Positions 1 to 64,000 of a stretch of DNA of 64,000 bases are shown in pieces; the first letter of the stretch is position 1; every line of letters starts with the position of its first letter. The notes beneath the pieces were generated by a model, which was not told where the DNA came from, did not search any database, and saw only the letters and a list, made by a program, of their open reading frames with translations. The position numbers and the translations under genes are program-made. This DNA comes from a virus (Duplodnaviria; Caudoviricetes): positions 96,001 through 160,000 of the IMG/VR virus record IMGVR_UViG_3300029288_000065. One strand, given 5' to 3'.

Positions 1-3
1 GAA

Positions 4-1779
4 TTGGTTAATCGTGGTCAGTTAAGGTATAATAAGAGGATTGGAGAGCAGGGTCTTCGTGGTTTGAAGGGGCTTCCTGGACGTGATAGGTTGAATACAG
101 GTCCTGTTGGGGCGGCGGGGGCAAATGGGAAGAATTCTGTTTGGCCTGGAATTTTATCTCAGAGTACATCTGGGGTTGCCAATGATCCAAATCGTGCAGT
201 AGTAGACATTTCGGTTGAGAAAATTTCACCAACTGAGAATTATATTGTTGTTACACGGGGTAGTATAGTAAATTCTTCTTATTGTCCACAATATGTCAAA
301 CCAACATCTATGAATTCGAAGTGGGTTTTGGCGATTGATGATCGACCTGAAACTACGACTCAAATACGAGAATGTGATGTATCAGAACAATGTGGTTTTT
401 CTTGTACTGGGATTCGAACTTTAATAATTCCTTTCTGTACTACCAAATTATATTATTTTGATTTTTCAGAAATTGAGACTTCTATTTCTGATAGATTTAC
501 TACATTATTAGAGAAAATGAAATCCGAAAAAGAAAAATTGGCTAATGATTGGCTAAAAACTATGATTTCAGTATTTTCTGAACAGAAGTTAGCTCTTTGT
601 TGTGCTTTAGAAAATTGTAATACAAAATCAGAAAATAAGCGTACAAAAGAGTATATTGAGACTCAGCGTATTGCTGCTGCTCAAGCTGGTTTACAATTGG
701 TTATTGGTAAGAAGAGTGATAATGCAAATCAATATGATGCCAATCCTGGTACACTTTGTCAATATCCTCCACCAAGTACATCTCCAAATACGCCTATAAT
801 AGATCCTGATTCAAATCAGATTTGCCCTGCATTGGCGGTTATAAATTTGGATTCCAGAGTTAATTATAATAATTTAACTCCTGTGTCTATTGATATGCCT
901 GCTGGTCGTTATTTATGTGAGATCACTGATTGTTGTGCTATAAATTATAATTATAATTCATGGGGTGGTGTTTATTGGGTTTCATACCATAATCTTTATG
1001 CAGAAAAGCATAATCAACCAGATAGAAATACTTATCCTGTTGGTTTGCCCATGTGGCATCTGGATGTTGAAGGTCCACAACACCAATGGGATGGTTGTGT
1101 TCCTGGACCACCCTTGGGAAATGGACTTGTCAAGAATTGTTACTTCGCAACTGAAGCTGAGGCCATTGCTTCTTATAAAGGAAATAGTACTTTAATTGCC
1201 CATGGTGGTGGTATGATGCATTTCTGGTCAGGTATGGGTGATAAATGTTGCGTCAATGGACATATTCAAATAACACTGAGAGATGCTGACTGTATGAATC
1301 CGCAACCAGGTAGTGTTGGTGTAGAATGCGCTACAGAACCAGCTTTCGCTACTGATATTACAGGAGTACCAGATAGTGAAAATTATTTTTGTGATATAAA
1401 TTTGGAACAAATTTTGTGGTACGAGTATGGCTGGCGTACAGGTGCTTGTTGTGGTGTATTACTTGAAGCAGGTGGAACCACCTGGATCGTAGTAAAGAGA
1501 TCAATTGCCGATGATGTTACTTGCGGCGGTGGTGAGAGTTTAAATACCCCTTGTATCAAGGGAGCATATGAACTTGGTTTTCATCCAGCGTTTGCATTCC
1601 CAACTATTGACGGACAGGTCTTTTTAGGTAAACCGACTACTGTTCAGAGGGTTATTCGAGATATTGATTTGGAAGGTGAAATTATTTCAAAGTTATCTAA
1701 AGGTCTCTATATTGAAATAAAGGGTGATCCGCTACATAATTTTGAAGGAATTTTGTTCCCATACGATCTTGGGTCATAA
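4..1779 (+). CDS. Cys-rich putative virion structural/fibre protein with short collagen-like G-X-Y repeats (probably 5'-truncated by the window edge)
   Basis: GEQGLRGLKGLPG and GPVGAAGANGKN triplets near the N-terminus; many Cys; ORF open from the window start. Confidence 0.5.
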   Translation: MVNRGQLRYNKRIGEQGLRGLKGLPGRDRLNTGPVGAAGANGKNSVWPGILSQSTSGVANDPNRAVVDISVEKISPTENYIVVTRGSIVNSSYCPQYVKPTSMNSKWVLAIDDRPETTTQIRECDVSEQCGFSCTGIRTLIIPFCTTKLYYFDFSEIETSISDRFTTLLEKMKSEKEKLANDWLKTMISVFSEQKLALCCALENCNTKSENKRTKEYIETQRIAAAQAGLQLVIGKKSDNANQYDANPGTLCQYPPPSTSPNTPIIDPDSNQICPALAVINLDSRVNYNNLTPVSIDMPAGRYLCEITDCCAINYNYNSWGGVYWVSYHNLYAEKHNQPDRNTYPVGLPMWHLDVEGPQHQWDGCVPGPPLGNGLVKNCYFATEAEAIASYKGNSTLIAHGGGMMHFWSGMGDKCCVNGHIQITLRDADCMNPQPGSVGVECATEPAFATDITGVPDSENYFCDINLEQILWYEYGWRTGACCGVLLEAGGTTWIVVKRSIADDVTCGGGESLNTPCIKGAYELGFHPAFAFPTIDGQVFLGKPTTVQRVIRDIDLEGEIISKLSKGLYIEIKGDPLHNFEGILFPYDLGS

Positions 1780-1781
1780 TA

Positions 1782-2366
1782 ATGGGTAGATATGTCATTC
1801 GGACAAGTCAATATTGTGCCCTCTGTAAAGAAATAAAATTTCAAAAATGGCTTCATGATAATTCCGCGAATTTATATGAAAAATTAATGAATCACCTAAA
1901 AGATAGTACTAGTTGTAAATCCAACACAAAAAAAATGATGGAAATACAGATGGATCTTGGGAAAGAAGGAAAATTGGTTGATTTGGTAAAATTTTTATTG
2001 GTTGAATATCCAATTACTATTGACAAGGATGGGGACATAGATGAAAAGGCACCAGAAATTATATCGACCCCTGGTCCTCAGAGGAGTAGGTACTTAACGA
2101 AGATTGATAATGATGTAGTTTTTAAACACTATAATCCCCATATGCTGACATTTCCTCAGAAGTTGGTAATGCAGAATTCTGATTTAAAGCAATTGGAATT
2201 GGATGCAAAGGATTTTATTACTGGAAAATTGAATACTGATTATATTATTATTGATGATAAGGCATACATAGAATATTTTAAGTTGAAATATCAGGATGAG
2301 AGTAAGAAAATTCCAAAGGATAAACGTGAAATCTTTTTATATCGTACAAAGACAAATATAGTTTAG
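1782..2366 (+). CDS. hypothetical protein (N-terminal CxxC)
   Basis: 194-aa ORF tightly packed between neighbours; CALC motif. Confidence 0.6.
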   Translation: MGRYVIRTSQYCALCKEIKFQKWLHDNSANLYEKLMNHLKDSTSCKSNTKKMMEIQMDLGKEGKLVDLVKFLLVEYPITIDKDGDIDEKAPEIISTPGPQRSRYLTKIDNDVVFKHYNPHMLTFPQKLVMQNSDLKQLELDAKDFITGKLNTDYIIIDDKAYIEYFKLKYQDESKKIPKDKREIFLYRTKTNIV

Positions 2367-2367
2367 A

Positions 2368-2700
2368 ATGGCTACAAATACTACATATGTAAAACCAGGA
2401 CCTCAGCAACCACAACAACGTCCTTTAAAATGTCCAAAATGTAATTCAACAGATATTGTTGCTGGAAATTCCGAACATAAGAACAAGTGTGAGAAATGTG
2501 GGTATACATGGTTTAGTGATCCGGATTCCAAAAAAGACGTTGTCCCTGTTTTGACAGGGGATACAAAGACTGGGAAGCAAGTTGATGAATCGTTGGTTAT
2601 TGTTTTAAAATCACCAGAAATTCTTTTGACTTTAAACCAGAAACCAAAGACAAAATTTGAGAAGCAATTAGATGAGGAACTTTCTCGTCTTGGAGATTAG
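2368..2700 (+). CDS. Zn-ribbon protein
   Basis: CPKC...CEKCGYTW. Confidence 0.65.
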   Translation: MATNTTYVKPGPQQPQQRPLKCPKCNSTDIVAGNSEHKNKCEKCGYTWFSDPDSKKDVVPVLTGDTKTGKQVDESLVIVLKSPEILLTLNQKPKTKFEKQLDEELSRLGD

Positions 2701-2702
2701 AG

Positions 2703-3752
2703 ATGGAACCAAATGAGATTGCCAATTACCTTGGTGATGATGACCATGTTGAGAATGTAATTCAGGAAGTCGTTGATATTCCAGATGACAAGCTTTTGAC
2801 AGAAGCTGGTTTGCTTGGCAGAATTTTTACTTCAGTACTTCGCGAAGTATTCCCAAACTTGGGGATAGATATTACAGATCCGACTATAAAGAGAGCATTG
2901 GCTGTTCATCCTGATATTGGAAATATTGCAAAATTTGCTCAACAATATCAAGCTTCATTGGTTGGTTTAATGCAAGCTACCAGGTCCTATATAAAGGACA
3001 AAGCTGTTACTGAGAAGGTCCACGATGTATTGAGGAATGCTGTTAAGGTTGGTGTTCCAATTATTAAGGAAGCGGCTGCGGCTGCTGCTGAGAAGTTTGC
3101 TCAGGAAATGCGTCATAAGGGTGAGGGAGATCTTGAACGAAAGACTGATAAAGTTGAAGGTGATATTTCCAAGACGGTGGAACCTCCAAAACCTGCACAA
3201 CCAAAACCACAAGATCTAACTGGTAGAGGTGACGAGTTAAGAGGTACACCAGGATTACAGATGGCTTCCTTTAACCGTATAGGTTACAAAACTATTCTGG
3301 AAGCCGAACAGCCAGTACCATCCTCAGGACCAGTCAACACGCCAAAAGCAATAGACAAACCACGTGCTGGTCCAGTCTTGAAGAGTAAAGAACTTCTTGC
3401 TGGAATCCCAAGTAACCAAAAGCCTTTGAATAAACCAATTTCAAAACCAGCAGCAATGCCCCCGAGAGTGGAGTGTGTTATTGATTTAAAGCAATTAACG
3501 GAGATGATTCAGGCGGCTGGGGCGTCGACGGGTACTGATGAGGGAATAAAGCCTCTGGATATTCCCCCGAGTAAGAAGAAATTCACTACGATCCTTTTTA
3601 AGGATAATGGTCGTCCGAAATATAAGGTTGCTGTGAAGAATGATGGTCAGAATATTCATGAACTTGAGAATATTGCAAAACGAATAATTAATGGAAATCC
3701 CCCTGAAGGATGGGTTAGTGGAGAAGATTACGCAATAATTAGACTTGGCTAG
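2703..3752 (+). CDS. hypothetical protein, possibly virion-internal (L/I-x-E motifs, Pro/Lys-rich linker)
   Basis: 349-aa ORF; LLTEAG, ILEAE. Confidence 0.55.
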   Translation: MEPNEIANYLGDDDHVENVIQEVVDIPDDKLLTEAGLLGRIFTSVLREVFPNLGIDITDPTIKRALAVHPDIGNIAKFAQQYQASLVGLMQATRSYIKDKAVTEKVHDVLRNAVKVGVPIIKEAAAAAAEKFAQEMRHKGEGDLERKTDKVEGDISKTVEPPKPAQPKPQDLTGRGDELRGTPGLQMASFNRIGYKTILEAEQPVPSSGPVNTPKAIDKPRAGPVLKSKELLAGIPSNQKPLNKPISKPAAMPPRVECVIDLKQLTEMIQAAGASTGTDEGIKPLDIPPSKKKFTTILFKDNGRPKYKVAVKNDGQNIHELENIAKRIINGNPPEGWVSGEDYAIIRLG

Positions 3753-3780
3753 GTATATAACAACAACTGGGGATTTTTCA

Positions 3781-4671
3781 ATGCACATACAAGAAGCATT
3801 TGGGATATTTGATAATGCAAGAACTTTCGCACTTAGTACCGGAAAGAAACCAACAATAATACTTAAACAAACAGAGCATTTTGGTGATACGTTGTATGCT
3901 ACCCCAATTTTAAGACATTATCGGTTAAAGTATCCAAATGGTTGTGTATTATTCGTAACAGGTGATAAATTTGCTGATGTTCATAAATATAATCCTCATA
4001 TTGACAAATTGTTTATAGTTCCAGTTAAATCTGATTGGCGAGCATCTTACGTTCATAAGTTGTTTTCTCTGGAAGGAATTGATTTTAAACTGGCACCAGC
4101 TGTAATTTTTGGTACATTTCTTCCATCGCATGTTTGGTCGCTTCCAAATATTTTCGATCAATATATCAAAAATGCTGGAATAGACGGAGAATTACTTGGT
4201 GGTAGGCAGACAGTTGCTGTTACAGATAAGGATGATGAGGATTGGGTTACTTGGTTTTTGACGAAGAATCAAGTCGATCCACGTAGAGCTATCGCTCTTG
4301 AATATCATAGTTATTCTCATAGTCATGGTTGGTCTCATCTCGAATTTCAAAGGTTTTGTGAATTGTGTGTGAATAAGGTCTACGTAATTTCACTTGCTGG
4401 TTCTCATGAGAATATCTATGCAAAGACAGTTGATGGTCGTGGTATGTCTTGGAGAAGATCGGCTGCGTTACTAAATAGAATTCGTGGGATAGTTGGGATG
4501 AGTTCTGGGATGTGTGTTCTTGCATCTTCTTGTCCAAGTAAGCCTTTCATCTTTGAATTGAATTGTCCAGATAGTATCTCGATTAGGAAAATGGGTTTCA
4601 GTGAAAATTGCCAATCTCTGGTCGGATACAATGCTGACCAAGTCATTAAACTTGTTTGCGAGAGACTATGA
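3781..4671 (+). CDS. glycosyltransferase family 9-like (heptosyltransferase-type)
   Basis: HFGDTLYATPILRHYRLKYP N-terminal motif, NPHID, GMSSGMCVLA. Confidence 0.75.
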   Translation: MHIQEAFGIFDNARTFALSTGKKPTIILKQTEHFGDTLYATPILRHYRLKYPNGCVLFVTGDKFADVHKYNPHIDKLFIVPVKSDWRASYVHKLFSLEGIDFKLAPAVIFGTFLPSHVWSLPNIFDQYIKNAGIDGELLGGRQTVAVTDKDDEDWVTWFLTKNQVDPRRAIALEYHSYSHSHGWSHLEFQRFCELCVNKVYVISLAGSHENIYAKTVDGRGMSWRRSAALLNRIRGIVGMSSGMCVLASSCPSKPFIFELNCPDSISIRKMGFSENCQSLVGYNADQVIKLVCERL

Positions 4672-5693
4672 AATTTGATGTCTTTGTTTACAATATTCCA
4701 CATAATGCCTGGACGTATTGTCGTGGATATATAAATGCATTTCAGAAAATGGGTTTGTTAAATAATGCTGGTGACATACATCTTTGGCATAATCCAGCGA
4801 ATTATCCCGCTCTATTCAGTGGCCCAGCTAATTTCATAGTAATGATAGGCCCTGAACATCATCGAAGTCAAATCTTTGGAACACCAGAGAAAAGAGCTGC
4901 AATTCAGACCTTAAAGAGGCAAACCGGAAAGAAATTAATTGCCATATGTTATGAATCTTCTGTTGATCCTTTTGGAGCTGATTCTTGGCAGAGAGCAGGT
5001 TATCCTTGGCTTGCCAACAATCTTTTTAGATATGGAAGTAGATCATCCCAATGCTATAGTACGAATGGTCTTATTGAACAATTTAGATGTTTTGATTATG
5101 TCTTCACTCAAGATGAGATAGATATGCGTTTTTTCCAGAACAATAAAATTGTATCTCATTGGTTGCCAGCTTGTTGTGATATTGATGTTTTCAAGCCAAT
5201 GGTTGAGAGGCCTGTAAATAGAGCTGGATTTATTGGTAATGTTTGGTGGCCCAGGGAAGATTTAGTGAAGTTCTATCCTTTCAAGTTTGATATAATGACA
5301 GTTCCCAAAACCAGTTTTGATTCACCAGATGCTCTTGGGATGGCTACAAGCCTGGCTCAGGCTTTTGGTTCTTTTAATATTGGTGTCAATTTGCGATCTC
5401 CTTTTGCTGGTGTTTCTATGAGAACATTTGAATTGATGGCTTGTGGGATTTGTCCGATATTATATCATCCAGCTCCTGATAGAGTGTTGAATCGTGGTGT
5501 ATTTGGTGATTGGCCTCATGTTGCATGGTTTACTGAATGGTCGCCAGATGATTCCAAGAAAATTGCTGGGTATTATACACATATGGTTGCAAATTATGAA
5601 CAGACAAGACAACATGGTATTGAAAACAGGAAGTTGATTTGTGAGAAACATACTCCAGTTCATAGAATAAATACTATCTCCAAGTGTCTCTGA
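4668..5693 (+). CDS. GT-B glycosyltransferase (CgeB/Glyco_trans_1_2-like)
   Basis: GFIGN, MRTFELMACG, KHTPVHRI C-terminal motifs; ATGA overlap with upstream gene. Confidence 0.75.
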   Translation: MKFDVFVYNIPHNAWTYCRGYINAFQKMGLLNNAGDIHLWHNPANYPALFSGPANFIVMIGPEHHRSQIFGTPEKRAAIQTLKRQTGKKLIAICYESSVDPFGADSWQRAGYPWLANNLFRYGSRSSQCYSTNGLIEQFRCFDYVFTQDEIDMRFFQNNKIVSHWLPACCDIDVFKPMVERPVNRAGFIGNVWWPREDLVKFYPFKFDIMTVPKTSFDSPDALGMATSLAQAFGSFNIGVNLRSPFAGVSMRTFELMACGICPILYHPAPDRVLNRGVFGDWPHVAWFTEWSPDDSKKIAGYYTHMVANYEQTRQHGIENRKLICEKHTPVHRINTISKCL

Positions 5694-5733
5694 GCAGTAA
5701 TATTCCAGATAAATATATTATAAGGAGACCAAC

Positions 5734-6951
5734 ATGGATCATTTGAATACCATAACTCCAATACATGAATGTAGGATATGCAATCAAGTTTCACCTTTCA
5801 GGACAGTAATCGATTTGGGAAGTCAGTTTATAGCAAATGCTTTCCATCCGAAGTCTGATCCGCCAACATTAAAAGCCCCATTAAAATTAGTTAGATGTAC
5901 TAATTGTAGTCTTGTACAACTTGAACACTCTATTAATTGTGATTTGATGTACCGAAATTATTGGTATAAGTCAAGTATAAACCAGACAATGCGTGATCAC
6001 CTTGAAGGGTTGATAGATTCAATTCTCCAAATAAAAAGAGTAAAATCAGGAGATACGGTAATAGATATTGGATGTAATGATGGTTGGACTCTTGGATGTT
6101 ATAAGCCGACTATAAATCGCATTGGTGTTGATCCTTCGAATATTAAACCAAGTAATACCAGTAAATTTATCAATGGATATTTTACAGCTGAAAACCTTGC
6201 AGACACCCCGAAAGCAAAGATTATAACGTCAATTGCAATGTTTTATGATTTAAATAACCCAAGAAAATTTATAGAAGATATTGATTCTCGCTTGGATCGT
6301 GATGGGATATGGGTTCTTGAATTGGCTTATCTTCGTGATATTCTAAGTGCCAATTGTTATGATACTATTTGTCATGAGCATGTTACTTATTATAGACTTG
6401 GAACCTTTGAGCCTCTGTTAAGTGGTTTAAATCTGGAAGTCTTTAAGGTTGAATTCAATAAGATAAATGGTGGATCGTTTAGAATCTATGTTGGTCGTAA
6501 GGGCAATTATAAGGTGGATAATGAAGTTCTGAATACTAGAGAATGGGAGAAATATCTCTTCCTAGATTCTGATAGGCCATATATTGAATTTGCTGAACGT
6601 GTTAACTCATCCAAGAATCAGCTGATCAACTTCTTGACAGAACAAAAGAGGAACGGTAAAAAGATATTTGGATACGGAGCTTCAACCAAAGGCCAAATAA
6701 CAATGCAATATTGTGGCATTACGCCTGATCTTATTGAAGCGGTTGCAGAAAGAAATCCGGATAAATATAATTTATACACACCAGGCACAAATGTTCGCAT
6801 TTGTTCAGAAGAAGAAATGAGAAATGCAAAACCAGATTTCTTGATTGTTTTCCCTTGGCATTTCCTACCTGAATTCAGAGAACGAGAAAAGATATTGATG
6901 GAATCTGGGACGAAATTGGTCGTTCCTTTACCACGATTTGAGGTGATTTAA
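5734..6951 (+). CDS. NDP-hexose C-methyltransferase (Zn-binding N-terminus, SAM-dependent)
   Basis: CRIC...CTNC Zn site, IDIGCNDG, DTICHEH, GYGASTKG, PDFLIVFPWHF; SD AAGGAG. Confidence 0.9.
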   Translation: MDHLNTITPIHECRICNQVSPFRTVIDLGSQFIANAFHPKSDPPTLKAPLKLVRCTNCSLVQLEHSINCDLMYRNYWYKSSINQTMRDHLEGLIDSILQIKRVKSGDTVIDIGCNDGWTLGCYKPTINRIGVDPSNIKPSNTSKFINGYFTAENLADTPKAKIITSIAMFYDLNNPRKFIEDIDSRLDRDGIWVLELAYLRDILSANCYDTICHEHVTYYRLGTFEPLLSGLNLEVFKVEFNKINGGSFRIYVGRKGNYKVDNEVLNTREWEKYLFLDSDRPYIEFAERVNSSKNQLINFLTEQKRNGKKIFGYGASTKGQITMQYCGITPDLIEAVAERNPDKYNLYTPGTNVRICSEEEMRNAKPDFLIVFPWHFLPEFREREKILMESGTKLVVPLPRFEVI

Positions 6952-7592
6952 TGTGCAAATTCCTCACTGGACCCAGGGAAGCGAATAAAGCAACGGAATT
7001 TCTAATCCAGAATGGATATATTCCGAATTTTGCCTGTCAACCCAAAGATTGGGACGTAGCGCAAGTCCTACCGCAATTAAATGACGGTGATATTCTGGAT
7101 ATGGGGTGTCAGGGCTCAGTTATCCTAACAAATTGTGTGAAGATGGGATTAAAAGGAAAGAAGATTGGTATTGATTTCCAAGAAATTCCTGCGCCAGAAG
7201 GGGTAACACACATAGTTGGTGACTTAACCAAGACTGATTTCCCAGACAAAAGCTTCGATTTTATTACTTGTTTGAGTGTCATTGAACATGGCGTAAATGG
7301 ATATGTTTTCTTCCAGGAATGTTCAAGATTGTTGAAGCCAGATGGAAAATTATTCGTTTCCTTTGATTATTGGGAGCAGAAATTACATACTACTGCAACT
7401 GTCTTTGGTTTGCCGTGGTGCATCTTCTCAAGACAGGAAGTTGAGATTATCATCAACATTGCCAGTAAATATGGTTTGACCTTGTTGGGGCCGGTTGATT
7501 GGACCATAGGCGAACCAGTGATTCGTCCTGGTTTCTTTTCACCGTGCGAACATAGTTATACTTTTGGTTTACTTGGTTTTAAGAAGGCCTAA
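6951..7592 (+). CDS. class I SAM-dependent methyltransferase
   Basis: ILDMGCQG, FDFITCLSVIEH, RLLKPDG. Confidence 0.85.
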   Translation: MCKFLTGPREANKATEFLIQNGYIPNFACQPKDWDVAQVLPQLNDGDILDMGCQGSVILTNCVKMGLKGKKIGIDFQEIPAPEGVTHIVGDLTKTDFPDKSFDFITCLSVIEHGVNGYVFFQECSRLLKPDGKLFVSFDYWEQKLHTTATVFGLPWCIFSRQEVEIIINIASKYGLTLLGPVDWTIGEPVIRPGFFSPCEHSYTFGLLGFKKA

Positions 7593-8039
7593 GGCTTTCT
7601 TCTCTTCCTTGGTTAGTTTTTCAAGAGCTTTCTTTTTGAGTTGGACTTTGGTCTCTTTTTCTTTCCAGATTTTTTGTGCTTCTTCCATTGCTGATCTTGC
7701 CATTATCATGAACCATTTCTTGTGGTATCTGCTGACTGGGTGGACGGCTTCTGCCTCTTCGATGAATTTATCGCAGAGTGAAAAAACAGTGTAGCTTGGC
7801 TTTCTTTGGATTGCTTCAAGCATCTTGGCTTTTACTCTTTGAGTATCTTTCTCGTGGTGTCTTTCTCGCCAGGTAGAGAGTTGTGGATTGGTATATTTGG
7901 CGAATAATTTGTCCTCAACTAATTCACCACAGAGATAACAGAGTAATCTGGTTACTTCGTTTAATCTCCTTCTTTGGGATTTTATAACCTTATTACATTG
8001 TCCATGTTCATCGATCGGTCCGCTATCTTGACAAGGCAT
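7569..8039 (-). CDS. hypothetical phage protein
   Basis: 156-aa ORF with SD; C-terminal ALEKLTKEEKKALGL typical of phage proteins. Confidence 0.65.
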   Translation of the reverse strand: MPCQDSGPIDEHGQCNKVIKSQRRRLNEVTRLLCYLCGELVEDKLFAKYTNPQLSTWRERHHEKDTQRVKAKMLEAIQRKPSYTVFSLCDKFIEEAEAVHPVSRYHKKWFMIMARSAMEEAQKIWKEKETKVQLKKKALEKLTKEEKKALGLLKTK

Positions 8040-8049
8040 CCTTTTTCTC

Positions 8050-8253
8050 CTAGCAACAACATGCTGACATTGCTCTATTTAGTGTTCTGACTGCTCGTTT
8101 GCAGGTTTTGCATGGAGGTAAAGTATTATCTTTGTTTAGTTTTACTTCAAATAAGAAGGCATCTATTTTCCCACACATTGTCTTGCCGTTGGTAGATGCA
8201 TGCCACTTCTTGTCTGTCTTGAACCAATAGATAGTGGCTGCTCCATTATCCAT
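8050..8253 (-). CDS. small Zn-binding hypothetical protein
   Basis: H...C...CKTC; coupled to the upstream gene. Confidence 0.5.
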   Translation of the reverse strand: MDNGAATIYWFKTDKKWHASTNGKTMCGKIDAFLFEVKLNKDNTLPPCKTCKRAVRTLNRAMSACCC

Positions 8254-8474
8254 TATGCATTTCCCGTGAAAGAGACATCAATATGCATCTTATCCCTAAC
8301 TGCAATTGCCTGTTTCGGCAATACAGTCCCAGATTCATGTGTTCTTGGTCCACCTGTGAAAACAACTGTGTAGAGTGGTCTTGGGAATGCAAGGTCAACG
8401 ATCTCGGAGTATGACAAAGCCTTATCCGAGATTTCATGTGGTTTCCCGTTGATATAGATCGTTTTCTTTTCCAT
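8253..8474 (-). CDS. multiubiquitin-domain (bacterial ubiquitin-like beta-grasp) protein
   Basis: IYINGKPHEI..LSYSEIVDLAF..YTVVFTGGP..GTVLPKQAIAVRDKMHIDVSFT matches the Multi_ubiq pattern. Confidence 0.7.
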   Translation of the reverse strand: MEKKTIYINGKPHEISDKALSYSEIVDLAFPRPLYTVVFTGGPRTHESGTVLPKQAIAVRDKMHIDVSFTGNA

Positions 8475-8525
8475 GGTTTGTCTTATCAAAGTCAAGGCAG
8501 AGCATAATTTCATAATCAGGCTAGA

Positions 8526-8924
8526 ATGATAAAAGTAATTATGCAAATTCCAAATAAGCCAATCAACAGTCGTGGCTTCCAATCAATGTTCAAAAAGGAA
8601 CTGACAATAACAAAGTTCCATAAGCGTGTGAAAGACAGTGAAGAAGGAGAGATACTTCAAGTCAAGTTTAACGTCCTAAGCCAGGATTTCGCTGCGCCAA
8701 ACCAATCAATGATAATTGCGATGGTGGTTCGAGTCAATGAAAGGTGGGAACACCGTCCCTCTGGGAGGTGCGAAAAGAGAATTGAACATGTAAATTTGGA
8801 TATCGATAATAAGAGATTTTTCAAGAGAAATAATCCAAAGATTACGGTGAAATATAAGAATGGCGCTGTAGTGATTGAAAGAATAATGAAGCTTCTGGCT
8901 AAGGTGATGGGAGAGAAAACTTAG
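8526..8924 (+). CDS. hypothetical protein
   Basis: 132-aa ORF. Confidence 0.5.
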   Translation: MIKVIMQIPNKPINSRGFQSMFKKELTITKFHKRVKDSEEGEILQVKFNVLSQDFAAPNQSMIIAMVVRVNERWEHRPSGRCEKRIEHVNLDIDNKRFFKRNNPKITVKYKNGAVVIERIMKLLAKVMGEKT

Positions 8925-8933
8925 GAGAAATCC

Positions 8934-9248
8934 ATGTCTCAGCATGGCGAAGAACTAATCAGAGCCTGCACAGAACTAAGAATCCTGGAAGAGAACCACG
9001 CCGAGCACATCAAAGGTTGGAGATGTGGATTCTTCCCAGATGAGGATGTGCTGAAATATGCTCACGGAGAAGTAACAGAACTTGAAGAAGCACCAGATGA
9101 CATCAACGAAATGGCTGATGCACTAATCTGCCTGTTCTCCTATAGCGTAAGAAAGAAATGGAATATAGATGATGTGGGTAAAGCGATTCAATATAAATTA
9201 CGGAAGAGATTTAAAGACGTAGACAAACTCGTCTCAGGAAAATCTTGA
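8934..9248 (+). CDS. MazG-like/DUF550-type dNTP pyrophosphohydrolase
   Basis: GEVTELEEAPDDINEMAD = ExxE...ExxD all-alpha NTP-PPase motif; SD AGGAG. Confidence 0.7.
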   Translation: MSQHGEELIRACTELRILEENHAEHIKGWRCGFFPDEDVLKYAHGEVTELEEAPDDINEMADALICLFSYSVRKKWNIDDVGKAIQYKLRKRFKDVDKLVSGKS

Positions 9249-10178
9249 GATAATTGTTGTCAACTCGTTTGCCATATTCTGTGGATTCCAAGCATCATAG
9301 AAAGGCTGAAGTGGTACAAACCCACTGGCAACAATCTCAGGAATCGTTCTATCCTCAATACAAATCGAAGGTTTTGCATTCCAAAGATGCCTAAACATAT
9401 AGGTCTTATTCACGATTATTGGACGCTTTACTGCCAGAGCATAATCAATAGTACTGGAAATACCACGGTGCATTTCGTGGTAAAGGAAGATATTTGCTGT
9501 ATTGGCAGCTAAGAACTGGAGTAATCCCAATGGGGTTAAGAAATCGTGACTTGGGATAATCTTGATCCCAGGTTTCGTGATAACGCTTTGTGATTCTTGA
9601 ATTCTTGCTCTTGCTTCAGCGCCTGTTGGGTCAAAGAACTTACTATATCCAATGTGCATTTTAATTATTGCTTCGTCATATTTTTCTTGAATTTTTTGAA
9701 CTACAATCGGGAATCCTTTATTTTGGAACCCAAATCCAAATGTACCAAATGTTGGGATTGTTGGGATCGGATAAGGATTACCATATTGATAAATTGGTCG
9801 ACTGAATTTGGAGATGTGTGGATTTCCTGCTTGTAGTGTTGGGTCACTGGCAATTAGGTGGTGGAATGCACCAGGCCCTGTAGTTTGAGCGATTTCGTGG
9901 GTTATTTCATGGTAAATCCCGATACAAAGTCGTTTTGTCGCTTTGATTAAGTCAAGTCCGACCCAGGGCATTGTTGTTGGGTGGTAATTAAAAATTATTG
10001 CGTGTGGTTTGATACTTCCTACTGCTCTTAGTACATCTGCTGCTGATGCACAATATGAGATGTGCCAATTATAATGTGATTGTGCTGAGTAGAGGAGATT
10101 ATAGACGTTTACACCGAATTGGTATACTCCGCAGGCACTTTCTGTACTGTTTATTATCAGAACATCTTTTGCGCTCAT
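9234..10178 (-). CDS. GT-B glycosyltransferase-like protein
   Basis: CGVYQFG, FGTFGFGFQNKGF, GISSTIDYALAVKRPI; SD GAGGGA before ATG 10178. Confidence 0.65.
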   Translation of the reverse strand: MSAKDVLIINSTESACGVYQFGVNVYNLLYSAQSHYNWHISYCASAADVLRAVGSIKPHAIIFNYHPTTMPWVGLDLIKATKRLCIGIYHEITHEIAQTTGPGAFHHLIASDPTLQAGNPHISKFSRPIYQYGNPYPIPTIPTFGTFGFGFQNKGFPIVVQKIQEKYDEAIIKMHIGYSKFFDPTGAEARARIQESQSVITKPGIKIIPSHDFLTPLGLLQFLAANTANIFLYHEMHRGISSTIDYALAVKRPIIVNKTYMFRHLWNAKPSICIEDRTIPEIVASGFVPLQPFYDAWNPQNMANELTTIISRFS

Positions 10179-10848
10179 CGTTCTTCCCTCATGTAGAAGT
10201 GGTTGTAGCTGACTGCGTTGACTATTTGGTAACCCATTGCTCCAAGGACTGATGCTTCTTCGGCATTTCTGTTTGCATAGGGGCATTCTATCACGAAGAT
10301 TGATGGATATAATTCTTTTTTGTAAAACCACGTAGTACATCTAGTTCGCCGCCTTCAACGTCAATTGACATAACGTCTATTTTGTTTATTCCTTCAATTT
10401 GCGGGTATTCTTCTGGATGGCTGAAAATGTAATCCAAAGTCCGTACTTTCACTTTGACTATTTGTTTACCTTTGTAGATATTTCCTTTGGCTAGATCAGC
10501 TTCGACGTGAGCGTAGGGTTTTAGTGCTGAGGCAGCTTCCATGGTTACTACGCCACCTTCGAAACCTGCCCAATCTGTTGCTACAAGAATTTGGAAATCG
10601 ACGTTGTCAGCAATGTAATTTGCCAGTGCTACTTCTATTACTTTATTTCCTGCGTCTCTGTGCATTTTTGCAAAATGTGGATTGGCTTCAAAACCTACTG
10701 TGTTCCATCCGTTTTCTTTGAAATGTCTTGATTGTGAGATGAAATCTGGTCTTGCTGCTCCAACTTCAATAAATGTTCCTTTGTATGAGTAATCTGGGAA
10801 ATAAGATCTGATAACTGCGTCCGTTTTAAATTCTCCGTAGAAATTCAT
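10175..10848 (-). CDS. FkbM-family methyltransferase, completed only by a -1 frameshift at about 10315-10321
   Basis: FIEVGA, FEANP, IDVMSIDVEGGELDVLRG in frame 0; the -1 frame gives ELYPSIFVIE...LGAMGY...NHFY and stops overlapping the next ATG (ATGA). Confidence 0.8.
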
Positions 10849-10921
10849 TATGTCCTCCTAAGTGTATTTACTATTTATTTTTTAATGAAATTTACGTATT
10901 TTACTTCCAAAGGAGATAATC

Positions 10922-11194
10922 ATGTCAAAACCAGTTTGTGGTGATCCAAAAGAGGATGAGAAAGCTGAAAAGGCATTCAAAGCAATCTTTGATACTTTCT
11001 ATGCTGGTGGTCAATTCAAGACTAGTACTCTAAGAAACTTAACTATCGAGAACTTGAAGATCATGAGAAATATTTCTCGTGATTTTGCACGTGCCGAAGA
11101 ATATATTGTTGTTAGACTAGAACAATCTGACGGAGCTCAAAAAGCCCAAATAAATAGTTTGGAGAAGCGTGTTACGGAGTTGGAAAAGGTTTAA
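10922..11194 (+). CDS. hypothetical coiled-coil protein
   Basis: SD AAGGAG, 90 aa. Confidence 0.6.
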   Translation: MSKPVCGDPKEDEKAEKAFKAIFDTFYAGGQFKTSTLRNLTIENLKIMRNISRDFARAEEYIVVRLEQSDGAQKAQINSLEKRVTELEKV

Positions 11195-11195
11195 C

Positions 11196-11483
11196 ATGCA
11201 ATTTAAAGATGAATTGCGATCTCTTTTAAATAAGTATTCCAAAGAGAATGGATCTAACACACCAGATTGGATATTAGCAGAATATATTGAAGGATGTTTG
11301 GAAGTATTCGATAAGACTCAACAAAAGAGAGCTACATGGTACAATTCATGGTTTAAGAACGAAATATTAGATAGAAGTGGAAAAATACATGGGGTAGATG
11401 AATCGAATGATAACACAAATGGTGTGTTCCCATCTTCCACCGACACGAGAACGATTGATAGAAATCAATACAGTCCTATATAA
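11196..11483 (+). CDS. conserved phage hypothetical protein
   Basis: LLNKYSKENGSNTPDWILAEY motif recurrent in phage proteins. Confidence 0.6.
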   Translation: MQFKDELRSLLNKYSKENGSNTPDWILAEYIEGCLEVFDKTQQKRATWYNSWFKNEILDRSGKIHGVDESNDNTNGVFPSSTDTRTIDRNQYSPI

Positions 11484-12114
11484 TAATATAAATAATAAAT
11501 TTATTGCCAAAATATGTTTATTTGTTGAAGACATAAACCTCCAAAATAGCTCCTGGCCAGAAGCAGAACAAACCAGAAAACTTTGGACAAATCCAAAGAT
11601 CGAAGTAATAAGAACATTCAAAAGACAGACATATCAAGAATTATTTGATTTTGCCAATCATAATATTACTGGCATAACAATGATATCAAATTGTGATATA
11701 TATTATGATAATACACTTGAAAAATTGAATCAGGTTGATTTTTCTAAGTTTGCAGTTTGTCTAAGTAAAATAGAGATAATCGATAAGTTTGGGAAATTGT
11801 TTCGTCTAACACCTGAGATGTGTGGTTTTTCACAGGATACTTGGATTTTTAAGACTCCGATCAAGAAGATGAAGAATGCCAATTTTCATATGGGTGTCCA
11901 AAGATGTGATAATCGCATCTCTTTTGAATTTAAGGAAATAGGATTAATGCCAATTAATCCTGCCAATGATATAAATTCTTATCATTGGCATTTGTCCGCT
12001 GTTAGGACTTACAGGAAGGATATTGACTGTGTTCCTGGTCATGTTTGGATGCTTAGGCCACCTTATGACTTAACTGCGAAGCCAGAATTGATACCAGAAA
12101 AGTACGACGCTTAA
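11398..12114 (+). CDS. GT-A-like glycosyltransferase (paralog of 16897..17547)
   Basis: ISNCDIYYD, SQDTWIF, GVQRCDNRI, SYHWH. Confidence 0.6.
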   Translation: MNRMITQMVCSHLPPTRERLIEINTVLYNNINNKFIAKICLFVEDINLQNSSWPEAEQTRKLWTNPKIEVIRTFKRQTYQELFDFANHNITGITMISNCDIYYDNTLEKLNQVDFSKFAVCLSKIEIIDKFGKLFRLTPEMCGFSQDTWIFKTPIKKMKNANFHMGVQRCDNRISFEFKEIGLMPINPANDINSYHWHLSAVRTYRKDIDCVPGHVWMLRPPYDLTAKPELIPEKYDA

Positions 12115-12124
12115 GGAGAAGAAC

Positions 12125-12601
12125 ATGAAGAGTAATAATGTAATTATTGGTTCGTTGGTTGCGTTTAATGTTTTCGTCTTTGTAATAGCACCAATTACAG
12201 GATGCTCTTCAGGAGATCCGGAGAAGGACAAGCTTAGGAATGATTGTGCCCAATTTCAAAGAGAAATAACCAAGCTGAATGGTTTACTGTCGGCTGAGAA
12301 GACTCCGCAGGTAGAAATGGTGGAGAGGATGGAGAAATTAAATATCCAACACAGGCAGAATCTAGAGAAGTTGAATAATCAACACAAGCAGGAATTGGAT
12401 AAACTTCAAGGAAAAATTGTTCAAATGACAAAGGAGATGAAGGAGAAAGAGATTTATGTTCCGCTGGCTGGTCTGGCGGCAGAATTGAAGGAAATTCGAG
12501 CTGAAAATCAGGCTCAGGCAGCAAACATTCAGAAACTTTTTCAACTTTGTGATAATTTGGAGAAAACCAAGTCTGAGAGAGGTCATTACAAGGGTGATTA
12601 A
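12125..12601 (+). CDS. putative lipoprotein/membrane-anchored coiled-coil protein
   Basis: hydrophobic N-terminus ending ITGC, long heptad region; SD AAGGAG. Confidence 0.55.
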   Translation: MKSNNVIIGSLVAFNVFVFVIAPITGCSSGDPEKDKLRNDCAQFQREITKLNGLLSAEKTPQVEMVERMEKLNIQHRQNLEKLNNQHKQELDKLQGKIVQMTKEMKEKEIYVPLAGLAAELKEIRAENQAQAANIQKLFQLCDNLEKTKSERGHYKGD

Positions 12602-12603
12602 CA

Positions 12604-12699
12604 GTGAAAGGGTTATGGATAAAAATCCGATGTTTGTTTGGATACCATGAATATGTTCGTGGATTGGGATTATGTCGACATTGTTGGAAGAGACTATAG
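12604..12699 (+). CDS. tiny Zn-finger-like peptide (DUF1660-like), 31 aa
   Basis: GTG-start MKGLWIKIRCLFGYHEYVRGLGLCRHCWKRL; C-x3-4-H...CxxC; below the ORF-track cutoff. Confidence 0.45.
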   Translation: MKGLWIKIRCLFGYHEYVRGLGLCRHCWKRL

Positions 12700-13482
12700 A
12701 GGAATTAGAAAGTTCGATAAATAAACCCAATTTGGAACTATGTCATAATTTTCCTGACCTATAAAATGCTTTACACATTCGGGATGCGACCCATAAAAAT
12801 TAGGATGTTGCTTGCACCAATTTATAGCATTAAGTCGTTGTTCAGGTGTTTGAGCATGTCCCAAATATAGTTTAAAGTGATTTACAGATTTCGCAGCGAC
12901 CTGATTACAAAAACAATAACTGTATCTGTGTATAGTGCCACCCTCCAGAGGCCATATAGCAAAATTGTTGCCAGGAGGAACCCAACAACCATCACCGTGA
13001 TCAAGCCCTTTTTGTTCTCTTGAATAGATTCTAGGAGCTTCCCCATAACCATACCCCTGACCACCGTCAAAATTGAAATTTCCCCAGAAATGCCTGAACT
13101 TAAATGCAAGAGGACGAGCACCTATTAAAATATTTGGATAACAATCTTCACATAAAATCTCATTCGCCTGAAGATTTAGAACAAAGGGGGTGGAACATTG
13201 ACTGAGTAATTCTTGGGTAGCAAGACCAATTGCCGTACCACCAGTTTCAGGCTGCCACCTTCCTTTTACAAAAGTAATTGGGGCATATTTTGATAGAGTT
13301 TTAAACACTTCCATTGTTGAGTCGGTACACCCGTAGTCACCAACCAGAAAATTGCAACCAAGCGGCATTGCAGACACGAATGATTCAATAAATGGGTAAA
13401 AAAGTGAGACCAGATTATGAGCAACAATTATAATGGTTAGATTTTTGTTTTCTTTGGATTGTGTCCATTTTATTTTGTGCAT
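12694..13482 (-). CDS. GT2-like glycosyltransferase
   Basis: VGDYGCTDST, LNLQANE (DxD-like position), IHRYSY. Confidence 0.6.
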   Translation of the reverse strand: MHKIKWTQSKENKNLTIIIVAHNLVSLFYPFIESFVSAMPLGCNFLVGDYGCTDSTMEVFKTLSKYAPITFVKGRWQPETGGTAIGLATQELLSQCSTPFVLNLQANEILCEDCYPNILIGARPLAFKFRHFWGNFNFDGGQGYGYGEAPRIYSREQKGLDHGDGCWVPPGNNFAIWPLEGGTIHRYSYCFCNQVAAKSVNHFKLYLGHAQTPEQRLNAINWCKQHPNFYGSHPECVKHFIGQENYDIVPNWVYLSNFLIPL

Positions 13483-14255
13483 AATTTCTCTCTTAGAGTA
13501 GCTGCCAGCTGGTCGTAATTCTGTACAACCAAAGCTGCATTATCCCAGATCTTATATGGATAATTAAATCCAAAAAAGATCCTCAACTTTCCTAAATTAT
13601 GTTTTGTGTAAGTACAGGCATTTACACCACTTGCTTGGGTAATAAAGGCGACGCATTTATTGCTCAAGTCCGATAATTGTAATAGATTAAATTTTGAACC
13701 ATCGTGAACGTTTCTCATTGAAACGCCTGGAAGATGTGAACATAAGTATTGAAATTGTGGAAATTCAGTAGCTAATTTTCCAATATAGTATCCTATTCCA
13801 TGATTACATTGGCCAGACCAAGCTGGACCATTCTCAACAAGTATAGTATTTGGAGCAAGTTGTAATCCAAGATCTCGTAGATTTAATACGGCTTCCTCTG
13901 GTTTTGTTGGAAGGTCTAGAAAGTTGTGTGTGTTATGATAATGCATTTGTCGATTTATTGTGTGGATTTGGTTGGTTGGAGATAATCCATAATACCCAAG
14001 TATGTCCGAGAATGTTCCAAACCAGGTTTGGAAGAATTCATAACCAGGTGGGCATTGTGGTGTTGGATTTAATAAACTATAATCTTGTTGAGCTTCGAAA
14101 ATTTTTAACCCATAATCTGCCCAGAGATATTGCATTGGGGCTCGACATTGAAGTAACATTTCTGCGTGTGGATATTTTCTTCTAAACGCATCAATTATAA
14201 CTCTGGTTAAGAGTACATCTCCGTAGTGTAGACTATTATTTATGAAGATTTTCAT
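13470..14255 (-). CDS. GT9-like glycosyltransferase
   Basis: LHYGDVLLTR..RRKYP; ITQASG. Confidence 0.55.
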   Translation of the reverse strand: MKIFINNSLHYGDVLLTRVIIDAFRRKYPHAEMLLQCRAPMQYLWADYGLKIFEAQQDYSLLNPTPQCPPGYEFFQTWFGTFSDILGYYGLSPTNQIHTINRQMHYHNTHNFLDLPTKPEEAVLNLRDLGLQLAPNTILVENGPAWSGQCNHGIGYYIGKLATEFPQFQYLCSHLPGVSMRNVHDGSKFNLLQLSDLSNKCVAFITQASGVNACTYTKHNLGKLRIFFGFNYPYKIWDNAALVVQNYDQLAATLREKLCTK

Positions 14256-14283
14256 CGGTGTTCCTCTCTGGATATATATTTTT

Positions 14284-15129
14284 ATGCAGATCCTTTGTTT
14301 CGGTCACCATGGTCAAACAGGATATTACTTGGAGAAACATTGTCAAACTCTTGGCCACAAATTCTTCGGAGCATCAAGAAGAGATGGCCATTTCCGTGGT
14401 GATATAAAAGACCCAGTTTTTGTCGCTGAGGTAATCTTAAAATCAAAACCAAACATTATCTTTAACCTGGCAGCCAGAAGTTCTATACAACATAAGTATA
14501 TTCAAGAATATTACGACACGATTGTAATGGGAAACCTAAATATTTTATCCAGTGTTTACGAATATGACCCAAACATAAAAGTTTTTGTTACTGGTAGTGG
14601 GTTACAATTCAAGAATGAAGATAAACCAATCTCAGCAAATGATCCTTTCGATGCCAGAGATGCTTATTCAGCAGCCCGTATAGCGGCTGCTTACCAAGCC
14701 AGATACTTTAGAAAGCAAGGATTGAAAATATACATTGGTTATCTTTTCCATCACGAGAGTAAGTTCAGAAATGATTCTTGTATTAGTAAGAGAATATTAC
14801 ATGCAGCTCAGAAAGGTGAGAAATTGGGTATTGGTGATATAAATGCCGCAAAGGAATGGGGATTTGCTGGAGATATTGCCAAAGGTATTTGGACGTTGGT
14901 AAATCAGGACGAAATCTTTGAAGCAACTATAGGAACTGGTGTCGCTCATCAAATAAGAGAATGGTTTGATGTGTGTTATAGTCATTTTGGACTTGACTGG
15001 CAGAAGTATCATGAACAAATTGCTTTTAATCGGGATTTTAAAATTCTTGTTTCAGATCCAACTATAATGAAGTCACTTGGTTGGTCATGTGAATCAAATT
15101 TAAAACGTCTTCTTGGTCAGATGATTTAG
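14284..15129 (+). CDS. Gmd-family SDR (divergent GDP-sugar dehydratase/reductase)
   Basis: GHHGQTG, IFNLAARSS, YSAAR, LFHHES, KEWGFAGD. Confidence 0.8.
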   Translation: MQILCFGHHGQTGYYLEKHCQTLGHKFFGASRRDGHFRGDIKDPVFVAEVILKSKPNIIFNLAARSSIQHKYIQEYYDTIVMGNLNILSSVYEYDPNIKVFVTGSGLQFKNEDKPISANDPFDARDAYSAARIAAAYQARYFRKQGLKIYIGYLFHHESKFRNDSCISKRILHAAQKGEKLGIGDINAAKEWGFAGDIAKGIWTLVNQDEIFEATIGTGVAHQIREWFDVCYSHFGLDWQKYHEQIAFNRDFKILVSDPTIMKSLGWSCESNLKRLLGQMI

Positions 15130-15136
15130 GAGAATC

Positions 15137-15898
15137 ATGACTGAATTTGAAAAAATTCTAGATGAGAAATTATTTTACCAGGATGATATAGGTAATTTAA
15201 ATAAAATTCTTGATACAAACATTTTTGTTATTTCATTACCAAAATGTGGTACTACATCTATCCGTGAAGGATTTAAAAATCTAAACTTTAGGGTTATTCA
15301 TTGCCATATCAATAGTTCAACATTTAATAATATCTCCAATGGAGACATTTTAAAGGAAAATAATTGGGGTATGGAACATTTTGTAAAGTATAGATTAGAA
15401 TCGAAACCAGATGAAATTACAATATTTTCAGGTTTTAGAGATCCAGTAACATGGTATATGAGTATGGCTTTCTTCTGTAATAACATCCCACAAGATTCAC
15501 ATAACTTTTTGAAAAACTTATATTCTGAACCACCATGGTCAACGTATAATTTTAGAGAACATTTTGATTTAATAAAGAATATTACTGGAATTAACATATT
15601 TGAATATGAGTTTGATAGAGAATCTGGTTTTTTAATTTTAAAGAAAGATAGAATTAATCTTATAATATATAGATTTGATAAGTTAAAATCTTTGGAAACT
15701 TATATAAAAACATTATTCCCAGATTTCAATTTACCACTTTGTCGATTTACAATAGACCCAAGATATAAAGAATTCAAGAATAATTTCAAAGTCAGCATCC
15801 CTGATTTTGAGAAATTAGATAATGACCCTTATACAAAGTATTTCTTTGGAAATACTTTCAGAGAAAAGATTTCTGAATTTATCTCATCTCCCGTTTAG
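15137..15898 (+). CDS. sulfotransferase-fold capsular polysaccharide synthesis-like protein
   Basis: [12 protein letters not shown] (PAPS loop) and FRDPV motif. Confidence 0.65.
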
Positions 15899-16853
15899 CA
15901 AGTTTTAAATCAAAATCAACCATCCTGGAAACCAACTTCTTAAAACTAATTTTTGGAACCCAACCCAGTTGTTCTTTGGCCTTTGTTGGATTCCCCATTA
16001 AAAGATCAACTTCAGTCGGACGTTTATACTTCTCATCAATAACAACAAATTTCTGCCAATCAAGATTTAAATAATTAAAAGTCTCAGTAAGAAAATCTCT
16101 TATTGAATGTGTCTCGCCCGTTGCAACAACATAATCATCTGGGTGATCATGCTGGAGCATCATCCACATAGCTCTTACATAATCTTCAGAATCACCCCAG
16201 TCACGTTTTGCATCCAAATTACCCAAACGAAGATCTTTCTGTTGTCCTAAAAGTATTCGAGTAGCTGCTCTAGTAATCTTCCTAGTTACAAAAGTTTCAC
16301 CACGATATATTCCCTCATGGTTAAACAATATTCCATTACAGGCGAATAAATTATAAGCTTCACGATAATTAACTGTTAGATAAAAACCTGCGACCTTGGC
16401 ACAAGCATATGGACTCCGTGGGTAAAATGGGGTCTTCTCAGTCTGTGGTGTTTCTACAACTTTTCCAAACATCTCTGAACTTGCTGCATTATAAAATTTA
16501 ACAGGTTTGACTTTGTTCAATCTCCTAACTGCTTCAAGGAGTCGTAAGGTCCCTGTTGCAACTATATCAAAGGTATATTCTGGTATCTCGAACGATACTT
16601 TCACATGAGATTGAGCACCGAGATGGTACACCTCATCGGGTAATACATTAATTAAGATATCATTTAGACTATTTGAATCATGGAGATCTCCATAATGGAG
16701 GTGTAATTTATCGAAAATCTCATCAATTCTTGCTGTATTGAATGAAGAAGATCTTCGAATTATTCCATGAACTTCATATCCTTTCTCAAGAAGTAGTCTA
16801 CAAAGATTGGCCCCGTCTTGTCCTGTTATTCCTGTAATTAGTGCTATTGGCAT
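15879..16853 (-). CDS. gmd: GDP-mannose 4,6-dehydratase
   Basis: [54 protein letters not shown]; SD AAGGAG. Confidence 0.97.
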
Positions 16854-16896
16854 TGTTGCTCCTTTATTATTATATTTATCAAAAAATATATATTGT

Positions 16897-17547
16897 ATGA
16901 TACTTCTAGTTGGCGGGCACATTCCAAAATCCCAAGATCGACAAAAAGAATATGAATACTGCCTCTGGAAAAACCTTGAAAATCCAATAATTCAGAAAAT
17001 ATATCTATTCGTTGAAGATACCATTGAAGACTACATTAAACAGACCAACCCAGAATTACTTAAATGTGAAAAATTAAAAATCATAAAACATGGGAAGAGA
17101 GTCACTTTCCTGGATTTCTTTACATTTGCAAATACTGAGTTCGAAGTCGGGACATTGGTATCAATATGCAATGCTGATATATTCCTCGATACCACATTGA
17201 GTAACTTATCAGGATTTGACATGACTGGGGTATTTATAGTCTTAAGTAGAGCTTTTGATGTAACAGGTGGCCCCATAGTAGAATGTGATCCACAAAGATG
17301 GTGTGATTCCCAAGATACTTGGATTATAAAAGTACCGTGTACCATTACAAATTGTAATTTTGGTTTGGGAATCCGTGGGTGCGATAATAGAATGATTACT
17401 GAAGCTAGGCTAGCTGGTTACAGAGTTATTGATCCAGTTACAGTAGTTAAGAGTTACCATGTCCATGCTAGTCAATATAGAACATATGATAGTATTGAGC
17501 CAATTCCAGGGCCTTATCAGCATTGTTTTGATTATATTCTAAAATAA
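16897..17547 (+). CDS. GT-A-like glycosyltransferase (paralog of 11398..12114)
   Basis: [30 protein letters not shown]. Confidence 0.6.
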
Positions 17548-17567
17548 AAGATATCTTGAGGTGGAAA

Positions 17568-18560
17568 ATGGGTCTTTCTTGTGCACGACCAGGCGACTTT
17601 GATGGAAATCCTTACGAAACCGTAGGAGCAAACACATTATTTTGGAAACCAGGACATACACAACTGGTTTGTACATGGAGTATTTCAGCGGCATTGAAAG
17701 ACAAAACCTATAAATGGTTGTTTTATGTTGATGGAGTGGTTATTGATCGTAATGCCACTTCTCCAAAAGTCCTAACAGTAGTCCAAAATTACATTCCAAA
17801 GATTACTGCGGTAGCCATTCCTCCAGCAGTTGATTACGATAATGCCTATGATCCTCTTTGTGGTGGCCAGGAAGCCAATATCTTAACCTTTTGGGATTCC
17901 GGTTTGATAAACAATCCTTGTAATGCGATTTTGTCACCTTTGGATTGTAAAATAAAAGTCTACTTCAGGCGTTCTGCTTATTACTATTATCATCTCATTA
18001 TAAATGATGTTTTGGTTGATACAGATTCTCATTCTGGGGATGAATATAATTTTGGTACTGGTGTCTGTAGTGCTTTCCCGACAATTATTTTGGTCCCATT
18101 ACCAGCCAAGTCATCTGATATGTTGTCGTGGGGTGTAGAGTTTTGGAATTTATATGAGAATCGGATTTGTCCTGATGTGTTACTTCCCGAGTATGGGTAT
18201 GTTGCTCAGGAGTTTCCTTTGCAGGAGCAGGTTCTGGATAAAGTTAAGAAGAATTATATTAGTGTTTCAGATAAGCAGAGAGGTTTGACTGTTCCTCAGT
18301 CTGGTGAGAATATTACTGTTGCTCCGAGGCAGGCGTTGGTCAATGGTGTAGTTGTTACGAAGCCAGCTACGAAGAAAATGTGTAAGGGTGCTCAAGATTA
18401 TAGGTATGCTACTCAATTTGATAAGACCAAGTTTTACTCAATTTATGATATTACAAAGTTTACTGACCATATTCCGTGTGAGACTAAGGATTTGGCAAAG
18501 GGTACTGCTACGCAAATAAATACTCTTGATGAGACAATTCCAACCGATTTGGTGGAATAG
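17568..18560 (+). CDS. hypothetical (possible virion) protein
   Basis: about 330-aa beta-rich ORF. Confidence 0.55.
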   Translation: MGLSCARPGDFDGNPYETVGANTLFWKPGHTQLVCTWSISAALKDKTYKWLFYVDGVVIDRNATSPKVLTVVQNYIPKITAVAIPPAVDYDNAYDPLCGGQEANILTFWDSGLINNPCNAILSPLDCKIKVYFRRSAYYYYHLIINDVLVDTDSHSGDEYNFGTGVCSAFPTIILVPLPAKSSDMLSWGVEFWNLYENRICPDVLLPEYGYVAQEFPLQEQVLDKVKKNYISVSDKQRGLTVPQSGENITVAPRQALVNGVVVTKPATKKMCKGAQDYRYATQFDKTKFYSIYDITKFTDHIPCETKDLAKGTATQINTLDETIPTDLVE

Positions 18561-18562
18561 TC

Positions 18563-18814
18563 ATGCATGTTGTTGAGATAAAGAACCTTGGCCAAAAGTC
18601 AGTCTCGATTTTAATTTATGAACGTCCAAAGAGTCCAATTTTCCCTGGATATGGTCTAGTGAAGTTATCCAGAATGGGGTCTATTGTTGTTGAGTATGAT
18701 AGGGTTGATCTTGAGATATTATTAAAGAAAAAGAATATCCGGATTTGGCACTCAACCAGGTATGTTCCGCCTGCTGGTAGGGAATTGTACGTAACTAGTA
18801 GCAAAAATACCTAG
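18563..18814 (+). CDS. hypothetical protein
   Basis: 83-aa ORF coupled to neighbours. Confidence 0.55.
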   Translation: MHVVEIKNLGQKSVSILIYERPKSPIFPGYGLVKLSRMGSIVVEYDRVDLEILLKKKNIRIWHSTRYVPPAGRELYVTSSKNT

Positions 18815-18823
18815 GAGGCTTCC

Positions 18824-19525
18824 ATGACCATAAATGAGAAGTTGGATAGAATATTCACAGAAGAAGATCAAATAGACTTGGGAGGGATATTACCAGGAAT
18901 GAAGAAAAAAGGACCACCTCCTGTTGAAGAAGAAGAACCTCTGGACCCAAATCTCCCATCAAAAAATCAAGCCTCAGGAGATATCTCAACTTCAACCGCC
19001 CCAGAACCAGAAGCATTCCCAGAACTTGGTGACTCAACATTAGATAAACCAGAACAGGTACCACCATTGGCTGCAGATGAACCAGAAGCTGACGTAGCAG
19101 CACAGACCCCAGAAAAATTGGAATATTCCAAAGTAGCAGAAGCACTAACAACTGTAAATTCACAATTAAAATCAATGTTTGGTGAAGTAAAGGAAAATGA
19201 CGTCGTTGATGATAATACTGTAATTCCAGAATGGACTCAGCTTGGTTCAAAGCTTGGGATTGATGATGAGAGAGTTACCCAAGCATATCCTACAATTGGT
19301 GAACAATGGAATGCGTTGGGTGCTTTTGGCAAGCAATTTTTAATTTCTTTGAATGTTTTGGCGTCGAATGCTGGGAAAATTATTAGTGGTGGTATTAAGG
19401 GTCCTCCTGAACCTGAATCAACTCCCGAAGCTGTACCAGGAGCTGAAGAAGAGATTACGCCTGAGGATTTACCAAAGCCAAAGGGCTTGCAGCTTCCACA
19501 GCTTCCGCCTTTGACATTGAAATAG
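18824..19525 (+). CDS. acidic Pro-rich hypothetical protein
   Basis: SD AGGAGG; E/P-rich. Confidence 0.65.
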   Translation: MTINEKLDRIFTEEDQIDLGGILPGMKKKGPPPVEEEEPLDPNLPSKNQASGDISTSTAPEPEAFPELGDSTLDKPEQVPPLAADEPEADVAAQTPEKLEYSKVAEALTTVNSQLKSMFGEVKENDVVDDNTVIPEWTQLGSKLGIDDERVTQAYPTIGEQWNALGAFGKQFLISLNVLASNAGKIISGGIKGPPEPESTPEAVPGAEEEITPEDLPKPKGLQLPQLPPLTLK

Positions 19526-19534
19526 GAGTAATTT

Positions 19535-20860
19535 GTGGATATACTATCCAGGCTTAGAAGACTTCGTACAAGTCTTTCTGATATGACCAATGATTGGCGT
19601 TCAACTATGAATATAAAGTCCCCAGAGGAAGTATCCCCAGAAGAAGGTGAGGATGTGGACCTTAGTGACGAAAATTTAACTATGGGTCCTAAAGATATTC
19701 CTGAGGAACCGCCACCAGCTTTTGAAGAACCCACCGAACCTCCAGAAGATGTTGCTGATATTCCAGAAACTCCAGAAGAACCCAAAGATGACGTCGGAGA
19801 TATAGCTTCTGACGAAGAGAAGCCCAAGAAGCGCGTTTGGGAACCTATCACCCCTCCAGACAACGATATGAAGAGCTTAAGCTTTAGGAGTGACAAGGAA
19901 GGTATTTTCCTTGACATGAAGAGAATGGATATAGTTAGTGGTCTTTGGATAGCCAGATTATATAAGGATGGTAAGATTCTGGATTATGGTCAGATAATAA
20001 TTCCTAAAGATATCAGGGACCCCATTACCTATATCATGGAATTGGGTAATGCTATGTTGGATAATAGGTCGATGAGGTATGAGCAGGAGTGGCGAGCTTT
20101 CTATGATTCTAAGCGGAGGGAGAAGGAAGGGTCACAGAAGGCCAAGATTACTCCTGAGGCTGATGAGTTGAAGGCTGGTGAACCTTCTAAGAAGGAGCCA
20201 GAGGCTGAAGTTCCAGAAGTTCCTGAGGCAGGTCCTGAGGTTGGTCCAGCTCCTGGTGGTGATGAAGGATTGGATGATCTCTTCGGCGGTGGTACGCCAG
20301 CTGAGGAGGGTTCTGAAGAAGCTGAGATGGGCGAAGGGTTATTGGATGAACTTCTTGGTAAGGGAGAGATGGAAGGACCTGCTGAGTCAATTGAAATAAA
20401 TGCTGATGTTATTGTTGAGGAGACTGTTGACGTAATATGCGAGACTGATTTTGACGACAAGATTATTACTACTGCTATAGCTGTCTTTCGAGAAGGTGAG
20501 AATGGTAAGGAAGTTCTGTTAGGTCAGCGGAAGTCTGAGCCGGCTGCTGGTCAGTGGGCTATGCCTGGTGGTCATGAGAAGGAAGGCGAGACTCCTGAAG
20601 AGACTGCTCGGAGGGAGCTTCAAGAAGAGACAGGTATTGAGTCTGATAAGCTTACTTTGATTGCTATGCGTCCTGGTGATCAAAATCGCCGAAAAAGAGA
20701 TTATGTTTTTGCTACTGTTGTTGATTCTGATGTTGTTCCGAAGCCAAGTAGTGATTGTGGTGCTTTGAGGTGGGTGCCTGTTACGAAGTTGCCGCCTTTG
20801 GCTTTTCAGGACGATGAGTATATTTTGCAGTCTTTAAAGGAGATGTTTGTCGACAGTTAA
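19535..20860 (+). CDS. acidic low-complexity protein with C-terminal Nudix hydrolase
   Basis: Nudix box GGHEKEGETPEETARRELQEETGI; E/P/D-rich linkers. Confidence 0.85.
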   Translation: MDILSRLRRLRTSLSDMTNDWRSTMNIKSPEEVSPEEGEDVDLSDENLTMGPKDIPEEPPPAFEEPTEPPEDVADIPETPEEPKDDVGDIASDEEKPKKRVWEPITPPDNDMKSLSFRSDKEGIFLDMKRMDIVSGLWIARLYKDGKILDYGQIIIPKDIRDPITYIMELGNAMLDNRSMRYEQEWRAFYDSKRREKEGSQKAKITPEADELKAGEPSKKEPEAEVPEVPEAGPEVGPAPGGDEGLDDLFGGGTPAEEGSEEAEMGEGLLDELLGKGEMEGPAESIEINADVIVEETVDVICETDFDDKIITTAIAVFREGENGKEVLLGQRKSEPAAGQWAMPGGHEKEGETPEETARRELQEETGIESDKLTLIAMRPGDQNRRKRDYVFATVVDSDVVPKPSSDCGALRWVPVTKLPPLAFQDDEYILQSLKEMFVDS

Positions 20861-21077
20861 TTTTCTTACCGGTCAATTTTGTGTAAATCTTCCTAGCAAT
20901 CATATCAACGTCGGCGCTTCCTTCTTCAAATGTAGGTTCTCCTTTCTTACGACTCCAATGCGGAGTTTGTTGTACGCCACCCAGGATATCGAAGGCTTCA
21001 TCTAGCATCCGATGTAATTTGTAACATTCGGCTGCTGAACGTTCACCATTCCCCAGGAAGATCTGTTCTGGTTTCAT
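20781..21077 (-). CDS. hypothetical protein
   Basis: 98-aa ORF. Confidence 0.45.
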   Translation of the reverse strand: MKPEQIFLGNGERSAAECYKLHRMLDEAFDILGGVQQTPHWSRKKGEPTFEEGSADVDMIARKIYTKLTGKKINCRQTSPLKTAKYTHRPEKPKAATS

Positions 21078-21110
21078 AATCGCTGATATCAGTAGCTTGC
21101 ATGCTTAAAA

Positions 21111-22559
21111 TTATTGGGCGTGGAAAAATCTAATAAACGAACTGTCTATAGTAACTGCAACTCCATGATTTACTGCCCAGAAAGATCCAAACACACCATT
21201 GCATTTGGTCATTGTGAAACCAAAATCCGTTGACCTGTAAAGGTCGTTATTGTAATCTGGTTGAATGTATAGATTTTTACCATCAATTAAAGAATAAGAA
21301 CTTGGAATACTACCCATTTGAGATAGCTTATCAGTAGTCTGCAAATAAAAGACATTTGGATAAAGCCCAGGTGTGAGGTAAGTCTTTATCAATGACATTG
21401 TACTATCAATGCCCAATACCCAGAAAAAACCATCAACAATATTAAGAATTTCAGTCCAAGTGCGTCCAAAATCAAGCGATTGATAAACTTTCTTCCCATC
21501 TGAGGCAAAAGTAAGCAAAGTTGCACCTTGATAAACAACATAATCCCTGGTAAATGCCAAAGAACTTGTCTTCCTCCAAGTTAAGCCAGTATCTTCAGAA
21601 AGCCATACACCGAAATCATTAAAATAAAGGAATTCATTTGGTCGGTACGGTGTCCAAGCGAAACCTGGTGCTCCTTGCCACCACGGTGTTAAACCACTTA
21701 CAACTGCAGTCCAATCAATACCATTTTCAGTTCGATAAATTTTCTCACCGCCAATTAACCCAACACCATCCTGGTTTACAATTGCTCCTTTTGGATACCC
21801 ATCAAATGCAGGTACAATATTATTCCATGTAATACCATTATCATATGATTTATAGACATTTCCAATGGTGGTGTCAAGCATTAGGAAATAACCACCGAAA
21901 TCAACGATATTATATATTGAAACAGTTGGATCAGTAAACACCTCAGTCCAATTCACTCCATCAACTGATCTATAAATTGTCGAACTTATTAAGTTGTAGT
22001 CGACATCCCATAAAATATAAATGCAAAAGTATATGCCACCAACATATTTTACACTAACATCTGGGTTGTCACCTGTAGTATATGGTATATTTAATACTAA
22101 TTCCCAATTCCTACCAACACCATTATCAATTACAACAACACCATCATTTATTTGACTAATCACATCAGTTATAACTTCATTAGTATCAGATTGCTCTGTC
22201 ACATCGGCCAATGCGTTATTTGGCACATAATTATTTGATTCACCTCTATTTCTTTCTATATCAAATATATCAGAGGTTCCATCATTATAAGCAACAGTAC
22301 CATAGAGATGGATTGTGGCATCCAATATACTTTTCCCTGTGTTTATTGGAACGAAATTCCAGACTGCTGGCAGGAGGTGGTTCTGAAAGTCCACTATATC
22401 GGCAAAATTTGATCCAACTAGTTGTGAGAATACATCATCGGTTCCTGTTAGTTTTGCGGTTGTTTGGCTGTCGAAGGATACTTGGAAGGGTTCAGAAGTA
22501 TTGTCTTGGTAAGCTACCATACCAGACAGGTTGAATGTAAAGGACGTTACTGTTTTCAT
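21111..22559 (-). CDS. BNR/Asp-box beta-propeller protein (putative tail/receptor-binding)
   Basis: repeated SxDxGxTW (SVDGVNW, SYDNGITW, SEDTGLTW, SLDFGRTW, STDFGFT); duplicated N-terminal G-x-VAY-x-D-x-TS unit. Confidence 0.75.
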   Translation of the reverse strand: MKTVTSFTFNLSGMVAYQDNTSEPFQVSFDSQTTAKLTGTDDVFSQLVGSNFADIVDFQNHLLPAVWNFVPINTGKSILDATIHLYGTVAYNDGTSDIFDIERNRGESNNYVPNNALADVTEQSDTNEVITDVISQINDGVVVIDNGVGRNWELVLNIPYTTGDNPDVSVKYVGGIYFCIYILWDVDYNLISSTIYRSVDGVNWTEVFTDPTVSIYNIVDFGGYFLMLDTTIGNVYKSYDNGITWNNIVPAFDGYPKGAIVNQDGVGLIGGEKIYRTENGIDWTAVVSGLTPWWQGAPGFAWTPYRPNEFLYFNDFGVWLSEDTGLTWRKTSSLAFTRDYVVYQGATLLTFASDGKKVYQSLDFGRTWTEILNIVDGFFWVLGIDSTMSLIKTYLTPGLYPNVFYLQTTDKLSQMGSIPSSYSLIDGKNLYIQPDYNNDLYRSTDFGFTMTKCNGVFGSFWAVNHGVAVTIDSSFIRFFHAQ

Positions 22560-22591
22560 AATGTATTTTTGATATCCAGTATTTTACTGAC

Positions 22592-23023
22592 ATGGGTCGG
22601 ATTAAAGCTACGAATGTTTTGACCAATTTGACGAAACTGGTTCGTTCTCAGTTTATAAATGATCTTGGTATTGTTTTGCGGGTAAAGTCTCAGCAATATA
22701 CTCATGAGGAGGCTGATAGGCCTTTAATTTTGTATTCTATTTTGGAGAGTAAACCAAAGGAGGAAGTGCCTGAAATTAGGATTGAGAGGAGTCGTGGTTT
22801 TCGTGGGGCTGTTTGGGATTTGCCTGTTTTTAGTAGGGTTTTGTGTGTGTTATATGTGAGAATTTATACTAATAGAGTGAGTATTGGGATTTATAATGAT
22901 GAGTATTCAGTTCCTACGAGCGTTGAGGAGGATACGAGTCGAGTGGTTTGGGAGTTTGCTGATCCGAGTTTTCCGGAGGCATTGACTGTTTGGGTAAAGG
23001 AGAAACTTGATGAGCGGCACTGA
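22592..23023 (+). CDS. small protein, (F/W)x(L/I/M)A(D/N)P family
   Basis: C-terminal WEFADPSF. Confidence 0.6.
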   Translation: MGRIKATNVLTNLTKLVRSQFINDLGIVLRVKSQQYTHEEADRPLILYSILESKPKEEVPEIRIERSRGFRGAVWDLPVFSRVLCVLYVRIYTNRVSIGIYNDEYSVPTSVEEDTSRVVWEFADPSFPEALTVWVKEKLDERH

Positions 23024-23228
23024 GTATGTTATCTATGTTAGGGTTGATTTGGGTTTGAACTATAAGGATACGAAGGAGGCTGTTGGGAATATTTTGGCTA
23101 GTGGGTCTTTGAGTGTTGACAGGAATTTTATGAAGGAGAAGTTTCCGGATATGAAGAGTGGTACTATTCAGATTTTGGATGGGGAAGATTATCCAAAGAT
23201 ATCTGAGTTTGAGATGATTGATTTTTAG
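23010..23228 (+). CDS. hypothetical protein
   Basis: SD AAGGAG; 72 aa. Confidence 0.55.
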   Translation: MSGTEYVIYVRVDLGLNYKDTKEAVGNILASGSLSVDRNFMKEKFPDMKSGTIQILDGEDYPKISEFEMIDF

Positions 23229-23235
23229 ATTGTTT

Positions 23236-24021
23236 TTAGATAGTTTTTAGATAATTGCTGATTTTTTCTATTGCGTCTTCCATTCCTAGACAACAAGTGT
23301 ATGGGTTTCCGGCATGCCATCTATCGAATTTGTCTAGGTATTTTAGGAGGAACATTGGGATTCCTACACTATGGCAGAGGTGTGACATTCCGCTGCATAC
23401 ACCTACAAATAGGTCTGATTTGGCTGCTATTTCTATTTCTTCTTGGAGTGTTTTTCTTCCTCCTAATTTGACTAGTTTGAATTTTTTGAATATTAGTTGG
23501 AATCTTTGGATGTCCGTTGATTGTGGATTTTTTAGATTTCGTTCTGATCGTCCATCAAATTGATAACATATTTGGTGATAGGGTCCTGGTTGCCATTTGG
23601 TTTTGGTTGGGCAATATGGTAAATTATGTCGTTCGCTTACTTTTATTATTCTTTTCCCAGGTATATCTTTATTTTTATTTATGAATATTATTTTCCCTGG
23701 TGAGTCTAGGACTTCATATATGGCTTTTGCTTTATTTCCCCATCTTGAATCGTCGTAATATTTTGGTTGTTTGTCTTGTTCGCTTAATCTTAGGACGTAG
23801 TTGATTGTTCTCCAGTGATTTCCGAGTCCTGGTCCGTTGATTCCTTGATATATTTCTATTCCTGGTGGTGGCATGAATGCTGTTATTGGTATTGGTAATT
23901 TTAGTTCTTGTTTTGATGCTGGACCAATGAATTTTGGTCGTAGTAGTTGTGGTATGAATGTTGTTTTTCGTTGTTCGTACTTGTTCACAAATATATTTAC
24001 GAGATGGGATGGAGAATTCAT
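23236..24021 (-). CDS. GT9-like glycosyltransferase
   Basis: GLGNHW, DLFVGVCSGMSHLCHSVGIP; true start uncertain. Confidence 0.6.
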   Translation of the reverse strand: MNSPSHLVNIFVNKYEQRKTTFIPQLLRPKFIGPASKQELKLPIPITAFMPPPGIEIYQGINGPGLGNHWRTINYVLRLSEQDKQPKYYDDSRWGNKAKAIYEVLDSPGKIIFINKNKDIPGKRIIKVSERHNLPYCPTKTKWQPGPYHQICYQFDGRSERNLKNPQSTDIQRFQLIFKKFKLVKLGGRKTLQEEIEIAAKSDLFVGVCSGMSHLCHSVGIPMFLLKYLDKFDRWHAGNPYTCCLGMEDAIEKISNYLKTI

Positions 24022-24760
24022 GATTGTTTTGATATTAACAGCCGCAGTAAATCCTTCAGTTGGGCGAAGGAGACTTACTGTTAGAGATCCTAATATTAGA
24101 ATGATGGAATATAGAGCATCTCTTTTTAGATGGATTACTGAGACTAAGGTTGATAAATTTATTATTGCTGATGCTTCAAATACTAGTATTATTAATAGTT
24201 ATTTTCATGAATTGGCTAAATTATATAATAAAATTTTACAGGAATTTATATTTGATTTTTCTGATGTTTCAAGGAGATTTGGGAAGGGTAGGTCAGAGGC
24301 GATGTTAACTGATTCGATTATTCCTAATTTATCAAATGGTGATGTTATTTATAAGATTACTGGTAGATTATTTCTTAAAAATTTTAATATACTTATTACA
24401 GATAAATTAGAATCTATTATAGGTTCTGATTTTGATAATAGAAGAACCAAAAGAACTGATACCAGATTTTGGAAGACTACTAAACAATATTATATGGAAA
24501 ATTTAATTAAATTAACTAATAGAATTGATGAGAATAAAGGATGGTGTATTGAAGATGTTTATCAGAAAATTGGTGGGTTTGTTCAACAACCAGTTTTTAT
24601 TGGGAGATCTGGTGCAAGTGGCGATATGTATTCGGGGATGTTGAATATTGATTTGCCGCCTTTGCCAGAGAAGCAGCCAATCAAAAAATCACCTCTATTT
24701 AATTTTAGGGTTGCTTCGAAGCATAATTTGCGGAGTTTTAAGAATTATATTACACATTGA
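24020..24760 (+). CDS. GT-A-like protein (paralog of 32802..33593)
   Basis: LTAAVNP, GKGRSE, YKITGRLFLKNF, DTRFW. Confidence 0.6.
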   Translation: MIVLILTAAVNPSVGRRRLTVRDPNIRMMEYRASLFRWITETKVDKFIIADASNTSIINSYFHELAKLYNKILQEFIFDFSDVSRRFGKGRSEAMLTDSIIPNLSNGDVIYKITGRLFLKNFNILITDKLESIIGSDFDNRRTKRTDTRFWKTTKQYYMENLIKLTNRIDENKGWCIEDVYQKIGGFVQQPVFIGRSGASGDMYSGMLNIDLPPLPEKQPIKKSPLFNFRVASKHNLRSFKNYITH

Positions 24761-24804
24761 CGCGAAAGAACGGTTTGATATTATTTTGGTGAAAGGGGAA
24801 CACA

Positions 24805-25356
24805 ATGAAATTTCTAGCGATTTTTCTGGTTCTTGGTTCAGTTTTTTCTGAGGAAATTCAGCCGAAGACTGTTGGTGAGGCAGAGATGGCCTATAATAGG
24901 GAGTATAATACTGCTAAGGAGCAGTTTGATGCCAGAGTGAAGGTTGCACAAGATAAATTGGTTTTGTTTTTGAAAGATGAGATGAAGAGGTTGACCGTAA
25001 AAGGTGATTTGGATGGTGCTGTAGCGATTCGTGGGAAAATTAAAACTTTCGAAGAACCTGAAAAGCAAGTTGAAAAACCAATTTCTGAACCAATAGATAG
25101 AAGTAGTTGGTTAGTTGGTAAGAAGATTCTCTTTAGACATAAAACAGATATTGTCTTTACATTTAATAATAATAATTTATTTTTAAGAGATAAAGCTGGA
25201 AATCCGTTAGATAAATCAGGAAAATATTTCTTTGATGGGAAAATTTTAGTTATTACTCCTCTATCCAATTCCATTATAAATTTAAATTATGATGCTAAGG
25301 CTAATACATTTAAGACTGCTGATGGTTTTGTGGCATCTTTTATTCAACCAAAATAA
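24805..25356 (+). CDS. secreted protein with signal peptide
   Basis: MKFLAIFLVLGSVFS signal; helical TVKGDLDGAVAIR segment. Confidence 0.65.
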   Translation: MKFLAIFLVLGSVFSEEIQPKTVGEAEMAYNREYNTAKEQFDARVKVAQDKLVLFLKDEMKRLTVKGDLDGAVAIRGKIKTFEEPEKQVEKPISEPIDRSSWLVGKKILFRHKTDIVFTFNNNNLFLRDKAGNPLDKSGKYFFDGKILVITPLSNSIINLNYDAKANTFKTADGFVASFIQPK

Positions 25357-25389
25357 TTATTAAGATATCTATCTTTGATACTACCAAAC

Positions 25390-25663
25390 ATGATATACTC
25401 ATACATCTGTGACCCAAAAACGACCCCGAAAAACTCCTCAAAGAATTCAAGAATACCACAACTCAGAACTATTCCACCTACCAAACCTAGCAAAATTCCT
25501 TTGCTGGAAAGAAACCAAAGAAACATGGTACCTCCAACTTCGTCACTACCTGGACTTCGCATCAGAACTCATAGACGTCTGGGAACTCCTAAAACTAATA
25601 GAAGTCTTTGAACGCTCAAAAGAAAAAGAAGGATGGATACTGTTTAGGATAAAACGACTATGA
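25390..25663 (+). pseudogene. frameshifted paralog of 25660..26040 and 37004..37378
   Basis: two -1 shifts reconstruct MIYSYICDPKNDPEKLLKEF-x-EYHN...ELIDVWELLKLIE. Confidence 0.5.
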
Positions 25664-26040
25664 ACATAGACCTAAACAACCCAAACTGTGACATAGAAAA
25701 ACTCCTAACAGACTTCACAGCCTACATCATCATAAACTTCCAGTATAAAGACCCATCCACAGGAGGAGCACAATTCAGCGCAAGAATGGTCGGATCATGG
25801 ATAAGAACCAGAACAGATGGACACTTCCATTTCTCCGACATGGGACTATACGGAGACATAGACCCAAGATTTAAAGAAGATGCCATGCGCTTAATAAAAG
25901 CCTGGGAAGCAGTAAACCTTGTAGATGACACAGGAGAAATGACAAATGGATACCGCGTATTCTGTATACCATATAGTTTAGTAATAAAAACAAAATTAGC
26001 AATGGAAAAAGCAATCAAAGAACAGATAAAGCCTGACTAA
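25660..26040 (+). CDS. hypothetical protein, DP-x-x-D-x-EKL family
   Basis: MNIDLNNPNCDIEKLL...LIKAWEAVNLV. Confidence 0.65.
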   Translation: MNIDLNNPNCDIEKLLTDFTAYIIINFQYKDPSTGGAQFSARMVGSWIRTRTDGHFHFSDMGLYGDIDPRFKEDAMRLIKAWEAVNLVDDTGEMTNGYRVFCIPYSLVIKTKLAMEKAIKEQIKPD

Positions 26041-26626
26041 TCTCCTCATCAGTAAAAATCTTCTTCTTAGACCAACCATGCAAAAACTTAGACGAAGGAT
26101 TCAAAGAATTCCAATTATAAGCCTTATTATCAACCTCCAACCTCCCACCACCCCACTGAGCAAGAGACCTAGTCAAAGCCGGCTGATCACGCCCACCAAC
26201 AACCAACCACTCACTATGCCAAAGTCCAAATAAATCCCTAACTTTATCTGTAGAAAAAAGTAAAAAACCACTATTATATTGAGGTTTCCCACCAGAAGTT
26301 GGATGCACATCCCTCGTTAAAACCAAATCACCAGAAAAATCCCAAACCTCATCAAAGAGACCAACACACTTAACATCAGAATCCAAAAATAAAGTTCTCT
26401 CATATGGAGTATAATCACACAATTGAGTCTTTAACCACCTTGAAGGATTCTTATCCGTTACTTTTACCTGTTGTATTGTTGCTAGGGTATTCAAATACCC
26501 AGTATCACTCAAATCAGTTAGAACAGTAATTGGTTTGTTGGTAAATTCCCGCAATGAAAGTATACTACATGTACAGTTTATTAAGGCCTCTTCTCCGATT
26601 GCAATTTCAACTATTCCTTGTGTCAT
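26015..26626 (-). CDS. GT8/nucleotide-diphospho-sugar transferase-like
   Basis: TPYERTLFLDSD, YNSG, RDQPAL. Confidence 0.75.
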   Translation of the reverse strand: MTQGIVEIAIGEEALINCTCSILSLREFTNKPITVLTDLSDTGYLNTLATIQQVKVTDKNPSRWLKTQLCDYTPYERTLFLDSDVKCVGLFDEVWDFSGDLVLTRDVHPTSGGKPQYNSGFLLFSTDKVRDLFGLWHSEWLVVGGRDQPALTRSLAQWGGGRLEVDNKAYNWNSLNPSSKFLHGWSKKKIFTDEEISQALSVL

Positions 26627-26636
26627 ATTTTATTTT

Positions 26637-26808
26637 TGGTGCTCCTGGAAGGGTTCGAACCTCCAACCTTCCAATGGGATGAAACCCACCATCTAGTGCT
26701 ACGGATCAGACCCATCACACGAGTCGTCCCTTTAGATGACAGGTCATCACCCACTGGTGCTCCACCGACCCCACTACTGCGATAGTGGAGATTTTGAGCT
26801 ACAGGAGC
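26637..26808 (-). ncRNA. 172-nt tRNA-like RNA with D-loop hairpin insertion and extended anticodon arm
   Basis: acceptor GCTCCTG/CAGGAGC + A-CCA, TAGCTC/GAGC D stem, GGAGG-TTCGAAC-CCTTC T arm, long internal helices. Confidence 0.8.
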
Positions 26809-26816
26809 AACTCTTT

Positions 26817-27242
26817 TTACTCATCATCGTATACAAGTCTCGGAGGCTTATTCTCCTTGAAATAAGCCCTAACATGTTCCTTTACAACTTCATTAAAACC
26901 ATACTTATTCATAATCTCCTCCAAATTCTCAGACGGCTCATCGCCACCCAAATATGCCTTTTCACCAACACAAATCAAAATATTATCAGCAAACACCTTA
27001 TGATTCCCTCTCACCACGTATGGGGTGGCGTAGAGAGGAGAATCATTACAACACCCACAAGAATGCCTCATTGAGACACCCTCAGCAATCGCGTAAACCT
27101 TCTTACTGGTGAAGTATTGCTTTCTCCACCTGTCAGTTTTTACCTCCATATCTGGAAATTCAATCATCAAGTTCTCGATCTCTGCTACTTCAAGTGCCTT
27201 GCTCTTCAGTTCTGCAAGGTGTTTGTCGATGGACTCTGACAT
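26817..27242 (-). CDS. hypothetical protein (HSCGCC motif)
   Basis: SD AAGGAG; 141 aa. Confidence 0.7.
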   Translation of the reverse strand: MSESIDKHLAELKSKALEVAEIENLMIEFPDMEVKTDRWRKQYFTSKKVYAIAEGVSMRHSCGCCNDSPLYATPYVVRGNHKVFADNILICVGEKAYLGGDEPSENLEEIMNKYGFNEVVKEHVRAYFKENKPPRLVYDDE

Positions 27243-27252
27243 GTGTCTCTCC

Positions 27253-27558
27253 TTAGAGAAGCTTTAGTTCTCGGAACCAACCACTATCAACTGACGGGGA
27301 AATTGCCAATGCTGTGTGTGCGTTAATGTCTGGTTCATGGAAAATTGCGTGCTTAATTTCCTTGAACTTTTTCTCCCACGAGAGTAAGTCTTCCTCATCC
27401 TTGACGCCCAGGAGGACCATCGTCTTGTGGTTATTGTTCCAATCCTGTACCTATGGATCAGTTAGGTACCTGGAGAGGAACTCCGCTACAGCATGGCAAG
27501 CCTGTACTGCACGCTGAGAGGGCGAAAGATCCTTACGCACTAGCACATACAACTTCAT
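27253..27558 (-). CDS. pth2: peptidyl-tRNA hydrolase 2-like protein with in-frame amber at codon 36
   Basis: MKLYVLVRKDLSPSQRAVQACHAVAEF..P*VQDW..KTMVLLGVKDEEDL..FHEPD..TALAISP..LKLL; SD AGGAG; absent from the ORF track. Confidence 0.85.
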
Positions 27559-27919
27559 CTCGGAGTCTCCTTTCTTCCTGTATTTCCTTGCCCAGTTCCA
27601 ACCACTTTCTCTCGTATTTCTCGTCTCTGAGTTTCTCCATCAGACCAAATAAACTTCTGTTTGCGTAGGCTATGAGGTATGGGTATTTGTCTGAAATGTG
27701 ACAGGCTCGTTTGTCGTTCTCATTGCGATGGATGTGTAGTGCAATTAACCATTTGGAAGCTTCACGTTTATATCCTACGTAGGTTTTCCAGTTTTTTGAT
27801 TTTGGGTTGATGTGTTCGCCGATTTTGGTTCTAGAGTCTTGTTTTAAATCGGTGATTGCTTTGGCGTTTTTCCGGATGTAGTGCTTAATTACTTCTTCGA
27901 CCGTCAAATTCGTCGTCAT
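27533..27919 (-). CDS. basic hypothetical protein, first gene after the leader hairpin
   Basis: SD AAGGAG 7 nt before ATG 27919. Confidence 0.7.
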   Translation of the reverse strand: MTTNLTVEEVIKHYIRKNAKAITDLKQDSRTKIGEHINPKSKNWKTYVGYKREASKWLIALHIHRNENDKRACHISDKYPYLIAYANRSLFGLMEKLRDEKYERKWLELGKEIQEERRLRDEVVCASA

Positions 27920-27926
27920 CTTAAGT

Positions 27927-27975
27927 CTCCTTAACGGGTTTTGACCGAGGGGGTTGGCCATTACCCGTTAAGGAG
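27927..27975 (-). promoter_or_regulatory. SD-sequestering hairpin (13-bp perfect stem)
   Basis: CTCCTTAACGGGT ... ACCCGTTAAGGAG; the 3' arm contains the AAGGAG SD of ATG 27919. Confidence 0.85.
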
Positions 27976-28006
27976 GGTGAAGATCGATGTTTGGTACCTA
28001 ACGCAT
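27968..28006 (-). promoter_or_regulatory. leader uORF M-R-(TAG)-V-P-N-I-D-L-H-P-P-TAA
   Basis: own SD AGGAG; amber at codon 3; last codons overlap the 5' arm of the hairpin. Confidence 0.75.
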
Positions 28007-28047
28007 AACTGTCTCCTAATCTATTTTTATCTACGATTGTCAGTTTG

Positions 28048-28443
28048 TCAATAATCAACGCCTCTCATTTTCAATGTACCAAAATATTTCTCCATCCTCA
28101 AAAATTTCTTCTTTCTATCACTACAAAGGAAGATTAGGCAATCTACAAAGTGTTTCCAGAACGTGTCAGGGTCGAAATTCGGGTCTGCTAGTTCTATTTC
28201 ATAGAACACATAGCTTGGGTAATTTACATTATATTCTTTACTATAAAATATTTTTATGTCGGTATCTGAGATTTCTATAGAAGTTGCTCCGAGGATTCCA
28301 GTATCATAGTCCAGGCAACGTGGTGATTCACTTTTTATTGCAACCCGTCTAAGATCTTGCCCTAAGATTGAATATATTTCTTTCCCTAAGCGCTGGATTG
28401 ATTTTTCTATGGTATGCATGATTTCCAAATGATCTTCGTTCAT
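28048..28443 (-). CDS. small protein, ELADP family
   Basis: IELADPNFDPD. Confidence 0.65.
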   Translation of the reverse strand: MNEDHLEIMHTIEKSIQRLGKEIYSILGQDLRRVAIKSESPRCLDYDTGILGATSIEISDTDIKIFYSKEYNVNYPSYVFYEIELADPNFDPDTFWKHFVDCLIFLCSDRKKKFLRMEKYFGTLKMRGVDY

Positions 28444-28859
28444 TTTCGTTCCCCGAAATCTTTAAAATTATCCAGTACGTTACAGGCTTTGCTTCTTAAT
28501 TTTTTATGGTGTTCGATGCATTTTAGTGACGCATTTGTTATTCGTTCGCACTCGCTCGTGACATATTGTTTTATACTTTCAGCTGCTTCGTGAAAACAAT
28601 TGGGGTTTGCCATTTCGAATGTTAAATATTGTGTTTCACCATCAGAGCTGGTATTCAGATTGAAAACTAATAATAAATCACCTTCCACACTAATGGTTAT
28701 TTTTATAATAATTTTTGCAATATCATAATAATTATCCTTTAAACAGATTATTATTTCTTCGTAGGAATAATTTTTCTTGATTTCGAAAATGTCTGGGAGT
28801 CGTTTTTGTATTTCTGCCCAGATTTCGTTTATTATGGGGATTAGGGGGGTGTTATGCAT
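28440..28859 (-). CDS. small protein, EMANP family
   Basis: FEMANPNCF; ATG directly after the tRNA CCA. Confidence 0.6.
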   Translation of the reverse strand: MHNTPLIPIINEIWAEIQKRLPDIFEIKKNYSYEEIIICLKDNYYDIAKIIIKITISVEGDLLLVFNLNTSSDGETQYLTFEMANPNCFHEAAESIKQYVTSECERITNASLKCIEHHKKLRSKACNVLDNFKDFGERK

Positions 28860-28862
28860 ATT

Positions 28863-28938
28863 TGGCGCTTCCGGAGGGAATCGAACCCCCAACACACTGA
28901 TTTAGATTCAGCTGCTCTACCAATTGAGCTACGGAAGC
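28863..28938 (-). tRNA. amber suppressor tRNA (anticodon CUA)
   Basis: 76-nt cloverleaf GCTTCCG..TAGCTCAATTGGTAGAGC..GCTGA-ATCTAAA-TCAGT..GGGGGTTCGATTCCCTC..CGGAAGC-G-CCA. Confidence 0.92.
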
Positions 28939-28973
28939 GTCGTTCATAAGTATATATTATCGAGGAGACCAAA

Positions 28974-29459
28974 ATGGGAAAATCAATACCAACCAACCTC
29001 AAGAAATTAGCACAGCTAAAAATCAAAATTGATATACTAACTGAGAAGTACGAAAAAGACAAAGAATCCTACCAAAAACAACTCACGGAGCCAGGAGAAC
29101 GACTGGTAGATATAGACTCTGGACTTGCTTTAGTAATGATCCAAACCGAAAGACGACAATTTAATATTGAAGGTGTTAAAGCCAATGGAGGACAAGACTG
29201 CGTAGAAGAATCAGTAAGTGCAAAGAAATTTGATGCCAAATTCAAGAAAGGTGAGAAATATCTCCTCTCAGAAGACAAGATACAGGCTTGTTTCACGACA
29301 ACCAAACAAGCACCTTATATGAATTGGGAAGGACTTAAGGAATATCGAAGGAAAATTGAATCGATCCTCCAAAATACTGTAGGAAAAGTAATTAAAGAAG
29401 AGGAAAAACCCAATGCCAAGCCCAAAACCAATTCAGAGAACGGTATTGAAACTACCTGA
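28974..29459 (+). CDS. hypothetical protein
   Basis: SD GAGGAG; 161 aa. Confidence 0.7.
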   Translation: MGKSIPTNLKKLAQLKIKIDILTEKYEKDKESYQKQLTEPGERLVDIDSGLALVMIQTERRQFNIEGVKANGGQDCVEESVSAKKFDAKFKKGEKYLLSEDKIQACFTTTKQAPYMNWEGLKEYRRKIESILQNTVGKVIKEEEKPNAKPKTNSENGIETT

Positions 29460-29670
29460 ATCACTCCAGAGTAACAATATAGCTCTAAGTCTAAACCGAG
29501 AGCAAGCCACTATGCTCCTAAAAGGATTGGAAAGCCTTTCCGAAGACCAAAAGAAGACCGTAGTGTTTGCCAAGATGAAACGAGATCTCGAAAGTATTGT
29601 TGTAATCTGGGATAGACGAATTAAGAATACAAAACTTATTGAAGCTGAAAATGCTAAAAACACTAAATAG
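29413..29670 (+). CDS. hypothetical protein
   Basis: SD GAGG; 85 aa. Confidence 0.55.
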   Translation: MPSPKPIQRTVLKLPESLQSNNIALSLNREQATMLLKGLESLSEDQKKTVVFAKMKRDLESIVVIWDRRIKNTKLIEAENAKNTK

Positions 29671-30343
29671 GATTCTTACATCCTAATCCACAATTGGTAC
29701 ACTTCTGATCTAGTGTTAGAGTGAAATCATGTACAGTATAATTTAAGCCCCAAGATTTGGCTTGAATAGCATAATCTAATGGAGTTGAGATCATTTTCCA
29801 CATAACTGGTTTCCGCCCGAGAAGAATCCATTCTCTAAATTCTGAATCTTTGAATCCGTCAGAAACCATTTTTTCAAATGTCCCCCATGGTTTCCTACTT
29901 TCCAGAACTTGTTGATAACGGTTTATTGATGGCATCCAAGATGATACAACCATCGCATAATAGATAGTCGAAATTTTCCAATCTCTAATCCTCCACCACG
30001 CCCCATAAATCTTGGCAGATCCTAAGAGATTTTCCAAGTCCAAAGTCCAATCAAATTTGGGGATAAATCTACGAGACCACTTCACAAGAATTTCATGATG
30101 TTGACTTGAACACCAATGTAGACCTGCCAGCATTGATGCCACATCACCAACCTGGTGTCCAAATCTTATTGGTGACCCACGGTATGTGGCTCCATACTTG
30201 TAAGCCAAATTCCGAACTGAATCAAAATTCCCATCGTCGTGGACCAATATAGGAATTTTTGGGAAAAACCGTTTCGCAGATTCCAAGAAAAGATGAGTAT
30301 AAGCTGGAGATCCAAAGGTTGAATATACCGTCCCAAAACGCAT
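29663..30343 (-). CDS. GT2-like glycosyltransferase
   Basis: PILVHDDG, GHQVGD. Confidence 0.55.
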   Translation of the reverse strand: MRFGTVYSTFGSPAYTHLFLESAKRFFPKIPILVHDDGNFDSVRNLAYKYGATYRGSPIRFGHQVGDVASMLAGLHWCSSQHHEILVKWSRRFIPKFDWTLDLENLLGSAKIYGAWWRIRDWKISTIYYAMVVSSWMPSINRYQQVLESRKPWGTFEKMVSDGFKDSEFREWILLGRKPVMWKMISTPLDYAIQAKSWGLNYTVHDFTLTLDQKCTNCGLGCKNPI

Positions 30344-30400
30344 TTCCACATCCTTTATCAATATATTTGATTATAAATATAAAAAAGAGGTTTATCTTTG

Positions 30401-31219
30401 ATGTTAAAATCAATTAAAACTTGTATTCCGAGATTAAGAAAACGACCAGAAGTTAAACTCAATATCTTAGAAAAAAGAAACCCAATAATATATGTATATA
30501 CTATTGCTTATAATGAAGAGGTAATGATACCATTTTGGTTAAGACATTATTCAAAATTTGCAACTAAATTGATAATTTATGATAATTTTTCAACAGATTC
30601 AACGAGACAAATAATTACATCATTTCCTAACACTGAGATTAAACAATTCGATACCAAAAACACACTTGATGAAAATAATTTACTTAAAATTAAAAATGAA
30701 TGTTATAAAGAAGCGAGAGGATATGCCGATTTGGTCATCGTCTGTGATGTTGACGAAATTCTCTACCATCAGGATATAATTGGTTTTTTAAAATATTGTT
30801 TGGAACAAAAAATTACATTCCCACGGGTTCTGGGGTTTCAGATGGTTGGGAAACAAGTTCCAACATTTGGACAGATTTATGACCACATAAAAACAGGTGT
30901 CGAATTTGAACGTGAATCGAAACATATCATTTTTGATCCGTTGTTAGATATTAATTTTACAACTGGTGCGCACGAGTGTAATCCTATTGGGGCAATCAAG
31001 TCATCTGAAGATTCTTTTTTATTATTACATTATAAATTCTTATCTCTAGATTTCGTAATTAAACGATATAATCTACTATGTAGTAGATTATCTGAAAATA
31101 ATAAAACGAGAAAATGGGGATGGGAATATCAAGTTACAAATAATCAAATTAAGAATTGGTATTTTGATTTATTGAAGAAATCCAAAAATATTTTAGAAAG
31201 AGAATGGAAGAGATATTGA
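30401..31219 (+). CDS. GT2 (Glyco_tranf_2_4-like) glycosyltransferase
   Basis: AYNEE..PFWLRHY, YDNFSTDST, VCDVDE, GAH, LLHYK. Confidence 0.85.
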   Translation: MLKSIKTCIPRLRKRPEVKLNILEKRNPIIYVYTIAYNEEVMIPFWLRHYSKFATKLIIYDNFSTDSTRQIITSFPNTEIKQFDTKNTLDENNLLKIKNECYKEARGYADLVIVCDVDEILYHQDIIGFLKYCLEQKITFPRVLGFQMVGKQVPTFGQIYDHIKTGVEFERESKHIIFDPLLDINFTTGAHECNPIGAIKSSEDSFLLLHYKFLSLDFVIKRYNLLCSRLSENNKTRKWGWEYQVTNNQIKNWYFDLLKKSKNILEREWKRY

Positions 31220-31232
31220 TCAAAGATCATAT

Positions 31233-31991
31233 ATGTTAAAGTCAGTATTCCAAAAACCTGGATTTCCACCTCTGAGAAAAATTATCCCAAATCAAGAAAC
31301 AAACAAAATTAGATATAACAAAAATTTTGAAATAGATATAGTTGAATTTTGTTCATTATCATGTTTAAATTGTAATAGGTCATGTGCATCCCATCAAGCA
31401 CCATCCAATCGATTTATCTCTATTGATGCTATAAAAGATTTTCTTCATCAAGTGAAAATATTTAAATGGGATTTAGAAAATATACATATTGTTGGTGGTG
31501 AACCAACTCTTCATCCACAATTTTTCCAATTATTAGAAATACTACAAAAATCAGGTATCCCAAATTTACAATTAACCTTAATTACAAATGGATATAGTGA
31601 AAAAACCAAACAAATTTTAAATCAAGTTCCAAAATCAATTAAGATTTTAAATTCAAAGAAAACCTCAAATATACAGAAAAATTTCGTATCATTCAATGTT
31701 GCGCCAATTGACCTTGAAGATTTCAAGGGATCCAATTTTTCGCAAGGGTGTCAAATTTCAGCAAAATGTGGATATGGTCTTGGCGTGTCTGGTTTTTACC
31801 CATGTTGTGTAGCGGCTGGAATAGATAGAGTATTCAAGTTTAATCTTCAGCAATCTTCTTTACAAAGTCTAACAACACAATGGTATAATAAAACTTGCTC
31901 TATTCTGTGCCGTTTTTGCGGTCATTTTCATGGGAAATCTCACTTTGATCCAAATTTTAAATCTCAATCATGGGTGAAAGCATATGGATAA
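31233..31991 (+). CDS. radical SAM protein
   Basis: CSLSCLNC, GGEPTLHP, ITNG, C-terminal Cys cluster. Confidence 0.85.
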   Translation: MLKSVFQKPGFPPLRKIIPNQETNKIRYNKNFEIDIVEFCSLSCLNCNRSCASHQAPSNRFISIDAIKDFLHQVKIFKWDLENIHIVGGEPTLHPQFFQLLEILQKSGIPNLQLTLITNGYSEKTKQILNQVPKSIKILNSKKTSNIQKNFVSFNVAPIDLEDFKGSNFSQGCQISAKCGYGLGVSGFYPCCVAAGIDRVFKFNLQQSSLQSLTTQWYNKTCSILCRFCGHFHGKSHFDPNFKSQSWVKAYG

Positions 31992-32808
31992 GTTTCAACA
32001 GAGGATTTCAAAAAAATCAAGAAATTTACAACCTATTTTTATAAATCCAAAACTTACAAAACTTGAACCAAAAAGTATCGTTGAATCAAAAAATCATTTA
32101 TTTTTGAGAAATAATTTATATAATACTAATCCATGTTTAGTTCATTGTCCTAATATAGGAAATTCATTGAACAAATTTCCAAATTTATTATTCCTCCAAG
32201 ATTTTTTGGATCGGCCAGCAGTAAAAATAGACAGTAGTCAATATACTATTATATTTTATAATAACAAGAAAAATTCTATTCTTCAAAAAAGTATGCAAAG
32301 ATGGAATTTTAAAAATATAATACATTTAGGGCAGGATCAGATTTGGGAAAATTTTATGCAAAGAATAAAATTATTAATTCAATCATTTTCAAAAATAAAA
32401 ACTGAATTCTTTTTCTTTCTTGATGCTTTTGATGTTGTAATATGTAATGATTTAACTCAAGCTATAAAATCATTAACATCGAAAAAATGTGATGCATTAT
32501 ATAATGCAGAAACAGCTCAATATCCAATTGACTTTTGTACAAAATCATTTGAAAGATCCATTATTAAAGAAAATCCACAATGTTTTTTAAATGCAGGTGT
32601 ATCAGTTTGGAAGACCAAATTTTTTAAAGAAATTATGTCTGAATTTTTGGAAACCAGTATTGATAATGATCAATGTGTAATAAAGTTATTATATCAAAAA
32701 TATTTTCCACGTATTCAAATTGACTCAAACAGTGAATCTTTCCAAGTTATTTCACCACCAAATTGGGGTATATATATGAGACCTTATTTGGAGATTTTAA
32801 AATGTTAA
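31984..32808 (+). CDS. PLOD/LH3-type glycosyltransferase domain protein
   Basis: FLDAFDVV, YNAE, FLNAG, DNDQ, IDSNSESFQ. Confidence 0.7.
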   Translation: MDKFQQRISKKSRNLQPIFINPKLTKLEPKSIVESKNHLFLRNNLYNTNPCLVHCPNIGNSLNKFPNLLFLQDFLDRPAVKIDSSQYTIIFYNNKKNSILQKSMQRWNFKNIIHLGQDQIWENFMQRIKLLIQSFSKIKTEFFFFLDAFDVVICNDLTQAIKSLTSKKCDALYNAETAQYPIDFCTKSFERSIIKENPQCFLNAGVSVWKTKFFKEIMSEFLETSIDNDQCVIKLLYQKYFPRIQIDSNSESFQVISPPNWGIYMRPYLEILKC

Positions 32809-33593
32809 AATCAATGATAAAACCTGGATTTCCGAAATTACGTCGGCAATTTGTTTCTCCTACTCTTTCGAAAATTCAAAAATCCGGTGCTATTGTTTTA
32901 ACTGCATCTTTTATTGCTAATACGCCTACTCATGATCATAAAATTAAAGATGAATACAATAGAATTAGACAATATATATATTGTTTGCTTTCTTGGCCAA
33001 ATACTAATATACAAGACATAATATTTTGTGAAAACAATATAAAATTCCCATTTGATTTTAACGATTTGATAAGTATCTGCAATTCTAAGGGTACAAAACT
33101 TGAAATTCTTAGATTTGATAGTTCAAAACAAGATAAATATAAAGGATATGGTTTTCTGGAACATAATATTTTAAAATATGTTTTTGAAAATTCAAAATTT
33201 TTATTAAAACATAAAAATTTTTTTAAAGTGACAGGTCGTCTATTTATAGAAAATTTTAATGAAATAAATACAATGAATTTAACCAATAATAATGTATTTT
33301 CAAAATGCTATTTTGACAATCGTTTTTTGGATACAAGATTTTTCAAAATGTCATGTGATTTTTTTAGAGAAAATTTATATAATATACCTGAAGATCGTTT
33401 TGATTTTGCCAAAAATCATATAGAAAGTGTGTATACGCAACACATAAAAGACTTTGATTTTTTCAAAGAGAAACCAATAATTGTTGGTAGAGAAGCTTAT
33501 CATAATATTATTTATGATAAGGATTATTCTCAGGAACTGATCACATTTTCACAAAAATTTATCCCAGAGAGACCAATTAACCAAAAACGCTAA
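32802..33593 (+). CDS. GT-A-like protein (paralog of 24020..24760)
   Basis: LTAS, KGYGFLE, FKVTGRLFIENF, DTRFF. Confidence 0.6.
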   Translation: MLKSMIKPGFPKLRRQFVSPTLSKIQKSGAIVLTASFIANTPTHDHKIKDEYNRIRQYIYCLLSWPNTNIQDIIFCENNIKFPFDFNDLISICNSKGTKLEILRFDSSKQDKYKGYGFLEHNILKYVFENSKFLLKHKNFFKVTGRLFIENFNEINTMNLTNNNVFSKCYFDNRFLDTRFFKMSCDFFRENLYNIPEDRFDFAKNHIESVYTQHIKDFDFFKEKPIIVGREAYHNIIYDKDYSQELITFSQKFIPERPINQKR

Positions 33594-34248
33594 GAACCTT
33601 CGCCAATCTATCACTTAAAGCAGGTCTCACGACATCACGATGTGATCTCTTAGGATGAAAATGCACCACTCTGGCTGGTAATTGCGCGGTCTTAAACCTT
33701 TCCTGAAAACCAGTCACACCAATATTATATGTATTATCCAAGAAAGTAACCCTATCATTCTCGGAAAGAACCTCAAAAAGCGCCCTTTCCTCTCTTGGAT
33801 AATTACATTCCATGATTCTGTTTGTAACTTTCTCAATCAAATCTTTTGCTGAATCCCTAAGGAAGATACTCCCACCAGCCAATCTCTTGGTTGGGTATTT
33901 ACAAAGTGCCATATCTTTAAATTCTGGTTCTTCAAAAAATACATTCTGCCAAGCATCCAAATCGTGTAACCAGATACTGTCATTTATTGGTAAAATTTTT
34001 AAAATCCCAAATAATTTGCTTCCAGTTGGACAAATTTTATTCAATTCATAGACTCTAGATGCTATTCCTTGATATTCATATGGGAAATTTGATATTATTA
34101 TTATATCATCTTTTTCCCATCCTAGTGATAAACTATTTTCTATCTGTAATTCTAGATATTTCTTCATTCGTGCTATAAATCGCATTGAATCTTGGACTTT
34201 GTATATGTCTTCTACTGGTTGGATATTGACGACCATGACGTTTTTCAT
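33577..34248 (-). CDS. GT-A-like glycosyltransferase
   Basis: WLHDLDAW (DxD), GGSIF, YNIG, VVHFHP. Confidence 0.55.
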   Translation of the reverse strand: MKNVMVVNIQPVEDIYKVQDSMRFIARMKKYLELQIENSLSLGWEKDDIIIISNFPYEYQGIASRVYELNKICPTGSKLFGILKILPINDSIWLHDLDAWQNVFFEEPEFKDMALCKYPTKRLAGGSIFLRDSAKDLIEKVTNRIMECNYPREERALFEVLSENDRVTFLDNTYNIGVTGFQERFKTAQLPARVVHFHPKRSHRDVVRPALSDRLAKVLSVFG

Positions 34249-34895
34249 ATATCATACTTTAATTTCAACGTGTCTTCCCAAACTTTTTCTTCTGATTGTT
34301 CCGCATCTATGAATTGAATAGAATGTGGGCGTTCCCAGTTTCTCATTAGGTGGAGTGCGTTGTCCCAGAGTGTAGAAAGTGGGCGAGATATCTCTGTATA
34401 GGCATTACTTACTGCTTCGAAGTAGGTATCCCCTCGGGATTCTATCTTATCCAGGGTTGCTCTTGTTTGGATGCGTTTTTTGGCTATCTCCCATTTACAG
34501 AGATATATTATTAGTAGGTCAATTCGTGGTGTTTCAATCATCTTTTGAAGTTCAAGAAATCGTGAATCTAATTTTCCTGCTGCATATCCGTAGGCCAATC
34601 CTCCTATTAGATTGGATCTGTCACAAATTACTATTTTTCCTTCTTCTAGGGCTGGTTTGTGGATTTGGTTTGTGAAGCTAGTTAGGTCTGCCAGCATTAA
34701 TATTTGTTCTGTATATCTGTCTATTGTTACTTCTGGATCGTGTTTTACCAGGTGTCTTATTTTTTGTCCTAAGATGGTTGCTCCTGGATGTTTGGTATGG
34801 ATTGCTGTGTCACCCAGGTGGTTTTTGAGCCTGAGGCTCATGGTTGATTTGCCGCTTCCATCTATTCCTTCGAAGACTATGGTTTTCCCTGTCAT
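34245..34895 (-). CDS. tmk: thymidylate (dTMP) kinase
   Basis: IVFEGIDGSGKST, KHPG, VICDR, AYG. Confidence 0.93.
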   Translation of the reverse strand: MTGKTIVFEGIDGSGKSTMSLRLKNHLGDTAIHTKHPGATILGQKIRHLVKHDPEVTIDRYTEQILMLADLTSFTNQIHKPALEEGKIVICDRSNLIGGLAYGYAAGKLDSRFLELQKMIETPRIDLLIIYLCKWEIAKKRIQTRATLDKIESRGDTYFEAVSNAYTEISRPLSTLWDNALHLMRNWERPHSIQFIDAEQSEEKVWEDTLKLKYDI

Positions 34896-35104
34896 GTTTG
34901 TTTGTATCCTTTTTGTTTGTATCCTTTTATTTCACTACCGTCTTTCATATGGATTAGGACAAAATGTGGTATTCCTAGTGATGATGGGCAATATCCAGAA
35001 TTTTTTCTGGCCCAAGAGATTTCTTCGGGGTTTACCAGAACTCTTTGATATGATGCGTCTGGTCCTGGTACTTTATTGTCGATTGGGCCTATTTCAATTA
35101 GCAT
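34892..35104 (-). CDS. hypothetical protein
   Basis: 70 aa, ATGA-coupled to tmk. Confidence 0.5.
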   Translation of the reverse strand: MLIEIGPIDNKVPGPDASYQRVLVNPEEISWARKNSGYCPSSLGIPHFVLIHMKDGSEIKGYKQKGYKQT

Positions 35105-35118
35105 AATTCTTAAATACT

Positions 35119-35152
35119 GCGCGGCCCCTGATAGCCAATCCAGGGGCCGCGC
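35119..35152. terminator. GC-rich hairpin, probable terminator/processing stem
   Basis: GCGCGGCCCCTG / CAGGGGCCGCGC 12-bp inverted repeat right after the stop of the LolA-like gene; weak U tract. Confidence 0.65.
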
Positions 35153-35158
35153 TGTTAA

Positions 35159-35989
35159 TTACGACAGCCAATCCTTCTTCTCTAATTCTTGGATGTCCAA
35201 AGTTTTGGCTTCGGGTGGTATGGTGATATTGAAGATGGTTTCATTGTATTGTTGGTCCATAAGTACTTCACTGAAGTTGAATGTAATTTTGGCATCCTCG
35301 GTTACTGAGAAGGATACTTGGTGTGGGATTAGTTGTCCGTTTATTGTTTTGTAGTTGTCGAAAGAAATAATTCCTGTTAGGTCGCCGTTTTCGTCGTATT
35401 TGTAGATGTTTGTTATGATGATTTTTCCATCTGTTGTTCGTCCGAACACTACTTTCTTTAGTACTTTTACTATGTCTCCAGTGGTATTGATGACTACCAT
35501 CGTATTCTTTTCTCGGATATATCTCCTTTGCGTTGCGTTGGCGTCCCACGCGTTTGGAAACATCAGAGAGTACCCACACAGCTCTGATGTTAGTAAAGAG
35601 AACCAGCTTTTTAATTTACAGACGTCTACTTTGCTTCCGGTGAATACTACGTCCTTTCTTGGAAGGAATATTGTTGCTTTTTCTCCTGTTACTGAATAGT
35701 CTATTACTTGGGCTATTTCTGCGTAATTTATTCTGATTCTGGTGCTTTGGTTGGTGGTGAATACTACTGCATTTAGGTTTGTGTCTTTCCCTTTACTGTT
35801 TATGACTACTGTTCCTTTTACTAGGAGGTTGTCTAGTCCGTAGCCGCGTGTTTCCATGTCACAGATTTGTTGGTGATCTGTGTGGCTCGTGACTGCTGTT
35901 GTGAGGGGTATGTTGTTCATGGCTAGGTCTTGGGACAGACATAGACATGGTGATGCCACTACCGCGAGTAGCAGTAATTTCGTATTCAT
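35159..35989 (-). CDS. secreted LolA-like (lipoprotein-carrier fold) protein
   Basis: signal peptide; ISFDNYKTING..IPHQV..FSEV....ETIFNITIPPEAK. Confidence 0.6.
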   Translation of the reverse strand: MNTKLLLLAVVASPCLCLSQDLAMNNIPLTTAVTSHTDHQQICDMETRGYGLDNLLVKGTVVINSKGKDTNLNAVVFTTNQSTRIRINYAEIAQVIDYSVTGEKATIFLPRKDVVFTGSKVDVCKLKSWFSLLTSELCGYSLMFPNAWDANATQRRYIREKNTMVVINTTGDIVKVLKKVVFGRTTDGKIIITNIYKYDENGDLTGIISFDNYKTINGQLIPHQVSFSVTEDAKITFNFSEVLMDQQYNETIFNITIPPEAKTLDIQELEKKDWLS

Positions 35990-36006
35990 CGTGTCTCCTG
36001 TTTGTC

Positions 36007-36720
36007 TCACTTCTTGGGTGGTGGGAATTTTTCGCCTAAGGTGGAATTCACCCTAAGCTCTTCGGTTGCTGATTTCTCCTTTACGGCTTTCTGTAACTCC
36101 TGGACTGTAGTTGTTAGCTGTCGAAATGCTTGATCTTGTCTCGTTGCATTTTCTTTGATGCTTGAGACAATGGTTTCGACATTCTTATTAGAGGACACAC
36201 TCGTGCTGAGTGATGTCAGTGCTGTTTTGATTTCTGTCAGGTCTACTGGTCCTCCTTCCTTTGGGATGGAATCGAGCTTCTCCCCCAGACTTACGATCTG
36301 TTCTTGGACTTTGGCGAATTTCTGGTTGACGGCATCAACCAGCTTGTTCATGTTCTGGCTTGTTCCGTCAAGTGAAGTCGCAATTGTCCCCAGTGCGTGT
36401 TCTGTTCTCTGTGTTGCCTCCTTACTTGGTTCAACGCGTAGAACGGTTGGTGTTTGCGGAGCTTGGGCTGGTGCTGGTGCCATCTTTTGTTGCATGTTTT
36501 GGAGTACGGTCTGACCTGTGATTGTCAGGTAGTGCCCCAAAAAGATTGCAAAGAGACAAATCAACATGAAAACAGCTGCCCACAGAAATGGTAAGCCACG
36601 TTGTTCTTGATGTGGTTGGAAGGCACCTGCGACCTTATTGGTGAAACTTTCTCTCAGACCTTCTTTCATTTCCTTTGCCATTACTGCACTACTCTTGGCA
36701 ACTTCATTTTGTTGTTCCAT
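36007..36720 (-). CDS. single-pass membrane protein with coiled coil
   Basis: TM LPFLWAAVFMLICLFAIFLG; SD AAGGAG. Confidence 0.7.
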   Translation of the reverse strand: MEQQNEVAKSSAVMAKEMKEGLRESFTNKVAGAFQPHQEQRGLPFLWAAVFMLICLFAIFLGHYLTITGQTVLQNMQQKMAPAPAQAPQTPTVLRVEPSKEATQRTEHALGTIATSLDGTSQNMNKLVDAVNQKFAKVQEQIVSLGEKLDSIPKEGGPVDLTEIKTALTSLSTSVSSNKNVETIVSSIKENATRQDQAFRQLTTTVQELQKAVKEKSATEELRVNSTLGEKFPPPKK

Positions 36721-37003
36721 CGTACTCTCCTTTTTGTGATGATTTTTATCGCACCCGATAATTCTACCTGTTCTCCGAATTTGGTGAAGTATCGGATATT
36801 GACAACAGCGAACCAATGCGTTGTCTCATCGTACATCCTCCTCTATGTGTTATCAGGGCCTCAGCCCTGAAAGTACAGAAATCGGTCCATCAAATACATA
36901 CATTACGAAAATGTTGTTACATATTCTATCTTATTTTTGACAAAATGCAAGTATTCAGAAACCAAAAATAAGATTATCAAACATCAATATTGACATTCAT
37001 CCG

Positions 37004-37378
37004 TTAGAGAGCTAATGAATTTTTGATATGTAATATATTTACTCTTTTGAAAATAACATCATCATGCCATTTGCCATCATAATTCGTCTTTACACGGTCA
37101 AAATACTTCAATTTTTGCCAAGTCTCAGCCAAAACTCTGACATCTTCGACATCTGACCACCCGGAAACATACTTGCCGGCTAACCACGGACTTCTTTTCA
37201 ATCCGACCCAATCACAAATATCACTCATCATACCCTGCCAGGACCAAGAAAAACCAACATCCAACTCCTTAAAAGACTGACAGAAAGGTCTATCAATCTG
37301 ATTATAAAAGTAAACGCAAAAACTATCCCAAAGTTTCTCAGGATCAACTTTAGGATCACGAATATCAATGTTCATCAT
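37004..37378 (-). CDS. hypothetical protein, DP-x-x-DPEKL family
   Basis: MNIDIRDPKVDPEKLW...VLAETWQKLKYF. Confidence 0.6.
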   Translation of the reverse strand: MMNIDIRDPKVDPEKLWDSFCVYFYNQIDRPFCQSFKELDVGFSWSWQGMMSDICDWVGLKRSPWLAGKYVSGWSDVEDVRVLAETWQKLKYFDRVKTNYDGKWHDDVIFKRVNILHIKNSLAL

Positions 37379-37549
37379 TCGAAAATCCCGTACAAACCAA
37401 GATGTGCATTGGCCAAAGCTTGGAGTCGAACAATGTAAAAATCTTGCTTTCGAAGTCTCTCCAAACAATTTCTACACAACCAAAAACCACAAAGCTGGAT
37501 TTCAGCTTCTTGTTCCCAACCATTATCAAGACATGCTCTACACTTCACC

Positions 37550-38353
37550 TTATCCCTCCTTTTTATAGTTCGCCTTTATGTTGGCATCCGCGTAATCCCA
37601 GAACTTGTTCTTGATGTAGTATCTCTGATTCGCGGCTGTCACCTTCTTGAGAATCTTTTGTAGGAGATCAGTCCATTTGATCTTCTTGTGAATTTCCGGA
37701 TTCCACCTTGGATCAACCACTCCGATCTTTAGCTTTCCGGTTTTCCCACAGAGCATATCAACCACGTCCAATGCTTCCTTTTCGTCCATGATTGGCTCGA
37801 TACTTACCCAGGTTTTTTGTCCATCTTTGTGGGCTTGCCAGATCGCGTCAACTCTGCTCTGGATGCTGCTTGCGTTTGGCTCCCAGATTTGTCTTTGTGT
37901 TTCACTTGCCCAGACTATTGTCGTTGCTAGTTCGGTGTCATATCGCCGGATTAGGTCGTAGTCGTTTGAGATTGCCATTCCTGGATTTTTGGTTAGGATC
38001 GTTACTTTCATGTTGTTTTCGCCGAGGATTTCCAGAACTCGCCTGGTCATTCTCCATTCTTGTTCTAGAGGTTGGTATGGGTCGCTGGTGAAGCTTAGGA
38101 GGACTCTTCGTTTGTCATTTTTCATTTTCTTGGCTTTGTTGGTTAGTTTTCGGAAGAAGATCTTTTTCTTTTCATCGAAGGTTGCATCTGTTGGTCCGAT
38201 TAGTCCGAGTGTTGAGTCTACTTTCTTTCCTCCGATCATTTCCAGGAATCCTGGTACGTAGCAATATTTGCAGTTGTGTCCGCATCCTTTGTAGTAGTTT
38301 AGTGCCAGTGGGGCGTATTCCAGGGCTGGTCCTTTTGGTGCGTAGATTGGCAT
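37550..38353 (-). CDS. radical SAM protein (SPL/Rv2578c-like)
   Basis: GCGHNCKYCY, SDPYQP, ILTK, WVSIEP; SD AAGGAG. Confidence 0.88.
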   Translation of the reverse strand: MPIYAPKGPALEYAPLALNYYKGCGHNCKYCYVPGFLEMIGGKKVDSTLGLIGPTDATFDEKKKIFFRKLTNKAKKMKNDKRRVLLSFTSDPYQPLEQEWRMTRRVLEILGENNMKVTILTKNPGMAISNDYDLIRRYDTELATTIVWASETQRQIWEPNASSIQSRVDAIWQAHKDGQKTWVSIEPIMDEKEALDVVDMLCGKTGKLKIGVVDPRWNPEIHKKIKWTDLLQKILKKVTAANQRYYIKNKFWDYADANIKANYKKEG

Positions 38354-38396
38354 TTCGTTCTCCTTGTTGATAATATATCTCAGCGCGGCCATTCTT

Positions 38397-38921
38397 AAAT
38401 TCCACGTATTTGAGTCTCTATGAAAGCAAACGATTTCTGGTTAAGGTTGATTGAAAAAGCGAGATTTCTCCATCCACGACGCATTTTTGTTGTATCGTTT
38501 GGATTGTATACTGCTTTCAATAATTGTAGAAGTGGAGAAAGACGACCACAAAATCCCAATCCTCTTCAAGAACTCTTATATTTAATGAATAAAACAGAAG
38601 AAATATCGACATTAATTGCTACTCCTGCCAATAGCGAAAAACAAGATCGTTTTTTAAATGAAGTTGCGGTCTTAAAAAGAGAAGCAATTGTACCAAGAGT
38701 TGAGGTTAGAATACATCCACATAATCATTCGAAAATTATAATATTCATTTGTGGTAATAAATTAAGTGATGTACACATTTGGAATGGTAGTTTAAATTTC
38801 AGTAGTTCAAATAATAATCATTTTTATGACTTTTTATCAACTGTTACACTAAAAGAAGAAAAGATCCAGAGTCTCACTCTTTGTACGAAGATTCTTAAAG
38901 AATCAAAAATTCCACGTATTT
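38397..38921 (+). repeat. 15-bp direct repeat AAATTCCACGTATTT flanking the PLD-like gene
   Basis: identical copies at 38397-38411 and 38907-38921. Confidence 0.8.
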
Positions 38922-38923
38922 AA
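38420..38923 (+). CDS. phospholipase D-fold (HKD-like) nuclease
   Basis: HSKIIIF...WNGSLNFS. Confidence 0.65.
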   Translation: MKANDFWLRLIEKARFLHPRRIFVVSFGLYTAFNNCRSGERRPQNPNPLQELLYLMNKTEEISTLIATPANSEKQDRFLNEVAVLKREAIVPRVEVRIHPHNHSKIIIFICGNKLSDVHIWNGSLNFSSSNNNHFYDFLSTVTLKEEKIQSLTLCTKILKESKIPRI

Positions 38924-38958
38924 CTTCCGAGAATTTGGTACGTTAAAGGAGATAAAAA

Positions 38959-39147
38959 ATGGAAAGAACGCTTGATGCCACGATTGCAGATGATCTCCTA
39001 TCCAGGATAAACCCAAGTACGCAAGCAGACAGGCTGAGTAATGCCGTACGAGCTTGTAACATGGGTTCAAAACAGGCAGAGAGAGTAATACTTCGGGGTC
39101 TTGAACTCGTAGCGAAAGAAGCGAAAGAAAAGAAGGAAGAAAAATGA
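38959..39147 (+). CDS. hypothetical protein
   Basis: SD AAGGAG; 62 aa. Confidence 0.6.
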   Translation: MERTLDATIADDLLSRINPSTQADRLSNAVRACNMGSKQAERVILRGLELVAKEAKEKKEEK

Positions 39148-39290
39148 CGCCAGAAGAATTCCAACAGATTATAGCACGTCTGAATGAAGAACACGAAGAA
39201 AACAACAAGAAAATAGATAGAAGCTTCCGAAATATGATGATCTTACTGGTGGTGGTAGTAGTATTAGCATTAATAATTATGTGTATTTAA
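39144..39290 (+). CDS. small membrane protein (48 aa)
   Basis: MTPEEFQQII...MMILLVVVVVLALIIMCI; ATGA overlap; below the track cutoff. Confidence 0.55.
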   Translation: MTPEEFQQIIARLNEEHEENNKKIDRSFRNMMILLVVVVVLALIIMCI

Positions 39291-40353
39291 GAACATCACC
39301 AGAATAATACATCTCAATCTTCTCAATTACTTCCTCAGCAGAAATCATATCCATACACTTAGCAATAGAAATTGGACCCTTTTTTACCGGAGAAGGACAG
39401 AAATCAGTGACATCAGACTTATCATTGTCTCCTACTTTTTGACATCTGCTCTTCCAACACCCCCCATTATTGCAACACCACATAGTACCAACTCTATGGA
39501 GATATTGATGAAAAGGATAAGCCTCCCATTGAACAGGTTCTCTCCCACCAGCAATAACAATACAAGGACGGTGATTTGGTAATCTATTCCCAAAATTATC
39601 AACATCTCTCATTGGTGTAGCAGCAGCCAAATGCATAGCGAAAGTAATAGGACAAATCACTCCAACACTATGATACATTAAACGAACGAATTGCCTAATA
39701 TCAGTCTTCCCGACCAAATTAAGAACACCTTTCAACTTGGGATGGAAGTGATTTTTCTCACCACATTGTACGAACAATATTTTCTTTCTAAAGTGATCAA
39801 CAATCTTTTGATATTTCTGCGGGTCCCACCATTTGGTTGTAAAGTCAAATTTTCCACCAGCCATTAAAATCCAAAAATTTCTCTTTATCCCTCTTTCTTC
39901 TATTTGTGACATCCATCCTCGCTCTTCATCAGATAAGTGGATATCACCATTAAATTCAGTCATCGGTATTCTTATCCCCAATTTATTTTCCAGATCTTGG
40001 AGATATCCATGGATAAAGTGATAAGCACTGGAATTACAATAATTTATTGATGCTGGAAACTCACCATCATACACACATTTTATAATCTCTATTTTCTCAA
40101 ATTTTCTTATTTTAAATTTATGTTCATGGATCATTTCTTCATTCGATCTAACTTCCTCATCTGTATTCTCAACATCAAACTTCTTCCATTTGAGACTCGT
40201 AATATACGGATTGTTCTCGAATAGTTCTGGTACTGATGTTTCTATATCTGTTTTGAATTGTTTTGGATAGGCTTTGTGGAGTTCGCGGACTGCAGCCGTC
40301 AGCATCAATATATCACCAGGTGACAAGTGACATACAAGGAGTAACTTGCGCAT
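39277..40353 (-). CDS. GT9 ADP-heptose:LPS heptosyltransferase-like
   Basis: SPGDILMLTAAVREL, FENNPYI, NLVGKTDIRQ, TFAMHLAAA, AGGREP. Confidence 0.85.
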   Translation of the reverse strand: MRKLLLVCHLSPGDILMLTAAVRELHKAYPKQFKTDIETSVPELFENNPYITSLKWKKFDVENTDEEVRSNEEMIHEHKFKIRKFEKIEIIKCVYDGEFPASINYCNSSAYHFIHGYLQDLENKLGIRIPMTEFNGDIHLSDEERGWMSQIEERGIKRNFWILMAGGKFDFTTKWWDPQKYQKIVDHFRKKILFVQCGEKNHFHPKLKGVLNLVGKTDIRQFVRLMYHSVGVICPITFAMHLAAATPMRDVDNFGNRLPNHRPCIVIAGGREPVQWEAYPFHQYLHRVGTMWCCNNGGCWKSRCQKVGDNDKSDVTDFCPSPVKKGPISIAKCMDMISAEEVIEKIEMYYSGDVLKYT

Positions 40354-40393
40354 AATTTTGAAATACGATATAATTTCAGCCGGAGGATTCTCA

Positions 40394-41149
40394 ATGCATA
40401 AGAAGACGCGCATCTGGTGGACCGACATCGAAAAAGAGGAAATAACAAAACGAGCAGCCAATATCATTTTTAAGAACCCCGGTACTTCTCAACTTGATGC
40501 TCTACGTCGTTCCCAGGAGTCTTTCCTTCCCAAGGAACGACGACGTGTAGTGATTACTATTTCTTCCGTTCCTTGGTTTCCTGAGCTTTTGAATAAGGAA
40601 ATGGACGCCTTGAAGAAGGCTTTGGCTCAACCTCCTGAGAGGGAGGTTATTGAGCAAGTTATCTTCGAACCCATGAAGTTGACTGAAGTCCCTACTGAAC
40701 ATTTGATTTCTGAATTGATCCGGAGAATCTTGACTGCAGGTGGAAGTGGTCTGGTTTCTCAAGTAAACAATACCATTGCCCAGACGATCCACAACGAGTT
40801 GCCTGGTGCCATTTCGAGGTTGCGTGAGAAGACAAATGTTGTTTCTAGGGAACATCTGAAGAAGATTTTGGTTATTGGTCTTCTTCCTGAGCAAATCAAT
40901 GAAGTTCAGAAGATGTTTGATACTAGTTTTGAGTTGTCTTTCTGGACCGATGGTGATTCCAAGTCTCTGCAGCAGAAGGCTCCACACCAGGATAAGATCT
41001 ATATTATGAAGAGGTTTATTAGTCATAATGTGTATGACATGTTGAAGTCTGCGAAGGTGTCATACACGATTGTTCCTGGTGCTACGTCTGAATTGTGTGC
41101 CGTGATGGAGAAATATTTCTTTGAATTAAATCCTCTTACGGCTGGATGA
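40394..41149 (+). CDS. hypothetical protein with C-terminal DUF2325-like domain
   Basis: KILVIGL...IMKRFISH; SD GGAGG. Confidence 0.6.
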   Translation: MHKKTRIWWTDIEKEEITKRAANIIFKNPGTSQLDALRRSQESFLPKERRRVVITISSVPWFPELLNKEMDALKKALAQPPEREVIEQVIFEPMKLTEVPTEHLISELIRRILTAGGSGLVSQVNNTIAQTIHNELPGAISRLREKTNVVSREHLKKILVIGLLPEQINEVQKMFDTSFELSFWTDGDSKSLQQKAPHQDKIYIMKRFISHNVYDMLKSAKVSYTIVPGATSELCAVMEKYFFELNPLTAG

Positions 41150-41152
41150 GAT

Positions 41153-41557
41153 ATGACAAGTTCAATTGATATAGTATTAAGATTGGTCCGAAAAACACTC
41201 CAAAGGTACAAAATTAAATATCTTGAATCCTCATTTGCCTTGCAAAAAAAGAATAAAATCATTTTTATACAGTTTAACAAACAGGTAAAGAAATGCCGCA
41301 AATGTGCTCAACAAGATGAAATTAAAATGACGCAAAGAACAGAACATAGCCAAAACACATATTTCTGGGTACATGACCATGGGCAAAATGAATTTGAATT
41401 AGGATTTAAATATTATCTCTGGCCTGAACCGTTTACAATAAAATTCTTCCAGCATCAAACTTCTTTTAATTTGTGTGATCCAAAATCATTTCAAAAAATT
41501 CACGAATTCATTTCTCCGCATTTACGCAAGATAAGGAGAAAACCATGTGGGTCTTGA
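41153..41557 (+). CDS. small protein, FNLCDP family
   Basis: FNLCDPKSF. Confidence 0.55.
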   Translation: MTSSIDIVLRLVRKTLQRYKIKYLESSFALQKKNKIIFIQFNKQVKKCRKCAQQDEIKMTQRTEHSQNTYFWVHDHGQNEFELGFKYYLWPEPFTIKFFQHQTSFNLCDPKSFQKIHEFISPHLRKIRRKPCGS

Positions 41558-42204
41558 TAACCAAGAAAATACCTTGTGAAGTATCACCACCAAAAATGTC
41601 AGTCTTCTGGTCAACTCCCTGGCCACATCGAGAATGGGCAGAAAGACAAGCAGAGAAAAATGAGGTTGGTGAGAAAGAACTCGTCCCGACAGATAAATCA
41701 TATGCCGTATCAGAAGACGCTATTTTCGGTTTGGAGCCAAATTGGAATGGAGCACGACGAATTAGATTTGATGATAAGGATGTCCGAATTTTCCCGCACG
41801 AATTCAGCCCAATACCTCCAGAACGTCTTCGGCTTTATCTGGATGAAGGTGTTTTCGAACTTATCTCAGAAGGTGTAGCTAGTGAGCAAGTAATCAACGA
41901 TCTAATGGAGGGCGATAAGAGAGTTCTTTGGGAGCATGCTTTGGTTGATGGTTGTACAGATTCCGAAGCAAGAATGGTTGCTCTTGGTATGGATATTTCC
42001 ATACCAGATGCTGAGATTCCACCTGTTGGGTGGTTTAGGTGCAAGAAGGAATTTGCTCGATTTTTCTGTGAAGAGAATGAGATGGTTGAGACCAGGACTC
42101 ATGCTCCGCCTATGCCTGTCGCAAAGTCAATAGCGCCAGAGAAGAAAACCAGAGTAAGAAAAGTTCCTTTGAAGAAAACTACTTCATGTACTTCCCGAAA
42201 ATAG
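41545..42204 (+). CDS. hypothetical protein
   Basis: SD AAGGAG; 219 aa. Confidence 0.7.
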   Translation: MWVLITKKIPCEVSPPKMSVFWSTPWPHREWAERQAEKNEVGEKELVPTDKSYAVSEDAIFGLEPNWNGARRIRFDDKDVRIFPHEFSPIPPERLRLYLDEGVFELISEGVASEQVINDLMEGDKRVLWEHALVDGCTDSEARMVALGMDISIPDAEIPPVGWFRCKKEFARFFCEENEMVETRTHAPPMPVAKSIAPEKKTRVRKVPLKKTTSCTSRK

Positions 42205-42469
42205 AATTTCTTCCGATCCATCCGTTTATAAATCCATGATTATTTCCAATCTGGTATCTATTATCTTGAATGGCTTTAACCAGGTGTAGATATTCTTTCC
42301 CATGAACCTTACAGAGAACAATATCACCGACAGTGATTTCATCTTTAATAGGAGTTACTGTACATAATTGTCCTGATTCAATCTTTCCGGTCATGGAATT
42401 CCCATGAGGTCTGAATGTGACGGTCTCACCTGCTTGCAATTTTTCTATGTAATGTGAAGCCCACCCCAT
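42179..42469 (-). CDS. S24/S26 peptidase-like protein
   Basis: GNSM..I..G, GDIVL, HLVK, GNN. Confidence 0.65.
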   Translation of the reverse strand: MGWASHYIEKLQAGETVTFRPHGNSMTGKIESGQLCTVTPIKDEITVGDIVLCKVHGKEYLHLVKAIQDNRYQIGNNHGFINGWIGRNSIFGKYMK

Positions 42470-42477
42470 CATTCACC

Positions 42478-42693
42478 TCAACATGAAACCCTTACCAATC
42501 TAATTTCAAGAAAATGACTGGTTACTGGATTTTCTAAAAGTATTCTGTGTGATATCTCTCTGACTTCAAATTTCCGCCAAATCTTCTTTTTGTTTTCCCA
42601 AAAAGCCAATTCAACAGTCTCACCTTTTCGAGGAACACATGGTAATTCACAGAAGATAGGATCAAAATCCCCTACGAAGTTCACTTTGTTCAT
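42478..42693 (-). CDS. hypothetical protein
   Basis: VPRKGETV motif; SD GGAG. Confidence 0.55.
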   Translation of the reverse strand: MNKVNFVGDFDPIFCELPCVPRKGETVELAFWENKKKIWRKFEVREISHRILLENPVTSHFLEIRLVRVSC

Positions 42694-42748
42694 ATTATCT
42701 CCGATAGGAAACCTCCAGTATCATATCGATCGTCAATTCAAGAGGGAA

Positions 42749-42964
42749 TTACTTCTTTGTACTGATCGAAGTAAACTTCTTCAGATTCTTCAAAGACTTG
42801 TCATCTTTCTTGACAACAGCAGGAGTAGATGGTTTCGGAGACTTAGTCGGACCCTCGTTATGAGTTACCAGACCACTCCGCTTCAGTTGCTTGTTTACCT
42901 TGGCACCCCTGGCCTCAACAACGTTTCTTCTGGTTATTGGCGTGATTATCTTTACACCTATCAT
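42749..42964 (-). CDS. small basic hypothetical protein
   Basis: SD AAGGAG; K/R-rich. Confidence 0.55.
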   Translation of the reverse strand: MIGVKIITPITRRNVVEARGAKVNKQLKRSGLVTHNEGPTKSPKPSTPAVVKKDDKSLKNLKKFTSISTKK

Positions 42965-42977
42965 GGTCTCACTCCTT

Positions 42978-43688
42978 TTAATCTATATTTACACTAACCC
43001 TCTTAAAATGATTAATATTAGCCTCCCTACATTCCTGTAAAGCATTCGGGAAGGTTTCAATCTCATCCTTAATAAAATTAAAATCATCAAGAGTAATATC
43101 CCTACACACAGGAACTCTATACTTCATATAATTAAATTTATTATACTGACTAACACATAATACTTTCTTTCCCAATAACGTAGCCCAATAAACACCATGG
43201 TAAGAATTGGTTATAACAATATTAGCAGATCCAAGGAATTCGATTATCTCTTCAAATTGTCGATTATTATCTAATGTTCTGAAAGTAAAATTTGGTAATG
43301 GTTGTTTGGTATGCTTCAACATGACTACATCTTCTTTAATTGGGTATACTTTATCAAAAAGTTTACTCATACAACTTGCACAAGGAACCCAAGTGGAATT
43401 TGGGTATATATCACGAATTCCCTCCAATTTTAGATCTGGAGGAGATGTATTATTTATACCGACTCCCCAAAAACAATATCTATTTATTGCACATATTCCT
43501 TTTATGATTTCAATCCAACCTGGCCGAAATAAACCGCCACCACCAAAAATTACCAGCCCATGGTAATCCTGTATTTGTGCAGTCTGAATATCTATTCTTA
43601 TTGATGGTCCTAGATCAAAATAATCCAAAGGACTTGAAGCCATATCTCCAGTATTGTTATGATTTATTCTGTGTATGTTGACTATCAT
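42978..43688 (-). CDS. polysaccharide pyruvyl transferase-like protein
   Basis: NTGD, FGGGGLF, WGVG, IRD, ITNSYHGVYWATLLGK. Confidence 0.8.
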   Translation of the reverse strand: MIVNIHRINHNNTGDMASSPLDYFDLGPSIRIDIQTAQIQDYHGLVIFGGGGLFRPGWIEIIKGICAINRYCFWGVGINNTSPPDLKLEGIRDIYPNSTWVPCASCMSKLFDKVYPIKEDVVMLKHTKQPLPNFTFRTLDNNRQFEEIIEFLGSANIVITNSYHGVYWATLLGKKVLCVSQYNKFNYMKYRVPVCRDITLDDFNFIKDEIETFPNALQECREANINHFKRVSVNID

Positions 43689-43714
43689 ATATTATTTAAT
43701 TTCAAAAATATTTT

Positions 43715-44317
43715 ATGAAGCTTTCGAAATTAAGATCTCCAATAATGGAGGATTCTGGTAGAAAGAAAGTAATGTTTGTAAAAGTATATGAAATTGCCAA
43801 CAAAATTCATGAACTTCTCTCATCCCTTGACTCCAAAATAGCAGTATCAGATGAAGATTTCCATAAGATATCAAACTTATATGCTAGATTAAATCTAATG
43901 ATTAATGAGACCTTTCCGTCAGAAGGTGATCTGAACAAGATAATGAGGAGAATTTCATATCTTCTCCAGAGTAGTTGGACACCACAAAGTCAAACTATGC
44001 TATCTCCACAAGAAGTATCCCAGATGTTTGAAAGCACCACAACAATCTTCGCAGGGAAAATTCCAAAGATAAAACATATGATCTTTAAGATAAAGAATAT
44101 ATGTAATGAGATAATTATTGGCGATCCATCTTCCTGGGGTACAAATAGTAGACGTTGGAAGAATCACGTTCAACCAGCCTTTGACTTACTGGATGATATT
44201 ATGGCTGAAATTCAGAATTATGCCAAATATGATCCGGAATCAAGATTATTCGCCTCTACTGCCAGATTATCAGATACGAAAGTTCTACCAGCAATAGGTA
44301 AGAGACAAGCAAGTTAA
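43715..44317 (+). CDS. putative head-internal protein
   Basis: N-terminal MKLSKL..IME. Confidence 0.55.
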   Translation: MKLSKLRSPIMEDSGRKKVMFVKVYEIANKIHELLSSLDSKIAVSDEDFHKISNLYARLNLMINETFPSEGDLNKIMRRISYLLQSSWTPQSQTMLSPQEVSQMFESTTTIFAGKIPKIKHMIFKIKNICNEIIIGDPSSWGTNSRRWKNHVQPAFDLLDDIMAEIQNYAKYDPESRLFASTARLSDTKVLPAIGKRQAS

Positions 44318-44330
44318 TCAAAAATATCGT

Positions 44331-45521
44331 ATGAAGCTTAGGAATTTATCATCTCTTATTTGCGAAGTTGTTCAAGCATCAGTAGCAAAAGGTACCTACC
44401 CAGATCATGGTGACGGTAATCGACGAAGACGTTATTGGATGGTCTTGGGAAAATATGTTGATCCAAGAACACCAGAAAAAGGTGAACATATAGCGGTTAT
44501 TGATCTTAGAGGTGTCGTAAACGGAGGTATTAGAAAGAAGAAAGGGAAGAATAAGGAAACAGCTCTTCCTGGTTTTGGTGTTGAAGGTCTACAGAAACTT
44601 CGGATGTATCTCCCAGAGATTCTTGGCTTTGTGTCTGACAAAGAGTTGACAAAGAAACCGCAAGTATCAGTAGCAATGGTAACAGATATAATGGATAAAT
44701 ATGGTGAAGAGGGTGTAGAGAGATTAGGACAGATGTTGAAAGATCCAGAGATATTAAAAGACCCAACCAAAATTTTACGTCATGAGAAAATAAAGTATGA
44801 CAGGATGACGAAAGATATTTTAAATCAGATTGAGAATTTATCCTCTATGAAGATGAAACCAAGGCCTTTAAAGGGTACTACAGCCAGCAGTGGTAGGTAT
44901 CAGATGGGGAGGCATGTTGTTCCTGATTCGACTGTAAATGCAATTTTTGAACATTGGTATAGAACACCACTTCTGAGTGAATTTGGCGATATTTCCCATG
45001 ACGTTCTGACTGCTTTGGAGAAGCCTTCTGATCAAGAGCAAGCGAAGGAATTATTTAAAATTGCTGAGAGTCAAATTCGGGAGGTGGAGAAGGAAGTTCC
45101 GGAGATTACCAAACCTGAAGCTCCACCAGAAGAATTGGAACCTGAAGTTCCGGAAGCTCCTCCTGAAGAACCAGAGGTTGCAACACCGGAGGAACCTCTT
45201 TATGCTAAACCTGAGGAAAAGCCAGAAACGGCTACAAAGAAAATTGATCCTCAGAGAATTTTGAAGGCTCCAGCTCCCAAATTAAAACCTGAATTACAAC
45301 GGAAACCTGGTCAACCTGAGGCTGAAGTCGGGTTTGAGCCTACGACTGAACCACCAATTTCTGAACCTGAACAGAAAGAGATTGAGTCCAGGGCTAAAGA
45401 GACTATTAAGCGTGCTGATTTGCGTCCTGGGAGAGTTCCTGTACCAAAGAAACCTATTCTTAAAGCTACTCCAAAGAAGCCCCCTATTGAACCAGAGGAG
45501 ACTGAACCGGGGGTATTATAA
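44331..45521 (+). CDS. putative head-internal protein with E/P/K-rich tail
   Basis: N-terminal MKLRNL..LICE; PEE repeats. Confidence 0.6.
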   Translation: MKLRNLSSLICEVVQASVAKGTYPDHGDGNRRRRYWMVLGKYVDPRTPEKGEHIAVIDLRGVVNGGIRKKKGKNKETALPGFGVEGLQKLRMYLPEILGFVSDKELTKKPQVSVAMVTDIMDKYGEEGVERLGQMLKDPEILKDPTKILRHEKIKYDRMTKDILNQIENLSSMKMKPRPLKGTTASSGRYQMGRHVVPDSTVNAIFEHWYRTPLLSEFGDISHDVLTALEKPSDQEQAKELFKIAESQIREVEKEVPEITKPEAPPEELEPEVPEAPPEEPEVATPEEPLYAKPEEKPETATKKIDPQRILKAPAPKLKPELQRKPGQPEAEVGFEPTTEPPISEPEQKEIESRAKETIKRADLRPGRVPVPKKPILKATPKKPPIEPEETEPGVL

Positions 45522-45522
45522 A

Positions 45523-46122
45523 ATGGAGAAAATTGATCCTTTTCTTACTGATGATGAGATGGCACAAACTTGGGGTAAATCTCCACGGACTATTAGATTG
45601 TGGAAAAATGCTCAGGGGATATTTGGTAAACAGATTTCTGATAAGCATAAGACACCTCCTCGGAAACCAGTGACGAAGATTTTGGATACTAAAATTTGGA
45701 ATAATAGGGAGTGGCTTTTTGAGATGTATGTTAATCGTCGTATGGGTATTAGATCAATTGCCAGGGTTATTGATAGGTCTTATTTGGCTACGAGATTGCG
45801 GTTGATTCATTTTAAGATTCCAATTCGGTCTTTTGATGCTTCTACAAGGCCGACTCATCCTTGTTTTAGTGTTGAGTGGCTTGAGGATAATTATGAACTT
45901 CAGGGTATGTCTCGGAAGAAGTGTGCTGCGAAAGCTGGTGTTTCGACGAAGACTATTGGTAGTTGGTTGGTTTATTTTAAGTTCGAGATGCGAGATAATT
46001 ACGAACAACTTATGGGCGAACGTAATCCATCATTTGGTAAGAAGTGTATAATAAAGAAAGATGTTACCGTACATCAAAAGACGTCGAATGCTTCGGGTGG
46101 TCCAGGACAGACTCAGACATGA
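45523..46122 (+). CDS. multi-HTH DNA-binding protein with NUMOD3-like motif
   Basis: three HTH-like units; GERNPSFGKK. Confidence 0.6.
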   Translation: MEKIDPFLTDDEMAQTWGKSPRTIRLWKNAQGIFGKQISDKHKTPPRKPVTKILDTKIWNNREWLFEMYVNRRMGIRSIARVIDRSYLATRLRLIHFKIPIRSFDASTRPTHPCFSVEWLEDNYELQGMSRKKCAAKAGVSTKTIGSWLVYFKFEMRDNYEQLMGERNPSFGKKCIIKKDVTVHQKTSNASGGPGQTQT

Positions 46123-47083
46123 GCCTATTGTAGAGAAAGTAGAGTTTAATTGTCGTAGAATTAGGATTACTTTCAAAACTGGGTTACGCGAATCGTGGTG
46201 GCATAGGAATCCTGCAATTGTTAATCGTCATATAGATATTCCTGATGATCCTTTCCTTGGAAATGCGTTACATCTAACTACTCAGAAGAGTGTCTATAAT
46301 TGTGATACAAGTAAGCTTCATTTTATTTCTTTAGAGAAATGGTTTTCTGGTAACTTTTATGATCAGAGATTAATTATTCATAAATTAATAAATCAATATA
46401 TTGTTGATGGATATGTTGATATGAAATATATTCCTGAGGAATGTTTCCATGATTTAAAACGTCTTCAGAATTTTAATTATGGGAAATTAATTAGTAATAA
46501 TGTTTTCTTTCGAAGAGGATTTAAACATCCTCCTGGATTAAAGGTCATAGATCAATATTCAGACTGGGGAGAAAGCATTAAGAACTTTTGGACCCCCCGA
46601 AATATCTATTGGGCCATTTACAAATGCTTCAAGACCAATCGTGACCCCACAAGAGGGTCAGTGGGAAGGATAGTCGGACGTAGAAATGGTCTCTGGTTTC
46701 ACACACCACTATATTATATTACTATCTTAAGAACCCTTGGTATCTCTTCTGGGTCTATCTTGGACCCATACCCTACTCCAATAAAAGCTGTTGCTGCTAC
46801 AATTGTGGGATGCAAGTATCAGACACCCAAGGACTTTTCTGATTTATCATCCTTCCTGGGGACGAAGTTTGAGGCACCTGGTAGAGCAAATTTTTTGTTG
46901 TTAGACTATAATATTAGATCGTTTGGGAATTGGGCTGATGATGTTAGACTTTGGGGTAGGCAGACTGATTTCCAGATTATCCTTTCGAGGGATAGGATAA
47001 AGGGTGCTCTTAGGTATCTTCAGGTGGTTTTACGGCCTGATGATATACAGGGCTGGTTTTCTGTTTTGAGGATGCCAAAGTGA
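46061..47083 (+). CDS. hypothetical protein with degenerate methyltransferase-like C-terminus
   Basis: SILDPYP resembles an ILDP SAM motif lacking its glycines. Confidence 0.45.
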   Translation: MLPYIKRRRMLRVVQDRLRHEPIVEKVEFNCRRIRITFKTGLRESWWHRNPAIVNRHIDIPDDPFLGNALHLTTQKSVYNCDTSKLHFISLEKWFSGNFYDQRLIIHKLINQYIVDGYVDMKYIPEECFHDLKRLQNFNYGKLISNNVFFRRGFKHPPGLKVIDQYSDWGESIKNFWTPRNIYWAIYKCFKTNRDPTRGSVGRIVGRRNGLWFHTPLYYITILRTLGISSGSILDPYPTPIKAVAATIVGCKYQTPKDFSDLSSFLGTKFEAPGRANFLLLDYNIRSFGNWADDVRLWGRQTDFQIILSRDRIKGALRYLQVVLRPDDIQGWFSVLRMPK

Positions 47084-47352
47084 GATATTTCTATATTGGT
47101 GTAATAACTTCAGATAAGGGTATTTTGGAACTTCGTGGAGTTCACGATAGTATTGATAAAACTACGGCAGAGAAGGAATTATCAAGTTGTGGCTTGAATG
47201 TTATTGAGCTTAGGGAAGCAACACAAATTGATGATCGTCTCGAAAGATTAAAGAAACTTCGTAGAAATTTAATTACACCGCCAACCAAAAATATGATAGG
47301 ACCAGGACCCTCCAAGAGATCTATCTGGGATTGGTTGTTCCGGAGGAGATGA
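47080..47352 (+). CDS. small protein resembling the PilC/GspF N-terminal domain
   Basis: YFYIG..KG..RG..DS....A.KEL...GLNVIELRE. Confidence 0.5.
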   Translation: MRYFYIGVITSDKGILELRGVHDSIDKTTAEKELSSCGLNVIELREATQIDDRLERLKKLRRNLITPPTKNMIGPGPSKRSIWDWLFRRR

Positions 47353-47561
47353 TGCTGTGCAGGAACTGCAAGACACAAAATCCCTGTCCAAAGCATTGGG
47401 TAAATGATCAGATTGTTCTCTGTAACCTATGCTATAAAGCTCTTATGAAATTACAAAGAGAGAGTCCAGAGACATTCACAGCAATTTTGGCGATGCTAAT
47501 GGGAGCGGATTCACATTGCGTAATCCCTATAGATCAAATTGACTTAAACAGCGAACAATGA
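47349..47561 (+). CDS. Zn-finger protein
   Basis: CRNC...LCNLC. Confidence 0.55.
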   Translation: MMLCRNCKTQNPCPKHWVNDQIVLCNLCYKALMKLQRESPETFTAILAMLMGADSHCVIPIDQIDLNSEQ

Positions 47562-47573
47562 TAATAATTACCT

Positions 47574-48035
47574 ATGGAATGTGTACCGAAACCGAGATAC
47601 TTTGCCAAAAACCGAGATTGTAATATCTACAAGATATTCGTAGAATCAATAGTTACAGTAACTGAGAAAGGCGAGGTAACTCAGAAATTTATAAATGACC
47701 CAGAAGTAGAAGATTTCTGGTTTGTAGTAAAGCTTCATAATGATGGAAAATGCGCTTATGGAAAGCATTGTAAGTTCCATGAATTTGAGTATAGTAAATG
47801 GCATAAAAATTGGATTAAAGCTGATTCAAAGAGTGTTTATGTGGTACATCGTGATTTTGAAAAATATCATCATGTTGGATGTTGGGATATAAGAGATATT
47901 ATTTTTTGGCCGTCATCCAAAATGAATTTTTCGCGGGTTATACAGGGAATATGGCAGCCTGAATTGGGACCAAAGAATAGGATAAAGATAAAGACTGCTA
48001 TTCGGAAGTATTTGGAGCGGATTGTTCATGGTTAA
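47574..48035 (+). CDS. hypothetical protein
   Basis: 153-aa ORF. Confidence 0.6.
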   Translation: MECVPKPRYFAKNRDCNIYKIFVESIVTVTEKGEVTQKFINDPEVEDFWFVVKLHNDGKCAYGKHCKFHEFEYSKWHKNWIKADSKSVYVVHRDFEKYHHVGCWDIRDIIFWPSSKMNFSRVIQGIWQPELGPKNRIKIKTAIRKYLERIVHG

Positions 48036-48498
48036 TGTAGGATTTTTTGAAGCGCTCTTCAATAAAGTAAAATGCCCACCGCACCTTTATATGATAAACG
48101 CACTCACTGCCTCATTCTCTCATGTAAAATTCAATTTTGTAAACCAACATGAGGAAACAAGTTTTTTTAATAGAGACATTAAAATAGACCAAATCCAATC
48201 AACCCCAACTATTTGGCTTTTTGAGTTACGATTGCCGGTCTTTTGGAATAAAATAAGTATCCTGGTGGGCGACACTTATACAGTGCAGGATAGAAAAATC
48301 GGGGTATTAGGTTACCAAGATCACAATTTGGCATTCTCAACAATTGATTTATACCGAGAATGGAATATCGCAGACCCAAATTTTGACCCAGAAGAACTAA
48401 TTAAAAGAATAGAAGCTCTACTCCCACGTCCAGGTTTGAGCTACGACCAACCCGCCCCTAATTATACTGAGCCAACTGATCGTTCTTCGCACTCCTAA
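48028..48498 (+). CDS. small protein, WNIADP family
   Basis: WNIADPNFDPEE. Confidence 0.6.
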   Translation: MVNVGFFEALFNKVKCPPHLYMINALTASFSHVKFNFVNQHEETSFFNRDIKIDQIQSTPTIWLFELRLPVFWNKISILVGDTYTVQDRKIGVLGYQDHNLAFSTIDLYREWNIADPNFDPEELIKRIEALLPRPGLSYDQPAPNYTEPTDRSSHS

Positions 48499-48937
48499 AA
48501 CCAATATAGAAGAAAGTTAATAATAAATTCTTCTGAGGACAATAAGAAAACTTATCTATCTTGAAATGATTATGAGCCTTGTTCAAACCAGCAATCGCCA
48601 TGCTCCCAACACCATCAATCGTCAAACCAGCAACAATCAAAGCCTTTTTCTTGACCAACCGAACCTTCATCCTAACGCTGGAAATCAGAAACGTAGCAAC
48701 TGGGGTATGTCCTTTTTCAAAGAAATCATACCCCATCTTGAACATCAAGCAACATTGCCTCTTTCTTGATCTTGGTAATCCCTGTGCAAAATCTATTGGC
48801 AATGTCTCAAGTGATTCATCTTCATCGTTTGAAACAATTATGTTTATTCTGGGTATCACCCTCGTAACTTTTCTGCTCTTGAAAATTTTTTCAGTCTCTT
48901 CGGTGTGTAACTGGAGGTACTCTTGAAACTGAAACAT
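48458..48937 (-). CDS. hypothetical protein
   Basis: 159-aa ORF. Confidence 0.55.
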   Translation of the reverse strand: MFQFQEYLQLHTEETEKIFKSRKVTRVIPRINIIVSNDEDESLETLPIDFAQGLPRSRKRQCCLMFKMGYDFFEKGHTPVATFLISSVRMKVRLVKKKALIVAGLTIDGVGSMAIAGLNKAHNHFKIDKFSYCPQKNLLLTFFYIGFRSAKNDQLAQYN

Positions 48938-48942
48938 GGTGT

Positions 48943-49842
48943 CTACCCCGTGTCTGGTTTTTGGGAACTCATTTCCTTACTAAGTTCCCTGGCCCTGGTT
49001 GGCTCCATCTCCCCCATTGCTCTAGAAAGTAGACGCATCGCTTGATCAGCTCTCTCACTCTGATTCTTACCATGATCACTAAGTCTCGTCAGAGTAATCT
49101 TACCCCACATAAAAATACCAACTGCAATAATTGCCATCCAAAGAACATTCGTAGCAATAATAGTCCACATCATCTGAGTAGTAAACTGAGTAACATCCCT
49201 CCCGGCCTCAGTCTTCACAGTATCAATCTTATTGCTTAAACCGACCTGAGCCGCCACCTGAGCATCCAATCTGGCCTTCAACTCAGCATTCAACTTAATC
49301 TCACTCTCCAACTTCGCAGTCAAATCCCCAACCTGACTCTTAAATTCAGTCTTAATCTGGCCAATAGTATTGGTAAACTCAGCCCGCATATCATTCGTCA
49401 ACTTTATCTGATTGGTCAACGCCATTTCCATCTTATTTGTCAGAGTAATCTGGTTGTTCAATTTGGCATCCACATCGCCTACCTTACTTTCCAATTTATC
49501 TGCTACCTTTACAGTATTATTCATGGTGGCTTCAATACCTGTGAGTTTCCCAATGGTACTGGAGAGTGTAGCATCAAGGCCGGTCAATTTCTCGGCCAGC
49601 TTCCCAATTGGGACTCCGAAGAGTGCATTATTATTTTGTTGAATGGCGTTCTGACTGTCTGCTATCTTGGAATCGGTATATTTCTTGGCATCTTCACCTA
49701 CGGAAGCTTTTACTTTCTCGGCCACTTCTTGTTTTGCTTTTTCGATAAAATTGTTTATCTCTGGTTTTGATTCTGCGTTTTTCTGCTCTGCCGTGAAGCA
49801 ACCCGCCAAGAACACCAACGCCAGCAGAGGTAGGCATTTCAT
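48943..49842 (-). CDS. lipoprotein with long coiled coil and C-terminal TM helix (candidate unimolecular spanin)
   Basis: lipobox LAGC; heptad repeats; TM WTIIATNVLWMAIIAVGIFMW. Confidence 0.55.
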   Translation of the reverse strand: MKCLPLLALVFLAGCFTAEQKNAESKPEINNFIEKAKQEVAEKVKASVGEDAKKYTDSKIADSQNAIQQNNNALFGVPIGKLAEKLTGLDATLSSTIGKLTGIEATMNNTVKVADKLESKVGDVDAKLNNQITLTNKMEMALTNQIKLTNDMRAEFTNTIGQIKTEFKSQVGDLTAKLESEIKLNAELKARLDAQVAAQVGLSNKIDTVKTEAGRDVTQFTTQMMWTIIATNVLWMAIIAVGIFMWGKITLTRLSDHGKNQSERADQAMRLLSRAMGEMEPTRARELSKEMSSQKPDTG

Positions 49843-49852
49843 ACTTTTATCC

Positions 49853-52800
49853 TCAGACCATGTTATTGATGAAATACTCGAACAGGAGTTTTCTATCTTC
49901 CATTGTCATATTAACACATGCCAGACAATGATTCTTTGTTGTATTGTAAAGTTTCGCCATCCGAACCTCATCTCCCTCCTCCAAATATCTAACAACCCTA
50001 TTCTTGATAGGAGCACTGACGACACATTCAACGATCAACTTGGCCATTTCTCTTAGAGTTGGCTCTACATCTTCAAGATATAGGTTGTATATGTTCTGTT
50101 TGACTGTTTCGTCCTCTTTCTCCCAGGCGTTCAATGCTTCTTGTTCAATTTTGGCATGGAGGTGTTCTACTTCTTTCCTCTTTTCCTCATTTTCTTCGAA
50201 AGACTTATTTGGGTCAGGTTCAAATTCAAATCTCTTGTTTAGACGTTCTACTACATCATCAATATCCAGGAGTTGCCATCCCTTACTGGCGTCTGCTTCT
50301 TGTTCTTGCTGCCATTTGGCTTCCTTTTCTTCCTCTTCTTCCTGTTCTTGTGAGAGAGGTGTGAAACCGTATAATTTTCCTCTTCTGTCCTTTTCTTGTA
50401 GGAACATTGGCATATGGATTCTTGCCCATTCTGCCATGGCAGCAGGATCTTCACCGAATTTATACCGGAGGGCATATTGCCAGAATCTGTCCAAGTCCCA
50501 GTTAAAGAATACTCTAAATGTTGCGCGAGTACTTTCAACACCGGCATAAGGTTCGTTTTCTTGACGGTAAGAATCTGCAACGTCTCTGATCAATCCTATT
50601 GATTCATCCTCAGTCTCAGTTGCGAACAGCTTTTTCTCAGGCTCACTTTTCAGATCTATCACTTTACCAAGCAACTGAGTATTCCCACCAAATACCTTCT
50701 TCTTCCATTCATCTCTTGACATATAAGGATCACCCCATGAAGAAACAATAGCTGGATCATAAAGTAATACCAACTTTTTGAAGATTCTCTGTGCTCTGGC
50801 TGGACTAATTTCAAGTTGCATAGCCTTCCCGATGAAATTAATCTCTTTCTTCTTAATCATCTGAGCACGTGCGGCCAAGAAATCATCTCCAATTGGACCA
50901 CCATAAACCTTAGACTTCTGGTCAATATATTCCTTGTAAACTTTGGTCATATATTCATCGAATTTATCTCTAATAAAAGAACCTTCCTCGCCAGCAATAG
51001 AATCAGGTAAGCCGAATTTAATCCTATTGGCTTCAGCTCTGTAAAAATCATTCTTCCACAGGTTCTTATCGGCCTTTTGGTAGGTTCTGAGAACAGAATC
51101 ATTTATATCAAAATCGACATTATGGAGACCGAACCTATCCCCAACATTTACCTTTATACCCCTTGGGCCTGTGTAGGATACAGTACCAGTCTCTGGATCA
51201 AAATCTGTAACTTCAACTGTACCATTTGGAAGATCAACAGAAACATTCTCTCGGAAATTGACGTTTTGGTCAATCAGATCTTCTGAAGTGAATTTGTTGT
51301 GCGCTGGGACACTAGAAACATAACCAGTAATTACAGGATTCTTAAACTGTGAAACCAACTGTTCCTCAATAGCATTTCTAAGGCCTTCATGAGTGGTTAA
51401 TGTTTCTTGGTAAGTAGGATCGTTCTTGTCACTTGGTAATTCTATTCCCTTTATTGTCTTTCTTGGGATAGTAATATACATCTCATATTTCATATCTTTC
51501 TCACTCTCAATTTCTTTTTTGAAATAACGGGTGAACATTTCTACTTTTTTCTCAATGGGAACTTTTGCCATATTCTCTTGGAACTCTTCAAAATCAGTAA
51601 TACCATACTTGACAAAATCGTCCTTGTGCTGTTCCCAAGTCATCCTCTCATATTTCTCGATGTTGGACGTATTCCATCTAAATTTGGCACCTGCTACCCT
51701 ATCAACCGAGATGCCTGTTCCATTGGAAACCATAATATATGCTCTGTACATCCTGCCATTGACGTTTACTGCTTGTGGTTCTGGTAGATGTATTACCGTG
51801 AAACCTACGCCCTTCTTCATCAGTTCTGGTGGTGGTGGCTGATTCAGGACTACTTCACCTGTCTCAGGATTAAACAAGAAATCACCGTTGGTATCTCTCT
51901 TGACGTGGTAGGTTCCAGACCCAAGTTTGATAATGGTTGATTCATCTTTTAGGATCTTGCTAATTGTTGGAGTACTGGCACTTCTACCTCTTGCTTTGGA
52001 GAATGTAGCAGAGGTAATACTTGGGAGTTCAGGATTGGCGTCGTCAATTTTTCCATGGATCAGGTTTAGGTCGTCTATATCATATCCCTTCTTTAAATTC
52101 TTAAAGATAGTTGAGGTTACGTCATTGGCTAGTTGGACATAAGTTCTATCAGTAACATTTAATTCTTTGACATCACGGCTTACTTTCTCAAGTTCTCCTT
52201 GGATTAATTTGAACAGGCGTGGTCCATTGAATACTGAATTACCAGAGTGAATCATACCAGGAGGCATTTTCTGGTTTTTCTGAATATAACCATAGAGTTC
52301 TTTTTCGGAGAAGTCTTCCGCTGGTGTTTCAATAATCTGATCTACCATTTGGGATATTTCATCTCGTGCTGTGAAAAATTTCCCAGCAGCTTGACGCTTC
52401 GTTTTAGCTAATTTATACATATCCATTATGTCTTTTGGATTCTGTTTGGCGTCAAAGTCTTGCATGAACGCCATTAAATCTTTCTCCATCTGTGACATAA
52501 CCACCTTGAATTGTTGGATATAATCGTCACTTGTGCTTAGATCAAGAAATTCTCGTTTTGGAATATAGATCCAAAGTTCGTAATGTGCTGGAATTTTATT
52601 GCGTGGTGTAGAAGCTCGTTCAATTCTCTTGAATGGTTCCAGACCCTGTTCCTTCGAAGTTGGTGAAATCATATCTTCAGCATAGTATTGGTATATTTTC
52701 TCCAGAGTGTCCCGTAACATCTCATATTCAGCAATTTGTTCCTCGTTGAAACCTGAATTCTCAATGGAATAAAGTGATCTTCTTGAGCCATCAGATTCTT

Positions 52801-55213
52801 CACCCAGATCCATTAAAGTCCGTTCGTAGGAAGCTTTTCTAAATGCGTTTAATCTGTCAACGATATCTGTTAGATAAGAATCAAAAAATACTTCCTTTTC
52901 TGTCTCTTCCAATGGGAGAGATACTGGACGCTTCTTATTTCGCATGATTAGATTCTTCTGGTCATCGAACCACGACCCATATTTCTCAAACGCCGCAATA
53001 ATATAATCTTGGGTGGCTTTCCCAGAATCTGGGTCATTAAGCATCTCATCTAACGATGACGAAATCCTATCCAGGTATAATCTGACAAGCATTTTCTTCT
53101 TGGTTTCGCGGTCTTTTCTATACTCCTTACGAATTCTTCTATCATGATCTCTAACTTCTGGTGATTCCTTTATAGACTGGATCATATACATCCAGGATGG
53201 GTAAGATCTCCCACCACGAGTGAAAGGCTTAGATTTGTCAACTTTTTTCTGGATTGGAGGGGCAGCACCCTCAGCTTCACAAATTACTTGTTCCAAATGC
53301 TTAAAAATATCCTCTGCAACTGCTGGCATTTTGGATTTCTTTTGCTTTAATTCAGCTGGCAGTAGTTCCTCCAAAGATCGTCGTGATGTAAAAGGATCTT
53401 CCTTATCGCTATCTGTTTTCTTTATCTCAATCTTTAACTTTGGATTCCCAGAGATTACAGCCACCAAATTAAAAATCGTCCTACCCAAAGCAACTGTACC
53501 CAGTTCATACTTCGGCAATGTCCCCTCTTTCAATTTTCTGGTATCAACATTGGTATCAGCCAATTTCTCGACAACGGTCGCAGAGAGAGCAACAATGGGA
53601 TCTTTGGATGTCTTGTAAGAGTCAAAGTTCGCAGTTACAGATTCCTTGACATTATCCATCTGTTTCTTTTTGTGAGCTTGGAATTTCTCAAGAAGTCCTT
53701 TTATATAATTTAGATCATCGAGAGTGTCAATTTTCCCGATCTTTATCCGTTTAAGGAATTCTGGGTCTAAATTTTGTGACCCTATTTCTTTTACTGCTTC
53801 TCTGGTTGTATCGATAATATCTTCAAATCTTGCTGAACCACCAACTTTTCTATACTCATCCTGTAGAGTTTTTAGATCACCATTCTTTTTGGCTGTTGTT
53901 AATTTCTGGAGTAATGCTGTTTTCTCTTGTGAACCATACTCAACATATAATGTTTTTAGGCTTTCCAATGCCTTCATGTATTTTTCTTTTGTGTTTGGAT
54001 AAAGTTCCATTGCTCTCTTTGGGAGGTCTCCTATGCTCTTTAGGAGATCATTATATTCATCTTGGGTGATCATTTTTTGTTCGAGATTATACTTCAGTAG
54101 ATCGGAAGTATTCTTTTGGAGTCTCTTTAAAGCTGTCTGTAGGTCGCCTGATCTAACTTGGGACATTTCATTGAATAATTCCAATGTGAATTGGTCAGTT
54201 AATATATCTCTGAATTCGTCAAGTGTAATGTCACCAGCATCACTAAAGTCCAGTTTGATATTTTTTAGAATATCAACTTGTTCTCCTGAGAAGAGATCTG
54301 GTCTTGTTAATAATGCTGATAGCATTGTCATTGCATCGGCAGATCCAAGATTTTTCTCTTGGAGGAAATCTATTTGCCCATCTGATAATTTACTTCCACC
54401 AGAACCTATAAATGCTTTTCCACTTATCCTTATTGTGTTAAAACTAATCTGGTTTATGATTTGATTTATTCTCTGTACAGCTTCTGGATTTATTCCCTTG
54501 TCATTTCGTACATCGTTTATTCTATTTGTCAGAAATACTTCGTTGTCAATTTCATCTTGGGTTGTTGCCTGTTTCTTGGCTTTCATAATATTATCAATGA
54601 TGTTGTTTATAGTACATTTCCCTATTTTGTCATTAATATCATCATATTCACTCTTGACCTGATCAAAATCTTTCTTTGCTTTGATATATGATTGGTATGA
54701 TTTCTTACTGTGTTCTGTTGGTCTCGATACAAAGTCACTCCATGAGGAACCATACTCTTTTAAGAAGTACCTGATCTTCTCAATTGCTTTTTGTGTTTCG
54801 GCGTTTACTGCGTCACTGCCTTTCTTTTCATCAGTTGGTAGGATTGGATTATTTGGGAACCTGTCATTGTAGAGTTTCCAGAGTTCTGTTCCTGTGAATT
54901 CTGCGTGGGACCACTGGGTACTTTGGTCGCCACGTCGAAGTGCATCATATAATGCTGCTCCGAGGACTGCTTGCTGGATTTCTGGGTCCCAGTCTTTTCC
55001 AAGTTTTCTGGAGATTAGCTGAACTTGGCGTAGGATTTGTTTGCGTCGTCTGGCGTTCTGTAATCCTGTCTTTAGATTCTTGGTATCTTCGTCTCCTGTT
55101 TCTTCTGGTTCTATACTGGGGTCTACTCTTTTCCTTTGTTCTTCTTCTCCGGCTTCTGATAGTATACTGGGTCCATGGCTTGACAGCGGTAGAAACTTAT
55201 TCTTCACAGTCAT
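49853..55213 (-). CDS. giant (1786 aa) putative virion protein
   Basis: uninterrupted ORF, ILSEAG near the N-terminus, charged helical composition. Confidence 0.75.
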   Translation of the reverse strand: MTVKNKFLPLSSHGPSILSEAGEEEQRKRVDPSIEPEETGDEDTKNLKTGLQNARRRKQILRQVQLISRKLGKDWDPEIQQAVLGAALYDALRRGDQSTQWSHAEFTGTELWKLYNDRFPNNPILPTDEKKGSDAVNAETQKAIEKIRYFLKEYGSSWSDFVSRPTEHSKKSYQSYIKAKKDFDQVKSEYDDINDKIGKCTINNIIDNIMKAKKQATTQDEIDNEVFLTNRINDVRNDKGINPEAVQRINQIINQISFNTIRISGKAFIGSGGSKLSDGQIDFLQEKNLGSADAMTMLSALLTRPDLFSGEQVDILKNIKLDFSDAGDITLDEFRDILTDQFTLELFNEMSQVRSGDLQTALKRLQKNTSDLLKYNLEQKMITQDEYNDLLKSIGDLPKRAMELYPNTKEKYMKALESLKTLYVEYGSQEKTALLQKLTTAKKNGDLKTLQDEYRKVGGSARFEDIIDTTREAVKEIGSQNLDPEFLKRIKIGKIDTLDDLNYIKGLLEKFQAHKKKQMDNVKESVTANFDSYKTSKDPIVALSATVVEKLADTNVDTRKLKEGTLPKYELGTVALGRTIFNLVAVISGNPKLKIEIKKTDSDKEDPFTSRRSLEELLPAELKQKKSKMPAVAEDIFKHLEQVICEAEGAAPPIQKKVDKSKPFTRGGRSYPSWMYMIQSIKESPEVRDHDRRIRKEYRKDRETKKKMLVRLYLDRISSSLDEMLNDPDSGKATQDYIIAAFEKYGSWFDDQKNLIMRNKKRPVSLPLEETEKEVFFDSYLTDIVDRLNAFRKASYERTLMDLGEESDGSRRSLYSIENSGFNEEQIAEYEMLRDTLEKIYQYYAEDMISPTSKEQGLEPFKRIERASTPRNKIPAHYELWIYIPKREFLDLSTSDDYIQQFKVVMSQMEKDLMAFMQDFDAKQNPKDIMDMYKLAKTKRQAAGKFFTARDEISQMVDQIIETPAEDFSEKELYGYIQKNQKMPPGMIHSGNSVFNGPRLFKLIQGELEKVSRDVKELNVTDRTYVQLANDVTSTIFKNLKKGYDIDDLNLIHGKIDDANPELPSITSATFSKARGRSASTPTISKILKDESTIIKLGSGTYHVKRDTNGDFLFNPETGEVVLNQPPPPELMKKGVGFTVIHLPEPQAVNVNGRMYRAYIMVSNGTGISVDRVAGAKFRWNTSNIEKYERMTWEQHKDDFVKYGITDFEEFQENMAKVPIEKKVEMFTRYFKKEIESEKDMKYEMYITIPRKTIKGIELPSDKNDPTYQETLTTHEGLRNAIEEQLVSQFKNPVITGYVSSVPAHNKFTSEDLIDQNVNFRENVSVDLPNGTVEVTDFDPETGTVSYTGPRGIKVNVGDRFGLHNVDFDINDSVLRTYQKADKNLWKNDFYRAEANRIKFGLPDSIAGEEGSFIRDKFDEYMTKVYKEYIDQKSKVYGGPIGDDFLAARAQMIKKKEINFIGKAMQLEISPARAQRIFKKLVLLYDPAIVSSWGDPYMSRDEWKKKVFGGNTQLLGKVIDLKSEPEKKLFATETEDESIGLIRDVADSYRQENEPYAGVESTRATFRVFFNWDLDRFWQYALRYKFGEDPAAMAEWARIHMPMFLQEKDRRGKLYGFTPLSQEQEEEEEKEAKWQQEQEADASKGWQLLDIDDVVERLNKRFEFEPDPNKSFEENEEKRKEVEHLHAKIEQEALNAWEKEDETVKQNIYNLYLEDVEPTLREMAKLIVECVVSAPIKNRVVRYLEEGDEVRMAKLYNTTKNHCLACVNMTMEDRKLLFEYFINNMV

Positions 55214-55258
55214 ATGAATTCTCCGTTCTGTCTCTATATATTTTTGAATATAATTGTT

Positions 55259-58200
55259 TTAGATCTCTTCGAAATCACCACTTGGTCCAGGTTTCAGACC
55301 CAGTTGTCGTAATTTCTCTTGCCTCTTCAACTCTTGCTCACGAGATGCAGACTTTCCTGTAGGAATTGTAACCTTGGCACCAGGACGAGCCTCAATGCCA
55401 TAGTACCCATGTGGAGGTGCAGGAGATGGAGTAATAACCTCTTCTTCCTCACCCTCCTCACCCTTTTCAGGATGATATTTCGCAGGGCCAACATACCTCT
55501 GTAATACCTTCTTAACATTCGGATCTGTCTCCTTCTGATAGAGATCCCAAATCTTATCAAAAGATGTATTCTTCCACTTTCCACCACCAACCATCAAGCT
55601 CTTCAGAGCTGTCAACATAGTCTCATCCGGGCCAGCATCCAAAATTCTTGAGATTGTACTATCGACCATTTCCTGATTTGGTTCTTTTAGACGGTCAATA
55701 AGTGACACTGCAGTATTTTCAGAGATTCTACCACCACTATCAGCTGCGAAATGTGCTGAAGTAAGATTCTTGGAAATATATCCAGCTTCATCCCTCAATG
55801 CCAATAGGAAATCCTCTTCATTATCATAAGTATTTATATTCTCGTCCCCAACCCTATGAGCTTGGAATTTTACTTCCAAATCATCAGCCAAAGGACCAAT
55901 ATTGGCATTTGACAATTCATTTGCAATTGCAACCAAATCCTCATCGCTCATTTCTGATAGAGCTTTTATCTGCTTTTTGGAATTCTTTAATGATAGAAGA
56001 ATTGCTCTCTCATCGTCTTTATCTGGGAAAGTAACACCATACTTCTTACTATAATACTTGACATATCTAACATCCTTTGAGATATCAAGCTGAATATCAG
56101 CAATATCAGATGAAGAATAATATTTTCCAGTCTTTGAATCATAAAAATTCCTGGAATTCTTCAACTGTTCCAGTAACTTTTCTTGATCTGCCAAATCTCT
56201 TGTCAATTTGGCCTCTTCTGGACCTGGTTCAGCATTTCTCAATTTTGTCCTAATGGTAGAAATTGTACCATTAACTTTCTTGATTCTTTCTGTGTCAATA
56301 GCTGGACCAACTTTCCTCTTTTCTGGAGTAGTTGATACTTCTCGGAGTTTTAATCTCTTGGCTATCTCCTGTGCCTGACTAGCAATATTGGCTTTATATT
56401 CTTCTGTGTCTACCTTGGCCAGTCTTCCTGTTATTTCACCTGCGAACATCATAATGGCATTGGAAATCTGTTGTGGGTCAATAGCTTCACCAGTTTTTGC
56501 TGATTGTCTCTTTATAGCTGCTACCTTTTGACGTGTAGCGTAAAGTTCCAAGTCTGTGTCCAGGGAAGCCATTAGATTTTGGTGTACTAGTCGTCGTACA
56601 TCTTCTGGATTCTGTTGTGGGTCCATCCCTTCTGGGAGAGAGATAGCGAAGTTACTCTCTTTATCTTGCCAAGAGTTTGAAGCTTTCCTGCGTAGTAGTT
56701 CTCTTCTAACATCATCAGTCAATTTTATAAGGATTGGATCGTTTGGATTTTTTGGATCTGGTTCTCTTGGTTGTACGCTTTCAAGTCTATCTATAATCTC
56801 ATCGAATAATTTCATTGGATCATCTCCTTTTCGGAGGGATCCAATCATTTTCAACATGGTATCAACTTCTGTGTCAGTAAACTTTCTTACGCCTTGATCG
56901 TCTTGGACGCCACGGAGGGCATTTTTCATGATTTTTGGATCTGTTATTTGTTCGGTGTCAAATCGTTCTTTTATGTTCCTTGCGTGTTCGACCAGTTCGT
57001 CAAAGTCTGGACGAATTAGTTCTCTGAAGTATTCATCATCTGGGTCGAATGTTGGTGATGCCTCAAATGACATACCAGTCTCTGGATCTCTCCAGAGATT
57101 CTTGTTCGCTGGCATCTTGAAGCCAGTTACAGGATCATGCCACTCATACTTGAATACCTTTTTGGTACCAAGGAGATCTCTAAAGAAACCAACTTTGGCC
57201 TGATCGTCATGAAGTCCAAATTTTAACATCAATAGATTTCTCTCACGGTCTGTGAGAGATGGAATTTTCATTATCATGTCAACGGTATCATGAATTTGGG
57301 CTATTGTGTCTGGCGTTGGTACGCTTAGGGATTTCTGTGTATCTATTAATTGTTCTCTCTTATCGCCGGCTCCTTGTATTTCTTGGTCAAGTGATAGAGT
57401 TGTTGACAATGGGATTGGACGTACGAAAACAAATTTGTTCAAGTACCTCTTCATGTTCCAATCACTACTTAAGTCCAACAGAGCAACATTCTTGGCACTG
57501 TTGAGGGTTTGACTTCGACCTTCCTCATCCTTTACCTTGTCAGCATAACCATTAAGTACCTGTCTAATGGTTTTATTAACCTGGCGTATCTTATCTCTGA
57601 ACTCCTGAGAAGAAGATCTCCCCTCGGATCTCTCATAATCATTTCGGATAACATAAGGCTTCCCGCCACGACCAGCAACTCGAATAGGACCAAATCCTTC
57701 CGTAAAATGCTTCCCATTGAGTACATCTTCCACAGTCTTTGGTATATCCTTATCAGGAATCTTACCAGTCTCTTTAAGACGTATGCCATCATGAGAGTAA
57801 AGTTTTCCATCTTGTGGGTTTAGGAATGTGTAAATCCACATTACGTAAGCTTGTACTGGGGCACTTACAATCAAGACATCCCAAGTTCCACCGGCTGGGT
57901 GAGCTGTAATTCGTCTTGATGGACCAGCCATAAACCGGTTGGACAATTCTTTATTAATAGTGAATAATACATACCTGACAAAACCGGGATTGGACCTCTC
58001 CATCCTTCTTCCTTCCGGTCCTTCCCTGAGTTCGTTTACCTTCTCTTCAACCTTCTTGGTAGTGAAGTTCTTATTGGACACCAATTTCTTGGCAACTTCC
58101 ATTGGAGTTACATCTTTCCACCATGTTGGTCGACCATTTTCCAGAATATCATCCGTCCAATATAACGATCCTTCTATGAATTCCAATCCGTCATATACCT

Positions 58201-61200
58201 TCTTAGCTTGATCTGTAACATACTTTTCATCTTCTGGCGCTGTTCCTCTCAGAGAAGCTCTGATTACTCTTGTAATTTCATCCAAAGACGGTTTTTGATT
58301 TTCACCCTCACCTTTAAAGTATGAAGGTTTTCCATTCCCCTTTTGATACACCCACACATTTTGCTGTGGGTGGAATTCTGCTGTTTCAGCTACTTCAAGT
58401 GCCTCTTCAGGAGTTAATTTTACTGATCTCATAACTATATCACGGAGTTGGTCTTTATCAGGCTTCGTTGGATCTTGTGGATCATTATCCAAATCGGTGT
58501 AATACCGGTCTGATTGTGGGTCGAACCAAGTATTTCTGCGTTTATCATTCTCAAGTGCTTTGAAGACCAGTTTTCTAGCTTCTTCACGTACATCGTCAAG
58601 TTCTTGCTGTTTCTTATAGAGTTGGAACTTGTAATATATTCTGTCCGCTGCTGCGTCAACCAATCCACCAATTGTGTCGAAGATCTGTTCGACTGTCCAA
58701 CCAGTACCTTGGAGTTTTTGATCCAACCATCTTTGGTAGGAATCATCATCTGAGAATGCTCTGGCAGAGAAAGGATCTGAGGGATCCAATTTCTGTTTGT
58801 AATCGTTTGGATTTACTACATCGGAAGACTGCATTATATCAGTAATTCTGTCTAAGGTACGGAGTGAACGTGGGTTTTCATAATTTGAGATTACAAGTTT
58901 GCGCCCGCTTCTCGTCTCATATTCCACTTGTTCTCTTCCATGTGATACTTCCATGGTCTGGCTTGGGTCTTGTGGATTTCTGGTACGAGGTCTATATCCC
59001 AATTGTGCGCCAAAGAGAGAAAGTGCGAGTTCAGCATCTCTCAGTGTCTGGAATGCGAAAAGTTTTTCTGGAGCTGTATCGTCATTCTCGATACTTCCAT
59101 CTTCAGCACGCTTAAGACCTATAGGAGCTTCAAAGTCAATCTTTCCGTTTTCATCAGAGAGGTAGATGCCCCAAAGGTAATCACCTGGTGTATTCCAAAT
59201 TTTCCTACCACCAACACCTCTCTTGGGTATAAATGGACTCTTTCCACCAGACTTCTTAACAACTACTTTTAGTAAGAGTGCTATTGGGTCTATGGTTTCT
59301 TCTGTTTCCATTGCATCTACTTCAAGTCTGTTATCAATATCACCAAATTTGGCCCTGGCATAATTCATAGCGTTTTCTTCAGCTGTCTTATTTCCATTTC
59401 TGGATGGGCCAGTAAAAACTTCCCGTTCTCTTTCTTGACCATCAAGATCTGTATATTTTACAATATACTTCCTGAATGGAATTACATTACCTTCTTGATC
59501 GGAATAAGTTTCTTGAATATTCCTAACAGATTCAGGATCGAAGCCTATCTTTGTGATTTCTCCACTACCAGGAGGGAATTCAACCGAGATTGGTCTACTA
59601 AAGAGACTATTATAAATCCTTTGCTTAACCTCATCGGTCAGTCTATTCCCGTAAAGGTTCAACAGGAATGATGCTTCGTTTTCTGCCTCATCACCAGATG
59701 AAGTTCTGGAGATCTTTATGTCATTCCTTCTAACTACAGCAAGGTCTAATGGTTCTCCGTAGTACAATCCTTTGATTGTAGCAAGTTGTTCATCGTTATT
59801 CACCCATTGGAATTCTTCAACTGAGATGGGGGTATGTTTCTCTGCTAGTTTTCCACCCTCTTCAACTTCTGTTCTAAACTGTGTACATGCTGCTATGATC
59901 TTGGGTTTTGCAGCTTTAAAGTCTGCAAAATAGATTCTGTTCTTGATTGCATTATAATTCTCATATAAGCTTTCTTTTTCTTGAGTATTCATTGGTTGAA
60001 TACCAAGGATGTCTCTGCGGACTTTGGATACCCATGGTCTTAGGTTTTCTGGTAGTTTGGATTCGACTTCTTCATCCGATGAAGGTGGTGCGTAGACTAT
60101 TTTTGGTTTTTTCTGGAATTTTATTTCATATGCGATTAGTCGTTCTGTGGTCTGTTCGTCTATTTCTTCATCCGACACTGATAATCCTTGATCGCGGCGG
60201 TAAAGCAATTCGTCCATCGCTTGTTCTTTAATAATCTTGACAGTCCATTCTGCGTCTTCTTCGTCATACTCTCCAGATTCCATTATCCTGGCACGTTCCT
60301 CTGGTTCCACTCTGAAGTATAATTCTTTGATGGAGTCAAGGGCATTTCTGGCGAACATTGTTGCCAGATGCTTTTTGGTTTCGTCCTGGAGGTCCCCTTC
60401 AATAATATTATAGACAGGTTGCTGAAGTCCAGGGGGTGGTACTTTTGATGCTGCTATCTGGAGTGTATCTGTGGGTGAGAGAGCTTCCAGATCTTGTGCT
60501 TCAGCCTTCTTCAGTTTTTCCAATGACAAAGTTAGAGCTTTTTGAGCATTTTCTATGCCTGAACCGGTCTGCTTGGCATTATTTAGGGTTTCCCTTTTTT
60601 CTATTACGTCTTGTTGTGCTCTGTCTACGTAGATTGCTACTAGGCCAGTTAGATTATGTTTCTTGAGGGCATTCTTTATGTCTGCGACGTATGTTGCTAT
60701 TTCTTGGGTCGTTGGTGTTTCGAGGTGTGTTGCTTGTTCTGCTGCTGATGCCCATTCGGATACTTTGGTCTTTATGTGGTTGGCTATGCTTTGGAGTACT
60801 GGTACTTGTTTTTCGTCAGTTGGGTCCATTCTTCGTACGATACCATCTATGGTTAGTCTGCCGTTACTCCATTCGGCATCTTTATCGCGTCTTAGGAATC
60901 TATCTGCCCATCGTCCTGCTGGTACCCAGGCACCGGTAGTACTTATGTCTTTTCTGGTGGCTGCTTTTTCTGTCTTTGCTTGTGGGATTACTCTATATCC
61001 CATCATGACTTTTAGGATATTGTCTGAGATTGTGGAGACCATTCTGTTTATTGGTGGTGTGAAATCTCTATTGTTGGTTGTTAGGTATGTGTTGATTGCT
61101 GGCAACATTCTTTGTAGTCTGGTGTACATCTGTTCTTTGTTGGCAGTTATTTCTGTTTCTTCTTCGGTTTCTGCCATCCCTGCCAATTCTGGGTGTTCTT

Positions 61201-61681
61201 CCTCTTCTCCTTCTGGGGTTTCTTCTTCTTTGTTGATTTCTGTTTCTTGGATTTTCTCCATTCCGATTGTAATTGCGGTTTGGAGTCCTTCGATAAATCC
61301 TACTGGATCTCCCCATCCCAGTCTTTGGAGTGTTTCTACGTCAAGTGTTTTTACGTCGCTTGATGGTAATCCCCGATTATCTTCGTCTTCTTCATCTATT
61401 GGGCTGTATATTTCTTCTGTGATCATATGGGGGTGTTTTTCTTTGATGTATTCATATACTATTCGTGCTTCTTGTTTAATTTCGTTGATTATTCCTTTGG
61501 GTCTGGCGCAACCGATGTGGACCAGTCCGATGCTTCTGAAGATGTGTCCCAGGTCTATTACTGATTCGCAGAGGGTACAAAAGTCTCTTTGGTATGCTAT
61601 TTCTTCCAGTACGCTGATTGGTAGACAGGAGTAATACTTTGGTTTGATTATCCAATTCTTCTTCCCTAATACAGTTGACAT
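55259..61681 (-). CDS. giant (2140 aa) protein containing sigma70-like regions
   Basis: LSLDQEI..LID..P..LTDRERNLLMLKFGL; SD GGAGG. Confidence 0.7.
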   Translation of the reverse strand: MSTVLGKKNWIIKPKYYSCLPISVLEEIAYQRDFCTLCESVIDLGHIFRSIGLVHIGCARPKGIINEIKQEARIVYEYIKEKHPHMITEEIYSPIDEEDEDNRGLPSSDVKTLDVETLQRLGWGDPVGFIEGLQTAITIGMEKIQETEINKEEETPEGEEEEHPELAGMAETEEETEITANKEQMYTRLQRMLPAINTYLTTNNRDFTPPINRMVSTISDNILKVMMGYRVIPQAKTEKAATRKDISTTGAWVPAGRWADRFLRRDKDAEWSNGRLTIDGIVRRMDPTDEKQVPVLQSIANHIKTKVSEWASAAEQATHLETPTTQEIATYVADIKNALKKHNLTGLVAIYVDRAQQDVIEKRETLNNAKQTGSGIENAQKALTLSLEKLKKAEAQDLEALSPTDTLQIAASKVPPPGLQQPVYNIIEGDLQDETKKHLATMFARNALDSIKELYFRVEPEERARIMESGEYDEEDAEWTVKIIKEQAMDELLYRRDQGLSVSDEEIDEQTTERLIAYEIKFQKKPKIVYAPPSSDEEVESKLPENLRPWVSKVRRDILGIQPMNTQEKESLYENYNAIKNRIYFADFKAAKPKIIAACTQFRTEVEEGGKLAEKHTPISVEEFQWVNNDEQLATIKGLYYGEPLDLAVVRRNDIKISRTSSGDEAENEASFLLNLYGNRLTDEVKQRIYNSLFSRPISVEFPPGSGEITKIGFDPESVRNIQETYSDQEGNVIPFRKYIVKYTDLDGQEREREVFTGPSRNGNKTAEENAMNYARAKFGDIDNRLEVDAMETEETIDPIALLLKVVVKKSGGKSPFIPKRGVGGRKIWNTPGDYLWGIYLSDENGKIDFEAPIGLKRAEDGSIENDDTAPEKLFAFQTLRDAELALSLFGAQLGYRPRTRNPQDPSQTMEVSHGREQVEYETRSGRKLVISNYENPRSLRTLDRITDIMQSSDVVNPNDYKQKLDPSDPFSARAFSDDDSYQRWLDQKLQGTGWTVEQIFDTIGGLVDAAADRIYYKFQLYKKQQELDDVREEARKLVFKALENDKRRNTWFDPQSDRYYTDLDNDPQDPTKPDKDQLRDIVMRSVKLTPEEALEVAETAEFHPQQNVWVYQKGNGKPSYFKGEGENQKPSLDEITRVIRASLRGTAPEDEKYVTDQAKKVYDGLEFIEGSLYWTDDILENGRPTWWKDVTPMEVAKKLVSNKNFTTKKVEEKVNELREGPEGRRMERSNPGFVRYVLFTINKELSNRFMAGPSRRITAHPAGGTWDVLIVSAPVQAYVMWIYTFLNPQDGKLYSHDGIRLKETGKIPDKDIPKTVEDVLNGKHFTEGFGPIRVAGRGGKPYVIRNDYERSEGRSSSQEFRDKIRQVNKTIRQVLNGYADKVKDEEGRSQTLNSAKNVALLDLSSDWNMKRYLNKFVFVRPIPLSTTLSLDQEIQGAGDKREQLIDTQKSLSVPTPDTIAQIHDTVDMIMKIPSLTDRERNLLMLKFGLHDDQAKVGFFRDLLGTKKVFKYEWHDPVTGFKMPANKNLWRDPETGMSFEASPTFDPDDEYFRELIRPDFDELVEHARNIKERFDTEQITDPKIMKNALRGVQDDQGVRKFTDTEVDTMLKMIGSLRKGDDPMKLFDEIIDRLESVQPREPDPKNPNDPILIKLTDDVRRELLRRKASNSWQDKESNFAISLPEGMDPQQNPEDVRRLVHQNLMASLDTDLELYATRQKVAAIKRQSAKTGEAIDPQQISNAIMMFAGEITGRLAKVDTEEYKANIASQAQEIAKRLKLREVSTTPEKRKVGPAIDTERIKKVNGTISTIRTKLRNAEPGPEEAKLTRDLADQEKLLEQLKNSRNFYDSKTGKYYSSSDIADIQLDISKDVRYVKYYSKKYGVTFPDKDDERAILLSLKNSKKQIKALSEMSDEDLVAIANELSNANIGPLADDLEVKFQAHRVGDENINTYDNEEDFLLALRDEAGYISKNLTSAHFAADSGGRISENTAVSLIDRLKEPNQEMVDSTISRILDAGPDETMLTALKSLMVGGGKWKNTSFDKIWDLYQKETDPNVKKVLQRYVGPAKYHPEKGEEGEEEEVITPSPAPPHGYYGIEARPGAKVTIPTGKSASREQELKRQEKLRQLGLKPGPSGDFEEI

Positions 61682-61727
61682 GTTGGTCCTCCGATTTATC
61701 TATATTTTTGCTTATTTTCGGAGGATA

Positions 61728-62345
61728 TTACTTTTTGGGCAATGTTGGGAGAGGTTTTTTGTTTACTGTATCTTTATCTCCCACCAATTTTTCTTGTCTG
61801 GGTATTGCTGCAAGTGGAATACCCAATTTCTTTAATGTATCGACACTACCAGCTCTTCGTCCTCGCTCTATTTTACTTAATTCTGCTGAGCTGATTCCTA
61901 CTTTGTCTGCTAATTCTTTTCTGGTTCCACCTTTTAGTTTCTTTTCTACTGCTTGTGATACTGCTTTGATGGTTGGTGTTTTTGCTTCACCTTCGAATAA
62001 TTCTTTGACTTTCTCTGCTGTTGGTTTTTCCAGGAATATGTTATTTGGGATTCGTTCAACTGCTTCTTGGACGATTTGGTATATTTCTTTTTCTGCTGGT
62101 ACTCCTCTGAAGTTAAAGATTTTGCGGACGAGGATATGGAGATCTTCGGCGGTTATTGCTGGTGGGATTATTTGTCTGCATTCACAGAGTTGAATATAGT
62201 TCTTTACTATTGCTAGAATATCTTCTGAAGTGAATGTATTTTTCAGTTCTTTTGATAATCTTTCCCAGAGTGGTCCTTTTAGTAATCCTCTGTAGAGGTC
62301 TATTTCGTCCAGGGCTACGGTTAGTTCTTGATCAAAGTTTCCCAT
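61728..62345 (-). CDS. XRE-family HTH protein
   Basis: TRKELADKVGISSAELSKIERGRR..SVDTLKKL. Confidence 0.85.
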   Translation of the reverse strand: MGNFDQELTVALDEIDLYRGLLKGPLWERLSKELKNTFTSEDILAIVKNYIQLCECRQIIPPAITAEDLHILVRKIFNFRGVPAEKEIYQIVQEAVERIPNNIFLEKPTAEKVKELFEGEAKTPTIKAVSQAVEKKLKGGTRKELADKVGISSAELSKIERGRRAGSVDTLKKLGIPLAAIPRQEKLVGDKDTVNKKPLPTLPKK

Positions 62346-62349
62346 GCTC

Positions 62350-62727
62350 TTATTTTTGCTTTATAATTTTACGACAATATTTCATCATAGTTTTCTTCTC
62401 TTTGTCTCTGAGTTCTGTTATAAATGAGAAACCTTTTTGGAATGGTGTTACTGTTTTCTTGGTGAAATTCACGCACCAATGTGATAATCCTGATTGTACT
62501 TCGAAACATATATCATTCTTTGGATTATTGTAATCCCACCCATCCATCGTGTATACTTCGCAGTGTGCTTTTCTAATTCTGTTGTTTAGTCTCTCCCATA
62601 TTATCATATAGAAATTACCAATCATATTGTGCTCGTGTTCTCTTCGGTACGACATGATGGGGTTTACTTGTGGGAGTGGTGTTACAACTAATAACTTCTT
62701 CGCGACACTGGGGTAATTTAGTGCCAT
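62350..62727 (-). CDS. hypothetical protein
   Basis: 125 aa; N-terminus VAKKLLVVTPLPQ. Confidence 0.55.
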   Translation of the reverse strand: MALNYPSVAKKLLVVTPLPQVNPIMSYRREHEHNMIGNFYMIIWERLNNRIRKAHCEVYTMDGWDYNNPKNDICFEVQSGLSHWCVNFTKKTVTPFQKGFSFITELRDKEKKTMMKYCRKIIKQK

Positions 62728-63071
62728 GGTTCACCTTTGGAGTTATTTATAATATATTCTATAATAAATTGGCTTATATTTTCAAACATTTTAGGGTTAG
62801 CGATTTCAAAATATTTGCAGTCTGAATGTGTGGAATTATATTTTGTGAGTTTGGTAAACACATATAACATGTCTCTTTCCCATGAGAAATCTACATGCCA
62901 ATGGTATTTCCCTTTATAAATTACATTCCACCATACCCATTGAATTGGTATTGAAGATCTGACACAAAAGAATTCCGCTTCTTTCTCTATTTCGGTCATT
63001 GTCGTTTCAGCGATTTTTTCTACCAGATCTCTTTCTTTAAAATTATCCTTCATTGAGAACATTTTTCCCAT
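62718..63071 (-). CDS. small protein, FEIANP family
   Basis: FEIANPKMF. Confidence 0.6.
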   Translation of the reverse strand: MGKMFSMKDNFKERDLVEKIAETTMTEIEKEAEFFCVRSSIPIQWVWWNVIYKGKYHWHVDFSWERDMLYVFTKLTKYNSTHSDCKYFEIANPKMFENISQFIIEYIINNSKGEPWH

Positions 63072-63999
63072 CCTTTACTGTCGCCTGGAAGAACTTTTGT
63101 GCGGCTGTTTCAAGATGTTTATTTTGGTTCTTCCAGGCGGTCAGTTCATTGATTTCTTTATCGAGCATTTCCCTTTCTCTTGAAATGTCAACCAATCTCT
63201 GAGTATATCTGATGTAGGTGATAACTTCGTCGATTGTAGGCTGGATGGATTCTCCTGGCTCTGGATGGATGATTGACGGTTGTTGTTCTACTATTGGCGC
63301 AATCTTGACTTCCGGAGCCATCTTCTGTAGAACAGATCCAATCTTCTCTGTAGTTTCAGTTGCCTTTTGAAGGATTTGTGATGTTATTGGTATTCCTATT
63401 TCAATTAACCCTTCTTGGGTTAATGTGAAATGATCCCCTTTCTTTTCTAGGAATGGTTTCCATTTCACCGCTGTGTAAAGAGATCTAAATATACAAACAA
63501 CACCTCTTTTAGCAACATCCTTTGCATTATACTTGGTTTTTAACCAAGCAATCATATAATCATATGCTTCTTCCTTTTGTGCTGGTTTATCTCCAAATTT
63601 TGCAAAAAATGCTTCCAAAAATTCAATCCGTCTTTTAGGAAGTTTTGTATATGCAAGAAGTTCCAAATGTCCATCAGGATTTGGGATACCTGTAAAGACA
63701 TCGTTCTTGTCTGGATTTTCAGCGATACCGCTGGGAATGAAGCATTTATATGGTTCTTTTTTGTTGTCTGCAATTCCTACTCGGATGATCTTCCCGACTG
63801 GAAATTTATATAAGTCATTTCTGTCATAACTTTCCGATACTGACGGATCAGAGAGATCTACGAATCCTTTGTGTCTCTCATCGATTAGAATTTCCATTCC
63901 GTATCCTTTGTGTGCTATTACTTTGGCTGTTTTGAATTGGTTGACGGAAAATTCTGTTTCTTGTTGTGGTTCTTCAGTCGTGGTTTCTGCTTGTTCAAC
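63043..63999 (-). CDS. protein with S1-like OB-fold segment (runs off the window end)
   Basis: frame open to the window edge; AKVIAHKGYGMEILID..KGFVDLSD...FPVGKIIRV. Confidence 0.5.
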   Translation of the reverse strand, partial: VEQAETTTEEPQQETEFSVNQFKTAKVIAHKGYGMEILIDERHKGFVDLSDPSVSESYDRNDLYKFPVGKIIRVGIADNKKEPYKCFIPSGIAENPDKNDVFTGIPNPDGHLELLAYTKLPKRRIEFLEAFFAKFGDKPAQKEEAYDYMIAWLKTKYNAKDVAKRGVVCIFRSLYTAVKWKPFLEKKGDHFTLTQEGLIEIGIPITSQILQKATETTEKIGSVLQKMAPEVKIAPIVEQQPSIIHPEPGESIQPTIDEVITYIRYTQRLVDISREREMLDKEINELTAWKNQNKHLETAAQKFFQATVKDGKNVLNEG

Positions 64000-64000
64000 T

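What the first reader, a model, noticed from the sequence alone, without database searches (positions are those of the whole stretch)
28863..28938. Amber suppressor tRNA in a genome that still uses TAG as stop
Seen: canonical 76-nt cloverleaf with encoded CCA, anticodon loop A-U-CUA-A-A (unusual A32), G1-C72/C2-G71/U3-A70 and discriminator G. No other register of the anticodon stem pairs, so the anticodon is CUA rather than UCU. The amino acid carried cannot be read from the sequence. Suppressor tRNAs are known in large phages, usually with wholesale TAG reassignment; here only selected targets are visible.
Basis: partly seen in the sequence, partly recalled or inferred. Interest (0 to 1): 0.75.

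Follow-up and report, generated by a model that had tools for sequence, protein, structure and literature searches.

The report
Phage amber-suppressor tRNA with its own targets
A giant phage that uses the normal genetic code carries a real tRNA that reads the stop codon UAG, and its visible targets are UAG "locks" on a small neighbouring gene cassette; this pairing recurs in dozens of distant phages and gives long-puzzling phage suppressor tRNAs a concrete job, still untested at the bench.

Summary
Window 28938->28863 (minus strand) encodes a canonical 76-nt tRNA with anticodon CUA, A32, discriminator G73 and an encoded CCA (ARAGORN; Rfam 67 bits; cloverleaf is the minimum-energy fold). The genome is a 234-kb virus record that uses the standard code: about 18% of its genes end in TAG, as its base composition predicts.

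The targets sit just downstream on the same strand. One is a leader ORF, Met-Arg-UAG...Pro-Pro-stop, placed against a 13-bp hairpin that hides the next gene's ribosome-binding site. The other is a Pth2-like (peptidyl-tRNA-hydrolase-fold) gene with UAG at codon 36.

Across 80 related phage loci:
- At least 72 carry a tRNA(CUA) within 4 kb, and one carries tRNA(UUA).
- 20 have an in-frame TAG in the Pth2-like gene, at 9 or more different positions. None has an in-frame TAA or TGA.
- Start-proximal TAG leaders outnumber the TAA/TGA controls by 54 to 5 and 8.

Cultured phages ME3 and XacN1 show the same start-proximal amber.

The amino acid carried cannot be read from the sequence (weak lean to Lys or Gln). 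No expression or charging data exist.

This scan has noted the same cassette before, in sibling notes on this window and in at least 45 other genomes. I found no published description.

The parts
28863..28938 (-). tRNA(CUA), an amber-suppressor-type elongator tRNA. 76 nt, class I, A32, G73, encoded CCA.
   Evidence: ARAGORN. Rfam 67 bits. Cloverleaf is the MFE fold. Orthologue L004 is 88% identical, with compensatory stem changes and CUA kept. Across the family, 20 of 21 pairs show covariation.
27968..28006 (-). Leader ORF ATG CGT TAG GTA CCA AAC ATC GAT CTT CAC CCT CCT TAA (Met-Arg-amber-...-Pro-Pro-stop). The amber is at 27998-28000. An AGGAG Shine-Dalgarno sequence lies upstream.
   Evidence: Sequence. 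The strict pattern gives 23 hits on the Pth2 strand of 80 related loci, against 0 on the other strand and 0 with TAA or TGA as the first stop. The relaxed pattern gives TAG 54, TGA 8, TAA 5. It is the only convincing such leader in this genome.
27927..27975 (-). Hairpin with a 13-bp stem. The 5' arm (27963-27975) covers the Pro-Pro-stop codons. The 3' arm (27927-27939) contains the AAGGAG Shine-Dalgarno of ORF C.
   Evidence: RNA fold -34.3 kcal/mol, z = -3.3. The same design, with different sequences, is seen in 5 of the 6 relatives folded.
27533..27919 (-). ORF C (128 aa), the partner protein of the cassette. Function unknown.
   Evidence: Homologues in L001 (42% identity) and L004/L025 (32%). 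In relatives, a gene in the same slot forms a family with the motif (F/Y)RHxHIAYCxLRGR..EQIExP, and it is fused to the Pth2-like domain in L064, L084 and L089. No Pfam or PHROG match. Whether ORF C belongs to that motif family rests on position and weak similarity only.
27253..27558 (-). Pth2-like gene (101 codons) with an in-frame amber at codon 36 (27451-27453), in the context CCA TAG GTA C.
   Evidence: Pfam PF01981 scores 44.5 bits (cut-off 23) over residues 1-91, across the TAG. A genome-wide PTH2 search finds this one gene and reports '1 TAG' inside it. The same amber position is kept in L001 and L002. The Pth2 fold is confirmed on the L089 homologue: 1wn2, Z 12.0, rmsd 2.4 A over 100 residues.

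Best explanation
This is a functional phage-encoded amber-suppressor tRNA. It acts in trans as the key to a small UAG-locked gene cassette next to it. Shown: the tRNA is canonical and conserved with its CUA anticodon; the phage otherwise uses TAG as a stop; and the only credible in-frame UAGs in the genome lie in the adjacent leader ORF and in the Pth2-like gene. Inferred: the tRNA is transcribed, processed and charged by a host aminoacyl-tRNA synthetase. The phage encodes none of the candidate synthetases and no release factor. The amino acid is undetermined, with Lys or Gln most likely, and probably does not matter. When the tRNA is active it competes with RF1 at two sites. (1) At codon 3 of the leader, read-through carries the ribosome on to Pro-Pro-stop, a slow-terminating site that lies on the 5' arm of a 13-bp hairpin. 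The hairpin opens, ORF C's Shine-Dalgarno sequence is freed, and ORF C is translated. (2) At codon 36 of the Pth2-like gene, read-through yields the full-length enzyme. Without the tRNA, the leader ends after two residues, the hairpin stays shut, and the Pth2-like product is a 35-residue stub. The cassette proteins are therefore made only when, and in proportion as, UAG is being read as sense: a feed-forward switch. Ordinary TAG stops (about 60 genes) would be partly read through as a side effect. What the cassette ultimately does for the phage is not shown. The most likely role is handling tRNA-linked by-products of suppression or of heavy phage translation.
For: The tRNA is real and canonical. 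The genome uses the standard code and TAG stops are not depleted: 60 of 328 genes, matching TAG's 19% share of stop trinucleotides. The Pth2 domain runs across the TAG. The leader and hairpin are read directly from the sequence and fold as proposed. In 80 loci found with a Pth2-like profile, 71 have a tRNA(CUA) by ARAGORN; L032 adds a D-arm-poor tRNA(CUA), and L080 has a tRNA(UUA) in the same slot. Of the 74 tRNA(CUA)s, 72 are co-oriented with the Pth2-like gene and 34 lie 0-150 nt after its stop. CUA accounts for 74 tRNAs, against 9 or fewer for any other anticodon. In-frame TAG occurs in the Pth2-like gene of 20 relatives plus the window, at 9 or more distinct positions, with no in-frame TAA or TGA. 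None of these loci looks TAG-recoded. Leaders are enriched for TAG: strict pattern 23 against 0/0; relaxed pattern 54 against 8/5. All 40 strictly gated loci have a tRNA(CUA), and none of the 8 loci without one is gated (Fisher p = 0.0027). All 23 strict leader ambers are followed by a purine, mostly GTN or ATN. The tRNA family shows compensatory changes at 20 of 21 pairs. Orthologue L004 keeps CUA through stem changes. Cultured phages show start-proximal ambers in frame with their Pth2-like genes: ME3 (ATG ACT TAG ATT, next to its annotated tRNA 'anticodon CTA') and XacN1 ORF364 (ATG AAG TAG ACC).
Against: There is no evidence here of transcription, processing, aminoacylation or decoding. A32 is unique in the family and could weaken or tune decoding. 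About 60 ordinary TAG stops, 38 of them followed by a purine, would also be read through, which is a cost with no visible compensation. The logic is partly circular: if the tRNA's only targets are its own cassette, the selective benefit of the whole is unexplained. No promoter or terminator signal exceeds shuffled controls. The tRNA's position and sequence are not conserved even in the closest relatives L001 and L002, so the tRNA gene turns over. In XacN1, and possibly ME3, an in-frame start codon downstream of the amber could bypass the gate. The genome is about 89% complete and is cut inside a tRNA array, so other tRNAs or targets may be missing. One of the seven leader regions folded (L025) showed no convincing hairpin.
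Confidence: 0.7

Rival explanations
1. Evolutionary intermediate on the way to TAG reassignment (the model of Borges et al.). On this view, the phage has acquired a suppressor tRNA and in-frame TAGs are starting to accumulate by drift. The cassette has no special regulatory meaning.
For: Suppressor tRNAs do occur in standard-code relatives of recoded phages and have been read this way. Lak phages, which are TAG-recoded, also encode the Pth2-like protein. This genome has one gene with an internal TAG.
Against: TAG stops are not depleted here: 18% of genes, as composition predicts. GC is 40%, which is not extreme. In-frame TAGs are confined to the same gene family and its leader in phages spanning 31-60% GC, arose at 9 or more positions independently, and sit at codon ~3 or in tolerant loops. 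No relative locus shows a TAG-sense signal. Drift would scatter TAGs over many genes.
Confidence: 0.1
2. The tRNA's main job is global. It reads through ordinary UAG stops of host or phage genes, either to extend particular proteins, to disturb host translation, or to counter a host defence. The gated cassette would then be only a sensor or governor that keeps suppression in check or cleans up after it.
For: About 60 phage genes end in TAG, 38 of them with a purine at +4, the context seen at the gated sites. Gating the Pth2-like enzyme by suppression makes sense if the enzyme deals with by-products of suppression. One relative has a phage tmRNA beside the cassette. The circularity of a purely self-referential module argues for some outside benefit.
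Against: Read-through extensions of TAG-terminated genes are neither longer nor more coding-like than those after TAA or TGA (median 12, 14 and 8 codons). The long ones are neighbouring genes with their own TAGGAG ribosome sites. The XacN1 authors read through 18 amber stops in silico and found nothing. No host is known for this phage, so host targets could not be tested.
Confidence: 0.15
3. The tRNA does not decode. It could be a decaying gene, a decoy for an anticodon nuclease, an integration or processing signal, or a regulatory RNA. The TAGs in the cassette would then be true stops or pseudogene lesions.
For: A32 is atypical. There are no expression data. The two closest relatives have odd D-arms in their tRNA(CUA).
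Against: The cloverleaf is fully canonical and scores 67 bits. CCA is encoded. Compensatory changes occur at 20 of 21 pairs across 69 tRNAs while CUA, U33 and A37 are kept. The reading frame and catalytic motifs downstream of the ambers are conserved over long divergence. TAG is enriched there, but TAA and TGA are not.
Confidence: 0.05

Closest known systems
Suppressor tRNAs of stop-codon-recoded phages (TAG read as Gln, 'code 15': crAss-like, Lak and others; Borges et al., bioRxiv 10.1101/2021.08.26.457843)
   Same: A phage-encoded tRNA(CUA) acting in a standard-code host. It is presumably charged by host enzymes, and it is proposed to time the expression of the genes that carry in-frame TAG.
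   Different: Here the genome is not recoded. TAG ends about 18% of genes, and in-frame TAG is limited to one small cassette (a leader plus one gene), not spread over structural and lysis genes.
Orphan tRNA(CUA) genes of cultured standard-code jumbo phages (XacN1, PMC5852040; vB_AbaM_ME3, KU935715)
   Same: The same situation: a CUA tRNA in a jumbo phage that uses TAG as a stop. These phages also encode the Pth2-like protein.
   Different: The published work found no targets, because it looked only past annotated amber stops. Here the targets are a start-proximal amber and an internal amber in the Pth2-like cassette. The same start-proximal amber can be seen upstream of the annotated starts in ME3 and XacN1.
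Synthetic suppressor-tRNA feed-forward 'leak dampener' circuits (Ho et al. 2020, PMC7969014)
   Same: The same logic: a gene carries silent nonsense codons and is expressed only when a co-regulated suppressor tRNA is present.
   Different: Those circuits are engineered. This one is natural and is combined with a leader-peptide and hairpin attenuator.
Leader-peptide translational attenuators (ermC, cat; SecM-secA) and prfB autoregulation by an in-frame UGA (own knowledge)
   Same: The position of a ribosome on a short upstream ORF opens a hairpin that hides the next gene's Shine-Dalgarno sequence. In prfB, a stop codon inside the gene senses termination efficiency.
   Different: The signal here is read-through of UAG by a dedicated trans-acting tRNA, not an antibiotic, a secretion state or release-factor level. 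None of it has been tested experimentally.
Laboratory amber suppressors (E. coli supD/supE/supF; T4 psu1) (own knowledge)
   Same: A class I tRNA with a CUA anticodon and the loop context U33-CUA-A37-A38, which is known to favour suppression.
   Different: Those are point mutants of sense tRNAs selected in the laboratory. This one is a long-maintained natural gene with orthologues and no identifiable parent isotype.

Membership tests
Canonical class I elongator tRNA (Rfam RF00005) | Cloverleaf with a 7-bp acceptor stem, 4-bp D stem, 5-bp anticodon stem and 5-bp T stem, U8, G18G19, U33, a T-loop of the TTCRA type, and a short variable loop | tested here: met
   Rfam 67 bits over the full model. 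ARAGORN structure. The cloverleaf is the MFE fold.
Amber suppressor tRNA | Anticodon CUA at positions 34-36 in a 7-nt loop, with no alternative register | tested here: met
   The loop is A32-U33-C-U-A-A37-A38.
Amber suppressor tRNA | It is aminoacylated and inserts an amino acid at UAG in vivo | not testable with these tools
   The support is indirect: conserved reading frames continue past in-frame TAGs in the adjacent gene family.
tRNA-Pyl (ARAGORN's label) | Atypical architecture: 3-nt variable loop, small D-loop without G18G19, 6-bp anticodon stem, one base between the acceptor and D stems (own knowledge of tRNAPyl) | tested here: not met
   This tRNA has a 5-nt variable loop, an 8-nt D-loop with GG, a 5-bp anticodon stem and U8-A9 between the stems. 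The label is only the program's name for CUA.
Suppressor tRNA of a TAG-recoded (code 15) phage | Many genes, typically late ones, carry in-frame TAG, and ORF coverage rises specifically when TAG is read as sense | tested here: not met
   Coverage gain with TAG as sense is no greater than with TGA or TAA. TAG ends 60 of 328 genes. The census of in-frame stops gives TAG 16, TGA 16, TAA 28.
A specific isoacceptor family (Lys, Gln, Trp ...) | Sequence similarity and identity elements (discriminator, acceptor pairs) that point to one synthetase | tested here: inconclusive
   Nearest tRNAs are a mix of Thr, Asn, Met, Lys and Phe at 72-77% identity. GenBank hits are Lys, Trp and Phe tRNAs. The most similar tRNA in relative G002 is tRNA-Lys(UUU). 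The orthologue differs at N73 (G against A). Across the family, N73 is A 27, U 23, G 17, C 2. In relatives, TAG aligns with a conserved Lys in L051 and with a conserved Trp in L062.
Amber-gated Pth2-like cassette (recurrent in this scan; I found no publication) | A tRNA(CUA) within a few kb of a small Pth2-like gene | tested here: met
   In the window they are 1.3 kb apart on the same strand. The pairing holds in at least 72 of 80 related loci.
Amber-gated Pth2-like cassette (recurrent in this scan; I found no publication) | UAG placed start-proximally in a leader or at the gene's N-terminus, and/or inside the Pth2-like ORF, with TAA and TGA not used in the same way | tested here: met
   The window has both the leader amber and the codon-36 amber.
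Peptidyl-tRNA hydrolase 2 (PF01981), for the target gene | Pth2 fold and sequence family | tested here: met
   Pfam 44.5 bits against a cut-off of 23. For homologue L089: 1wn2 Z 12.0, and Foldseek probability 1.0 to archaeal Pth2 and human Bit1.
Peptidyl-tRNA hydrolase 2 (PF01981), for the target gene | Hydrolysis of peptidyl-tRNA (enzymatic activity) | not testable with these tools
   Only the conserved motifs are seen: VRxDL, AVQAxHA and EPD..T.A.

The most novel reading that the evidence does not exclude
The tRNA(CUA), the helical partner protein and the Pth2-like enzyme form a portable, self-contained amber-suppression module. The tRNA is a natural trans-acting translational switch. The Pth2-like enzyme, with its partner, is a dedicated recycler or governor for the suppressor or its by-products. 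Its synthesis is tied to suppression level through start-proximal UAGs, at positions where the inserted amino acid is irrelevant. Such modules would be the missing functional context for orphan suppressor tRNAs in standard-code phages (XacN1, ME3), and a plausible seed from which full TAG reassignment evolves.
Probability: 0.35. Interest if true: 0.85.

Novelty: new variant of a known kind. Interest (0 to 1): 0.7.

Why it matters
Suppressor tRNAs have been reported in standard-code phages for years without any known target; the XacN1 authors say so explicitly (PMC5852040). Here the tRNA has specific, conserved targets that recur independently in many lineages. If that holds at the bench, it would be a natural gene switch operated by a tRNA that overrides a stop codon, a design that synthetic biologists arrived at on their own. 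It would also connect ordinary phages to stop-codon-recoded ones, supply a stock of natural amber suppressors with very diverse bodies, and make the question testable in cultured phages (ME3, XacN1).

Tried and rejected
- Genome-wide recoding is rejected. ORF coverage and the in-frame stop census show nothing special for TAG.
- Programmed read-through fusions at ordinary TAG stops are rejected. The long extensions are neighbouring genes in the same frame, often with the TAG forming part of a TAGGAG ribosome site.
- The in-frame TAG candidate at genome 13449(-) is rejected as antisense to a long tape-measure-like gene. A second leader-like hit at genome 54451(-) lies antisense within a plus-strand gene block.
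- Other start-proximal ambers in this genome show no enrichment over TAA or TGA.
- Isotype assignment gave no clear answer, whether by BLAST, by nearest neighbour among 160 phage tRNAs, by acceptor and discriminator features, or by the residues that align with TAG.
- A phage-encoded release factor (PF00472), GlnRS/GluRS (PF00749), LysRS-type (PF00152) and TrpRS/TyrRS (PF00579) were sought and none was found. The record is about 89% complete.
- No close relative exists in GenBank phages at the DNA level.
- Promoter and terminator scans do not exceed shuffled controls.
- The partner protein has no Pfam or PHROG family. Its helical hairpin has only background-level structural matches (Z 6-7), so no function could be assigned.
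- The reading as tRNA-Pyl is rejected on architecture.
- Four literature searches found no description of the cassette. Subscription-only papers are not covered.

Full report
**Observation.** The window contains exactly one tRNA gene, at 28863-28938 on the minus strand, with anticodon CTA (ARAGORN). Rfam's tRNA model scores it 67 bits against a gathering score of 29, over the full model. The cloverleaf is also the minimum-free-energy and centroid fold (-26.9 kcal/mol, z = -2.6). ARAGORN's label 'tRNA-Pyl' is only its default name for CUA. The architecture is that of an ordinary class I tRNA, not of tRNAPyl.

**Genome context.** The window is positions 96001-160000 of a single 233,959-bp virus record, about 89% complete and 39.6% GC. 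The record holds nine tRNAs. Eight are clustered in the first 2.9 kb, where the contig appears to be cut inside a tRNA array. The CUA tRNA stands alone at 124.9 kb.

**The code is standard.**
- Stop-to-stop ORFs of 100 aa or more cover 95% of the genome under table 11. Treating TAG as sense raises coverage no more than treating TGA or TAA as sense.
- In a rough set of 328 genes, the stops are TAA 145, TGA 123 and TAG 60. TAG's 18% share matches its 19% share of stop trinucleotides, so TAG is neither reassigned nor avoided.
- Read-through extensions after TAG stops are no longer than those after TAA or TGA (medians 12, 14 and 8 codons).
- No release factor and no Gln/Glu-, Lys- or Trp/Tyr-type synthetase is encoded.

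**Targets in this genome.** The elements read along the minus strand as follows:

| Element | Window coordinates |
|---|---|
| tRNA(CUA) | 28938-28863 |
| ORF A | 28859-28440 |
| ORF B | 28443-28048 |
| Leader ORF, ATG CGT TAG GTA ... CCT CCT TAA | 28006-27968 |
| ORF C | 27919-27533 |
| Pth2-like ORF, amber at codon 36 (CCA TAG GTA C) | 27558-27253 |
| ORF E | 27242-26817 |
| tRNA-like RNA | 26808-26637 |

Pfam PTH2 matches residues 1-91 of the read-through product at 44.5 bits (cut-off 23), so the domain runs across the TAG. An independent six-frame genome search finds the same single PTH2 gene and reports '1 TAG' inside it. The Pro-Pro-stop codons of the leader form the 5' arm of a 13-bp hairpin whose 3' arm holds the AAGGAG ribosome-binding site of ORF C (-34.3 kcal/mol, z = -3.3). 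Both ambers share the heptamer TAGGTAC.

A genome-wide census of in-frame stops with coding-like flanks gives TAG 16, TGA 16 and TAA 28. After inspection, only the Pth2-like site survives. The rest are adjacent genes in the same frame, often with the TAG inside a TAGGAG ribosome site, or antisense artefacts. Scans for further leaders or N-terminal ambers show no TAG excess and find only the known leader.

**Relatives.** A search of IMG/VR with the Pth2-like protein, followed by a profile search, returned 80 loci from contigs of up to 494 kb and 31-60% GC.
- ARAGORN finds a tRNA(CUA) within 4 kb in 71 of them. There are 74 such tRNAs, against 9 or fewer for any other anticodon. 72 are co-oriented with the Pth2-like gene, and 34 start 0-150 nt after its stop.
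- Rfam and folding add a D-arm-poor tRNA(CUA) in L032. L080 has a tRNA(UUA) in the same slot.
- The Pth2-like gene carries an in-frame TAG in 20 of the 80 loci, at 9 or more different positions. Most are in a variable loop. In single loci the TAG aligns with a conserved Lys, a conserved Trp, or a frequent Gly. No copy has an in-frame TAA or TGA.
- None of these loci looks TAG-recoded.
- The strict leader pattern (ATG, 0-4 codons, TAG, 2-20 codons, Pro-Pro, stop) occurs 23 times on the Pth2 strand and never on the other strand. With TAA or TGA as the first stop, it gives 0 and 0 on the Pth2 strand and one hit on the other.
- A relaxed pattern (Shine-Dalgarno, ATG, 0-5 codons, stop, within 650 nt upstream) gives TAG 54 (in 50 loci), TGA 8 and TAA 5.
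- Two layouts appear: a free-standing leader ahead of the partner gene, or an amber at about codon 3 of the Pth2-like gene itself (MT*VQ...YLYVLVR), sometimes with a second amber further in.
- All 40 strictly gated loci have a tRNA(CUA), and none of the 8 loci without one is gated (Fisher p = 0.0027).
- All 23 strict leader ambers are followed by a purine, usually GTN or ATN.
- In 6 of the 7 leader regions folded, a hairpin starts 0-15 nt after the leader's stop and sequesters the next Shine-Dalgarno sequence, although the sequences differ.

**The tRNA family.** The 69 distinct tRNA(CUA)s are only about 62% identical to one another, yet 20 of the 21 cloverleaf pairs show compensatory double changes. 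The loop is CUCUAAA in 51 of 69, A37 is present in 68 of 69, and all have short variable loops. The window's A32 is unique. Discriminators are mixed (A 27, U 23, G 17, C 2), and nearest-neighbour isotypes are scattered.

The window's tRNA has a true orthologue in L004: 88% identical, with the same gene order (tRNA, leader, ORF C homologue, Pth2-like gene). It differs by compensatory changes in three stems, U32 in place of A32, A73 in place of G73, and no encoded CCA. The two closest relatives by protein (L001, L002) carry unrelated tRNA(CUA) bodies on the opposite strand.

Selection therefore keeps a working CUA decoder near the cassette, not one particular tRNA or amino-acid identity. This fits ambers placed where any residue would do. 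For this tRNA there is a weak lean to Lys. The most similar tRNA in relative G002 is tRNA-Lys(UUU), and several GenBank hits are phage tRNA-Lys. U35-reading enzymes (LysRS, GlnRS) are the usual chargers of amber suppressors in E. coli (own knowledge). The amino acid remains undetermined.

**The partner and the enzyme.** The gene between the leader and the Pth2-like gene is a conserved family with the motif (F/Y)RHxHIAYCxLRGR..EQIExP. In three loci it is fused to the Pth2-like domain, which implies the two act together. The window's ORF C has homologues in L001 and L004. No library names this family. An AlphaFold model of the natural fusion (pLDDT 89) shows a C-terminal Pth2 fold (1wn2, Z 12.0, rmsd 2.4 A over 100 residues; Foldseek probability 1.0 to archaeal Pth2 and human Bit1). 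The N-terminal domain is a helical hairpin without a specific match.

**Cultured examples and literature.**
- Acinetobacter phage vB_AbaM_ME3 (234.9 kb) has an annotated 'tRNA-OTHER, anticodon CTA' about 450 nt upstream of its Pth2-like gene. That reading frame is preceded, 12 codons upstream of the annotated GTG start, by an in-frame ATG ACT TAG ATT. Its genome paper does not mention this.
- Xanthomonas phage XacN1 has two tRNA(CUA)s. Its authors read through 18 amber stops in silico and found no targets. Its Pth2-like fusion gene, ORF364, is preceded in frame by ATG AAG TAG ACC with a Shine-Dalgarno sequence.
- Borges et al. report occasional suppressor tRNAs in standard-code phages and treat them as a step towards recoding.
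- Four full-text searches found no description of the cassette. The nearest conceptual match is a synthetic suppressor-tRNA feed-forward circuit.

**Mechanism.**
- Shown: the anatomy, the conservation and the controls described above.
- Inferred: the tRNA is made and is charged by a host enzyme. It competes with RF1 at the leader's codon 3, and read-through takes the ribosome to Pro-Pro-stop. C-terminal proline makes termination slow (own knowledge). The ribosome there opens the hairpin and frees ORF C's ribosome site. Read-through at codon 36 completes the Pth2-like enzyme.
- Consequence: the cassette is ON only while UAG is read as sense.
- Unexplained: why a peptidyl-tRNA-hydrolase-like enzyme is the thing being gated. 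The likeliest idea is that it, together with its partner, recycles tRNA-linked by-products of suppression or of heavy phage translation, or sets the suppression level.
- Cost: ordinary TAG stops, 38 of 60 with a purine at +4, would be partly read through.

**Rivals.** The pre-recoding intermediate, a primarily global or host-directed role, and a non-decoding RNA are weighed in their own sections. None of them accounts for the gene-specific, TAG-specific and repeatedly evolved placement of the ambers.

**Earlier notes of this scan.** Sibling notes on this window gave me the lead to the leader and the Pth2-like gene, and I then re-derived both from the sequence with my own controls. A word search shows 54 notes in at least 45 other genomes describing the same tRNA(CUA)/Pth2-like pairing, one of them in a soil bacterium. 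The scan has therefore found this repeatedly on other DNA.

**Verdict.** A suppressor tRNA in a standard-code phage has precedent. The new and interesting part is the conserved amber-gated cassette that gives the tRNA specific targets. All functional steps remain inferences until tested.

Noticed in passing
L076:4001-5170, L079:4001-5170, L085:4001-5140: In three relatives the Pth2-like gene carries an in-frame insertion of about 290 codons, free of TAA and TGA, exactly between the conserved EPD and TAIA motifs. It looks like an intein or an intron-type insertion at the active site.
   Followed up: no
L032:1855-2186: A phage-encoded tmRNA (Rfam RF00023, 108 bits) lies about 1.8 kb upstream of the Pth2-like cassette. 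That locus's tRNA(CUA) has a reduced D-arm, so ARAGORN misses it.
   Followed up: partly
L080:4303-4375: A tRNA with anticodon UUA (ochre-suppressor type) sits 9 nt after the Pth2-like gene, in the slot where other loci have tRNA(CUA).
   Followed up: no
L092:1940-2800 (Xanthomonas phage XacN1, ORF364) and L053:3461-4300: In these two, the Pth2-like domain is the C-terminus of a longer protein whose N-terminal part carries a WHDIGKPF-type motif (possibly HD-like). Both are preceded by a start-proximal in-frame TAG (MK*TIKAM..., MNLA*TINSM...).
   Followed up: partly
window 49853-61681 (-): The 2140-aa and 1786-aa ORFs are in the same frame, separated only by a TAA and 15 codons. Genome-wide, 16 of 145 TAA-terminated genes are followed in frame by 100 or more coding-like codons, against 0 of 123 for TGA. 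This is probably gene-junction geometry.
   Followed up: no
G000:C1:1-2862 (L011): The contig begins inside a tRNA array. Eight tRNAs lie in the first 2.9 kb, and the first bases look like the 3' half of another tRNA. The record is therefore cut, and more tRNAs may be missing.
   Followed up: no
window 27445-27475 (-): The Pth2-like amber lies in the 3' arm of a 7-bp hairpin (GTACCTA, a 9-nt loop, then TAGGTAC). The heptamer TAGGTAC is shared with the leader amber.
   Followed up: partly
L039:914-1065 and L089:4822-4977: Two relatives carry two different tRNA(CUA) genes in tandem, 1-5 nt apart.
   Followed up: no
window 26637-26808 (-): A 172-nt tRNA-like RNA ends the same minus-strand gene block. 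ARAGORN and Rfam do not call it in the window. In L002/L013, ARAGORN calls an odd 'tRNA-??? (gaaa)' that overlaps the end of the Pth2-like gene.
   Followed up: no
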